64,000 nucleotides of DNA from Moniliella sp. 'wahieum' (lineage: Eukaryota): the NCBI GenBank assembly GCA_003971905.1, contig RSEE01000015.1, forward strand, positions 744,001-808,000. Direction: 5' to 3'. The translations under genes were made by a program, and so were the position numbers. The notes beneath the pieces are model-generated. The model had not been told where the DNA came from. It was given only the letters and a program-made list of their open reading frames with translations, and searched no databases. Shown here one piece after another: positions 1 to 64,000 of the stretch (positions within the stretch are counted from its first letter, which is position 1; each line of letters starts with the position of its first letter).

Positions 1-856
1 ATGCGTTCCTTGCGTTGCGCGTAGGTGAGCTTGACCTGCTTGAACTTGAGCGACTCCTTCTTCCAGTGCTCCACGTCCTTCTTCGTAGGCTCGAAGTCAG
101 GGTTTTCCCGGATTTGCTCGTAGGCCTTCTCGTAAATCTCCTCAATGTCGTCAGAGGAAATGTCGTCGGCGAGGTAGGAAGCAAAGTGCTTCTTGAACCG
201 CTCGTCATCCTCCTCCTCGAGCGACTCCATAAACTCAGCAACGTGACCGCCGAAGATGTAGTTACGCAGCACGTCAGCGTCAAGCTCCTTCTCCTCGGCG
301 TCGTAGCCAGGGAAACGCTTGGGCGAGTGGGGCACAAAGAGGCCACCGTCCGAAGCACCCTTCATCGCGGCAAACACACGCGAGCCAGTGGAGGTGCGCT
401 TGAGACCAACGTCGAGGAATACCTTGAAGGGACGGGGAGCGCCCTCCTCATCCAGGGCCTCCGTCTCGGTGAACTCACCATCGGGCTCCGCAACACCCTC
501 GTACTTCTCGTCCAAGCCAAGCTTCTTAAGAGCACGCGGGCAACCAGGAGACCCGTGGCGTAGGCAGCAGTCCAGTTAGACAAGCCGTGGTTGATGCCGT
601 ACTTAGGGAGCTCCTTGGAGTGGGCGTGGGCAAACACCACGTCGCCCTGGATCTTGGCCGCAACGATTTGCACCGTCACGTACTTGTTGGAGAAACGGAC
701 GACCAGGCGGTACTTGGGGGCATTGTACTTGTTCTTGGCCTGCGTCACCAGAGCGCGGCGAGCAGCGAAGTCTGTCTTCCCCTCACGACGACGGCGGTAC
801 TTAACTTGGTACCGCGAGAAGTAGGCGGACGTCTTTACTTGCTTAACGAACGCCAT
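1..856 (-). CDS. RPL5: 60S ribosomal protein L5 (uL18); 3' end runs off the window start
   Basis: [30 protein letters not shown]...[17 protein letters not shown]...[19 protein letters not shown] is typical uL18. After an apparent frameshift near 530 the alternative frame gives [28 protein letters not shown]. Confidence 0.96.
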
Positions 857-1141
857 TTTGGCTGGAATGGGTGCCTTGACGGGGTGGCTCAACAGAACGG
901 CAGACGAATCAGGGGATATGGCAAGAGCATAACCCTATTGTCTCCACCAACTTGACTGACGCAGAAGACGATGTAGATACCATACTGGCGCAGTGGCGGA
1001 CGAGGCCGAAAAACGGCGGTGCTGCGGCGTATCAATTTCTAGGGTTATTTTCATCGCCTCTCTTCGCAACTTGGATTGACGCTCTGCCGGGGCTCAGCTG
1101 CTTGCTGCTCGCCAGACGCCAGACGCCAGCCACAGCCAAGG
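857..1141. promoter_or_regulatory. Shared bidirectional promoter region of RPL5 and RPL15
   Basis: 285 bp between divergent start codons; contains TAACCCTA (930-937) and its reverse complement TAGGGTTA (1040-1047). Confidence 0.6.
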
Positions 1142-1750
1142 ATGGGTGCCTACACGTACCTCCAGACGCTCTACAACAACAAGCAGTCGGATGTGCTCCG
1201 GCTGCTCTTCCGCCTCCGCTGCTGGGAGTACCGCCAGCTCAATGCCATCCACCGCGCTTCGCGCCCCTCGCGCCCCGACAAGGCCCGCCGTCTCGGCTAC
1301 AAGGCCAAGCAAGGCTACGTGATCTACCGCGTGCGTGTTCGCCGCGGCAACCGCAAAAAGCCTGTGAGCAAGGGTATTACCTACGGTAAGCCCGTGCACC
1401 AGGGTGTCAACCACCTTAAGTACCAGCGCACCCTTCGCTCGACGGCCGAAGAGCGCGTGGGGAAGAAGTGTGGCAACCTGCGCATCCTCAACTCGTACTG
1501 GATCAACCAGGATGGTATCTACAAGTACTACGAGGTGATTGCCGTCGACCCGTCCCACAAGGCCATCCGCCGTGATGCGCGCATCAACTGGATTGTCGGC
1601 CAGAAGCACCGCGAGTCGCGTGGCCTCACTGCCACGGGCAAGAAGAGCCGTGGCCTGGGCAAGGGTCACCGCTTCAACAAGACCCAGCACGGTGGCAAGA
1701 ACGCCACCATCAAGAAGCGCGATACGCTCTCTCTCCGCCGCTACCGTTAA
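1142..1750 (+). CDS. RPL15: 60S ribosomal protein L15 (eL15)
   Basis: Intact [11 protein letters not shown]...KQSDVLR...[18 protein letters not shown]...LNSYWINQD...LSLRRYR. Confidence 0.98.
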
Positions 1751-2216
1751 TTGCCCTATTGACTGCGATGGAAGGGGCCTCGTGTCTGTGCTCGGGGTCC
1801 CATTTGCGGGATTGGCCTGTTGTGCTCGAATGGCAGTCGTTGTTGCTGGATTCCGTACAGCTATGTTCCGGGGCGCATGTGCCTGCCTGGAACTATGGGG
1901 CTAGGCGCTGTCCCCTTCAGAGTTCACGTCCCCCACTTGGGTGGGGCGGAAGTCGAAAACAAAATCCCATGGCACTCATCCTTTCCCTTACCCCTATCGG
2001 ACCATAGTAGACCATAGCTCTCTCTCGAGGCACCTGTGCAACAGCGATGAGACGCTAAGCCACCACATCCATGTAAATACGGGGCCATTCCAGCGAGGTC
2101 AGGGTGTACTCAATGTCCATATCCATTGTCGAGCATCGGCAAAAAGGTAAATAGTGTCCACGGCAAGAAAATAATATTGGAGAGGGGAAGAAGGTGCGTG
2201 CAGGCCTGAACTGCAC

Positions 2217-3929
2217 TTAGAGCAAGCCCGCGGCCACCGCCAAGATGGGGCCCAGAACCACAATGCCCGACGAGCCAATTAGTGCAGATGCAGAGGAGCG
2301 AACGGAAGTGCCGGCGAGAGCGGTAGCGGGTACCTGACCGTTGGAGGCGGTCCCAGAGGGGGAAGGGAAGCCGGATCCATAGTAAACTTGATCCCCCGTC
2401 GCCTGTTGGTTTGTTGGGGTACTGGGCAAATTGCTCTTCCCAGAGGCAGTAGGTTGGACGGAGGGGTGGGCGTCCGTGGTGGTGACAACAGAGGCGATGG
2501 AGCGGTAGGTTTGGGCGGAGCCTGGCTTTTTAAGTGAAGCAAACCCGATTCGTGGGGCTGGGTGAAAGGCTAAAAGCAGTAAAGTAGGACTTGAGAAAGG
2601 CATCGCCGCAAATGACTGAGGGGTAGGGAATTGGGTGTCCATGGCAAACACAGCGCCAAGGCAGGTCTGGCCGCGCGAATCCAGAGCGCCGGCATTAAAG
2701 TCTTGGGGGTCCACATCGTATGATACACCTCCAAATGTAAACGCAACAGTGGCCTTGGTGTTACAGGGGAAGACAAAGAAGCCCTCCTCGCCCTGCAGCT
2801 CACGGGCGTTTGGAATGGATTTGTAGAGAGCTTGGGCGAGCTTGGTTGGTACAGCGATCAAAGTGGTGCCCGTGTCAATGGCAGCGACCAGCGTCGAGTC
2901 ATACGGCACCGTCTCGCCCTGAAGCTTGACGTTGTCCAGTTCCAAGGCCCAATATCCGATCTTGTCCATACCCTGGGGCATGTTTACCCAATGAATTGAA
3001 CCCGAGTACTGTCGCGAGTCCAGCGTGCCGAGGGTAAACACGCCTCCTGGACTTTGAAACGAGGTGGAAGTGACACGCTCATTTCGCGCGAGCTGGAAGG
3101 AAAACGGGATCGGCAAGCAAGCCTTGCTTGGCGAGGACTTGCCAAAAGGGTGTCACTGCGGCGGAGCTGAGGGTTTGGAGTCCCATGCCCATCAGCCCAG
3201 ATGCAGGGGCAGAAAGAGTACCTTGTTGCACTTCTGACGCCAGGGCGAAGGTCAAGTTTTCCACAGCAAACCCAGCCAATTCGACTCGATCAGAAGCGAG
3301 ATGACCGCGCGTAGCCGAGCCCATACTGGATCGAAAAACGGTTGGTGCGAGGTTTGGAGCGTGCTGGAGTGACCCGTGACAAATTTGGGCAGGTCGGCGC
3401 AGGCTGAAGCGGTGCAGGCATTGGAAGCAATCCACAAGTCACCTGCAGTGAGTAGATATGCCACACACAGGCAGAGGCACGTCAGCGTCAGCGTATATAT
3501 GAACCAACAAAAGTGTACAGAATATAAGCACAAAACGTACTGGATCCCGTGTCGAGGATTATAGCCAACGTCTGGGCCGGGGTACCAAACCCAACGGGAG
3601 CGTAGTAGTATGAGTCGGTGCCAACGACAGTGAGGGGCGCACGCACGCTTGGTGGTTCGTTAGTATTGCTATTGAGATGGCTGTGTTTGTGGGAGGTACT
3701 TGGTTCGCGATAGCTTGCCTGACTCCGAGCGTGCTCCAATGTATCCTCGGCAGCGTGGGTGCCGCGCTTGCCACCGCGGGCGGCATACCGGTCATACTTA
3801 TATAGAGGGTACTGAGATGCCCGCTTGCTTGGCGTTGCGACCGTCGATGCGTGCGGCGGGTATTGCGCTCACCAAGCTTGCAGGGGCCAGTAGGGCGACC
3901 AAGAGGTTGAGGGGTGACGGGAGGAGCAT
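2217..3929 (-). CDS. Secreted pepsin-like (A1) aspartic protease, probably GPI-anchored
   Basis: Signal peptide MLLPSPLNLLVALLAPASLVSA; first catalytic motif ILDTGS and second AIDTGTT; GLMGMG motif; a GT..AG intron at about 3540-3443; Ser/Thr-rich tail with a hydrophobic C-terminus. Several apparent frameshifts. Confidence 0.9.
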
Positions 3930-5040
3930 GCTGATGGATTCCAGGAATATTAAGCAAAGGGAAGATGCTGGTAGTGGTGGTGATGGAGCAAGAGTGAGGG
4001 GTGGTTGTGGGTAGCGTAGTGGGCTCGTCAACGGCGCCTAAGCGTTAGGCAGCGCGATGTTTGTGTGGTATATATATACCGCAATGGACGCACCCTATAC
4101 AGAAGGTGTGCGCAACGGGACGCGGGCTACGTCAGTCTGGGTGTTGGGTAAGCCGGTAAGCACACAGTAAACGCATTAAACACAGCCCCCGCGCCCCTTG
4201 ATACTAACCTGCCATCCAAGCCTGGAGACCCGCGCTGTGCGGGGGTGGCCGGGAGCTCGCACGGGCCTGTCGCCATTGGCAGTCTTGGCGCCACCGTCTG
4301 GGGTCTCGGCATGAGCATGTCCAGCGTCAAGCTTCAAGGGAGAGTCGAGCCTTTTGGCTCTGGCATCTCAGTCTGAGACTTGGGAAACGGGCAGCGGCGT
4401 CTGGGCGGCCCAAGCTGTGTTCGTTTTGTCCGTGCTACCGGGGCAGGCCGCAGCTCAGCTGAGCGCCCAGGCTGCGCAGTGCCTAATGACTAGCGCCTCC
4501 ACCAAGTTTCCTAGGGCGGGGAGAGTACAGTGTGGAGTTCACTTAGCTTGCTATTCCGGTTATATATAGCGTAAGCCATTCTATCTCTTGGGCTCCGATG
4601 ATGGTGGCCATAATGGCCACCCATGTACGATTGATGAAGACAGGCAGTGCTGCGCAGCACACAGAACACTTGCTAACTCCAAGCATAGCGCTAGCAAGCA
4701 GTCAGCGAGGGTATCAACTGGGCGGTCCCAGCACAGGGCACAAGCACACGGGCAGTGACATGTGAGGCCCGAACGAAAGGCCGAGAAGGGAGCACGGAAA
4801 TGGATGCGATATGGTGGCGGCAAAGGGTTACAAAACGAGAGTTCCTTGTCGGGCTGCAGCGGGTGGCGCCTGCAACCGCCAAGAAAGTTGGGTTACGGTG
4901 GATGTAGAGGAGGGAAGAGGCGGATATGGAGCATATTGCGACGAGTTGGCACTGGTCCCCTCTCCGATCCACCCCGGAACGAGAAACCCGCCTCACTGCG
5001 CATGTCCCCCAATCGTCCTTTCCCCGGCAATAAGACGGGA

Positions 5041-8000
5041 TTAGGATGCCTGCCCGAGAAAGAGCGAGTCAGAGTATAGCAGTCCGCAGCCGATTGGAAG
5101 GACCCGCATGAGGCGGAAGAGGCGTGGTATCAGGTTCGGGATCGAGGTGGAAGGGTGCAAACTGCAATTGGGAAGGCAATGGTTGACCAAAAGTCGACGA
5201 ACTGCCCCTGATCTTGAGGCAGGAGGCGGTTGTGGACTGTTTGTCCAGATCGTACCCCGGGGGCGATCCTGGATCCCACCCTGTCGCACAGTGAATGTCG
5301 TCAATCCAGTCGGCATCACTGCGGCTGGGCAGGTGAAATGTCGGCGTAGGGAGCGAGCGCAGACCCTCACTTGCATTTACGGGCGGAGAGGAGAAAGGCC
5401 CGCAATCATTCGGGGAGGCACAAATGCTCCCAGGGAATGGGTGGAAGGACATGGTCGATCCTGGTCCTGAGGGGGCGGGGTCGGTTCAGTCCCAGTATAT
5501 CAGAAGGATGCACTGTCTCCCGGTGAGGCGTGGGGAAAAGTGCGATAACGGAGGTACAGCAGGGCTAGACAGGAGCGAGTTGGATGCGTTGGAGAGGGAC
5601 GTGAGGAAGGACGGTAAGGATGGAGGCGGTGCTGTGCATGCGGCGGCTTGGGACTTGATGGCAATCCCGAACGAGATGGCGATACGCCACGGGAACGGCT
5701 GCGGCCATGCAGATTTGCGATCGCCGCCCACTTTCCGGCACTCGGGAGACATTCAAAGGGTGAGGATTGATGGTAGGCGAAGCATGGACATGGGGTCCCA
5801 GCAGGTTGCTCAAATCGTTAAGCAATTGAGAGTCAACCGACCCTTGTGTACTGGGTGGCTTACCTCGTGCCGGCCTCATTCTCACAGGGGCTCCCATCGA
5901 TGGTTGCGGACCAGAGGGTAGAAAAGTGCGAGCAGTGCGACTGCACACTTGCACGATCAAAGCTGGATACACTTCCGGCTGACAAAGCCGTGCCTGTCCG
6001 AGGCGCTTTGATACCCAAATGAGTCGCTTGGGTCTGCTGGTCGCGCAAGCCTGTGGGCCGCCATGTGGTGACTGAGGCATGCCTTGCCGAATCGACACTG
6101 AGGTCTCCCCCCACCGGTCTCGACCTGTGTGCAGGGAACGGGTCTGATCGCCCTGTTTGGGTTGAAGCTATGCTACCCCGTACTCGATGCTGGGGACGCA
6201 TATGGTCCGTGTACGACCAGTGAGGTGCATGGCCTCACATCGGCAGACGCAGCGGGCATTCCAGTCGAGAAAACTGAAAGGCTCGCCCCTGCACCAACAG
6301 ATGAGGTGGAAACAGTCGAAAAGGCTGGTGATGATGGCCCAGGTGCATATGCTTGTTCTAGGTTTGGACTATCGAGTGTCGCAAGCATCTCCTCGGGAGG
6401 CTGGTTTGGCTCCCAGGGCGGCGGTGGTACGCTGCGCTTCCATGATAATCACGGCGCTGTGGAGAATCGAAAAGATTATCTCGATGACTCGGGTTCTCCT
6501 CAATGTGCGACAGCGGTGCGGCCAAGGGAGTTGGGGCTGCCGCCTTGGGATCCATCGAGCGGAGGCCCACTGTACGGCGGGACAGGAGCGCGCGGGCACG
6601 CCCTTGTCCAGGACCCTTATCGTTCGTAAAGTTCAAGCTCTTCACAGTGCTGGACGCATAGCCCGGCGTATCGCCTGCCACTGAAGGTGCAGACCCATGA
6701 AATGGAGGGAGTGTAGTGACTCATATCAGTGGAGAGGGGTGCCTGTAAGCCTTGGGATTCTGTGGATGCCAATGAGGCAGGGGACGATTGGTAAGGGGGT
6801 TTGGGGAGAGCGGGCGTGTATACGTGAGTGTGGGGGTTGGTATGGTATGGGTCGTAGTGGGGCGTGGCTGCCGTGTTCCTTATCCTCACCGAAGAGACAG
6901 AGTTGGTGTCGGTAGGTTGGTTCGCCTGGTTACCAAGATCTGGGGGTTGTGAAGCGGCAACCCAGGCTTCCTTGGCGAAGTTAGGAGAGGAAGTGGAAAC
7001 GGCAGACGCAACGGCAGGAATGGAGGGGTGAAAAGTGGAGGCAACAGAGGCTGCCTGTCCAGCATGAGCCAAAACTGGAGGTGTGGTGGATGACAGGGCA
7101 GAGGACGCCGCTATGGAGGCAGAGCCCGATGTGCCTAGTGGGGGCGCAAAGGGGGAAGCGCGTTGTGTGGATGATGATGGTGGGGGTTGGAGTTTAATCG
7201 CATCCTCAAGGATGTAGGGGAAATGAAGACAGTCTGCCGCCGTTGGTCGGGCAGCAGGATCGTAACGCAAAAGTTCTTGGATCAAAGCAATCAAGTTGGT
7301 TGGGATCTTTGTTCCAAAGAGAGTGGAGAATTCGACAGGTGGGCAGCGGGGCCATACCAAGCCATTGCTTTGCATTAGCCTTTCCCCTTCAGGCCATGGT
7401 CCACCACCTATCGATCTGCTGGTGCGTGAATCCACCCCCCACTCACTCGAAGGCGAGCCAAGTGTTTCAGAAATGAGCATGAGCTGAGCAGGCTCGGTGA
7501 ACCCTGGAAACAAGGGTTCGAGATTGATCACCTCGGTCATGATGGTGCCCAGGGCCCATAGGTCGACCGGGGCAGAGTATGTGGTGGAGTGGAGCAACAT
7601 CTCAGGGGCACGGTACCATCGTGTCGAAACGTAGGTTGAGTAGGGCGGCTTGGATGTCAATTCTCGCGCTAGACCAAAGTCGGCGATCTTGACAACGACC
7701 GAAACGTCCTGCTCGAACTTGCCAGGCCGGGTGGGGTTAGGGTAATTGGCCAATCCAAGAGTTGTGAGAAGGAGGTTTTCCGGCTTCATGTCACGATGGA
7801 AAAACCCGTGGGCATGGACGTGGGCGAGGCCCTCGAGGGTCTGAGAAAAAATGGAGGCGACCAAACCGCCGGCGAGAGCACGGCCCTTGCGCACCTTCGT
7901 GAGTTGGAACAAATTACCCTCGAGCGATTCAAAGACAAAATGCAGCTGAGAGGTACCGGGCATGAGGAAAGCGTCGTAGAGGGCAACATATTAGGGTGAT

Positions 8001-8473
8001 GCGGGATTTCGAGTAGTGACTGGGGAGGCAGAGAAGAGAAAGGTTAGCAACAGAAAGGCGGAATAGGAGGCAGAGAGCAGACATACTCTCAGCTCGCGAA
8101 GGCGAAGACAGTCGTGCCAGTTGGCATAGGGTTTCTTCATGCGCTTGATGGCAACCAAGCGCTTTCCTTTGAATTCGGCGGCACGTGTGGTATGCATGGT
8201 GCTGGGAACCATGTCGTCGGGGAGAGGAGACTTCCAGTTGGCAAGGAAGACTGTGCCGAAGGAGCCATCGCCAAGTTTCCGGATGACATCGAACTCACGT
8301 GGGCCCATGCGCATCAGATCGGCTGCGGTGCGTCCAGGCGGAGCAAGGACGAGGGCGGCAGTGGAGAAGGTGGCTGGGTTGGATGCAGATGGACCAGGCG
8401 CGCCAGAGTCGTGGGGCGCATATGAGGCGCCATTGGATGCGATGCCCACCTGGTCAGGCATATGCGTGGGCAT
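5041..8473 (-). CDS. Ime2/Crk1-like (MAK/ICK family) protein kinase with long low-complexity C-terminal tail; 3' end approximate
   Basis: LGDGSFGTV, VAIKRMKK, HRDMKPENLL, DFGLARE and YVSTRWYRAPE motifs; intron at about 8086-8020. Ser/Pro-rich minus-strand ORF pieces continue to about 5.0 kb and are taken as the frameshifted tail (inference). Confidence 0.85.
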
Positions 8474-8670
8474 GTGCACGGGTGCCGACACGGCCGCGGG
8501 CACGGGAATGGGTGTGGATGTGGGTGCGGGTGGTGCGGGTGGTGGTACGGGCGGCGCGCACAGGGCAGACAGATTCGCACATACACTCACGCCGAGAGGG
8601 CGCAGCTGAGGCGCATGGGCGGCCAGCAGGAGGTGGTGGCAAAGACACAAGGAGGCGAGATGGGGGCCGA

Positions 8671-8765
8671 GAGAGCAGGCCAGAGCAGGCCAGAGCAGGC
8701 TAGAGCAGGCTAGAGCAGGCGAGAGCAGGCCAAAGCACAGACCAGGCCAGAGCACACCAGGCCAG
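8671..8765. repeat. Degenerate 10-bp tandem repeat (AGAGCAGGCC/T) upstream of the kinase
   Basis: gagagcaggc cagagcaggc cagagcaggc tagagcaggc tagagcaggc gagagcaggc. Confidence 0.85.
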
Positions 8766-9559
8766 ACCAACCTAGCCAGACAAGCGGCGAAGAGAGCAGC
8801 CGAGGCGCGAGCAGACCAAGTGTGGGTGTGCGGCGCTGGTGGGAGCAGAAGGTAGTGTTGAGTAGTGGTGGAGATGGCCGATGCCGAGGCCCCTCGAGTG
8901 TCTGCGGCCAATGCGTAATTACGCGTCAGATGATATCATCCATGCAGGCGTCATTAATCGATTAATCATTTTCCCCATTCAGTCAACCATCGATCCACTC
9001 TCTCGCGTCGAATGGGGGCCGCCGGGCACTGCCCCAGTGCCCCCCTTAACCCAGCCTCACCCCGGAGCGCACCACCGTTTTCGGCCGTGGTGCTGGAATG
9101 CTAAGCGCTAAGCTAAGGCTTAGCGCTAATCTCCTATGCACACGCTCCGTCCGACCCACCAGCAGCCGCCAGACGGACCATCTGCATCAACGTTCAACAG
9201 CTTCAAGTCACAGTGCTTCTAAACTCAGAGCGCCCGCCCCGGTGCCAGTCGCACTCTGCCCACCCCCGCTTCGTCCAGCATCTGCCCCCGCCCCCGGTGG
9301 CCATAACGCGTAACGTGCGGCCTCCGATGTTGCTAGCTTTCTATAGCGTTTTAAAGCGTAACTCCCACCCTCTGTCTTTTGAGTTGAGTATTACTATAGG
9401 CACTATAGCATGATTCTCATCAGTTGGGAGATCCTGTGTCCTCCTCTCGACTGTTCCCCCTAGCTTCCTTCTGAGGTAGTATTACCTCCAGTGTGTCCAT
9501 AGATGTATCCAATTCATCTGCTCCATTTCCTCCTTTTCTCGCGTTTCCTGGCAAAGCTG

Positions 9560-9705
9560 TTGAACGCGTTGAACGTTGAACGTTGAAGCTTGAAGCTTGA
9601 AGCTTGAAGCTTGAAGCTTGGCTTTGGAAAGGCATATGCCCGCGAGCTTCATCAGTTGCATCAGTGAAGCTTGAAGCTTCAAAAGAGTTTCAGGCTTTAA
9701 GCTTC
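9560..9705. repeat. Heptamer tandem array (TTGAACG)n grading into (TTGAAGC)n
   Basis: ttgaacgttgaacgttgaagcttgaagcttgaagcttgaagcttgaagctt, with further tgaagcttgaagcttc downstream. Confidence 0.85.
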
Positions 9706-10143
9706 AAGATCTGAGCCTGTCTGAGCCGCGTGCTCGCTCAACCTGAGCCTCAGGGCTCAGGCGCTCAGGCTGAGCGCGGTGAGGCCGGTGACCGGTGAGC
9801 CCTCCCTCACTGGCCTCACTAGCTCACTAGTACAGTCACTAATGTCCGATGGTGTATCTGGACTGGTCACCGATCACCGATCACCGATCCACGCCACAGA
9901 CACCCGCAACTCTTAGTGGTTCGACCGCGCTGCAGCACCACAGGCATTTGAACATTGTACACCACTAATCGCATTCCGCCGACCATGTAGCGGAATCAAA
10001 AGGCTCATCTAGCTCACAAGTTTTGTTTGGGTTTTGGATCCTCGACATCATCCCTTCAAGCAGCAGCTGCCCCCTGCCCCCACCAAGAAAGGCGACGCGA
10101 GAGAGCTACTACTCCCTCCCCTAAACGGCAACCTCAACCCACA

Positions 10144-10944
10144 ATGGCGCCTCCCGGCTCCAACAACACCTCTGCGCTTGGATGGGAGCAGCAGTCCATG
10201 ATTGAGTTTGCCGTCAAGGCCGCCGAGACTTTTGTCAGTGCCTACTATTCTGCCTCGGACGCACCTTTACGCAGCAACGTACGTTCTCGTCCATAACCAT
10301 GTATCGATTGACCAGGCGCCAACCGTCTTTTTTTCCCCTATTCTTTGGCGAAACAGCTCCTGCCAACACTATACTTGCCGGATAGCACGCTATCTTGGAA
10401 TGGCAATGCCTTCCAAGGTTCTGACGCCTTGGCACATCTCCTATCGCAAATGCCAGCCACCAAACACGAGGTCCTCGGCTTTGACTGCCACCCAGTCCAT
10501 GGAGGAGTCAGCAGCACCGGTATGTTCACTTCTCTTTCCTCTTTGCATGCGCCCAGGCAGGATGGGACTGACAACACAGCTTGATTGCAGGCGCCATTAC
10601 ACTTCCCACACTCGTGCTGACCGTAACCGGGGTGGTAACACACCACGCCCCTGGATCAGTCCACCGACCGACACGAATGCACCTCGCTCCGTCCAAGGCA
10701 ATAAGCGGAACAAGCGCAATGGAGCCAATGACTATGGCGATGCTCCGATTGACTCCCCCCCCGCGCCTTTAGCCAAAACTTTGTCTTGGTTCCTGGTCAG
10801 TCCGATGGCGGTGTCAATGTCTCTGTTGCGCTCACCCCTGCGGCGACCTACCCGTCAGCTGCGGGGTTGACGCCACCACCAGCCCAGCTCTTACTCGCCG
10901 GACAAATGTTCATCCGCGCCGACAGCTTCCGCTTTGTCGGTTAG
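10144..10944 (+). CDS. NXT1: NTF2-like mRNA export factor (Nxt1/p15 family)
   Basis: AAETFVSAYY, LYLPDSTLSWNGN, HEVLGFDCHP, LVLTVTGVVTH and terminal ADSFRFVG-stop; introns begin near 10279 and 10520. Confidence 0.8.
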
Positions 10945-12123
10945 AGACGCCTTACTGTCTCCTTTCCCACTTGGTCATGTGCCCTGCTCTTCAAATGTGC
11001 TGCTTTGCGCCGGGGGGGAAGGGAGGGGAGGTATCTGCCCCAAAATCTTCTTACCCAGGTCATCGTTTTGTGTGGCTACACGCGGGTGCCCTCTTGTACA
11101 AATATCATTGGCTTTCAGCAGCGATGCGGTATGCACCGTGGTCTCATCGTTTATGGCGTGACGCGTGAGGTAGCTATCAACATATGTAGTGTCAGCTGAG
11201 CGCCCCACCAGTCTCCGTAGTGGGTTTGCAGCTGATGAAGTGGACACAGGGTGCGGCATTGAGCATGGTATGATGCACAGCAACGCTGCTAACCCAGCTC
11301 GTACTCTGATTGCACCGCATATGGTACCACTGACTTGGACTGGGCTAAATCTTGAGTCCATACCCACACTCAAGTTGTCCAGTCGACTCGGCAACAACAC
11401 AGGGAAGCGTACTGACATGCTGTGCAACGCGGCTGCTCGTTCAGGCAAGATTGGTGGGGACGGCTTGGGTGGAATGGGGAGCGAGTCAGAACGGGTCACT
11501 GACACGTCTCGGCCAAGGCCGAGAGGGAATTTTTCGAATCATCCCTTGTTGGGTAGGAAGCAGCGCAAGTCCCTTTCGCACACTGAGCAGGAAAAGCCGC
11601 GTGCTCAAGCTGCCACCTCATCGACCAGTAGCGGCGGTCGGTACCCTCCCCAGACGCTGACAATAACTTGGCGATTCCGGACTTCAGAGGTTCAATGACC
11701 TTGTCCCCCTTCCGCCTCAAGCATGACGGGGCGGGGCACGGTGGGATCCTTTTCGGATATGTGTCGCAGCCGCGGGGCGCACGGCTGCATCGCCCGGCAA
11801 GGCTGGAGCGATGGGCGTGCCTATGAGGAGCGGGGGGGGGGGTGAGTTAACACAAGCCGTATGAAGAGCGGAGGCAAGCGGTTGGAGGCAGTCACGTGGT
11901 GACGGGAGCAATCGAGGAAGCAGCGCCTCCGAGGGCGGAGGGCGCCTTACGTCAGCGGCCTGGGTGACCACGGCTGGGCGGCATTTGGGAGCCGGAGTAT
12001 TGGATGCTTGGCGGCGGCGGCTGGCCTCAGGCCTCGGGCCGAAAGCAGGATTGTTCCCGCCTACGCCACCGCCGAATTGCGCTCCCGCGGCCCTGCCCAC
12101 ACGACCCCCTCCCCCCACACACC

Positions 12124-13938
12124 ATGTCCAGCACCGCCTCGTCCGACGACCTGTCCCACGTGCCCCTCTCTCCCCGCGAGGAGGCCGCCTCCACCGTGTC
12201 TTCCGCCACCGAGGCTGACCAGCCCCTCGACCAGCCCGACCCCGCCGCTGGCCTCACCGCCCCCGAGCGCATCGCCGCAGCCCTCAAGGCCAAGGAGGAA
12301 GGCAACCGCGACTTCGTTGCGGCCAGGTACGAGGCAGCCAAGGAGAGCTACTCGCGCGCCATCCATCTCGACCCCAGCGTGGCTGTGTACTTTTCCAACC
12401 GGGCCGCCTGCGAGCTGAAGCTCGAGCAATTTGGCCTGGCGATTGAAGATGCTGGTTCGTTCTCGCCCTTTGTTTCTGACCCCGATAGCATGAGACTAAC
12501 CTTCTTTTGTCTTTCAAGGCACGGCCATCAAGCTCGACTCGACTCTGTCCAAAGCATTCTTCCGCCGTGCAGCCGGCCACCTAGCTCTTCTCAACCCCAA
12601 AGCGGCAGTGGCAGATCTGCGCGAATGCCGTGTGCTGGCGCCGAAGGATGCCAAGGTCAAGGCCACGCTCGACTCGACCAACAAACTGATCAAGAGGCTT
12701 GCGTTTGAAAAGGCCATCAAGAAGGACGACGAGAAGCCCGTGTCGGTAACAGTGGCCGAGTACCTCCTGGCGAACGATGGTTCGGCTGGTACTGCCCTGC
12801 CAGAAAAGTACGATGGCCCCAGAATCGATCCCGCTGGCCCCGATGCGAGCCAAGAGGAGAAAACCACAGGAATCATTACCAAGCGCTTTGTCGAGGAACT
12901 GGTTACCTTTTTCAAAAACGGAGGTCACCTTCCGCTCAAGTACGCATGGCAGATCATCCTGGGTGCCAAGTACCAGTTGGACAAAGAACCCTTTTGGTCG
13001 AGTATGAGATCCCTGAGGGCCAGACGGTGGATGTGGTGGGCGATACACATGGCCAGTTCTATGACTTTGCTCATCTCCTCACCTTGACAGGCACGCCTTC
13101 GCCCGATCACGCCGTGCTATTCAACGGCGACTTTGTCGACCGCGGCTCATGGTCCATCGAGGTGGTGTTGACTATGCTTGCGTACAAGTGGCTTTACCCG
13201 CCACGTGCATGATGAACCGAGGCAACCATGAGGTTGCGGACCTCAACAAGATGTACGGCTTTGAGGGCGAGTGCAAGGCCAAGTATGGAGGGCCGTTGAC
13301 TTTCAACTTGTTTTCGGAACTATTCACCAGTTTGCCTCTAGCTACTCTTCTCTCCCCGCAACCGCCCCTCAATTCGGAAGACTTGCCTGCCCAGGCATCG
13401 CATTCTCTGCTCAGTTGCAGCCTATTCTCACAAAGGAGGTGGAGCCTAGCGGGGAACGGCCTGCTCATGTGGGATGCAAGCGCTACTTTGTCGTCCATGG
13501 CGGGTTGTCAAGCCAGGATGAAGTTTCGCTTGCGGATGTGCGCAACATTGAGCGGCGCAAGAAGACCATGCCGCAAGATGGCCTTATGCATGAATTGCTC
13601 TGGAGCGATCCGCAAATCGCGCCAGGCCGAGGCCCCTCCAAGCGCGGAACGGGGCTCGGATTTGGCCCGGACATTACCCGCGAGTGGTGCGAGTACAACG
13701 GCGTGACGGGCATCCTTCGTTCGCATGAAGTTCGGCAGGGTGGGTTTGCCGAAGAGCACCAAGGGTTGTGCACGACCGTATTTAGTGCACCCAATTATTG
13801 CGACCAGATGGGCAACCAAGGCGCTTTGCCCGATTGATGCCCGCCGCGGGTACCATCCAGTTCACCACGTTTGAAGCACAACCTCATCCTCCCGTCAAGG
13901 CCATGGCCTACGCGTCCCAGATGATGATGTCGATGTAG
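12124..13938 (+). CDS. PPT1: Serine/threonine protein phosphatase 5 (TPR domain + PPP catalytic domain)
   Basis: TPR repeats (KEEGN...YSRAI...YFSNRA...AIEDA) followed by GDTHGQFYD, GDFVDRG, RGNHE, VHGGL, LLWSDP, RSHEV and FSAPNYCD; intron at about 12455-12518; several frameshifts. Confidence 0.95.
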
Positions 13939-16299
13939 CGGAGCCTTGGTTGGTTCGGCTTGGACCCCTGCCGCTTCAATCGTGTTTTGCTTAATGGTAT
14001 TCAAAATATATCTGCATATCAACGCCCCTCCATCGGCTTTGCAGATGATCATGGCTCCCTTCCCGTCGTTAGCCTCAAAGTCGTGCAATACCCGTAAGTG
14101 CCCTCCGAACGACTCGCGGTGGGTGCGCACTCGCCTGGATCGTCCGATGAGAATCTGGCATAGACAGTTAGGCTTTTTGCTCATCAGTAACCAAGCCCAG
14201 CTCGGTCCTCAAACTCGAGGTGGCGAACCAATACACACAGTGCCTTTTCTTTTTGAATCCCTTGAGGGGAAATGACACTGGGGACCGCTCCAGCGAGGGG
14301 CGTTGACACAACTTAAATCGTACAGGGTTCGGGGGTATAATAGAGGTGGTTGCTCCGTCTGTTTGGCTACAGAAAAGACAATAGATATGCCAGAATTACA
14401 TTTGCGCTGACGGGGCCGGAACCTGCACACGAGAAGCACGAAGCGACCGCCATTATGAGATTTGGGGGCATAGTTGGGGTGACAAATGGCCAACAGCGCG
14501 CTTGTAGTGTACGGTGGTACGGAGGTTATAGAACTTGCTGATGGTCCTCACCTTTGTTCCCCTTTGTCCAGAAACACAGGACTCTTACAATGCTACAGTA
14601 GATGCAAAGCGAAATGTCCGGGTAAAAATACCCAGGCAACCCAAAAGCATGTTCTAAGTATAGTAAGTGATGAATATGGTGCATTGTGGCCTCCTCTCTC
14701 GTCAGGACGGTCTCTCCCAGGTGCGTCACATCTCAGGTCATGGTGTGTTGGCGGTGAAGAGAAAGCAAATGGTAGTCGTCATATAGTCGGGTGATGTTTG
14801 CACTAGATAAGTGCCTATTCTCTTCGTCAGGTTACTGTCACACGGCGACGATTAAGTCGCTTTGTACCGCCAACACCTCCACCCCCTTATCGTCGCTCCT
14901 GCTTTTTGGCTTCCTCCTTATCACTATCAAGTTCTCTATCTTTCGCTACCATGAGACTCGGATTCTTGGCCTATCTACACAATCCGCAACAATCGTCTCT
15001 TCTCCGCTCTCGTCTAAAAAAATCCGAAACACTACACATGCTTTCGACTCGATTTCTCCCTAGTTTCTCGTCTCGGGTTCGCTTTGCCCTTGACCCTCAC
15101 CTGGTCTCTCTCGTGCCTCTCGTGCTTGGTCCTCACTTCTTTCCCTTGATTCGTTTCTCCTCTCCTCTCCGCTGTAGACCTGTTGGTCTTTCTTTTGTTC
15201 CCTTTCTCTTATATAAAACCCGCCTGTTCTTAGATCCAATTGTGTTGGCCCAAGCCGCCCATCATTCTCTTTTCCCTCACCCTTCTTCTAGTCGAACTCC
15301 ACTTTAACAGAACCATCTTTCCGATCTGCTCGTTTGCCTCCCTCGCCCATCGAAGCTCCCCGATTTCTCGTCTCGCCCTTAAAGTGCAATCTCCCCTGCG
15401 GACGCCACCTGGCTCTCCCCGCCGAACGCATGGCACTACTCGCGACCCTCCTATGTCCACGCTAGTATTCGTTGTACTTTGGACGTTGAGTCCTCCGTGA
15501 GTCCGGTCTCCGACGTGCAGGGAAGGCGCCCAAGGGAAGCCAGCAACCCCGTTACACTTTCTCCCTATATCATGAGAGAGGAGCGTTGGGGCGGAGGGAG
15601 CAATGAATGGGAGTTGTGTTGCCAATACACAGACCGATTTGGAAGCTGCTCACCAACGTTGTGTGAGCACCGTAAGGGTAAACCGTCCATGAAAGTCTGT
15701 GGTCGATATACTATTCTCTTCCTCCCTCACACACACCATCACCACACACACGGGGGCTCGCTCGCTGCTTCACAGCTGTGGAGATGCTGGGTTTCGACAA
15801 GAACCTGTGTCGCAAAAGGTGTGGTTAGTTATAGGTTTCCCCAGTCAGCTTTGACCTATTATATACTCACTAACGGATTTCTTCTTTTGTGGCAACACTA
15901 TCTGTATAATACGTGCCCCAGCGCCAGCTGTATCCCTCTCCCTGCTTGATTTATACTCGATACTCCTTCTCAATCTTACCCGTGCATTCTCCGCTGTGCC
16001 TGTATAGTACTAGTCTAGTAGTAGTAGAGACTGGGGTGTCTTTCTCGTTTGCATTCGGCTTGTGCGACGCTATTTTATACAACACACTTGTCACTGCTCA
16101 GCATGGAACAGGTCGCGGACGCCTGTGGACGCTCGTCCGCTTGGCACAAAAATGTGATGGGAGTAGGTCCTGTCGAGGCGAGAGAACGGTGTATAGCGTG
16201 AAAAATGCCAACGGGTTCTTATAGCATACACATGTCAAAGTAGGGTGCGCGCTGTGCAGGTTTCCACACGTTAGGGGCCGGGCCGGATGTGGGCTCAGG

Positions 16300-16740
16300 T
16301 GCGGAAGCTCAGCGGCTCAGCGTTTAACGTTTAACGTGCTCACTCAGCGTACTCAGCCTGAGTGCTCAGCCTGAGTCGTGAGGCCCAGCCTGATAGAGCG
16401 TCTGAGATACAGCAGATACAGCGCGATATATATCAAGCCCTTCTTAAGTTTGAAGGCCTAAGGCCTAGTAAGGCTTAGCTTAGAGCTTAGAGCTTAGATG
16501 CTTGGACCTACTTGAAGCTTGAAGCTTCAAGCTTCAAGCGCTTGAGTCTTACCTCTTACCGGTTACATTCTGAACGTGACGCGTGAACGCGCGACCCGCG
16601 TAGTGACCGGTGGCTGTGGAGCTGCATCCTGGTCTTAAGAAAGGGCCTGAGGCCTTTTGGCTAACGCGCTAACGTTCAACACGTTCAACGTCCTCAACGT
16701 TCAACGTCCTCAACGGGCTCAACGAGCGTTGCTCCGTCAG
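16300..16740. repeat. Cluster of short tandem and palindromic repeats (CTCAG/CTGAG, AGCTTAG, TGAAGCT, AACGTTC)
   Basis: Includes the perfect 28-bp palindrome cttgaagcttgaagcttcaagcttcaag at 16511-16538. Confidence 0.75.
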
Positions 16741-18529
16741 CGCGTCAGCTCCGCCCTGCTCCTTCCCGCGCGGGCGGCACAGACCGAGTTCAGTGAGCTT
16801 TCAGTACGTTCAGCTGAACGTAAAGTGGCTCAGCGCTGAGAAGCGGGAGGGACTACGTTTAGGCATAGACCCTAGGTTATCGGTTAGGCGTTATGTGGTT
16901 ACATAATGCATAATGGCTGATGCGCTGATGGTTAATGGTAGGGAGGGCTGCAGGGGAGGTGTGTGGGATGCAAGCTTCCGCAGGCTGCGGCGTTGCTACG
17001 GCCGATCTCCTTGGGCCATCAAGCGCGGAGCGCTTCAACCTTCCCGCTCGCGCCATGTCGCCCAGACTGCCAGTCGGACCATCATGCATGCGTTCAGCGA
17101 GTACGAGTGTACTCAACGTTTCAACACACTGAGTACTGAGATCAGTTGCGCTCGATCACTGAGACTCAGTACTCAGTACGCACTGCACCAGTGCTGATTG
17201 CGGCAGGTGCATCAATTCATCATGCTAGGCTGCGACTCGCATTGGCGGCAGACCAGTGTTGAATCAGGAATCATGCGCATGCGTCATGCATCATTAGTCC
17301 GCTTTCGCCAATGTCGTCCTGGTTACCGGATACTGGTAACCGATTACCGGTGAGCGACGGGTGAGCTGGTGTGCCCTCGCGCTGCGCTGCACGGGGTTGC
17401 ACGTTGCACCTGCGGCCTGTGGTGTGGCTGGCTGGGCGTGGTCGGTGCATCCTGATGCATGATGCATGAACTATCATATCTCTGGCCCGAGCAAGCCTTC
17501 CACGGGCGCTGCAGCGCGGCACTGCTGGAGCGAAAGGAGTGGTGTGAAATAGTACGCTCTGCAGCAGTCTCCTCCTCGGTTTCGGGCGCGCTCCTGCTGG
17601 GCACGCCAGCGCACGCAGCACGCCGCGCCCATTCCCATTCCGCTCCGCCAGTGGTCCGTCCTGGCCCGTCCTGCTGCGAGCGCACTCGCGCCCCTGTGCA
17701 CTCGTCGGCACCTGTTCACACACACCCAGTCTACATATGCAGGCAAAAACGCCATCGCATGTCGACTCTCTCGCACCCCAGCACCCTGGTCCACCCTGCT
17801 TCACCCATGACATTTCACCGGCCCACGCCCGGGCAGCAGCCCAGTGCGGGCCGATAGCCTCAGCCGAACCCTGTTCCAATCACAGTATGGCTGGCTTGGC
17901 TTTGCTGGGCGCATACTGCATTAGGCCGCGCCGACGCAGGCTGCCTCCGCCGATAGCCGGGGCCTAGACAGGCCTAGACCCTAAGCCCAAGCGGCAGGTA
18001 CGCGGCAAGCCTAATTAATCCTTGGCTTGCGTCTGGCTGAGATCTGGGATCTGACTGACAGTCGGCTTCCCCGCTAGTAGCTTTGCTTCCGCCTCGTCCG
18101 CCATCGGCAGCCCCTGCGGTGTCTTCTCCTGGCTACCTGCGTTCTCAGCCACCACCACCCCCCCTCCTTCGCACAACCACCCTCTCTCTCTCCTCCGCCG
18201 CGCGCTGAGTCTCTCCCGAGCGCTATCTCTGCCCCTGCCGTTCCTCCTGGCTGTTGCAGTCTCCCGCTCGCGATGCTGTCCCACCACCACTACTCCATGC
18301 CAGCTCCCTTCCTCCTGGCGCTCCGCCTCCTGCCACCCGAGCCGTCACAGTCCCTGCCCGCCGTGCCCGCCGCCGCCACTGACTTTGCGCCCCAGCCCAG
18401 CCCCAGCCCCAGCCCCGCGCTACCGGTGCCACCTTGGAAACTTCGCCCCCGTCACCCTCTGCCAACAGTCTTTTGTTTGGCTATAATACCGCCCTGGAAT
18501 CCCTTACCATTCCTCCTTCCAGCCCGCGG

Positions 18530-19967
18530 ATGAGTGCACCCCCCGCACCACCTCCGCAACCTTTGCCTGCATCCGCATCCGGCCCAAGGACCATCACATC
18601 CCCTGCACGCGACATGTTTGCAGCTCTCCCCTCAGCTCGCCCGGGGTCGGCGGGCCACGGTGCCTCCCCGGCCTGACGTGGCAGGACGCCGACTCTCGTG
18701 GTGTGCCCTCCGGTCCTGCTGCCCTTGCTGCTTTGGCCCCTCGCACGGCAGAGTACCGCCCTCTCAACCACCTCCCAACGGCCTTCGACCGCGCCAGTCC
18801 CTGCGCCAGCTCCCGCGCATTCCGATCCCTCTGAGCCAGTATGGACGACAACCCGGGCGAGCTGTGCGGGGCGATGGGGACCGGAAGACACGGTTTGTGT
18901 TCAAGTTGCATCGAATGGTTGAAGACCCGGACTGCCAAGATACCATTCTTGAGCCCTGCGGGCAACAGTGTGATCATCTCCGATGTGGACGCGTTCTGTG
19001 CTAGGGTATTGGGCAAACACTTTAAGCACAACAACTTCAGCTCCTTCATTCGTCAACTTAACATGTACGTCTCCTGATCAACTGCTCGGCTAGTTTGGTC
19101 TTGGTGGGTGGGTGCTGACTCGATGATGTCTCTCAGGTATGGGTTCTACAAAGTCAACAAATCCCATCGCGCTGCACGCGCTTCCGGCCAGCCGCAGACG
19201 TGGGAGTTTAGCCATGCCTCCTTTCGCCGTGGGCGCACGGACTTGCTGGAAACAATTCGACGACGGACACTGGATACGGAGAGCGTGAGGTACGAGGCGA
19301 CAGAGACCTTCAAAACGACATTAGCGTCTCCTATGCTCATGTCCAATCTCAATTGTCGAGCATGTCCGAGGCGCTAGCGGCAAGTCAGGCGGAAACCGCG
19401 GCGCTGTGGTCTTTTGTCTCGCAACTGCGTACGACTCTGTCTCAAGTGGTGGAACATACGAATCTGGCCAATGTGGTTCCTGTACCTGCTCTGCCCGCTT
19501 ATCGTGCCTCCTCGACTTTGGACCAACACTTTCCCTCCTCCGAGCCACCCCCAATCTTTGCGCATGCTCTTCCCCCCTTGGCCTCGGGTCCCCAGCCCAC
19601 GCACAATCCAGCCATGGTGGCCCTTCAACGACCCGTTACTGCCCCGAGCATATCCCAGACCATGTCTAGCGGGAGCAGCGGTATGCTCTTCAACCGCCCG
19701 GCGGGCCTTCCACCACACCAAGCGCCCTCATTTATGTACCGTCCTTCTTCTATGGAACCCGAAAACCTATTCCCTTCTCAACCATTTTCCGTCCCATCGG
19801 ATCAGCGACCCCCGTGTCCCCGTCGCGATGCAACCACCCTCTCAAGCCAACCACTATGCCAACCTCCAACTTACCGGGGCGCCCGGCCCGCAGGCCAACA
19901 ACCCCCGTTGAAGCGAAGGGCGGTTGAGGCGGACATTGGTCCCACGTTGGGCTTTCCTCTTCCTTAG
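18530..19967 (+). CDS. HSF-type DNA-binding transcription factor; ends approximate
   Basis: TRFVFKLHRMVED...AFCARVLGKHFKHNNFSSFIRQLNM|YGFYKV...WEFSHASFRRGRTDLLETIRRR is an HSF DNA-binding domain, with an intron at 19065-19136. A short coiled-coil and a Pro/Ser-rich tail follow. Confidence 0.88.
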
Positions 19968-21194
19968 CGGAGAAGCTCAGTTCACTTTTGCTTTCCACTT
20001 TCTTTTCTCGGCTCCTTCTCAAGTGCATAGCTGCGCCCCCGACTTGGGCTTTAACCTACCCAAGAACGGGGGCGTTGGCCCGAAATTGAACGGGTCTGCA
20101 TCATCGATCATCTTTCTTTGTCTGCTGGTGTCATTCGAGTCATCCTTTCTTCTGCGCTTGCCCCCCCCCCCCCCCCTTCGACGCAGGTGCAGGCCATCAT
20201 ACCCCTTCCTTCTCCTTGGCACGCTGTCTGCGCTCTGCGCCATCCCATCTGCTTCGCCCGTCACATGCGTCACATCTCTTGCAGCAGTTTGTGCAGCTGG
20301 ATGGGAACCGCGTCGGTTGTCCTGAGCCAAACTGAGGTTGCATTGCGTCCTGGGGTGCCCCAACTTGAGCGCCTGAGCTCAGGTCGCCGGAGGGATGCTT
20401 GTGGCCCGCTGCTCTGTACTACATGGAATGCTATATCCCTTGGTGTCTGGTATGGGGTTCAACTGTAGTAGTAGCTGTAGCAAGTGGCTTCTAGTGACCG
20501 GCCTGAACGCCTGACCGGGGCCGAAGAAGGCTATGGAAATCACCACCCTAATAAACCGAATGGCTGCTTCCTCTCGATACCCATGTCATGCATCATGCAT
20601 GTGAGAGTGACTCATCGACTAACTGCATGGACGCCAGTTACTTTTGGCAGGAAACGGGAGGACACATGCCAACTAGCATCCGTCTGACGGGTGACGGCGT
20701 GACGCCGAGCCGGCCTGACGCGCGGACGCGCTGACGGGTCCGAATAGCAAATCTCCGAGCTGAGGCGCTCAGGCGCTGCGGCGCTGAGGCGCTGACATGC
20801 TGACAACGCAAGGCGCCCTCGATCTGAGATCTTTGATATTCGCTGGCACACTGCCTCCAGCCTGGCGCCCAGCCGCGTTCAAGCGTGACTTACATCACGC
20901 TTCACGAGTTTCGCGCTTTGCGGCTCAGCGGCTCAGCGCTGCTTCAATATGCAATACCTCATCGCCTCATCGCCTCATCGACCACCGATGGTCATGCATC
21001 ATGACGGTCATGCATCTGCATCACGATGCCTGGTCGATCGTTGGCGCGTTGGCATCCACACGGCCATACCGATCTCCGCCATTGGTACATTGGTAGTGGT
21101 GCCCTTCTCCATGCCACTACCACACCACAACGCGCGCGTACGCGGATACGCGACACGTCGCTACGTCACCGCGTCCCTGTGGAGGTCGTACCCC

Positions 21195-21635
21195 TTGTCA
21201 CATGTCACATGTCACATGTGACATGTGATGGGCGCATGTCACGCACGTGATACGTGAACCTGCCACATGCCACATGCCAGAACGCGGCGATGCAAGTGAC
21301 TAACTAATGACTAAGGACTTGAATTGGTGACTGCAAAAAGCAGCGACTGCAAGCGAGAGCGCGTGAAAAGTACATGGGAAGCATGTGACATGTGATATGT
21401 GACATGTGAAGCTAGGTTGAAAACTTGAAGCTGGTAGCTTGTTGCGCCTAGTAGCTTGAACAAGCTTGATCGTCTTACATCTTAACTCTTAGATCTTAAC
21501 GCTTAACGTTAAGCTCTTAACGGCTTGACCTTGAAGCTAGTGAAGCTGTGAAGCTGTGAAGCTGTGAAGCTTGAAGCTTGAAGCTTGAAGCTTTTGAAGC
21601 TTGAAGACCTAGTTGAAGTACTTGAAGCTTGAAGG
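21195..21635. repeat. Heptamer arrays (CACATGT/ACATGTG)n and (TGAAGCT)n
   Basis: gtcacatgtcacatgtcacatgtgacatgtga at 21197-21228; tgaagctgtgaagctgtgaagctgtgaagcttgaagcttgaagcttgaagctt at about 21541-21595. Confidence 0.85.
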
Positions 21636-24600
21636 CTGCCGGCCGATGTGGATGACCTCGATGACCAGTCGGTGCCCTCCCCTCTACTTTCGGTAGCCTC
21701 TGTTGCGATATAGCCTGGTCTCTCCTCTCTCCTCTGGGGAATCGGAGTCTTACGTGAGCCCCCACTCCTCACGCCTAGTTTAACGGAAGGCCAAGCTTCA
21801 AAAGCGTCAAAAATACCCCCAATAACCTCAGAGAGCTGTTATAACCTCGATCCGCGTATAGCATGTTTCCTGATATGAAGTGCCATGCAGATAGAGATGG
21901 GTAGCAGTATAGTAGTGCAATAATGCATAACCGGTAACCAACCACCCTCCATTGAGACTCAGTAGTTAATTCCTTCCGGTTCCCCACCATCTTGCCCGCT
22001 CTCTCTCTTTGTTGGTGGCCTATAGTATCCTCGCTTCGTCAAAACCAAAGTGAAAACGGTTCTTGGGTGCGTCCCTGTGGTATGTTATACTGTAAAAATC
22101 GATGGGCACGCAGGCGCATCATCAAAGCATCCGCAGAAGCATCCGTGTGGACACAGAATATATATCAAAAGGGCGATGAAAAAGAGCACGAGGGAGTGCG
22201 AAAAGAGCAAAGACCCAGACAGGGTTTCAGCCTTAATACAAGACATACATTGCCGTACGTGTTGGTGGTGTGCACGCCGTGAGGATGTTGAAGCGTGGAA
22301 ATTGGAGGATTCAAACAGGTCTTGGCCACATGGTGTAATACTGAATGCTGTCAAGGGCAAGTCCCAACCTGAGGGGGGGCTCTAGCAGAATTCCGGAGTA
22401 AAGTCCCTTGGAGGTCGGAAGGGTCGACTGACCCGGATGATCGTACATTTGTGGGTTTGTTGGTGGTTCCAAGCGGGGTCAGGGATAAGAAGACACCTTT
22501 CTTATCAGCGTATAGAAGAAGCGGCTGTTTCTGTAGCAAAGCTTCTCGTATAGGCAACGGCAGTTGGACACTGTGCCAGTTACATGTCTGAAACCCTTGG
22601 GACTCGGGTTGAGGAAGAGGAGGCGGAGGAGAACAAACACTGTTCTGTGGCTAAGATCAGAGCGGGAGCGGGGACTGAAGCATGGATTGAACGATCTGGG
22701 GAGTCTAATAGGGATTGGGGAGAGCTGCACTACGGAGGGCCGAGAACTTGGCGCTGATAAACCGGACCTGAGAGAGGGGAACCTCTGAGAAGAGAAACGG
22801 TGGAGAGCAGAAGGGAACCTGCAAGAGCGGTTAAGAAAAAGTTGCCTCTCTATACAGTATGCATTTACAAAGCCTGGTGAGGCACCACAACCACATTATT
22901 GCATAATACAGGCAGAGGCAAAGTGGAAACAGTGCAATAGAGGGGGAGAAAGGAAAAAGCTAGGGATCGGGAAGCAGTCGCAACCACTAGGGAGACTGTT
23001 ATCCGACGGCAAACAAGAAAACAAACGGACAGCTGCGCTCCGTCCCATCGGGGAGACAAATGTGGGAAAGGAAAGAAAATATAAACGAGCAAGGTGCGAC
23101 TGTCTCGTCGCCCTGGACCTGTGTATAGTCGACGACTATCATTTAGACATCCCACACAAGATATTGGGGTTGAGAGAGCGAGCTCGGTTTGGTTCCCGGA
23201 CTGGGAAGGGGTACTAGCCTGCTGGTCGGCCACTGTTCGGAGGGAGAGGAAAAAACAAGGACGACGTGTAGGCCCACAAAAGCGGACATGTGGTCCCGTC
23301 TTCGTCCGTGACAGGTACGAACACCTCATATATCCTCGTCAAGTTCGAGAAGAGGCATGAAACCCCACCTTTGGGATACCCATTCCATATAGGCATGCAA
23401 AAGAACGGCACCGTTACATTGCGATTCTGTAGTTTTTTGACCATGTATATAGTTCCTATCCAGAGAGGCGGACTGGAAAGACCAGAGAAGGAAAACTAAA
23501 CCCGATGAGCATATAGGCTGCCCACACAGCAACCTTTCTTCTCGGTTGCTTACCTCCCGCCACGCCACCGCCTTTTCGCAATTCGACGGTTGTGAAGGAA
23601 GAAGGGGAAAAGTGGCGAGGGGATATGATCAAGGATACGAACTAGACGGTGGTGTGGTGCGAGAGACTATATATAGAAGCTTATTTACATGTACATATAT
23701 CCCAGAAGCAGGTATAGATCTTTGTGGGACGAGGGAGGGGTACAATCGGGTAGGAGTGGTACATGAAAGTAGAGGTCCACAGAACTCTGGAACGCCAAGG
23801 GAAAAGGAGCAGCATTGGCTTCCCGAAAGAAGGTCAAGAATCACTGAAGGAGACCGTCCCAAGACCCCTCATTCCTCCCGACAATGAAAACCTCACGAGG
23901 GTATCTTACTCCGGGTACTCTTTGTGTCATCAAAACTTCTGTGTTCATAGCTTTTTTGTAACGCTTATAGATAAAAGACAGGAACAACAACAAAGAAACG
24001 CTGCGCCTGCGAGGCTCACAGATCACATTACTGGCGTGTGCTGCTTGTGCCAACCCAAGCAAACGAAGAGGCTAATGGTGTTGGCAGCGGGCTTTGACCC
24101 TATGACTCCCGCCGCTCGCTTCCAAAGTGGATGTAGCGCAAATGGATACGAATTAGCGCGGGTGACAAGCAGTGAGCCTCGATGAACCGTCTCCACATCG
24201 AGACTCCTGAGTAAATTCCTTCCAGGACTCACACTTTTGTCTGTTGGGAAACTTATGTGTTGGCATAACTATTAATACCCGGGGTCGTCATAACAAACAT
24301 AGGGAAGAATGGTGTATAGCCTCGAATGCGCAGCGCTTCAATAGAGTAATACGTTTTAGTCCCCCTTGACCCCCCGAAAGGAAGTGTCGCGCTTGTTCCC
24401 CTTCCCCCCCACTTATAGGCGACAAAAACCTGTAATACGTTGCTCCATCCATACTGGCACCTCGCTCCGTCGCTTCCAACCCAGACGCCTTGTTTGGAGA
24501 CGGTGGATGCATGTGGTGCCCTCCCACTCAAGTTTGGGCTTTTTCGGATGATGGGAACTTAAGGAGAAAAAAGGGTGTCCTGTTGGCAGAAGGAGGGTGT

Positions 24601-25421
24601 ATAGGGAGACCCACTTGCTCCATTCGTTTCCTTTTCCAAGTTGCAGTGCAGCCGGCTTTGAAGAAGTTTGACCCCTTGTGGATACTGGGCGTGCCTCGAC
24701 GACAAGGGAAAAGGAAATGGCCCGTGTGTAGAGGTGTTAATCTAAATGAGGAAGGCACATGTGGCGGGCCTCTGTGGCCCTCAACTTGCGCAAGTATGTT
24801 TTGAACACAGAGGACCGGGACTTGATTAGGGAGGAGGGGTGCCCAAAAAGACTTGGGCACCTGCATGGGGAATATGGCGATTTTGTTGCCAGGAATGTGT
24901 AGCTCTGGTATTATACAAAAAGGTGCGCCAGCTGTGCTGGAGAGAGACATTATGTGTGTCCACCACTGCACACAGAAACACACAACAGTTTGACAGCATT
25001 ATCTTTCGACGCCTTCTACTGTCTTACGGTACATTACTGAGTCCAAGATTTGCCGCCTGCTGCGCTTCCATGCGGTGAGAGGCGAGCCGGACGATCTTCG
25101 TCCTTGGCTTGAGCACTGGAAATGCTGTGAGAGTTGTGAAGTGATGAAAAGAAGCATAGATAAAAAAAAGTCAATCAACGCGATCAGAACTCGACAAGAG
25201 GAGCACGGGGAAATATTAATGAACCCTTGTCGCGTTTCAATTTTGACGCGTGACGCGTGACGACCAAGTTAAGTTCATGCGATAGCACCGGAAAGCCGGA
25301 CCGGCTTCCGTCCTTGGTTTCGTTCAGTCCACAGAGCCGGTCGCCTAGATCTTGGACTTCGAAGCTTCACTTCAACCATCAACATCCTTCTTCCTCTGCA
25401 CAGCTACTTCACACCCACACT

Positions 25422-26397
25422 ATGGCGAACCAATCCAAGCTGGCTCAAAACCCGATCTTGCGGTCCTATATGGCTTCGCTGCAGGCCCACCCGCTGCAGA
25501 CCAAAATGCTGACTGCGGCCGTCTTTATGTCACTGGGCGAGGTTGTTGGCCGGCAACCTGAGTGGCATGGCCGCCATGCAGGCCAAAATGCGCCAGTCTA
25601 AGGCTGCAGGGGGTGCGAAAACCGCTCTTGGGGCGGCCAAGGAGCTTCTTGTGTCTAAGGGGTTCAACGATCGTGCGGGGAAGATGTTCATGTATGGGTT
25701 TCTTATCAATGCCCCCCTGGGCCATTTCTTGACTGGCCGGCTGCAGCGCGCGTTTGCTGGGCGCACATCCTTCCGCGCAAAGGTGCTACAGATCATTGTT
25801 GCCAACGCTACTATCAGCGTCATTGCCAACGTGATCAATCTTATTTGCATGGGCTATATCAATGGTGTTCGCACTTCCCATGGGTTGGTTCAAACGGTCA
25901 AGGTCAACTTTTGGAAGGTAATGCGCATTGCCTGGACCACCAACCCGATCAGTATCGCGGTTGCGCAGAACTACCTCCCATTGGAGCTATGGGGTAGGTC
26001 CTGATGCCATCTTTCGCCTCTCTTTCTTCGTGTACTGACTTGGTTTTGCAGAACCTTTTTCATGTTTGTCCGTTTTGTTGTTGGTGTGTGGATCAACACG
26101 GTCACCAAAAGAAGTGCGTCGTTCTTGACTTCTGTTTTCATCCAGTAATCACTGACAATTTCTCTTTTCTGGCGGCCTAGGCAAATGCAGATGGAGCGCC
26201 TGCGACAAAGCGCCAAGGACGTTCCTCCCTCCAAGGGGCTTCCAGGCAGCAAGGCAACCGATGATGGGCCACTATTACGTTTACTTATCTCACCTCAGTT
26301 TTCATGTGTTGATGTACCTGCTGTACCCGCTGTGTCTTCATCGTGTAGTTGGTCGTGGTCCTGGGGTAGCTCTGGTATTCCTTGTTGGGAGGGGTAG
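25422..26397 (+). CDS. Mpv17/PMP22-family peroxisomal membrane protein; 3' end approximate
   Basis: YMASLQAHPLQTKMLTA...KMFMYGFLINAPLGHFL...AVAQNYLPLELW...F.FV.FVVGVWINT; introns at about 25994-26051 and 26114-26180. Confidence 0.82.
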
Positions 26398-26544
26398 AGT
26401 AATAGCCGGGCAATCGTTCGTTCCGCTGTGGATCCTGGGCCGAATTAAATTCCGCTGTGCAACGTGGCGAGCGCGCCGCATTCACCCGGTCCGGGGAGTT
26501 TCGGATCCCTTACCACCATCACCTTGCCAAGGTCAGCCGCCGCG

Positions 26545-28023
26545 ATGCCACGAAAAGGCATCTTGGGCCCTTTCAAGGGACTCGATGCATTCGCTACAGT
26601 ATGTCTCTTATATTTTCCACGGCATGCTTGGACATGCCCTAGTCTAGTTTGTATATCTGACTGCTGGCTTGCCCCGGTTTCAGGCCATGGACGATGTGCG
26701 CGTACGGACGAGCACGGGCGCCCTCATCACCTTTGCCTCTGTCTTTATGATCCTAATCCTCACGCTTGGGGAGTTTCTGGACTACACAAAGGTTCATACT
26801 AAAAGCCATCTGGTTGTCGATTCGGGACGCGAGTCAAGCATGCCCATTCTTCTGGACATCTCTTTCCCTCGGGTCCCTTGTTACCGTGCGTATCTCTCAC
26901 TCCCCCTCTTTCAACCAGCAGTCGCTGATTCGTCCTTGCAGTCGTATCTCTCGATGTTGTGGACGTCTCCGGAGAAATGCAGGTCGATATTAAGCACGAC
27001 GTTGTGCGCACCCGTTTGGACAAGAATGGGAATGTGATCGATACCGGTTCTAAGGGTCTGCGTGGGGAGCTGCACGACGTTGCAGCCATGCAGGAGCCTG
27101 GGCACTGCGGAAATTGCTACGGTGGTACGCCCAAGGAGGATAGCGGGTGTTGCAACACGTGCGACGAGGTCGCGAAGCATACGCGCGCCGAGGCTGGTCT
27201 TTTCCCAACCCTGATGGGGTCGAGCAGTGTCGAGCCGAACATTGGACCGAAAAGGTGCAGAATCAAGCTGATGAGGGCTGCAATGTTGCTGGGCTCCACG
27301 TCAACAAGTTGTCGGCAACATCCAAATCTCCATGGGCCGCTCTTTCCAATCGAACCAGTGGGGGATGCAGGGGCTGGTTCCCTATTTGCAAGGAGGCAAG
27401 ATGCCCCAAGTCCATGACTTTGGCCATGTCATCAACCAGCTTTCCTTTGGGGGCGAGTCCGAGTTTGGCTATGGTTCGGGCGAAAGGCCACAAATGGTGC
27501 AGGATACCAAACGCAAACTCCAGATTCAAGACCCACTCCAGGGCGGCGAGCGCATGCCGACAAGGGTAACTTCATGTACCAATACTACATCAAGGTTGTC
27601 CCCACTGAGTACCGCAGTTTGACGGTGAGCGATTGACCACACGCCAGTACAGCGTCACTGCCTACGAGCGGGACTTGAACCCTGGTGCGAGTGCCGTTCA
27701 TGCCGCCAAGTTGGTGCTGGTTTGGTCAAGGGGGACGCGAACGATGCTCACCTGACGCTACACGGTTACCGCGGCACTGCAAGCGTGCTATTCAACTACG
27801 AGCTGGCCGCACTCAAGACGGTTCACACTGAGACGGCCCGGAGCCTGACCCACTTCCTTGGAGCGGTGTGTGCGATCGTCGGCGGCATCCTGACTCTTGG
27901 TTCCGTCGTCGATTCATACATCTACTCCAGCCGTCTGCGCTCTGTGGCTCGCACTGCCCCCGTGGGGCTCTGTCCATCGACGATGGCTTGGGCTTCGCGA
28001 GCGCGTCCGGCAAATTCTTGTAA
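26545..28023 (+). CDS. ERV46: ER-derived vesicle protein Erv46 (ERGIC3 family)
   Basis: KGLDAF, VRVRTSTGALIT, ISFPRVPC, DVSGE.Q, CGNCYGG, CCNTCDEV..AY, EGC, YQYYIKVVPT and HFLGAVCAIVGGILT; two 5' introns; frameshifts. Confidence 0.92.
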
Positions 28024-28433
28024 TCATCGTGCGTGCACATTCGGGGGAGTCAGGCCGCCGTGGTTCTTGCCATTTATGTATCTGTGGGTCTCATCTGTAC
28101 TTCTTCTTTGGAACGATAGTGTAACACTGCTCTACTTGCATGTGCTGGCCAATTGTGAGGTGGCCGATTATTGAGGAGAGATAGCTGGCCAACAAGAGTA
28201 GCTAGCTGGTGTCTAGCCTAGCAGCTCGAGGGCCGCACACGCGCCGCCGCGAATCAATGTGCTGATGCATGATGATGGATTGATGGGTGATGCACGGCGC
28301 AAGGCGCTGATGCATGACGTAACCAGTCACAATCAACTCTGCCGCCCCTAAGGTCTATGGACGTAACCCAAGCCCCAGTCGCAGATCTACTATCACCACC
28401 ACCACCTTCTCCTGCCCTCCCAAGCTCGTGTCC

Positions 28434-31308
28434 ATGCCTAGCTCCCCGCTGGTGGAGACGGACCAGGAAGAGCAGGAGCGTGAGCTCAGGCTCCTGTCCG
28501 CTTTTGATACCATCTTCCAGCACACGTCTTCTGCCTCCCCTCCCGCCGCTCCTCAAACACTAGTCACCTTGGCCCAGGCTGGGCTCGATGGGCGATGGGA
28601 CCATGGAAAGCTGAGGTCCTTGCTCTGGAAAGTGTGTTCCCTTTTCTTGTTATCACGAGTTGTCCTGCTGAAAAATGAAAAGATTTACTTTGGCCAACTG
28701 CCCCCCCCCAACAATCACCAGAACCACGACCCATTGGCGAGCGAACCACTAAGCTCCCCTATTACAGGCCCGAAGGATGAAGGGCATCCCGGAATTGCCG
28801 CATGGCAATCCAAGTGTGTATCTTGTGCAAGGTGAGAGGAGAAGGTATCACACTCAAAACGGGCGAGTCATCTGGCTAGCGTGTTACGTGCCGCGCAAGA
28901 GGCCCTTCTGAGTCCTCACTGTGAAGAGGAGACAGAAGGAGAAGAGCAAGAGACCGATCCACAGTTGGAGCTGCTCAAGTCGATTGAGAAGGACGTGGAG
29001 CGTACGTTTCCTGAAATTCGCCTTTTCTCATCCCAAGATGAGCACGACGGGGAGACCGAGGAGATGGATGCCCAGGGTTCCCAGCTGTCTGATCAGGAGG
29101 AAGAGTATCGCATGGCGTACGCTCCCACCTAACAGCCATGCTGTTTGTTTGGTCTTCAACCCATCCGGACGTGGGATATCGTCAAGGCATGCACGAACTA
29201 GCCGCAACGTGCTATTATGTGCGCTGGAAAGATCGACTGAACCTGCATGGGATGCTCTCAGCGGCATGGTTCGAGTCCTCCTGGACAAGAAGAAGTGGAG
29301 GCGGACGCATATGCATTGTTTAGCACGTTGATGGAGGGTATGAAGAAATGGTATGAGTGGAGACCCTCCTCTTCACCGGTGCTGGTTTCCACTCCAATCT
29401 TGGCCAAGTCGGCTGCGATCATGGCGCTTCTTACCAAAGTTGATCCGACATTGAGTAAACACTTGGACGAGGTGGGGGTGGAAGCTCAGCTTTTTGCCTT
29501 GCGTTGGGTCGTCTTCTCTTCACGCGTGAATTCCCGCTGGAGAATGCCTGCTGCTATGGGACGGACTGTTTGCCCACGATGCGCTTGAATCGTCCCGATC
29601 AGGAACGTTTAACGTGATTGCACTTGATGGGGCGGGATGCCCCATCACCGCATGGGTCCCGACAATGCCCTCGGCCAGAGTGGCACTCACGAAGCTAGTG
29701 AGCCGGACAAGGATGGAAGCACAAAGCTCAGGTTACTTGATGCTATTTGTGTGCCATGCTGATACGCATTCGGGTTGACATATTGGACGAAGACTATACC
29801 CAAGTCATTACGCAGCTGCTCCGTTACCCCACCCTCGAGCAGCTGTCCACGCTTCCTCTACCTCCAAAGAAGTTCAACCAACAGCGACCGAGTTTATTGG
29901 CCTCTTTGTGAAGCAAGCGGTTCAGATCTATGCCCGGCCTCAGATTGTGACGGGCGCTCAAGTGGCACGGAGAATCGACAACAATTGGGAATCCCCACTT
30001 CGGCAGAGCGTCCCCCCGCACCTCGTCCTCCCTCCCTCCGTCCTACGATGCCTCCCAAAACTGGCTTTGTCTTGCCAGAGGGCATTACCGATTTGGCCCG
30101 CGGTCTGTATGACCGTTCAGAGTCCCTGGGGCTTCAAAAGGCCGTTGGGAGCGCTGTAGCCAATATGCAGCGTACTGTATCAGCGTACGCTCACCATGCT
30201 GGCCATGCTGGCACTCGTCGTCAACGGACGGGAAACGATGGCTTTCCTGCGGCTTGGGAAGAGTTGTGCCCATCGCATCGTGCCAGGCAAATGCTTCAGT
30301 CCCATCAGTGCCCCAAAGCCCCAACAACGTGCACACTTCCCTTCCATCGTCTCCTCGTGATGCACCGGCCCGGCTGCGTGTCCTGCTGGAGAGAGACCAT
30401 GTGATGGCGTTGCAATGGGCGGCTGTATCGAAGCGTTGGAAGCCAAGTGGAAGGCGCCAGGCTCGTCAGCTGAGGCGCTTACCCCAGACGATATGGCCTC
30501 CTTGATGGCGATTACTACCCTCAAACATATCCGCGATGTTTGGCTGCCGAGGAGAGCAGCTATAACCCTGCCATCTTGGCCTCTTGGCTCACACGTACCG
30601 AGCCCGAACCTGATGCCAAGCCCAAATCCGAACCCGAACCCAAGGGTCTACCCGATCCTGCGCCCCGAACCCGAACGCGAACCCGAACCCAAGCCCAAGA
30701 CGGCGCTTACCACCGCTGCCCGCCCTCCCCTCACAATCTCTAATTCCACAGCGCTGTCCGAAGACGACACTTCTTTCTCATCTAACTCTGTACCGCTCGT
30801 GTCTGCTCCCATGCGAAGGATGCAGTCCACCCTCCGGTGCCTCGCACCACCCACCCTGTCCGTCGTGCGGCGCACATGTTTTCGTCCGCTGCGCCTTCCC
30901 CTGGGTCCGTTGTCTACCCGATTCGTGGCTTGAACCTTAGTGGGGCCGCTGCTCCCCAGAATCGTGCGTCGGGCTCTGCGGGAGGTTCAACTGCTCTTCC
31001 CGTTCCAGCCGAGTCGGGATCGTGGGGAGGGTCTGGGTCCTTTGGATCACGAAACGGTTACCCCTTCATGAACGATTGGCTGCAGTTGCGTCCCACCATG
31101 CCTCGCCTTCTCACGCTGCCTCGGTGGCCAACGCTGAGCTCAGTTCGGTCCCAATGTCTGCCCCCCCGACGCAAGAGAGAGCGCCACTCGTATCACCTCC
31201 CCCTGCAACTTCGATCGCGTCGCATCCCCTGACCAACCCCCCCAGCGACCGGGACGATCTACGCATCAGATGGCTGTTACGGGTGACGATCCGTTGGGGG
31301 CGCTGTAA
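28434..31308 (+). CDS. TBC-domain Rab GTPase-activating protein (TBC1D5/Gyp6-like)
   Basis: LRSLLWK, IEKDVERTFP (R-finger), GYRQGMHEL (Q-finger), EADAYALF and VEAQLFALRW; C-terminal DDPLGAL-stop; many frameshifts. Confidence 0.85.
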
Positions 31309-31559
31309 ATGCCGCCTCGGCCTGCCCTTTTGCTTGCTATTACCGTCATCTTTTTCCCTTTCCATACTTGGTTGGTAGTGAACATGCGTCGATCTTCTCA
31401 TCATACTTTTTTGGGGGTGACCTTGTTGCCCAGTTGGACTCTTATCTCCGTATGGAGACGGGAGCAACGTTAGATGATGGATCCATCAGTTGCTGTAGAG
31501 TGCAGGGTACGCGTTGGGGCATTGCTGCGTCTTACGGGATCCGCTGCAGAGCAGGCTTC

Positions 31560-31598
31560 AGGAAAGGCGTCACTGTAGGAAAGGCGTCACTGTAGGAA
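31560..31598. repeat. 17-bp tandem duplication
   Basis: aggaaaggcgtcactgt repeated twice, then aggaaa. Confidence 0.8.
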
Positions 31599-31928
31599 AA
31601 GTAATGCGGCACATCTGTCTTCAAATGTCTGAAGGGAAGGAGATATGAGAAGAGACAACTATACTCGTACTGAGTACTGACTCAGGCCGAGCGTTAAGGC
31701 TTCAGGGAGGAAGAGTAATGCATAAAGCTGAGCGAGTCGAGGAGGTAAATGTGCACATGGATTCCACGGATCCGGACAGAAGTAGGGTCTGATGAAGGAT
31801 CTGATGAAAAAACTAGGACGAGGATTGGGATGGGGATGGGGATGGGGAGCAACAGGTATGCAGGTGAGCAACCATTGCAAGGAAACAAAACAAACAGCGA
31901 TAATTCTTTGGCCACGTTGGCTGGCGCG

Positions 31929-34900
31929 TCAAGAGGGGGAAGAGTGCTCCGTAGTAGACTGGAAATGGACTGGCCATCGCGTAAAGTGATTTCGCCTCAT
32001 CCACCGACGAGAAAGGGTCAAGCGAGGGTCCAAGAGGCGGGACCAGAGAGAGCCCCGGTTCAAGCTGCTGGCGGCGGCGGGGAAGAGGTTTGTCCTCCTG
32101 TGGGAAGGGAGGTAAATCCGACTCATCCCCCTCCCCGTCCCCGTCCCCGTCCCCGTCCACTTCTTCTCTTCTCTTTCTCCTTCTGCTCCCCCCTCCAGGT
32201 CGAGGTGAGTCAAGATGGGCTCCCACTCTCTCCGCGAGAGGGTGGGAGGGCGACGAGACCGGGTGGCCCGATCCACCTGGTCCAGCAGGCCGTCCGGCAA
32301 GAGCGGCCACGGCCGCATCCGCCGCCCAAGGCGAAGCCCATGCCATGTTGGAGGAACATACTGGTTGCACTGGCTGCGCCGGCGGACGAGGCCCCGGACA
32401 AGACCGAAGCCAGCTCCGAGTCTTCGTCGACCGACATGATCGCCGACGAAGGCCGACTGCTTGCTTTCCCCCCCTCGGCGCGAGGGGGGCAGCAGAGAGC
32501 GCGAGACCCGTACCACAAAAGTGGCCCTTGCCCAGCCCCAGCGCATCCCCGGGGTCACCAGCAGCGTGTCGAGCCCCGAGGGCAGCACAACGGAAGCATC
32601 TCTCTCGAGTTGAGCATCAATGCAGCCGAGCTCGCGTCCGTCCCGGCTGGGGCAGTAGCTTGGATCGCTTCCAAAGCGGCCTGCGACCGCGGGCGAGCCA
32701 TCCATCGCCTGCGGGCCCAGGACGACCGAGCGCGTCCAGGCAGGCCGGAAATCATCAATGTTCCCGCCTGGCTCAAAGAGAGCGTCGACGGTTAATTGAG
32801 CCTCACGCACCGCCCTCTCCTCCTCGGAAAGCGGGGGGCCCAACTCTTTCTCCGGGGCGTGTAAAGCGCGAGTCGAGCGATCGGGTATTCTTAACAGGCG
32901 ACGACTCGGCAGACTGGTGCCAATCGGCTTGGAGCAGAGTGAGGTACTGGGTGCACTCGGCGTCCAGGCGAGCCTCGGTACGAGTGTAGAGGTAGTCCTG
33001 AGCAGCCCGGGCCAATTGGGGCGGGGAAAGGGCTCGGAGTTGTTGGACGGCAGCCACGAGCGCACCAAAGTCCGAAAGGCTGCTGAGAGCGACGAGCCAA
33101 GAACACAGCTGCTGAGCCGGCGCAAGATGGGTTGAAACCAGAGACGCAGGCAGTCCCGCTCGCCGTGTCCATTCCTCCAGCCCACTCAGGTTGAGACGAA
33201 TCTGGGTCGCCCGCGCACGGCAAAGATGTCTGCGACGCTCACGAGACTTTTGCGCAGGGGTGCGCAACGCCGCGCCGATTGAAGCCAAGGACGCTTGTCC
33301 TCCTGGTGGAGGCGGACCTGCAACGAGGCCCAAGATACGGTTGAACACTTCGGAGCCGAGCCAGAAGAAAACTTGGGACATTAGCTGAACAATGATCGCC
33401 GGGTTCACCTCGTACAGCTGCAGCACTTCCAACACAGAAGTCAGGAGCGCCGTAACAGTTTGAGGCGATGGCCCGGTCGGAGGTTTGACCTCTCCAGTCG
33501 AACGAACGGGGGGCGAGGTAGGCCGCGAGGGAGGCGGAGGGGTGCGAGGCATAGGTGCGGTACTGGCGGGGGGTAAAGTTAAGCGAGGTGCGTCGGCTTA
33601 GTTCCGCTGCACCAGCACTGAAAATGGTGCTGAGTGAACGAGCATGGCCCGAAGGGCGAGGAGGAGGGGGCGTTGGAGACGGGGACACATCCACCGAAGC
33701 AGAGGAAGCACCTCCGCCTGAACCGTTCGAGTCGGGATAGAAACCACGCACGGAGCTGCGCCGAGCCAATCCTTTCACGAACCCCCAAGATCCACCAGCT
33801 TGGGTTTCATCCGCCTTGGACTCGGTCGGAATCGATTCGTAGTCCAGCAGGGCCGATTCCAACACCATATCGATCCTCCGCTCCGTATCACGGATGATGA
33901 AAATGTATATCTCGTTGATAAGGTCGGTGAGCAGGGCCGGGTATGCCTCTGTCTCATCCCAGTTGCTCAAAGTTTCGTCTGCCAAGAAGTAGTAGAGTAG
34001 CAGTTGCGCGTTGGATAGCCAGAAGGCCAATGTAGTCAAGTTCTTGCCTTTATTCTGTCACGAGAAAAAGGTTAGCATTGGTCAGAATCGCTTGATAGAG
34101 AATGGGCGGCCACATACAATGACCGCATCCTCAATCTTGTCTACCGCAGCTGAGATGAGTCCCTCGAGCAAGTCGGCGTCCTGCACCCGGGCGCAGTATC
34201 GGCTCGCTAAGAAGAGGAAATTGACCGGGGCGGTGCGGGCAGACCAAGGAGCGCGAACGGGCTTGGCTTGGCCAACGATCAGGTCAACCAAGATGGGAAT
34301 ATCAGTGTACAGAAAAACAACCATCTCACTCAGGCGAACCGTGGTGAAGTCAAATTCGTCGTTCATCTCACCGAGAGTGTGGTACTCGGACAAGGCGCTG
34401 CCTGAGGACAGAGGGACATTGGTCATCACCTTGGCCTCCGAAGAGGGCATGCCCGATTTGGACCGCCGCTCCATTAGCCCCTGAGGATTTGGCTTGGCCA
34501 TGTCCTTCGGCACCGAAGACGCCAAGGACGAAGGCGGAGGTAGCCCGATCAAGGGCTCCAGCTCAACTTGCAAAATGGAAGCCACCTGAGCCAGTTCCTT
34601 TCGACGACGATCGTTGAGTTCGCGCACGCGAAGCTCGGCTTCGGCGAATTGATTGCGTTCATTCGGGTCGAGGAGCCGGCGACCACGAATGGTGCTGTTG
34701 CGAGAAGGGGTGGTTAAGGGGGTGGGTGATCCAGCTGAAAGGAAGGATACAGAGCTGGAGAAGCGTTGGTGACCACGCTTGCGCGGAGACGACATGGGAG
34801 CTGTAGGGACAGGAGAGAGGGAAGGCGATGGCGTGCGAGTGTGGGTACGGGATGAAGGAGTCTGCTGCCCTTGCGACTGATTCTCGGCACCGAGGGACGA

Positions 34901-35838
34901 GTGGGCTCGCTTCTTGGCATCCAGGACCATGTCGATGATCAGCTTGCGGTCCCGCTGAGCACGCATCTCCTCGATTACCCCCGCACTGGAATCGGGCTGA
35001 AGCTCGCGCTTGGCCGAGACGACAGCAGCGGTATGGGCATCAATTTGTTCAAAGACGATGCTGCCGGGCGGGGCAATGGCAATGAGAAAATCATCGCACG
35101 AGGTGCCGTTGGTGGAGCGCGCATCAATACTGGCGCCGCTGGCGAGGAGGAAAGAGAAGAGTGTGACGTTGGACAGGTTGGCTGCCCACAAGAGGGGGGT
35201 CCAGCCCTGCTCGTCGCGCTCATCCACGTCGGCACCAAAGGTAAGCAGCAGACGCACTGCGTCCAGATTGCCCGACGAGGCGGCCAGCACAACGGGGCCC
35301 GAGCCATTGACGTCACGCAGAAGAGGCGAGTCAAACTCGAGCACGCTCATCTTGCCGCCACTCGCAGCGGGGTCGGCCACATAGCCGTCGCGATTGACGG
35401 TGAGCGGCCGGCTTGCTCGGCCGCGGCGGACGGGAAGGAGCGGGAGGGGAGTACGTCAAGCGGGCTGGGCTTGGCAGTGGCGGAAGCAAGGCGGGGCGCA
35501 GCGAGCCAGGAAAGGAGCTCGACGTCGCCGGTGCTGGCGGCGCGGAGGAGGGCGTGGGCGAAGAGGCGGGCAAGACGCTGGGGATGGGCGCGCGCACTGG
35601 GCGACAACAGCAGCGGGTTGAGGCTGGCGACGGTAGGGGCCTGACGCAGCAGCTCGTACGCTGTGTCGGTGTCGGTGTCGGCCTCGTCCTCCTCGGCGGT
35701 CTTGTCGGCGTCGGCGGTTTGGTCGGCGAGAGCGGCGTCGCCAGCGTCGTCAGCGTCGGCAGGGCCAGCAGCGGCGGGTGGATGCGGCGAGGCGAGGCTG
35801 GCGAGGCGCGGGGCATGGGGCATGTGCGCACCACTCAT
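31929..35838 (-). CDS. Ankyrin-repeat plus DIL (dilute) domain protein, YPR089W-like; 3' end approximate
   Basis: Ankyrin motifs GPVVLAASSGNLDAVRLLL.FGADVDERDEQGWTPLLWAA; DIL-type segments LAFWLSNAQLLLYY and QVFFWLGSEVFNRIL...QIRLNLSGLEEW. Confidence 0.8.
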
Positions 35839-36510
35839 GGGGTGGGGCGGGGGGCGGGACAGGGCGGGGAGCAGGGAGCAAGCGCAGCAGCTGCGGCGGC
35901 CATCGCTCGGCACAGCACAGGCGATGCTCGTGGAGCGGAGCAGGGGAGCAGGCACGCGCGGGGCTCCGGCGCACAAGGGCTGGGTGGCACAAGCGAGGTG
36001 GTGTTGCGTGTGCGCTTTGCGGCGCGTCGGGCGGCTGGCGGCGGCCGATGGGTGGCCCGCAGCGGCCCAGCAGTGCTGCCGCTGTGCTGCGCCACGCCGC
36101 CCTCCTTCGCTGCACGCTTCACGCGTCACGCGTCCCTCGCTCCACACCCGTGCACTGCGCCACGCCCCTCGATCACCACCGTAGACTCTACTCTGCAGGG
36201 GGTGCGCTTACCTAAGCCAGCACAGCCCCTCCCCTGCGTCTCGCCCATGCTTGTTTTGGGTCTGGTGCTAGCGCGGCTCGAACACACGCTGCGCCGCCGT
36301 CCCCGCTGCGCACCCCAACGGGGCGGAACGGCGCGCGATGCAGACTGCGCCAGAGGCGCACCTTTGCTGCGGCTCACGCCGCTATTCCGCCCTTATCAAC
36401 CCAATTTTCCTCGCTGGCATGCCCCGTGCCCCCTCGCCGCGTCCAACTCCAACCGCGTCGAGTCAGCCCGCACCCCGTCCAGCTCCCCGCATCCGCTACC
36501 CCTTCCCAAC

Positions 36511-38748
36511 ATGAAGTGTCCCCAGTGCGGCTCGAGCGATGTGGACCGCATGGACGGCACCCTGGTCTGCACACAGTGCGGCCACGTCCTCGGCGAGTCG
36601 GAGATTGTGAACGATGTCACGTTTGGCGAAACGTCCGCGGGAGCAGCGACGGTCCAGGGGACGCAGGTCAGTGCGTCGGGCCGCCACTCCATGGTCGGTC
36701 CCGGCGGACGCAAGTACGGCGACGGCGATGGCCGTGCAGTGACCATGATGCGTGCCGACACGGAAATTCGCGGCTTGTGCCGCCGCTGGGTGTCGAGTCG
36801 GTGCAGCTGCACCAAATGGCCTCGCGCATTTTTCAATTGGCCCTCAATATTGGCCAGGGCGCCACTCCCTTTCTCCATCCCGTCACCAATGAGGTGGACA
36901 CCGAAGGTGGCAGCGTGATCCCCGGACGCAAGTCGGAATACAGCTATGGCGCTTGCGTCTATCTTGCCCTCCGCCGCGCCAAAGTGCCCATCATGCTCAT
37001 CGAGGTGGCCGACGCCGTCAAGGTACGCAAGCCGCTTCCTTTCTTCTTCAGCCTCGGTTCGGTTGCGCGAGCTGGGTATTGACTCTTTTTCTTTCTTTTC
37101 TTGTGCCTTTTTCTTGCCCAGGTAAACGTGTTTGTTCTTGGCCGTGCGTACCTGCGCCTCACGTCGCTCCTTCGCTTTGACCCAGAGCAACGTGATCTCT
37201 CCTTGGCCGATCCATCGCTCTACATTCGCCGCTTTGCCAAGATGCTCGACTTTGGCGACGAAGAGGACAAGGTCATTCTGGATGCCACACGGCTCTGCAC
37301 CCGGTTTAAGAACGACTGGCTGGTCCAGGGCCGCCGGCCCTCGGGCATCACGGGCGCGTGCTTGCTCATCGCGGCACGGATGAACAACTTTCGTCGCTCG
37401 GTCGCCGAGATTGTGCAGGTAGTCAAGGTGGCGGATACAACACTGAAGCGTCGTCTCGACGAGTTTCGCGACACCAAAGCTGGGTCCATGTCGATTGCTG
37501 AGTTTCGGGAACTATGGGACGCGCCAGCGGAGGATGACGTGCTACCGCCTTCAACAATACGGAACCGCAAGAAAGAAGCACTCCTTCAGCAGAAAAAGGA
37601 AGAGCTTGGGATCCTGGATGAAGAAAACGCGTCCTCCTCAGGTGAGGAGGAGGAGGAGGAGGACGAGGAGGAGGAGGGGGAACAAGAACGAGAACAAGAT
37701 CAGGATCAGGAAGCCACCCAGTCCGTACTGGCCCCCCTCCAAGAAGGAAACGAAAAGTTGGAGGAACAGTTTGATGGGGCAATCGCGGGCGAAGTACAGC
37801 AATTCCTCGACTCGAATTTGCTTCGTACCGATTTGGATCTCGCGATCGAGGCGCAAAACGAACGGGAACGAAGGGCACGCATGACGGCCGCCGAACGAGC
37901 AGAGGATGTTGCACACAAGCACTTGTCCCAGGCGACGGCGGTTGACCCCTCTACCCAAGTGGGCCCGTCACAAGCGACGCTGGTGCCCACCCAGACGCAG
38001 GATGGGGAGGAGGGGCGGCAGCGCAAGCGCCGGCGCAAGTCCAGGAAGAGCAAGACACCAAAAGAAGATCAAGGCGATCCCTTTGCTGGTCTGGACGAGG
38101 AGGAGTTGGATGGCTACCTGTTGGACGAGGAGGAGCAAGCTATCAAGGAACGGGTTTGGACGGAGTTCAACAAGGAATACCTGCAACAAGCGTTGGTCAA
38201 GGCCATCAAGGAAGAGGATCTCAAGCGCGGCCTACCCCCCTCGAAAGCTATGCGTCGGAGGGGCGGGTGGTGCGGGATGCGGCGAACGCGATGGGCTCAT
38301 CGGCTGCCGATGCGGCAACGAAGATGGTGCAGAATCGGCGGTTCAGCCAAAAGATCAACTATGCGGCGCTGGGAGATTTGTTCCCTGGGGCAGAGGACAA
38401 GAAGAAAGGCAAGCGCCGGGCATCCGGTTCGGGTGTGGCTGGATCCGAGAGAGATGGGTTGATGGACGATCCGGATGGTCTGGCAGCAGCGATGGATTAT
38501 GTCGAGGGCGACGAGTTTGATGCTGCGCTGTCAGCAGGCGAGGCAGACAACGATGGGGAACTGCCACCGGAGCATGTTCTGCGCTCGGTGCGGCCCAAGC
38601 CGCGGAAGAGTTCCAAGGCGCGGCGCGCGTCGGTTGGCCCGGCGCTGAGTGAGGCGGCGGGTCCGATGGGGAGGCGCTGGGGGTGGCGGACGACGAGGGA
38701 GCGTACGAGCATCGTGTGCACGACGCCCAGTGGAACGAGCTGGAGTGA
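36511..38748 (+). CDS. BRF1: RNA polymerase III transcription factor IIIB subunit Brf1
   Basis: Zn ribbon CPQC...CTQCG.V.E..IV..VTFGE; cyclin repeats DPSLYIRRFA, WLVQGRRPSGI.GACL.IAARMNNF and TL..RL.EF; later KERVW.EFNKEYL and FS.KINY; intron 37023-37121. Confidence 0.93.
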
Positions 38749-39717
38749 ATGTGGAATGGATTGTGGATTCGCACTCCCGTCGTCAAGCAGGATGGAGGTA
38801 GGCAGGAGATTGATACTGAGGTCTTGAGACGGTGGTTACGCTGCCCTGCCCAGCCTTGAAACTTGTCCACTGCACGAATGCTCCGGGCAGTCTCAGAGGC
38901 GATGCAGACACACGGACACAGTGCCAGGGCATGCGACGCACGTGACATGCACGAGCGTCCCCGTCATGCATCCCCACGCAGCGTCATGCATCCTGTGGCG
39001 AATAAGATCCAAGCCGAACAGAGCCGAGCAGAGCCGAGCTCAGGCGTGGAACATGGATGCAGTGGATGCATCGTCACGTGTGACATGTGACAGGCGTGAG
39101 ATGTGACGTAAAATCAGCCGACAACACCGCCCAAGCGCAGGGGTGCTGGGCATGGGCGGTGTGGCGCGGTGCAGGGGAGGCGGAGAAAGAGGGGGCAGCG
39201 CGGGGGCGCAGTGGGCGGGGCTGGGCAACGAGCCGAGGGACACTGGCGGGGTGCGCCTCCGGGCCCGAGAGGCGCATGGGCTGCCGGGGTAGCACGGGGC
39301 CAGCAAGCCGCCGGGCGCAGGGAGGGATTTTAGCCGGCGGGTGGGTGCTGCCGCCGGGCCAGCCAGGGCCAGCAGGCGGGCTAAACTGGCCGTGCAAGAG
39401 GAGGCCGGGCCGGAAGCACAATGGTTGAACGTTGATGCATGGCTTCTGGGACGAGACGGATGATGCTGACGCTGACGGATGAGATCGAGATGGCTGCTTC
39501 CAGAGCCGCTCGTGGCGTCTCTGCGTTCTGAGACGCCAGCAGTACTCAGTCTGAGTACTCAGCCCACGCCAGCACCAGCCAGCCCCTTTTGCGGCCTCTA
39601 ACGTCTAACCTCCTGCCTCCGCGCAAGCCCAGCCGAACGCCAAACGCCAAACGCCGCATCGGCGCCCTCAGGCCTCCCCCCCACCACCGCCTCCCACCCC
39701 GCCCCCCGCCGCCCACC

Positions 39718-42700
39718 ATGCCTGCTGCGGGCACGCGCCCCCGCCCCCGCCACCGAACACCCCACCCCCGACACCTTCTCCCACACCGACGACGACCACG
39801 ACCAACACGACCAACACGACCCCGACCACGAGCCCTCCACCGACGACGACGGCCAGCACGTCCCACGCCGCCCCGTTCGCCGCCGCGTCCGCATCCCCAA
39901 GTCGTGTCTGCCCTGCCTCTCCGCCAAGCGCAAGTGCGACCGCGTCCAGCCCCAGTGCTCGCGCTGCGCCGCCCACCCCAACCTCATGTGCGAGTACGAC
40001 CCCCGCCTCGGCACCCGCCCCGCCTCCCGCCGCCGCGCCGCGCCCCCCGCCACTGCCCCCGCCCCCGCCCCCCCTCCGCCGCGCCCGTGCCGCTCCCCAT
40101 CCCCATCCCCACCCCCGAGGGCCTGCCGCTCCTGCACCCCGCCGTCCAACACTCGTCCCATGCCGCCACCTTTGCTGCCGCGTCCGCCGCGGTGGCGGCC
40201 ACGCGCCCGCTCCGGTGCCCGTGTTTGCGTCGGCTCCCACGCCGACACCGCCTCTGCCCTCGGTCGCAGCCACAGGATCGCGCGGCCACCACCGTTCGCA
40301 TCCTCATCCTGGTGCGGCCGTCAGCCACACCCACTCGCGTCGCCACCGCCGCGCCGCCTCGCCCACGGCCAACTCGCTGCCGGGCGTGGAAGGGAACCGG
40401 GACTGGCCTCCACGCGCACCCTGGGGCGCCCCTGTTCCCCGCCCCCCCTTTGTGTCGGATGCTGGGCCCACCCCACAACGACAGTACCCGTCGCCACCCG
40501 ACTTGCACCGCCAAAAACGGCCCCGGCTCGACGACCGAGCAACTACGTACGTATCCAATTCCTCCTTTCCCTCCGCCGCACCCTTGGGCGCAGGCTTGGG
40601 GCAGGTACACTGACGCTTTCACCCCCCGTCCAGGGAGAGCTGGCGCTCCCGCGGCATGCCACCCATGGACAGAGGCCACTATGCCCCGCCCCCCGCCTAC
40701 GCCTTGGGCTCTGCCGACAGCAAAGACAGTCTCGCCATTGCTGTCGAGGCGCTTTCGACGTTGGGGCAGGACGCCGGCTCGCCCCATTCGCCGCTCGCTC
40801 CTCGGCCCCACTTGGCGTATGATGACGACCGTTCCCGCTCTGCTGCGCCGCTGAGTACGACGACCAGCCCCCGTGGCCATTCCATCCGCCACATGGGTCC
40901 GCCCTATCACCGCGGGGACCGTGGTCGTACCACTCCTGCCACCGCTACCGCCCACAATGTGACCAATGTCAATGGCGCCGGTATGTATTACGTATCCTCC
41001 ATCAGCATGAACGACGTGGCGGACAAGGCTGTGGACCGCGAGCGTCGGGCTGTCGCGCAGGCCCGAGCAGGTGACCGTGTGGGCATGGATGCAGGAGTGC
41101 CCGATACGCAGGGCTGGCCCAGCACGATCACGCGTGGCGCTCCGCCTTCTGGTACAATGCCTTCCTTCCGGTTCGATGCCACGGCGGACGCGCGCTCGTC
41201 TCACTCGGAAAGCGATGCCGGCGTTAGTGTGGCAGGTACGGTTGGAGGCGGCTCCGTCAATGGCATCGCAACCGGCACTGGGACTGGCGAGCTGCAGTCA
41301 GCCGGAAACAACAACACCATGTCGGGGCGATCGCAGCTGCGTCGCAACTTGCGTGACGCCATGGACGGATTCCTGTTCAACGAGAATGATTCCTACCCTT
41401 TCTCGACGATCTGGTCGTCAGACCCGGAGGTGTTCCGCCACGAGGTCAGCTCTCTGTGGGAACAGACGGAGGAGTTGACCGATGACCTCAACTCGTTTTC
41501 GCAATTCTTTGCGCCCAAGTGGCCCGGCTTGGCAGGTCCCTCGCTCTTGCGTGGGGTTCAGACCTTTATCGACTTGCCCTCTGAGGAGAAGCGCAAGGTG
41601 GCCTTGCCTGACATGGCGCTCTACCTTATGGTATTTGCCCTGGGCCGCAACGGGAACTTGGAATCACCCAAAATTGGTGCTTTTCAGGGCTACTGGCCGC
41701 CGAACCAGCGGGCCTCTCAACCTAGCAGCAGGGAGATTAGTGGCGACGCTACCGCCGTCGGTCCCGACGCTGACCCGTCCGCCTCAACCGAGTGGGCCGC
41801 CAGTTCGGGCAACCAAACTGCCCGTGGTACTTTGGGCCCTGATATGAATGCCAACGCGAGTGGATTGGAGGCCGTGCGCACTCGTTCTCCCTACTTTGTC
41901 ACCGACCGCTTCCTCAGCGCCACCTATCAAGCTCTGCGTCTCTGCTCCTTCCTCTCCGCTCCTACGTTGCAGACGATCCATGCCCAGTTGTTGGTGGGAC
42001 TCTATCTACGTAACACGGACCGTACAGCTTCCTTCTGGCCTTTGCTCGGCTCCATCACACGGCAAGCTCAGGCCATTGGCTTACATATTGACCCTGTTCG
42101 CCTCCGCCCGCAACCGACCCAACTCGACGCAGTCAACCGTCGCACGCTGTGGGGGCCATCGTACTGCAGGACGCCCAACTGTCGGCGATTTATGGCCGTC
42201 CACTGGCCATTGCTTGGTTCACCACCCGGATGACCACCCCTCCCGGGGGCACTTCCACTCCCCCCAACTATCCAGCAGGTGGCCCTCCTCGGCGGCCGCG
42301 GCTGTCTCCTTGATGCCGCCGTCGTCCGAGGGGCCACCAACGACGTACCACGAGGCCCAATGTGGCCTTGCGATGCTCATGCGCCAACGACTGCTTGACC
42401 CAAGCCAAGCGATCGACTGGGACGTGGCCCAGTTGGCGCAATGGACCAAGGACGGTCTGTCGTGGTACCTCACCCTCCCGCCGGCCCTCCGCCTCGACAT
42501 TACCGACACGTCCCAACTGCACGACGCCATTTCACCCACCCGCTTGGCTGGTCAAGGAGGTAGCTGCTGCCGGAGGACGGGAATGGTCCAACTCATCGGC
42601 GTACCGTGGCTTGAAAGACATCCAACAAGCGTGTGACTTGGCGATGGATGTATTTGCCGTGCTGATGTTTACCCACCGCGGCCACCTGGCGCGGGAACGC

Positions 42701-43890
42701 TCCTTGGCGGAACAACGCGCGCGCCAGCCCACTGGGGACGGCAAGACCAAGGGGAAACGACGTGCATCCTCCTCGACTTTGGCTGCGGCGCCAGCGGACG
42801 AGAAGTTGGACGAGAGGGAAGCGTGGCTGCGCAGCCCCAAGGCTGTATGCACACTAAGCATTGCCGTCATGCGTTCGGCGCTGCACCTGATGAACGCCCA
42901 CTTGGGCCACTTGCGTTCATTTTCCATGTGGCGCACGCTCTACCTGTGTTTCCATGCCGGCGTGACCGCCGCGTTCATCACGCTTCTCTGGCCAACCGAC
43001 CCGGTCGCCCAGCACAACCTCATCTCCATCAACGATCTGTGTAGCGCCGTGGATAAGGCGCCGACGCGATGGAAGGAGTTGCCCAAGATGCGACACGCAC
43101 TCCGCGTCTTGGCCAGCTTGACCGCCACACAGGTCGAATCGGCACAGCGCGGCCTTGCCGCTCGTTCGCCTTCGCCGGTGGCCACCATGGCCGGCACGTC
43201 AGAGGAAAGTACGGCACCGGTATCTGTGCCTGTGCCTGCGCCTGCCTGTGCCTGGACCTGGGCCTGCGCCGGAAGTAGGATTGGTCCCTGCGCCTGCACC
43301 GGTTCAGACAGATTCTGCGCCATCTGGGGTGTTGGACTTGGGGTTGCCACTCATGCCGCTGAATACGGTACCTGTGCCGTCGGTTGGGATGCCTGTGCCG
43401 GACTTTGCCTTGGGCGGGGACATTGCTGCTGCGACGGCAGCGGCGCTGGGCAGCAACCTGGGCCCCCTGTTGGAAGGGTACTGTGGCCAAGCACCGTTCT
43501 GGCCCCACGCACTTACTTCATCTACCCCCCAGGCCGGCAGTGCGTACGAGCCGTTGGAGCGGCTCACTCGCCTCGGCGCACTCAACGCCAACGACCTCTC
43601 CGCGCCGGACTCGTCGCAGCCAACGTCGGAAAGTGTCGCGTGGTGGTCCAACATGCTCGGCTTTGACTTTTCCGCGCCCGTTCCCGTCGCACCGGCGGCA
43701 CCGGTGCCGGCATCGATGGGCTCGGCCCCGGGCCCTGGCGGATCGCCAACAGGTATGCCAGCTTGTCTCTCGGGCCTTTCGCTGGCGTTACCTACCACTT
43801 CGCCTTCGGCCTTGCCGGCCTCCAACAGCGCCCCGGGCTCGGCCCCACCGACCCACAAGCCCGAGGACAGCAGTTGGTCTCGGCCTAGGC
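39718..43890 (+). CDS. Zn(II)2Cys6 fungal transcription factor with middle homology (Fungal_trans-like) region; 3' end approximate
   Basis: SCLPCLSAKRKCDRVQPQCSRCAAHPNLMCEYD at about 39902-40000; TLQTIHAQLLVGLYL...AQAIGLHIDP...RRTLW downstream. Confidence 0.88.
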
Positions 43891-43925
43891 TAGGCTTTGC
43901 TATGACTCGGTTCCCTGCCAGCGCT

Positions 43926-43960
43926 ATCTACTGCTACTACTACTACTACTACTATACTAT
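43926..43960. repeat. (CTA)n microsatellite between convergent 3' ends
   Basis: ctactgctactactactactactactatactat. Confidence 0.85.
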
Positions 43961-44196
43961 ATCGCTGTCGCTACCGCCCTATCGCCTACCGCCGCTACTG
44001 CTACCGCTATTGCTCTCCAAAAAAGCACGTTTTGTGCTTGAGTTTGGACGTGTCCTCCGACTCGTCAAGATCGCTATCTATACTGGCACTGAGCAGCGGT
44101 CAGAGCAGAGGAGGAGGATCTACTGATTATACCATGTGCGCACCTCATCCAGCCGAACAGGAGAAGGATGGAATGGACAACGTAGTTCGTTGGTGC

Positions 44197-47100
44197 TTAG
44201 GCTGATGGCGCCTTGCCCTGGTTGTAGAAGACAAACGAAGGCCGTCCTGGCTCGGCCAGCTCGAGGGTCTTGCGGTCGGGGAAGGCGCTGGCGTCCTTGG
44301 GCGCGGGGGCAACGCGGCAATCAGGTCATCAGCCGACTCGACGGTGACCTGGGCAAATTGCATGGTGCGAGCGAGATAGCCACGGATGCTCTCCAGCGTC
44401 GCTGCCTCATCAAAGGGCAGGGTGCGGGTAAAGGCAGTGTTGCGGTCAAACGTCTTGAGACGCTCCTTGAGGCTCACCACAAACGGCATCACCTTTTTAT
44501 CCTTCAGCAAGCCCGCCGCCGCAAGCTCCTTGCGCAGCGCCACATCGTCCGTCACGCCCTCGGCATCGGTCCACTGGTCCACCAACGCCACCACCTTGCG
44601 CTGCCATTGGGGGAACGCCTTGGCAACAAAGATGCGCAGTTCCTTCGGTTCCTTTTCCACGTACGTATCCGGCATCCAGCCCACGTTGGCATTCTTCTTG
44701 CCGCCCTTCTTGCCCGACTTGGCCGTCTGCAGCAGGGCAATCTCCTGGTCCCGGATCCGCTTGGTCGTCACGCGAGCAAACTCGGTCGCCGCACTGACGC
44801 TCTGGTCGACGGGCTTGCTGGGCTCGGGCCAGAGCGCAAACTGGATGCTGCGCGGCTGCTCCAGAATGCCGGTCCAGAGGTGCTCGGCCATATGCGGGGC
44901 AATGGGGCACATGAGCAGCGCGATGGTCTGGATCCAGTACCGGACCAGGTCAGCGTGCATCTTCATGTCCTGCGTCGCGTCGCGGTACAGGTCGCGCGCC
45001 ATGATCAACTCGTAAAACCCATCCCGCGTGGCCTCCTTGTACAGCGTCTGCTCGTAATCCGCCTTGGTCTTGACAATGGCCAGGTTGGTCTCGTTCTCAA
45101 AGCTGGCGTCCCAAAATGAGTTTTTCGGCCCCGTGCGCAGCTCCCCAGCTTTGGCGGCTTTGACCATCTCGGTCGCCCACTCGAGCAGGGTGTAGATACG
45201 AAGAATGTTCGAGTTGGCACCTTTCTCCTCCAAGTTGGCATCTTCAATGCCATCCCCAGCATCGGCCAGCGAGACGCGCATCGCATCCGCACCAAACTTC
45301 TCGACGCCATCGCGAAGAGTGAGCGAGTTGCCCTTGGATTTGGACATCTTCTCACCATTCAGCAACAGGTGGCCGTTGGCCCGGATCGCCTGGGGCCAGT
45401 GCTCTTCGCCAAAGAGAGCAGTGTGGTTGTAAATGCAAAACGTCAGATGGTTGGGAATCAGGTCCTTGCCACTGGTACGCAGATCCATCGGGTAAAAGTA
45501 GCGGAACTCGCGACGAAGAATGTCCAGCTTTTCCTGCGACACGGCCGTTTGCTTCGTCTCGGCGTAGGTGATAGTGCCGAAAATGTACTCCCATACAGGG
45601 TCCGTCATTTGCTACAGTAATCCCAAGCAGACCGGGCTGAGAACCCTTGATGCCCCCGCCCTGAATCAGGTGGGCGACCGTGTAGTACGCCATGTAGATG
45701 GTTGAGTCGGACAGCGATTCCACAAGGAAGTTGTCGTCCAAGGAAGCTTGGTACCCACCCGTACCCACGTGCACACGCCCACTGGTGCAGCCAGCCAATC
45801 ACAGCCTCAAACGCGTTCTTGACGTCGGCAGTGTACGTGTTGAGCTGCTCACCTCCTTGAGCGCCAAGCCTGCCAACTTCTCGCCATAGTCGAGGGGGTA
45901 CCATTGGTCCATCAGCGCCACCACACATTCGTCTCCCGAGCGTGACACCACCCGACCTTCCGGTTCAGCATAGGCAAACGCCAGACCAGCACGGATCATC
46001 TCGTCGCGTACTTTTGGCTTGGCAGTCTGGACATCCTCCCCAGCAAACTCACCAACAATGAGCTTACCCGAGTAGAAGCCCTCCTTGTACGCAATCTCCT
46101 TGGCCTCGGCAAGCGCCTTGGTGTCCTTAGGGGACTGAATCTTGAGCTTTTGCACGGGTGGGAGCGACCAAGTTACCATAGTTGGGTGTCTCGAGCACAG
46201 GCACAGGCTCCAGGTCCTTGACCCACGCCGGATCGATCCCATAAAACTCAGCCTTCTTCTGCAAGTCACGGAGGGTGGTGTAGTCATCGGGCGAATCCGA
46301 AGGCACCGAGGTTACCACCCCCGTACCCTTGGTGGCCAGAACCGTGTCCATAGGCAGAACACGAATCTCAGGGTACTTGGTGGCAAAGGGTGCCTTGATC
46401 AGCGAGCCCACCAGGTCCGCGCCCTTGATCGTGGCCAGCTTCTTGATCTCACCGCGTTGGGCAAAGATGCCCTGGAAGGCCATGTTGCGCGCCGCACGGT
46501 CCGTGCACACAAACACCTCTCCACCAGGACACTCAAACAGGCCATAGTCAATCTTAGGACCCACAAAGCAGTTGGTCTGGCCGTACATGGTTTCCGGACG
46601 CAGCGTCGCCGCAACAAAATAAACCTTGAGGCCCTTGGCAGTAGTGAGAGCGTCCACCTGCGGCGCCGCCTTGGCCGCCCACTGCACCACCTCCATCTTG
46701 AGGCCCGTGTACTCTTGCGGGTTGAGCGCTTCGCCCTCAGACCGGTCGTGGTCCATGCACGGCTGGTTGTCCTTGGGGGAAAAGATAGTGTAGCGTTCAC
46801 CAAACTTGATCTTGTCCATAGAGCGAAGCTTGTTAACCTGCCAGCGGACAAACGAGTCATAATACGGGTTGTAGTCGGTCGTGATGAAGGACCGACGCCA
46901 GTCGATGCGCGCACCCAGCGCATCCAGGTCTTCGTGGGCAATGGGAGGGAAATATTCCAACCAGTAGTTCGTGTCACGGAATTTGGCAATCTCTGAGCGG
47001 GGTACCCCAATACTCTCCAGGATCTGGAACTGGTACTTGAGCCCCGTCGACTTGGCGTTCAGCTTACCCTTGGTCGCCTTGGACGGGTCGCGAGCCGAAG

Positions 47101-47716
47101 GGTCCTTGGGGTCCACCACCGCAGCTTCCGCTTCGGGCTCCGGCTCGTCCTCCTTGTAGCCAGACAAGTCCTCGCCAAACATCTCAATCTCGCGAATGAG
47201 CTTGTCGGTGGCAGCCTAGGCAGACGAGAGGCGTCAGTCAGCCTCGTCGTGACGATTCGAACAAAAGCGGGGTACTTACACGAATCGGCATACCCGTGGC
47301 GTGGAAACCAAAGGGGAAGAGGGCCTTCTTTCCTAGCATGCGCTCGAAGCCAGTAGCGAACTCGAGCTTTGGAAAGAGAAAGGCGTGGCCCATATGGAGA
47401 GAGCCGTTCATGTACGGGTAAGGGAAGGTGCCAAGCCACTTGGGGTAGTGCTGGCGGATCTCCTCGGGGCTCAGATGGGCGATCTGGTCGGCAGAGAGCG
47501 AGGGCTCACCAGGCGCACGGGGTGTGTTTTCGTCAGGGTCTGCTGCATGGGCGAGTTGACCTCAAAAGCGCGCTCGGCAGCCCACATGGCCTGGTACTTC
47601 TTCTGCAGGCCCACCAGGTAGTCGCGTTTGGTTGTGTTCTCCAGCTGGATGGGCCCGCTGGTCGCAGCGGGGACGGCGGCGCCGACGCCGGCGGTTTGGG
47701 CAGGAGGAGGTGCCAT
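44197..47716 (-). CDS. CDC60: Cytosolic leucyl-tRNA synthetase
   Basis: [11 protein letters not shown] (HIGH-like), editing-domain [13 protein letters not shown] and [39 protein letters not shown] and [10 protein letters not shown] (KMSKS); intron 47279-47216; frameshifts. Confidence 0.97.
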
Positions 47717-47943
47717 GGTGGCAGAGTCCAGGGTGGGATGGGTGGTGGTCGAGAGGGGGCCGAGAGCGGGTGTGGGCGCGAGAGGCCAAGGGCGCGGCTT
47801 GGAAGGCCGGCGAAAAAATTCCGGTGGTCAACGCAGCACCTGATCGCGCCACACTGGCTCCGTGCTGGCGGCGGAGCGGCTGGGCAGCGCGCTGCTGCTG
47901 AAGGCGCAGGTGTCGCTTCGATTCTCCGAGCGCCGAGTCATCA

Positions 47944-49221
47944 TCAGCAGACAGCTCGGGCTCGACCTGCTCTCCGCTTCGCATCCACACGCGCACGGCT
48001 GTCTACCTCCTTTCCTCTCTCCCTGTCCCATGCGCCTACCTCTATCAACGTATTTGCTTTGGATTTGATCATGCAAAATAGGGTAGTAGTTGGATGACTT
48101 GGTACAAAACATGTGAAAACGATTAAGATGGGCTCATAAACATTACCCGGAGCTCGCACCTGAGTCCGACCGGGCACCTGGGTCTTCGGCAGGGGATCAT
48201 CCGGCCCAGCCACCTCCCAGCGGCTGCGCCGGGCCTCTCGCGCTTTGAGGGTTTCCTCGCGCTTGCGCGCCATCTTCTCCAGCAGTCGGGTTGCCGAGTT
48301 GAACAGTCCATGGGTCTGGGCACCACAGGCAAAGCACTTGCCCGTCTTGGAGTAGCGCTTAATCGCACATGCCGAGCAAAAGTAGTGCCCGCATTGGGTC
48401 ATAACCGGATCCGTAAATGGTTTTCGGCAGATCAGACAGGCGAAAGGGATGTCGTCCCCATCATCCTCGGGTTCCTCTTCCGAGTCAGCCTCAGCCTGGC
48501 GAGCAGAAGAGTTGGCGAGCGTATCGAGTTGCCACCCGGCCAGATAATCCGAACGATCATGTAGGAACTTGCAAGTGTCCCCAAAGCCACAGTAGCCCGT
48601 CTCCTTGTAGTCTTTGCACACGTCAGGCTGATAGTCAACAGTGGTGACAGTGCGAATGTGCTGGCTACCACGAATGGGACCCTTGGCGGCAGCGGCGGTA
48701 AACTTGCTCGACTGGCCAGAGTCTCGCGTAGGAAGGAAAGAGGAATAGTTCTTTGCACCCCGGTATATGCCATCCTCGTTGGTCTGGGTCCCTGGTGTGG
48801 AAGAAGCGGAAGGGTCGATCACTTGGGCGTCTGTGTCGACACCCTCCAACAGACCATCGATGCCACGTTTGCGTTTGCCCATGCCAGCAATGCCAGATGT
48901 GCCCACCTCATGCGCCGTTTCACCGAAACGGTCAACCCAGTCATTGTCATCTTCATCGTCATCCGATGCGTCGCTAGTGGGGCGCAACCTGGGGCCGCCC
49001 GTGGAGGCAGTCTGTCCCGTCGCTCGCCGAGTCGAAGATTTCTTTTTCTTAGCCACAATCGCTGAAACGCCAAGACTGTCGTGCTCAGCGTCGCTGTCAG
49101 ACTCAGGCGGGTGCAGAGCAGACACGCGAAGAGCATGGACGGGTTCATCTCCTCCCGAGACAGCTGCTGCTGGGGTAGCGGCGGTCCTTGGGCGCTTTCG
49201 CTTGAAGAGAGCAGCTCCCAT
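47944..49221 (-). CDS. CWC24: Pre-mRNA splicing factor Cwc24 (RNF113A; CCCH finger + RING); true stop may lie nearer 48.1 kb
   Basis: DYQPDVCKDYKETGYCGFGDTCKFLHDRSDY..GW and IPFACLICRKPF..PV.T.CGHYFCS.CA...CFACG. Confidence 0.93.
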   Translation of the reverse strand: MGAALFKRKRPRTAATPAAAVSGGDEPVHALRVSALHPPESDSDAEHDSLGVSAIVAKKKKSSTRRATGQTASTGGPRLRPTSDASDDDEDDNDWVDRFGETAHEVGTSGIAGMGKRKRGIDGLLEGVDTDAQVIDPSASSTPGTQTNEDGIYRGAKNYSSFLPTRDSGQSSKFTAAAAKGPIRGSQHIRTVTTVDYQPDVCKDYKETGYCGFGDTCKFLHDRSDYLAGWQLDTLANSSARQAEADSEEEPEDDGDDIPFACLICRKPFTDPVMTQCGHYFCSACAIKRYSKTGKCFACGAQTHGLFNSATRLLEKMARKREETLKAREARRSRWEVAGPDDPLPKTQVPGRTQVRAPGNVYEPILIVFTCFVPSHPTTTLFCMIKSKANTLIEVGAWDRERGKEVDSRARVDAKRRAGRARAVC

Positions 49222-49632
49222 ATTGGAGAGAAGTGGTGGTAACTGCGATGGTGGCGATGGTGGTGGCGTACGACAAATGCATCCAGTGCATGCGCGCAAA
49301 AGGTTATGAGCGACTGTTATTCCGCGGCGTTCGACGGTTGCCGGTTGCTCCTCGTCAATTCAATCACGTGACTCACTGCGGAGGGCGGAATTGTGTGCAG
49401 TGATCACCGATCGAGCCCGATCATGCATGCAATAACCAAGCTTCGCGCTTCCCGTGGCAGCTGAAGCCAGTGTATTGGAAGAGGCAGCGCAGTCTGGACG
49501 AATGGAAGCGGCGGGCCGATGGGAGGCGCAAAGAGCTGCCAGCGTGTCCACATGCGAGAGAAACAGAGAGACGCACATGTGCTGGCGAAGGGCACGGCCT
49601 CCAGTGCGTTCCACGTGCGCCCCGACAAGCGT

Positions 49633-49872
49633 TGTTGACTGTGATCCTCTGGCTCCCAGTCGGTAGACCAGGTTCGCCTCGGTTCCATCGGCTTCCACGC
49701 TGACGTCCCTGCGTGTCACTGTCCCTGTGCCCTGCACTCTCTCCTGTGTGACTCACTGTCCCTGTGCCTAGTCCAGCCTCCTATATAGATGCCTCTGTAC
49801 CCAGACCCAACTCTGGCTCCAATCCATCACCTTCTCCTCATCCTTCTGCCCGTCCGGCTCCCTAGGCCAACA
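49633..49872 (+). repeat. 5' LTR (240 bp)
   Basis: tgttgactgtgatcctctgg...ccctaggccaaca; contains TATA-like CTATATAG and a duplicated tcactgtccctgtgcc. Confidence 0.93.
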
Positions 49873-49994
49873 GAGCTACAATCTGATCCCCCCGGAAGGG
49901 GAGCGCTCTTCAAGCAAGCCCACCCCCAAGCCTACAAGCCCAAGCTAAGCCGCCAAGCCCACAAGACACACCCGTCCTCCCGCCCAACAACACC

Positions 49995-50074
49995 ACCGCC
50001 ACAATCGGCACCTTACCGCCACAATCGGCATACTACCGCCACAATCGGCATACTACCGCCACAATCGGCACACT
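49995..50074 (+). repeat. 20-bp minisatellite, 4 copies, inside the retroelement
   Basis: accgccacaatcggca followed by cctt, tact, tact and cact. Confidence 0.92.
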
Positions 50075-50788
50075 CGTCCCCCACAGATGGGGCAATGATT
50101 TTAGGGACAACACACGACGGAACAAAACGTGTCGGGTATCGTCAACGAGACGAAATTCCTCCAACGACAAAACGGCGCAGGCGAATCGCAGAAAGCGGGG
50201 GTGGCTGCTCATCAAGTGCCCCACCCACGGCTACACGCCCCGGATTGCCAATTCATCCGGGGCACCTGGGGAAAGGATGGGGGGGGGTGGTCACCCAACT
50301 TCTTCCACTCCTCTTTTTCAACAACAAAGAGAACCCAAACAGATCAGACGGTTGACGCATAGCGCCCGTTCATTTCCCATGCCCAATGGACCCCACTGGC
50401 ACCAGGCATGCGGAACCAAACAACTACCAAACGCATCCAATTTTGATGCCAAACGACCTTGGACCGCATTTACTCCAAGTTTCCAATTTTCTTTCACTAC
50501 ACCTATAACTGGTGCTTTTTACTTTTGCCCACCAAATCGCTTCGGGGCGCAACCCCTACTACTTTACTCTAAGACTTCTACAAGCATCTGGCGGTCGCAC
50601 AATACACCAACCACAAGCGCTCGGCTCGTTCAGGTGTCATCCTGGACAGCGGGGGTGTAGGCCAGTCGTGTGGCCATGCACAACTCCAGGCCATTCGTCC
50701 CGGTTGCCACTCAAGTCCTCCCCTCTCTACATCCACTGGCAGGAGCTCATCCCACAACCGATGTCTCGGGTTCCCTGGCCAGCGGGGG

Positions 50789-51023
50789 TGTTGACTGTGA
50801 TCCTCTGGCTCCCAGTCGGTAGACCAGGTTCGCCTCGGTTCCATCGGCTTCCACGCTGACGTCCCTGCGTGTCACTGTCCCTGTGCCCTGCACTCTCCTG
50901 TGTGACTCACTGTCCCTGTGCCTAGTCCAGCCTCCTATATAGATGCCTCTGTACCCAGACCCAACTCTGGCTCCAATCCATCACCTTCTCATCCTTCTGC
51001 CCGTCCGGCTCCCTAGGCCAACA
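50789..51023 (+). repeat. 3' LTR (235 bp)
   Basis: Matches the 5' LTR by eye except for a 2-bp and a 3-bp deletion in CT-rich runs. Confidence 0.93.
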
Positions 51024-51338
51024 AGCGTCGTTCGGAGCACACATCCGGATGAGGGCATTTATAAGGGCGGCCTTTGGATCGCCCGAATTGGAATGGGCTA
51101 GCCCGCCGGTGTCTCACACACGCATCCGTCGGGCCACCGCACGCCGCCTGCCTCTCCGGCACTCGGCCCCTCCCTTCCCATGCCTTCCGTGGCTTCCACA
51201 CCTTCCCTCTCGTGCCCACCCAGCCCACCTGCCGACGCGCCCACTGGCTGCCCTCCCCCTCCATCCGTCCACCTTCGTTCGTTGCAGCATGGACGTCGCC
51301 TTTGGTTTGCGCCTCATCGAGCGCCCGCGGACCTTGAC

Positions 51339-52389
51339 ATGGCCGACGAGCGCGAGGCCGTGCCCAATGGCACGCGTCACTTTGACGCGGACGGAGCCCT
51401 GTCGGACACTGGATCCACTAGTTCTCGCGAAAGCACAGATGGCCTGGTCCCCAACCAACGCAAGTCCATTATTGACCGCCGCGCCGTTGTCCGCTACTTC
51501 ACCGATCCTACCTTGACGCCCAAGCTGTTTGATGCGGTGCCCATCACCTCCCCTCACCCAGGGAGCGATGTTGCTGGGGTGGCCCCGCTGCCCACCCCGC
51601 CGGCCGAAGAGCCGTCTGTGGATTGCGCTCGGCCTACCTCGTTTGATGTGCTGCTCAAGCTGGATGTGAGCCGTGGCTGTGGCGGTCGTGTATGGCCCGC
51701 AGCCGAGCGGCTGGGTGCCTACCTTGCTTCCCACACCGACACGTTGGATTGGAAGAACAAAACAGTTGTCGAGCTGGGAGCCGGGACAGGTTTGTTGGGT
51801 CTGCTGGCAGCCCGATTGCAATTAGGCGCCGAAGTATGGGTGACGGACATGAGGTGCGTAGGATACGGGGAGCCGGGTCTGACTGCCAAAGCGACGGAAC
51901 TGACCAAGTTTGTGGGCCGTAATGTGCTAGCGCTATGATGGCCCTGATGCAGGAAAACGTGGAGCTGAATACGGGCAAACGTGATCCGGTCCATGTCAGC
52001 GAGCTGGTGTGGGGCCAACCACTGCCGTCCGATGTGCCCAGCAAGCCCGACGTGATGCTGTTGGCCGACTGTGTATACCTAGAAATTGCGTTCCAACCCT
52101 TGGTTGACACCCTCTATGCTCTGACCCGCCCTGCGGCGAAGGTCCGACGCAAGAGATCTTGTTTTGCTACCAAAAGCGCAGAAAGGCCGACAAGCGCTTC
52201 TTTACCCTGCTCAAGAAAAAGTTTGACGTGGTCAACGTGACGGACGACGATCCAGAGCGGGCAGAGATGTATCGTCGCAAGGGAACGCATCTGATGGTCT
52301 CTATCGTCGCGCTGGCCGCTAAAACCCTGTGTGGCCTGCGACGACTCTGCATCCCCACTAACGTTTTCATACCCAGTTACTATGAATGA
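51339..52389 (+). CDS. EFM6: Protein-lysine N-methyltransferase, METTL21/Efm6-like; 3' end approximate
   Basis: GCGGRVWPAA, VVELGAGTG (SAM motif I), ELVWG, LLADCVY and CYQKRRKADKRFF; intron at about 51854-51930. Confidence 0.8.
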
Positions 52390-52674
52390 TTCAAGTACGG
52401 TACGGTTCTCTCTTCAATTTCAAGCTGCTATTCCTATTGGCTTCTTAGTCGAACGAGCCAATCGCATCTCTCATCAATTGCACCATGTTACTCACTGCAT
52501 GCCCCAACAGCAGATATGCTATGCATGGGAAGGGACAAACCTCCTGGTGAGTAGTAGCCAAAAGTGTGCCGGCAGAGGAAATACATAAACCAGAACCATC
52601 GCCAGCAAGACGACATGAAATCAGAAACAGAGATATGCTACACCTGGAAGGATTGGGGAAAAGGGGGACACAAC

Positions 52675-55600
52675 CTAGCCACGCGAGTTCCGTGAGCGGC
52701 CCCAGGGCAAGGCATCGGCCAAGGAAAAGTGACGGCATGAGCGGCAGCTTGGGTCCAGGATTGGCGATGGGCGTGTTCGAGGGGAGGCTCATTATGGGGG
52801 TGGGACGTCGCTTGCGCAGGAGCAGGCGTACACTCTTCGTACTCATCCTCTCCTCATCTTCGTCCTCCTCTGGGTCCGAGGGCAGATGGTAGGGACGACG
52901 GTACGTGCCGTACGAGTAGGTCCCATCGATGTGGAGCCCAACAGAGATGAAGGCGCAGGAGACAAAGTGGGTGTGGTGGCAGCCGCCTCGGCTGTGGCAG
53001 GGGTGGCATACCTCCTTCCCGGCCGGGCTGTGCCATTTTCAATGTCCGACATCACGCAGCGGGATCAGCGCCCTGCCTCAAGCCAGCAGGGTAGGACTGA
53101 GATCCCCCCTCGGAGCCCGAGACAGACGAGCCATCGAGACGACCCAGATCGGAGCCGGAACCGGAACCGGAACCCGACCCGACCCCGACCCGAAGAATAA
53201 TCGTCGTACTCGTCCGAGTAAGATAAGAATCAGAATCTCCGGGCGCGCGCGAGTCGGGAGTAGCACCGCCGAGCCGTTTTCCGCCTCACTCCGGCCATGG
53301 GTAGTGGTTCCGCATCAAGAGTGCGAGCTCGGCATTGTTTTCTGTCAGAGCATTCGCGGCCGAGCGAGCTTCCCGGGCGGCTCGGCGAGCCGTCCTGGAT
53401 TCCCCCGCATACCGACGCCGGGAAGGAGACACATTGGGGTGTGGTCGCCTCCGAGGCGAGAGGCGAGGAGACCCTAGAGTCTGCGGAACGGTGTCCATGG
53501 TTTGTGTCGGAGACGAGAGGGAGAGCCCGCCGAGGCAGCCGCCACGGCGGCCTCGATCGCATGGCGACGGCCAAGCAGGGCGTGATAGGGGTTGTTGGAC
53601 TCGTCCTGGGCGCCCACGGCAGGATTGGCCATACCCGTTTGCTGCCTCACGCGACGCTGCATCTCCATCTGCTGCACTTGGAGCTGCACTTGTCGCTGGA
53701 TCTCGGCTTGCCGTTGGGCTTCGACAGCTGCCTGAGCAAAGAGCGCTTGCGCTTGAGCTTGCGCTTGGGCCTGGGCTTGGGCTTGAGCTTGAGCCTGGAT
53801 TGCGCTTGAGCTTGCGCTTGAGCTTGCGCTTGCGCCTGGGCCAGGGTCTGTTGGGCGTGGGCCTGAGCCCGTTGGGACAGTGCTTGGGCTTGAACCGCCG
53901 TACCTTGGGGCCAAGCCTCAGCTCCGGCTGCGGCAGCCGTTGCAGCAGAGTTACTCGCTGAAGCAGTCAACCCTGTCTCGGGCAAAGGTACGAACGGAGC
54001 GGTCCATGGCTTGCCCGAATGAAGGATGTTGCTGTGCTTGGGCAGGGGGTCCAGCGCTCAAAGGGATCAAGCTGCAGTAGTCCCTCGAGGAAGTCGTCGT
54101 TTAAAACACTCTCGATTGTGAAGTTCTGTAGGGACGCGTCAACAGGCCATTCCAACTCGCAAAGGTTTGTCAGAGAAAGACATACCACCCACATCAACTG
54201 CGCGTCCGCCGCGCGGGGCCATAGGATAAGTCCGAATCAACTCGTGCAACTCGGTCGCAGCAAAAGTACCGATGCGAAGGCCGCTCGCGCGGGTGTTGGT
54301 CCGGGTGTTGCCTAATCCACTCATCCAAAGATTTGATCCGATGCGTTCTCCTCCCGTACGATCAGTAAAAACTTCAAAGTACTCGCGGGTCTGCTGGCCA
54401 CGCTCAGCATGTACTCGGGGGTTGCCCAACATCTCAGTGATCCGAGTCACTTGGTTGAACTCGGACGTGCCAGGGAAAATGGGCAGGCCGAGAAAGAGCT
54501 CGGCGACAACGCATCCCAAACTCCACATGTCAATCGCCGCTGTATACGGAGTGCCAAGCAATACCTCGGGTGCACGGTAGTGACGCGACTGAATGTACGT
54601 ATACACCGTCCGGTTCTCAAAGCAGGCCGAACCAAAGTCCACCAGCTTGATCTTGGGCGGTTGCAGCCGCTCGAGCAAAATGTTCTCTGGCTTAATGTCA
54701 CAGTGATGATTCGCGCGTGCTTCAGCACAACAAGTGCTTCAAGCAATTGCACAGTCAGCACACGGGTCAGGCCGGTGGATAAGCCCTTGAAATTGTTTTG
54801 GCGAATGATCTCGTAGAGGTTGAGGCTGAGCAGCTCAGTCGCAATGCATAGATGGTTGGCAGAAGTAAAGCCGCCGCCATCGCGGCCAGGATAAGGCGGA
54901 CGCAATCGGAGATGTGGTGGAGTTGTCCTTGTCCACACCTGATTGAGCAGCGCAAGTAGCCGCACCTCTTGGGCCGACTGAGACCGGTACGCGGGTCTGT
55001 TCTTGATCACTTTGACTGCCACCACCTCCTTGGTATGTACCTCCTGGGCCTTGACGACCTGGCCAAATGTGCCGCATCCCAAAAGCGACAAGATCAGGTA
55101 TTTTCGATTGGGCAGAGCCCCTTCCGTCTCTTCGTCCCCGTGAGCTAGCACCGACGCTGCGATCGAAGCGGGATCATCAATCGCACCGGGTTGTGTATCC
55201 TGGGCAACCCCATCGGCCTGAATACACCCATGTTGCCAAAGAATCAAATCGTGAGACTGATTATCCCTCCCCAAGTTGTGCTTTGGATCGCCGGGCTTGG
55301 TGTAAATTTGCGTGGGGCAAAGGGAAGGTCATAAAGAAAGTCGTCAGGGTTGATCAAATGGTAGGTGTGGTGCAAATACACCGAGAGGGCCTTGAGGGAG
55401 AGATGAATTCGCTCCCTGCAAGAGGGGAATGGTCAGGGGCGGTGGAGGTGCTGGAAGACGCGCTGGGAGGATTGGGATCCATTAGACGATGAGTACCCGA
55501 TGTGCTGGCGCAGTGTCGGGCCTAAGCTCCCTCCATGCGCTAATCCGCCGGAACCCAACAGATGAGCCAGGGCCCAAAGTGAGGGGGTACCCCCCCCCTG

Positions 55601-56694
55601 GAGGCAGAGCGGCTGGGAGGGACAGCCAGTCCATTCCCAGTTGGGCTGGCAGGACGAGCGCGTGGGTCGGGTGCTCCGGGGCGGGTAACTGGGGGGGTGT
55701 CGTAGTGGGTGGAGGATCGATGGTGATGTGTGTGGAGGAAGAAGCGTCGCGGCGATTGTGCTGATTGTCCATGCGCGATTGGAGTGGGCGATAGGGTCCC
55801 GGCTGTTCGGGCGTGGCATCAGCGGAAGGAGAGAAGGGAGCTGTTGTCCCCACGTTCGATGGTCCCAATGGAGGTGCAGACGCAGATACAGATCCGACAG
55901 CGGGATCGGAGGGCGCGCGCTGTGCCTGCTGCAGCTCCAACTGGTATGTGCGACGTGGGAGGGATCGTCCTCGGTATCCGTGTCCTCATAGGTGGGCGAG
56001 AGGGACAGGGTGTGCACGTCAGGCGTTCCTGGAGCGACAGGCGAGACGGGGGGGTGGACAAGAGGAGCAGGGCCAGCATGCGGAGTAAGTGCGGGGGAGA
56101 TGGCGCTTCCATCGCTGGAACCAGGCCCTGTTGTGGACGAAGAGGGATGCGGTGCCTCCGGACGGAAGTACGTGGACTTAGCAGACGCTGAACGGCGCTT
56201 CCGGCCGACATGCGGAGAGCAGCGAGCCGGCTGCTGAGACCTCCCCACTCGGATGCGCCAGCGGAAGAGTTAGAAGGAGCAGGGGACATGCGGGAGGCGC
56301 GGCTCGACGCGTCCTCGCCAACTGAGAGGTGGGGCCGGTAAGAGTAGGACGTCTGGGCTGCTGCTGGGGATGGCGAGGGCACGGAGGCAGGTGCTGCCGG
56401 GGTGGCATATGTACGCGACGGGCGCTCTCCCTCTCCTCCTTCCTCATCATCATCATCGTCATCGTCGTCGTCGTCCTCCTCCTCGTCCTGGTCGCCGCCA
56501 CCATCAGCGTGCTGGTTTGGCGGCACAGAGACGGGATGGGCGTCGGCTGAGTAGCCCTGGGGGCGGTTGCGTGGGGGGGCAAGGGCGGCCCAGGAGACGT
56601 GGTGCGGGGCATGGGCAGGGTGTGGCAGAGGGGGGTGGGAGGGATGCGCAGCGCCAGGCCCGTCTTGCACGGCGGCGGGCAGGACGCGGGACAT
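52675..56694 (-). CDS. YAK1: Yak1-like DYRK-family protein kinase; ends approximate
   Basis: LLGCGTFGQVVK, VAVKVIKN.PAY, ELLS.NLYE.I.QN.F.GL, HCDIKPEN, DFGSAC, YTYIQSRHYRAPE (YxY loop) and ELFLGLPIFPGTSE; long low-complexity N- and C-terminal extensions. Confidence 0.88.
53741..53895 (-). repeat. (Gln-Ala)n coding repeat in the Yak1 tail
   Basis: Repeated gcttgcgcttga/gcttgg units on + translate on the minus strand as AQAQAQAQ. Confidence 0.85.
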
Positions 56695-58280
56695 GGCGGG
56701 CGGGATGGGGGCGATGGCGGTGGCGATGGGCTGGCTGGCGGCGGCGGAGTGCTTTGGTTGGAGCTGCGCAGGGCCAATGCGCTCGCTGGGCCTGGCGTGC
56801 AGGGTTCGGGTTCAAGTTGAACGTTGGGCCCGGGCGGTACAGAGCGTGTGCAGGCAGCGGGACGGGGGGTGAATTGAACGTTCAGTTCAGCCGCCCTTGA
56901 ACATTGCAGCCGCCGCGGGGGCAGCCTGCGCACACGCCCGGCACCGCCCGGCACCGCCCGGCACCACCCCTCTCCACGGACCTCGCGGACGCTCGTTACG
57001 TCAGCCCCATCCCTCCCCCCGCCTCCTCCCCTGGGCGCTAGTATTGAAGCTGTACGATAAAAGGGATCAGCCGTTAATATGTAAGTTCGACGTTCACCCG
57101 GATGGAAAAGAGATGTATGGAAAATGGTTCTGATCGTCCGTCAGACGTAGACAAGGCCAAACAGGGACCAGAGAGTGTATAAAAGACGATGGCGACGACG
57201 ACGACGATAACGAATTAGAGAGATGTTGTTGGGTCGCTGGCATGCCGCTGTGGACACCCGCCGAAAAGGATATACCACGGGAGCAAGTGTGGCTTCTGAC
57301 ATGGACGGGTCTTCTCCCCAGCGTTAGATCCCAACAAAGTAGTGGTTCGCTAGGCTTTCTGAACCGAGATGCACACTTACTGAAGAGGGAGGGGTCTAAG
57401 GACGTTGACCAGGAAGGACCTTGAGAGCACCTAAGTCGTAAGAAATGTATTTTGTCCTCGTACGAAGTCTTGCCCTTCTTTTTAGTTATGCTGCGGGGCT
57501 GTCATGCATCATGGGGGAGTCCTGAGGTAGGATCCACCCCTGCAGTTTAGGGGTACAAACCGTTGGACGGCCGATCGGAGCCACGTACGTTAGGTCCTGC
57601 TTCAGATCCTATAGTTGAACGTTAAACCGAGCGAGCGTAGAGGCAAAGGGTTCTGTCAAGACTGGGGGCGATGGGCACAAAGCATCTCTCCGATGAATCG
57701 ATGCGACCATGGCGGGCCGCGGACGATATCCGCAGCATGGATAATCGATAAGGTGTCCGCTGACTCTCTCTCGCTAGCCTAACCTGACTGACGCGTGTTT
57801 GGATGAGATGTCTACGACATGCCGGGCTCAGCGTCCGGAGAAAGGCCGTGCCTGGTCCCCCCCAGGAAGCGCGCTCCAAAGCTGGACACAGGAGGAGCTG
57901 TCCTGAGGCACGTCAGGCGCTCTGCCTCTGGCCTCAGGAGGCCTCGGGAGGCCCTCGGAGGCCCCAGGCGGGCGCACCTGGCCTGAGATGGATGCGGTGC
58001 TGACAGGCAGACGATCAGCCGAGCAGCAGAGCGCGAGCTGGCGGAACCAGGCAGCGCCCGATGAAATTGCAGGCCCGCTGGCTGGCGCCGTGCGGGGCGG
58101 CGTCGTTGTGCTCCACGTAACCCTAACCCTATGTGTGCCAGCCAAGTCCGATGCGAGTGGGTGCCCGTGGCGGCGGCGCGGACGGCGCGGCGACGGGGAG
58201 ACCAGGCGCATGTGCCCGCGCGACGCAGCCGCCCCCCACCACCACCACCACCACCAGAGCACCCGCCGCCCTCCTTCCGC

Positions 58281-61200
58281 CATGGCACGCGACGACGAGC
58301 CGTCGGATGGGGATGGTACATTGTACGTGCTGCTCCGGTCGCGCTGTGTGGGGCTCTATCCGCCGCTGACGCTCTGCCTCCCGCGCCCAGTACCTCGTGA
58401 TGGCTGCCTTTTGGCACTGCCTCCTGCTCCCGCTCGAGCCCTCGCTTGGCCCCAGCGTGTCTGCCTCCACTTCTGCTGCCTCTGCCTCCTCCAAGCCCCT
58501 TGCCGCTCACGGCCACCGAAGCATGGCCGCCATCTCTGAGATCATGACCACCGGCAAGGACGTCAAGTACCCTGAGAAGCTCCTCAAGCGCCTGGGCGAG
58601 CGTCTCGGTGACGTGGCTATGGGCCGTGACCCCGCCTACCTCGACAAGCAGCTGCGCGCCGTCTTTGCTAGCTTTTACGGCAAGTTTGTCGAGAAGAACT
58701 TCCAGCGCTCGCTCAAAGACTCGCGCAAAGTCGAGACGCTCATTATTCATTTTGCCACCCAGGCCCAAGCCCATCTTTCTGCCGCCCGCACTGCAGCACC
58801 TGCTGGCCAGGAGTGGCTCAACCAACTCAACTGGATGGTTGCTCAGTTTGTGCGTCTTGTTCGCGACACGCTGCTTCACATGCGCCTCGGCGCGCGCGAC
58901 CTCATGGGCTCAAACAAGGATGTGCTCGTCGCTCGTCTTGACTCGTACATTGCCAAGCTGGAGGAGCCCCCCCTCAGCCACGTTCCCTCGACCTCAAGCA
59001 TACCCGCTTCATCAGCACCTGTATCGGTGTTGACCATGCCCGTGACGCAGCTAGCCGATCGGCACCCTGTTTTCCGCACCATCGCCCGCCTTATGTGCGT
59101 CAGCGACCACCAGCTCCTATTGGATCTTGACTCGGTCCGCAAGGAGTGCACAGATGCTGCCGCTCTGGCTGATTTGAAGCACGCTTCCAAGAATGTCAAC
59201 TTGGGAGATGTCTGGCCTGGACGACGCACTGATTTTGAGGCAGATGAGCCCTGGAAGGCGTGGAAGAGCAACGAGCTGGACTATCTCTCTCAGCGCATCG
59301 CTGTGCTGTGCACCAACAACCCTGACCTGATTCAGCATCGGGAGACGAGGAACCTGCTGAGGGAGAGGCTTCAGATGAGTTCGTGTTTATTCCTCAACAC
59401 CCTGTGCGGGTTTATCAGAAAGCCCTCCGCCTCTGCCTTGACGCCGACTTGGAGATGATTGCCAACTGCGATGACGACTCGGGCGTGGAGACGACCATCC
59501 TCACTTCAGATCATGTCGAGCTGCTTTCGTACGCGGCTGAGGTATGGCGCATTCGCACACCCTTTACCCGCCTCGCCCACCTCCAACTCGTCCTGGAGCG
59601 CTGGAATCTTCAAGACGGCCCGATCAGCATCCCGATTGATTGTGTATCTGCTGTAACAAATCGGGTGCAGGAGGCGATCGAGGACCAGCCGCCCAGCGAG
59701 TGGATGGGAAGGGAACAGCTCCTCCTTCAGGAGACCTTTACCCGTGTCCTCCAAATCACGCTTGAAGAACTCACCCGCGCTCTGCAGGATCATCAAGATG
59801 CCGGAGAGATCTACCAAAGGGCCGAGCTCGCCGAATCAGTCTACTCCCTCCTTGGGGAAACGGCGACCGCTCTCCTGGAGGCGCGGATTGAAGATCTAAG
59901 GGACCTGATCCAGATCCAAGCTATCCAAGAGTACACTTCTGTCGCGACTGACATCTTTGAGATGGGAGGGGATCACACGGCTCTCTTGCTCAAGTTGTAC
60001 GATTGGCTTCACAAGCGCACTAAGCGCTTGAGCAAGCAGTATCCCGAACCAATCTTGGGGCCGAGGCTGGACCTCCCCCCACTGGTACTGGAGAAGCAAG
60101 TACCACTTTACTGGGCTGACTTGGGAACATACAAGATTGCGGTGGTAGACGAGGCGTTGCGGGATGATGGAACACCGTTTGACGACATCTTTGCGCTCTA
60201 CAAGGCCCTAGGGGAACTGCGCAAGATGTTCAAGGTCTTCTGTCCAGAATTGCAGTGGAGTTTAACATTGTGGCCTGGTTCCAACCGCACATTGAGCATT
60301 GGCTTCTCCGTACGTCCGAGAAGACGCCCGAATGGGTGGACAACGCGGTGCGCGCCGACACGTTCCAGCCGATTGATAGCATGGATGCCTACCATTCCAG
60401 CTCAATTGACGATCTCTTTACTGCGCTCCATCAACCTCTCGAATTTATCGATTCCCTCAAGTGGCCCGACAAGTTTACCCTGGCTTTATTCAAAACCTCC
60501 TTGGCCAAACAGTGAGTACTGCGGTGGAACAGTACTGTCACCGGATTGAGGACATGTTCAAGATGGAGATTTTGCTGCCTCCGTTGCTCCGCAAGAGGCA
60601 AGCCAGGGCGAGACCCAGGTGATGACGGCATGGATGGAGCGGGCGAAAATGACGCTGCGAGGAGAACAGAAGGTGGTGCAATTTGATCTTCAGCCTGCCA
60701 GCTGTGTCAAGCTCAACAATATCCAAAAGGCCCGGCATCTTCTCGACTCACTCTACACCAAGATCGATGCCGATACGCAAGCACGGATCGTGACGCAGCA
60801 CGCTACGGCGTTGCCCGAAGACGAGGAGTTTGAGCCTGCACCCACGATGCTAACGAGGGTGGTAAGCAGCTCTTCCTCTTCACTGTCAAGGTTGTCCAAG
60901 CCGAAGGTCTTCTCTCCTCCAGTGGCGCCAGCACAGCCAGGCTCGACACCTATGTTGCGTTGGTGGACGAGGGGCGGCGAAAGCCTTTGGGCGAGACGCG
61001 TACCATTTGCGAAACACCCGATCCACAGTGGAGCGAGGCGTTTGACGTGCTGGTCGAAGAACAAGCGATGTGGCTTACACTGATTGTGTGGGAGCGCAAG
61101 GGAAACCAGCGTTCTCCCTGTGGCCGCACTCAGATCAAGCTGGACCCGAGCGTGTTCCTTGACATGCAGTCTCACGACATTTGGCTCGAACTTGATACCC

Positions 61201-62300
61201 AGGGCAAACTCCTTCTCCGCATTTCGGTCGAGAAGGAGAGGGATGATATCCTGTTCCACTTTGGCCGAGCCTTCCGCTCGCTCAAGCGGGCTGAGAGCGA
61301 GATGGTGCGGATGATTGTAGACCAAATCAGCCTCTTTATCCGGCACTGCCTCTCCCGGCAAACGGTCAAAGCGCTGGTTAAGACACCCTCTCTTGTCGCT
61401 TCTACTGCCCAGCTCAACATTGGACGGGGGATGAACCTGGTAAGGACATGGCCGCCTCGGCTTGGGCTGCAACGACGAGTTCTGAGGGGGTCATCCCTCC
61501 TGTTGCGCCGCCGACCGCGGGAACCAGTTCGTTGGGTGGGAAAGCAAAAAGACCGAACTGACCGATGCGGAAATTGAGAACGCGATCGCGCCGCTCTTTG
61601 ACTATTTGGACCAGGTGCTGGCCACGTTAAGCGAGAACCTCTCTCCGGAAGAACGGACTACGGTACTTACCAAGTGTGGAAACAGCTACTCATCACACTG
61701 CAGGGGATTCTATTGCCGCCGCTGTCGGACGAGCCATCGGACATGCGGCAACTGTCTCATGACGAAGTGGCGATAGTGATGAAGTGGAAAGGATTTACAC
61801 GCAACTACTTTCTTGCCCGGGATGCGGACACGAACGAGTTCAACGGACTTCCACCCGAGGTGCTGCACAATCACCGTTTCCGCGAGTTGGACGAATACGA
61901 GACGTTGCACGACCTGTCGACGGACGAGCTGATGCTCCAATGCGCCAAAGCGATGCAAGTTTCCCTCCGACAACAGGCGGGGGCAGACAGGTTGGGACGA
62001 TCCAAGAGCGTAATGAACCAGCGCTCGCTGGAACGATCAAGAAGCGCAAAGAGCAAAAGAGAGGGCAGGACGACTTTTCTAACGAAGAGGTCATTATGCG
62101 GCTGTTGCGGTACGTCCCTTGCTCACCTTGTTGTTGTTTTTTTCCAAAACTGACACAACATACATAGGATGCGGCCAGGCACAGGAATTCCTTTCGCAGC
62201 AGCTTGAGATGAAGCAGCAACTGAGCAAGATGTTTTCTTCAGCGACTCATGCGCCCATGCGCTCCACGATCCGTCGCAAGGGAGGCGCGGTGCGCGCAAC
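58281..62300 (+). CDS. Munc13-homology-domain and C2-domain protein (YOR296W/Ync13/Git1-like); 3' end approximate
   Basis: RKVETLIIHFATQA, WVDNAVRADTF, HSSSIDDLF, CVKLNNI, C2-like TRTICET.DPQW.EAF, EKERDDI.F.FGRAFRSL.R.E and PLFDYL...L..L; intron near 62110-62168. Confidence 0.78.
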
Positions 62301-62981
62301 CCTGGTGCCCGTCCGCCAGCAGCTGGCTCTCGTTTCTCACCCCGTTACACTCCTTCACTCGGCCAGCTTCCTCCGCCAGCTCCAGCCCTGGCTCCTTCTT
62401 CACCCGCCTCGTATACGCCCTCGCAGCCGCTGGCGTATACGGCCTCCCGGCCGCCAGGATATCCTGCTTCCCGCTCAAACCGTTCAGGGCGGCTCTCTGG
62501 TAGTCGGGCTGCTCCTTGATCTGTTTGGATTGAATATGATTGTCTGTGGTGTTGACTGTAGCAGCCGGAGAGCGAAGGGAGGCAGCGGCGGTTTCGGCGT
62601 GCTTCAGATTGAAAATGAAAAGGCGGCCAATCTCTGAAGGGGAGTGGAACATGCTGACATGAATAGAATAAATGGTGTCCGCCACGCCACTCACTTTCGT
62701 TCCTCCATCATCAATGAGTCGGTCCCGGCAGACTTGGATGGTGTTGAGGCTCGGCGCGCTCAAACGGAGAGGACAGAGGACTACAACTGTGGAGCTTTTT
62801 TGACAATGCCGTCGTCGGAGACGATCCGTGATCGTCGTCCAGTGTGAACAGTTGAAAGAGTGATCGTGTGGCGCGAGCCTGCTCGCCGCGCGCTTTTGCG
62901 CCACACAGCTACGATCCCTTCCCCACCCCCATCCCCACCCCCTCCCCCATCCCCACTCCCCCGCTCCCCCTCGGCGGCAAG

Positions 62982-64000
62982 ATGGGGGATCCAGGCAGTC
63001 GCACGGCATCAGGCCGGCCAACTTTTTTTCCCTCCACCCCTTCCCCCAAATCGCCTCTCCCAACCCTCACTTCTTTGCCTGGCCCCCGCCGCCCCCGCCA
63101 GAGCCTGCTCCTGCTCCTGCTCCGGCTCCGGCTCCTGCTCCGGCTCCTGCTCCGGCTCCTATGTTTGATCCTGTTCCTGTGTTTGATCCTTCTTTTGCAC
63201 CCCAACCAGTTGTGCAGGCTCCTGCTCACGAGGAAAAGGACGAAGTTGAGTCGCCGTTCCAGTTCAACACGTGGGGCTCCTCCCCCTCGTCCACCCGCAG
63301 CTCTATCACTTCTTCTTCTCAGCTCGACGAATTCCCTAGCCTGCGAAGTCTGCCCCGCTTTGATCCTCTCCCTCCCGACCACCCACGCGCTATGCACATT
63401 CCTCCCCCCCACGGCGGAGCGACAGTGACGATATCCCTCTCCCGTCCATACTTCAGGGCCAACAGTCGTGGACCGACCTCTCCCCCAGCTCGTTCCATCA
63501 CTCCCCACATCAGCGTGTCCCCCATCATTCGCGCTCCTTCTCTACTCCTTTTGTGCGCGTGCAGAAGGACACCGCCAACGGTGAGCGCCCGCCAACTCGC
63601 ATTAGGCGTCTATCCTCCCCACCCCTCCGTCTCCGGTCACACTCCTACCACCTGGTCCGGGAGTGCAGAGGGACCTGACCAGCACTTTTGTCGCTGCGCG
63701 CAATGTTGTCCTCGCATGCCCGGAACGACGTATGGAGCTACTGCAGACCCAACGCATCTTGCGGAGGGGGACAAGCTGCGCGCCCTCCACGCTGATGGCG
63801 CATCTCTTCGTCAAGGGGAGATGAGCCTTGTACGTTGGGTGCCCGATGCCTCGGTCGAGGCCCAACGGTGTGCACTCTGTTCCACCGCGTTCACGTTCCT
63901 TTGGAGACGACACCACTGCCGCCTGTGTGGAAAGTGCGTGTGTGGTGGGCAGGAGTGCTCCCGGGTGGTTAGTCTTGACTCACTATCTCCCACATTAGAG
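62982..64000 (+). CDS. FYVE zinc-finger protein (Pep7/Vac1/rabenosyn-like), truncated by the window end; start approximate
   Basis: RWVPDASVEAQRCALCSTAFTFLWRRHHCRLCGKCVCGGQECS at about 63833-63963 carries the WxxD and RRHHCR FYVE motifs; upstream GVQRDLTSTF...R; Pro/Ala-rich N-terminus. Confidence 0.82.

Follow-up and report, generated by a model that had tools for sequence, protein, structure and literature searches.

A TRIM element of Moniliella sp. 'wahieum' with a putative half-tRNA-Tyr primer and apparent genomic footprints of primer copying

In the strict ICTV wording, the genus Hemivirus is defined by a primer that is half of an initiator tRNA-Met. The corresponding register, in which a half-tRNA is extended from the 3'-OH of its nucleotide (nt) 40, is described in PMC1181622, and for Ty5 the primer is reported to be half of the initiator tRNA-Met (PMC5371799). 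According to the latter source, the plus strand of Ty1 and Ty3 runs into the primer, yet the primer-binding site (PBS) found in the genome is not derived from it. Fragments of other tRNAs are used as well. The PBS of the plant Bianca elements matches half of a tRNA-Ile (PMC6317226), and in most fungal Helenus TRIMs, and likewise in Copia-50_PHord and other Copia elements, priming relies on the anticodon loop of a mature tRNA-Tyr, -Ile, -Asp or -iMet (Kojima 2024, PMC10886601). The priming mode is already known and the site described here is one more example of it; the novelty implied in a preliminary description of this DNA does not hold, since Tyr anticodon-loop priming has been published for rust Copia elements and TRIMs (PMC10886601) and sites matching an internal part of tRNA-Arg for Candida elements (PMC4139406). 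What seems to be new are apparent genomic footprints of primer copying. Section 3.6 of PMC10886601 does not discuss a mismatch at position 37 or rewritten PBSs, and neither tails copied from the primer nor rewritten PBSs turned up for half-tRNA-primed elements in a literature search with most subscription journals and Repbase outside its range. Likewise, with subscription journals and Repbase outside the search, no description was found of tRNA-Tyr half priming in basidiomycetes other than rusts.

The window, that is, the whole 64,000-nucleotide stretch that was analysed, contains on its plus strand an element of 1.39 kb flanked by the target-site duplication (TSD) AGCGT (49628..49632, second copy at 51024..51028). 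It is composed of a 5' LTR of 240 bp (49633..49872; TGTTG...CAACA, with a TATA-like CTATATA and an imperfect 18-nt repeat), the PBS GAGCTACAATCTGA (49873..49886), an internal region (49887..50774), the polypurine-tract (PPT) region CTGGCCAGCGGGGG (50775..50788) and a 3' LTR of 235 bp (50789..51023). No substitution separates the two LTRs, which differ solely by two deletions, one of 2 and one of 3 bases. No gag or pol coding capacity was detected among the internal frames of more than 150 aa, as the two such frames on the plus strand matched no Pfam family. Having two short TG...CA LTRs, a PBS, a PPT and a TSD, the element is a TRIM, a non-coding, non-autonomous LTR element. Its internal region holds a tandem repeat (49990..50074, 4.2 copies of a 20-nt unit) with a PBS-like core, GCCACAATC, and this repeat could be a degenerate and multiplied primer site.

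The frame of a minus-strand gene ends at 49359, some 270 bp before the 5' LTR, and a lysine methyltransferase gene (PF10294) lies within 51102-51938 of the plus strand and starts some 300 bp beyond the 3' LTR; the TRIM was thus inserted between two divergent genes. The tRNA-derived sequence in the LTR of Helenus has A and B boxes. This sequence is the defining feature of Helenus (PMC10886601), whereas ARAGORN called no tRNA in the window, and the element is therefore not assigned to Helenus, with the qualification that a degenerate box could escape such a search.

As the preliminary description had noted, GAGCTACAATCTGA follows the 5' LTR directly, with no TGG after it. That description had read the site as the complement of a Tyr(GUA) anticodon arm, or of tRNA-His(GUG), and had suggested that a non-Met tRNA, cut down to a 5' half that extends two bases beyond the loop, could be the primer. 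A pattern combining a GUA or GUG anticodon arm with a downstream T-loop matched the genome at 34 places and the control at none. Of these, 31 are intron-containing tRNA-Tyr(GUA) genes with the arm TCAGA-TTGTAA-intron-CTCTGA (some resemble allelic pairs), and on our reading the other three are probably Leu, Ser and His genes with different arms. The deduced Tyr arm is borne out by the 31 genes except at position 37, where all of them have A and not the deduced G (the pattern permitted either). With A37, the C-type PBS of the window pairs with nt 40 to 27 of the spliced host tRNA at 13 of 14 positions, the sole mismatch being PBS position 4 (C, 49876) opposite A37. The variant with T at this position pairs at 14 of 14, as nt 27-40 of a tRNA-Tyr spliced at 37/38 are its exact complement. 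Predicted duplex energies are -15.5 kcal/mol for the C-type and -19.8 kcal/mol for the T-type.

This pairing supports half-tRNA priming of the kind proposed, with cleavage of the tRNA as an inferred part of it. The last three PBS-proximal bases pair solely with the second exon, so the primer would be the spliced tRNA. The match stops exactly at nt 27 in all families; the next base varies, and nt 26 would require C. At the other end, the terminal CA of the LTR could pair with nt 41-42 of the tRNA. As both LTRs retain this CA, nt 40 should be the last base of the primer, from which we infer that tRNA-Tyr is cleaved after that nucleotide. Downstream of the PBS, CGCTCTTC (49904..49911) is an exact complement of nt 26 to 19 and a possible second box. 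Pairing beyond nt 27 was matched by 124 of 500 shuffles for the TRIM, by 1 of 500 for Copia family C and by 0 of 500 for one copy of family D, and in every family tRNA-Ala scored equal to or higher than tRNA-Tyr. We therefore rejected an extended D-arm pairing as a Tyr-specific box, as it is not significant for the TRIM and tRNA-Ala does as well or better.

ARAGORN places the intron after A37 wherever it calls Tyr. In 30 of the 31 genes the intron ends in G, and in the remaining one (L072) in T; most of the introns have a GTGGA/TCCGC hairpin across the 3' splice site. The loop of the host tRNA-Tyr is unusual (U32...A37 C38). It differs at U32 and C38 from that implied by the rust PBS (C32...A37 A38), which begins GATTTACAGTCT in the supplement of PMC10886601, and TACAATCTG had no match in one supplementary file of that paper. 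A GC content of 58% and intron-rich tRNA genes give the host genome a fungal look. An Rfam tRNA search (63 of 2133 candidates scored) gave no Tyr gene at the 30 loci read. About 41 of the 63 scored matches had the same score and represent an identical intron-less tRNA-Ala(AGC), to which 23 of the 30 loci read were identical; its abundance may reflect a high gene number or carriage by a repeat.

The TRIM is present in about 100 copies in the genome. A DNA search with the element returned at least 65 matches, some 50 of them full length at 95-100% identity (best 40 of 188 candidates scored). The pattern GAGCYACAATCTG had 110 genome matches against 3 for its reversed control, and its T variant GAGTTACAATCTG had 18 against 0, an excess showing that the 14-mer is not due to chance; one further pattern was too narrow (copies with five C only, 22 matches) and was excluded from the counts. 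Conservation of the 14-mer in sibling copies, which the preliminary description had proposed as a check, was found: among 94 TRIM 5' junctions it is exact in 80, has T at position 4 in 8 and is shifted or altered by indels of 1-2 bases in 6, in an assembly with many small indels. Scored at position 4 only, the 94 junctions comprise 85 C-type and 9 T-type. All T-type matches were fetched deliberately and about 107 of some 109 C-type matches were examined, so this ratio is little biased.

None of the other well-covered sites, 1110 in all, varies as much as position 49876, at which T, the tRNA complement, replaces C in 9 of 93 covered copies. The next most variable sites reach 6/90 and 5/85, and the remaining C>T changes number 4 in 34,977 site-copies. 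These figures come from an indel-robust count against the window copy, used because most of the 51 variable columns of the TRIM alignment were indel artefacts; a tree of the copies was dropped (85 of 94 aligned, with 9 truncated or rearranged copies left out, 3 of them T-type). The nine T-type copies occupy at most seven separate loci and have no other substitution in common, so that one early mutation is indistinguishable from repeated rewriting. The 5-bp TSD is identical in 20 of 26 start/end pairings, a count that includes repeated loci and wrong pairings within arrays. The family is young. Many copies stand in tandem arrays with common LTRs (L003, L004, L007, L009, L020, L027 and others); one array on C145 is inverted, and arrays on C69 and C145 mix C- and T-type PBSs.

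The same 14-mer PBS is found in Copia families whose LTRs are unrelated to those of the TRIM. Family B (20 matches in its search) is represented by a copy of 5.27 kb with identical 211-bp LTRs (L129) and has the domain order protease-integrase-RT (PF22936, PF00665, PF07727). This is the order of copia, which makes family B a partner of the kind sought, a half-tRNA-primed Ty1/copia. Of its 19 junctions, 18 are C-type and one is without that base. In two copies (L129 and L130, L129:377-5300) the first long frame stops and the protease frame follows directly; other frame breaks vary between copies and may be assembly indels. A gene just downstream of one copy (L129:5664-6479), recognised by eye, is presumably a heat-shock-factor gene.

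Family C (L135:2618-7681) is very young, with a median distance near 0 over 55 junctions. Of these, 51 read GAGTTACATCCTTA, one is the exact Tyr complement and three are other variants, and all 55 have T at PBS position 4. GAGTTACATCCTTA pairs with tRNA-Tyr at 11 of 14 positions (-10.6 kcal/mol). The stretch paired with this tRNA is limited to its first 8 bases and is followed by one complementary to the D-arm. A second tRNA matching GAGTTACATCCTTA was sought in the genome, with no match. By tblastn, family C is 69% identical to one family-B-like RT-RH. The low-copy families D, E and F have other LTR ends and the T-type 14-mer, and diverge immediately after it. Copies of family E (L132:230-4810, L136:172-5622) have LTRs of the form TG...TA rather than TG...CA and 5-bp TSDs, and TA also precedes the PBS in families D and F. 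Outside this genome the nearest protein, which has no name, is 52% identical, and the matches with names are only about 26-33% identical. Metagenome matches (70) were set aside as chance, as none had a tblastn match to the Copia proteins tried.

Two observations connect the TRIM with these families. CTGGCCAGCGGGGG and the first 7 bases of the LTR together form 21 nt identical to families B and E, which points to one of these as helper. On contig C37, a chimera with a TRIM-C-TRIM arrangement (L321, C37:43200-51800) leads from a TRIM LTR into the PBS and interior of family C, and from a family C LTR into the PBS and interior of the TRIM, the parts being joined at the PBS, which points to co-packaging with family C.

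A few TRIM and Copia copies seem to hold DNA copied off the tRNA primer. A search for GAG followed by A, G or T and then T after the TRIM LTR end gave 12 occurrences, with T every time: 8 normal T-type copies, the C37 chimera and 3 aberrant junctions. In the array on C1, two PBSs are C-type, yet the final 3' LTR is followed by GAGTTACAATCTGA, the exact 14-nt tRNA complement, and then by CATG; CATG also precedes the first LTR, so that a 4-bp rather than 5-bp duplication surrounds the tailed element. The element at L094 has a C-type 5' PBS and 13 T-type bases after its 3' LTR. These lead directly into another copy, a partial one, at its PBS-like 20-nt repeat (the repeat at 49990..50074 of the window element), and at L023 a 5-base T-type stub stands between two LTRs. 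In family C, a pairwise comparison of copy L154 with its sister L140 shows 3 substitutions over 1612 aligned bases; each of them lies in the PBS, and that of L154 is thereby turned into the tRNA complement. The pairwise count is preferred to a MAFFT count, in which the 8/1601 differences outside the PBS are inflated by indels.

The mirror search looked for C-type LTR ends that continue in an unusual way and returned 7 matches. Three are indel forms of the normal PBS, three have GAGC alone in common (one is a proven TSD), and one is a stub, L320, in which the LTR is followed by GAGCTACA (8 nt, C-type) and unrelated DNA, with no PPT before the LTR and no TSD. Three C-type 13-mer matches without an LTR were set aside as chance. 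The family D LTR at L104, followed by the 14-mer and unrelated DNA, was rejected as a footprint, as the roughly 7 kb upstream of it contain no partner LTR and its family is T-type anyway. There are few footprints, all of them in a single assembly that is prone to indels, and the tails and L154 could alternatively derive from a T-type element.

This alternative can be stated more broadly: T-type PBSs, tails and L154 would result from an ordinary C>T mutation in one founder and from template switching between co-packaged elements, leaving the priming assignment as it stands. We consider it unlikely on balance, though the most serious competitor. The T-type copies have no shared private marker, yet their polyphyly is not demonstrable, and the mixed C69 and C145 arrays fit this alternative too. 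Given the inter-family PBS chimeras, L154 could have gained its 14 nt from a T-type TRIM or from another family, but this would require two switches 5-14 nt apart. An ordinary mutation also accounts poorly for the mismatched base being the most variable site, with changes solely toward the tRNA. T-type copies make up about one tenth of the TRIMs, whereas T is the base in those 3' tails that were found on TRIMs, and these tails stop at or before nt 27, without the internal sequence that an element donor would bring.

The mismatch itself could be explained away if mature tRNA-Tyr read G at position 37, through A37-to-inosine editing or splicing at 36/37; the primer would be the same, the C-type PBS would be a perfect match, and it would record a novelty of host tRNA processing. 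C-type sites dominate two families with unrelated LTRs (85 of 94 in the TRIM, 18 of 19 in family B, where the other lacks the base), and only C or T, both partners of G or I, occurs at PBS position 4. There is precedent elsewhere in a tRNA, as Bianca PBSs match an I34-edited half tRNA-Ile (PMC6317226). The G that ends 30 of 31 introns would, after 36/37 splicing, give exactly the loop that the preliminary description had deduced; however, tRNA-Gly genes of this genome have conserved intron ends too, so a conserved G need not be exonic, the L072 gene has T in its place, and ARAGORN puts the intron after A37. T is moreover the base in all 55 family C junctions, in the low-copy families and in the junctions that look primer-copied (the C1 tail, L094, the L023 stub and L154). 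It was these junctions that led us to downgrade A37-to-I editing, our first reading of the mismatch, and a G37 primer now appears improbable. Still less credit is due to the two other suggestions of the preliminary description, self-priming through a CAGA/TCTG hairpin across the LTR junction, as in Tf1, and a tRNA-His with a wobble pair. In self-priming of the Tf1/sushi type, the PBS is complementary over about 11 nt to the 5' end of the transcript in the LTR. Here the longest complementarity between LTR and PBS is 4 nt in the TRIM, 6 in family B and 4 in family C. The 4-bp hairpin is present in the predicted fold, but any complement of an anticodon stem forms one, the PBS region folds no better than shuffles (z 0.36), and families with LTRs ending in TA retain the 14-mer. 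None of the 34 tRNA matches combines the TCAGA stem with GTG, and the arm of the single His-like match is another one, in a search whose pattern could miss other T-loops.

The reading we prefer, and hold with considerable confidence, is that the element is a young non-autonomous TRIM, mobilised in trans by related Ty1/copia elements of this genome, and that nt 1-40 of the mature, spliced host tRNA-Tyr(GUA), its 5' half, serve as primer in the Hemivirus manner, with the primer copy mostly discarded and occasionally kept. A host nuclease would cut the spliced tRNA after nt 40, and the half would anneal through nt 27-40 to the 14-nt PBS and prime the minus strand, the single A37:C mismatch of the majority PBS being tolerated. 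The plus strand would begin at the PPT, copy the LTR, go on through 14 bases of the primer (nt 40 to 27) and halt at G26. This base carries a modification that blocks reverse transcriptase in many eukaryotic tRNAs, and it is probably modified here. The primer copy would normally be a dead end, with the PBS coming from the element RNA, which would allow mismatched PBSs to persist in three expanding families. Its rare transfer or integration would account for the T-type PBSs, for the tails behind 3' LTRs and for the single PBS that has been rewritten completely. Counting against this reading, the commonest PBS is mismatched four bases from the 3' end of the primer, and the majority PBS of family C pairs at only 11 of 14 positions.

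A further, speculative step, which we offer tentatively and think doubtful as a whole, is that integrated primer copies would fix the in vivo cut (after nt 40) and the stop of reverse transcription (before G26). Strand transfer between families that are not related would then use the shared 14-nt copy as a universal joint, as in the TRIM-Copia chimeras and tandem arrays, and selection might favour an imperfect PBS, for instance because the tRNA half or the intact tRNA would block it less. Imperfect PBSs are found in all three high-copy families and perfect ones in the low-copy families.

The published assignments cited here rest on complementarity alone, whereas the footprints in this genome would name the tRNA, its spliced state, base 37 and the window that was copied. 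A very young family with a C/T marker at its PBS makes it testable whether half-tRNA-primed elements inherit the PBS from the primer, and in the same system one can ask by what an elongator tRNA is cleaved behind nt 40. The anticodon-arm complement, which ends beside the LTR at tRNA nt 40, gives the TRIM a PBS of the Hemivirus type, and by this register, as read from the sequence, the TRIM is Hemivirus-type outside the strict definition of the genus, with its initiator tRNA-Met. It shares the nt-40 register of the half-tRNA primers of Drosophila copia, yeast Ty5, 1731 and Osser (PMC1181622, PMC5371799) and differs from these elements in its putative primer, a spliced elongator tRNA-Tyr instead of the initiator tRNA-Met. 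Published Ty1/copia elements with non-Met tRNA-fragment primers occur in long and short match forms, as here, but with another tRNA and in other hosts. As in Ty1 and Ty3, the PBS would usually be inherited from the element RNA, a non-inheritance of the primer under which mismatched PBSs could persist; in contrast to those two elements, which use the full 3' end of a tRNA, the primer here would be a half-tRNA, and the non-inheritance seems to be leaky, with the PBS occasionally rewritten from the primer.
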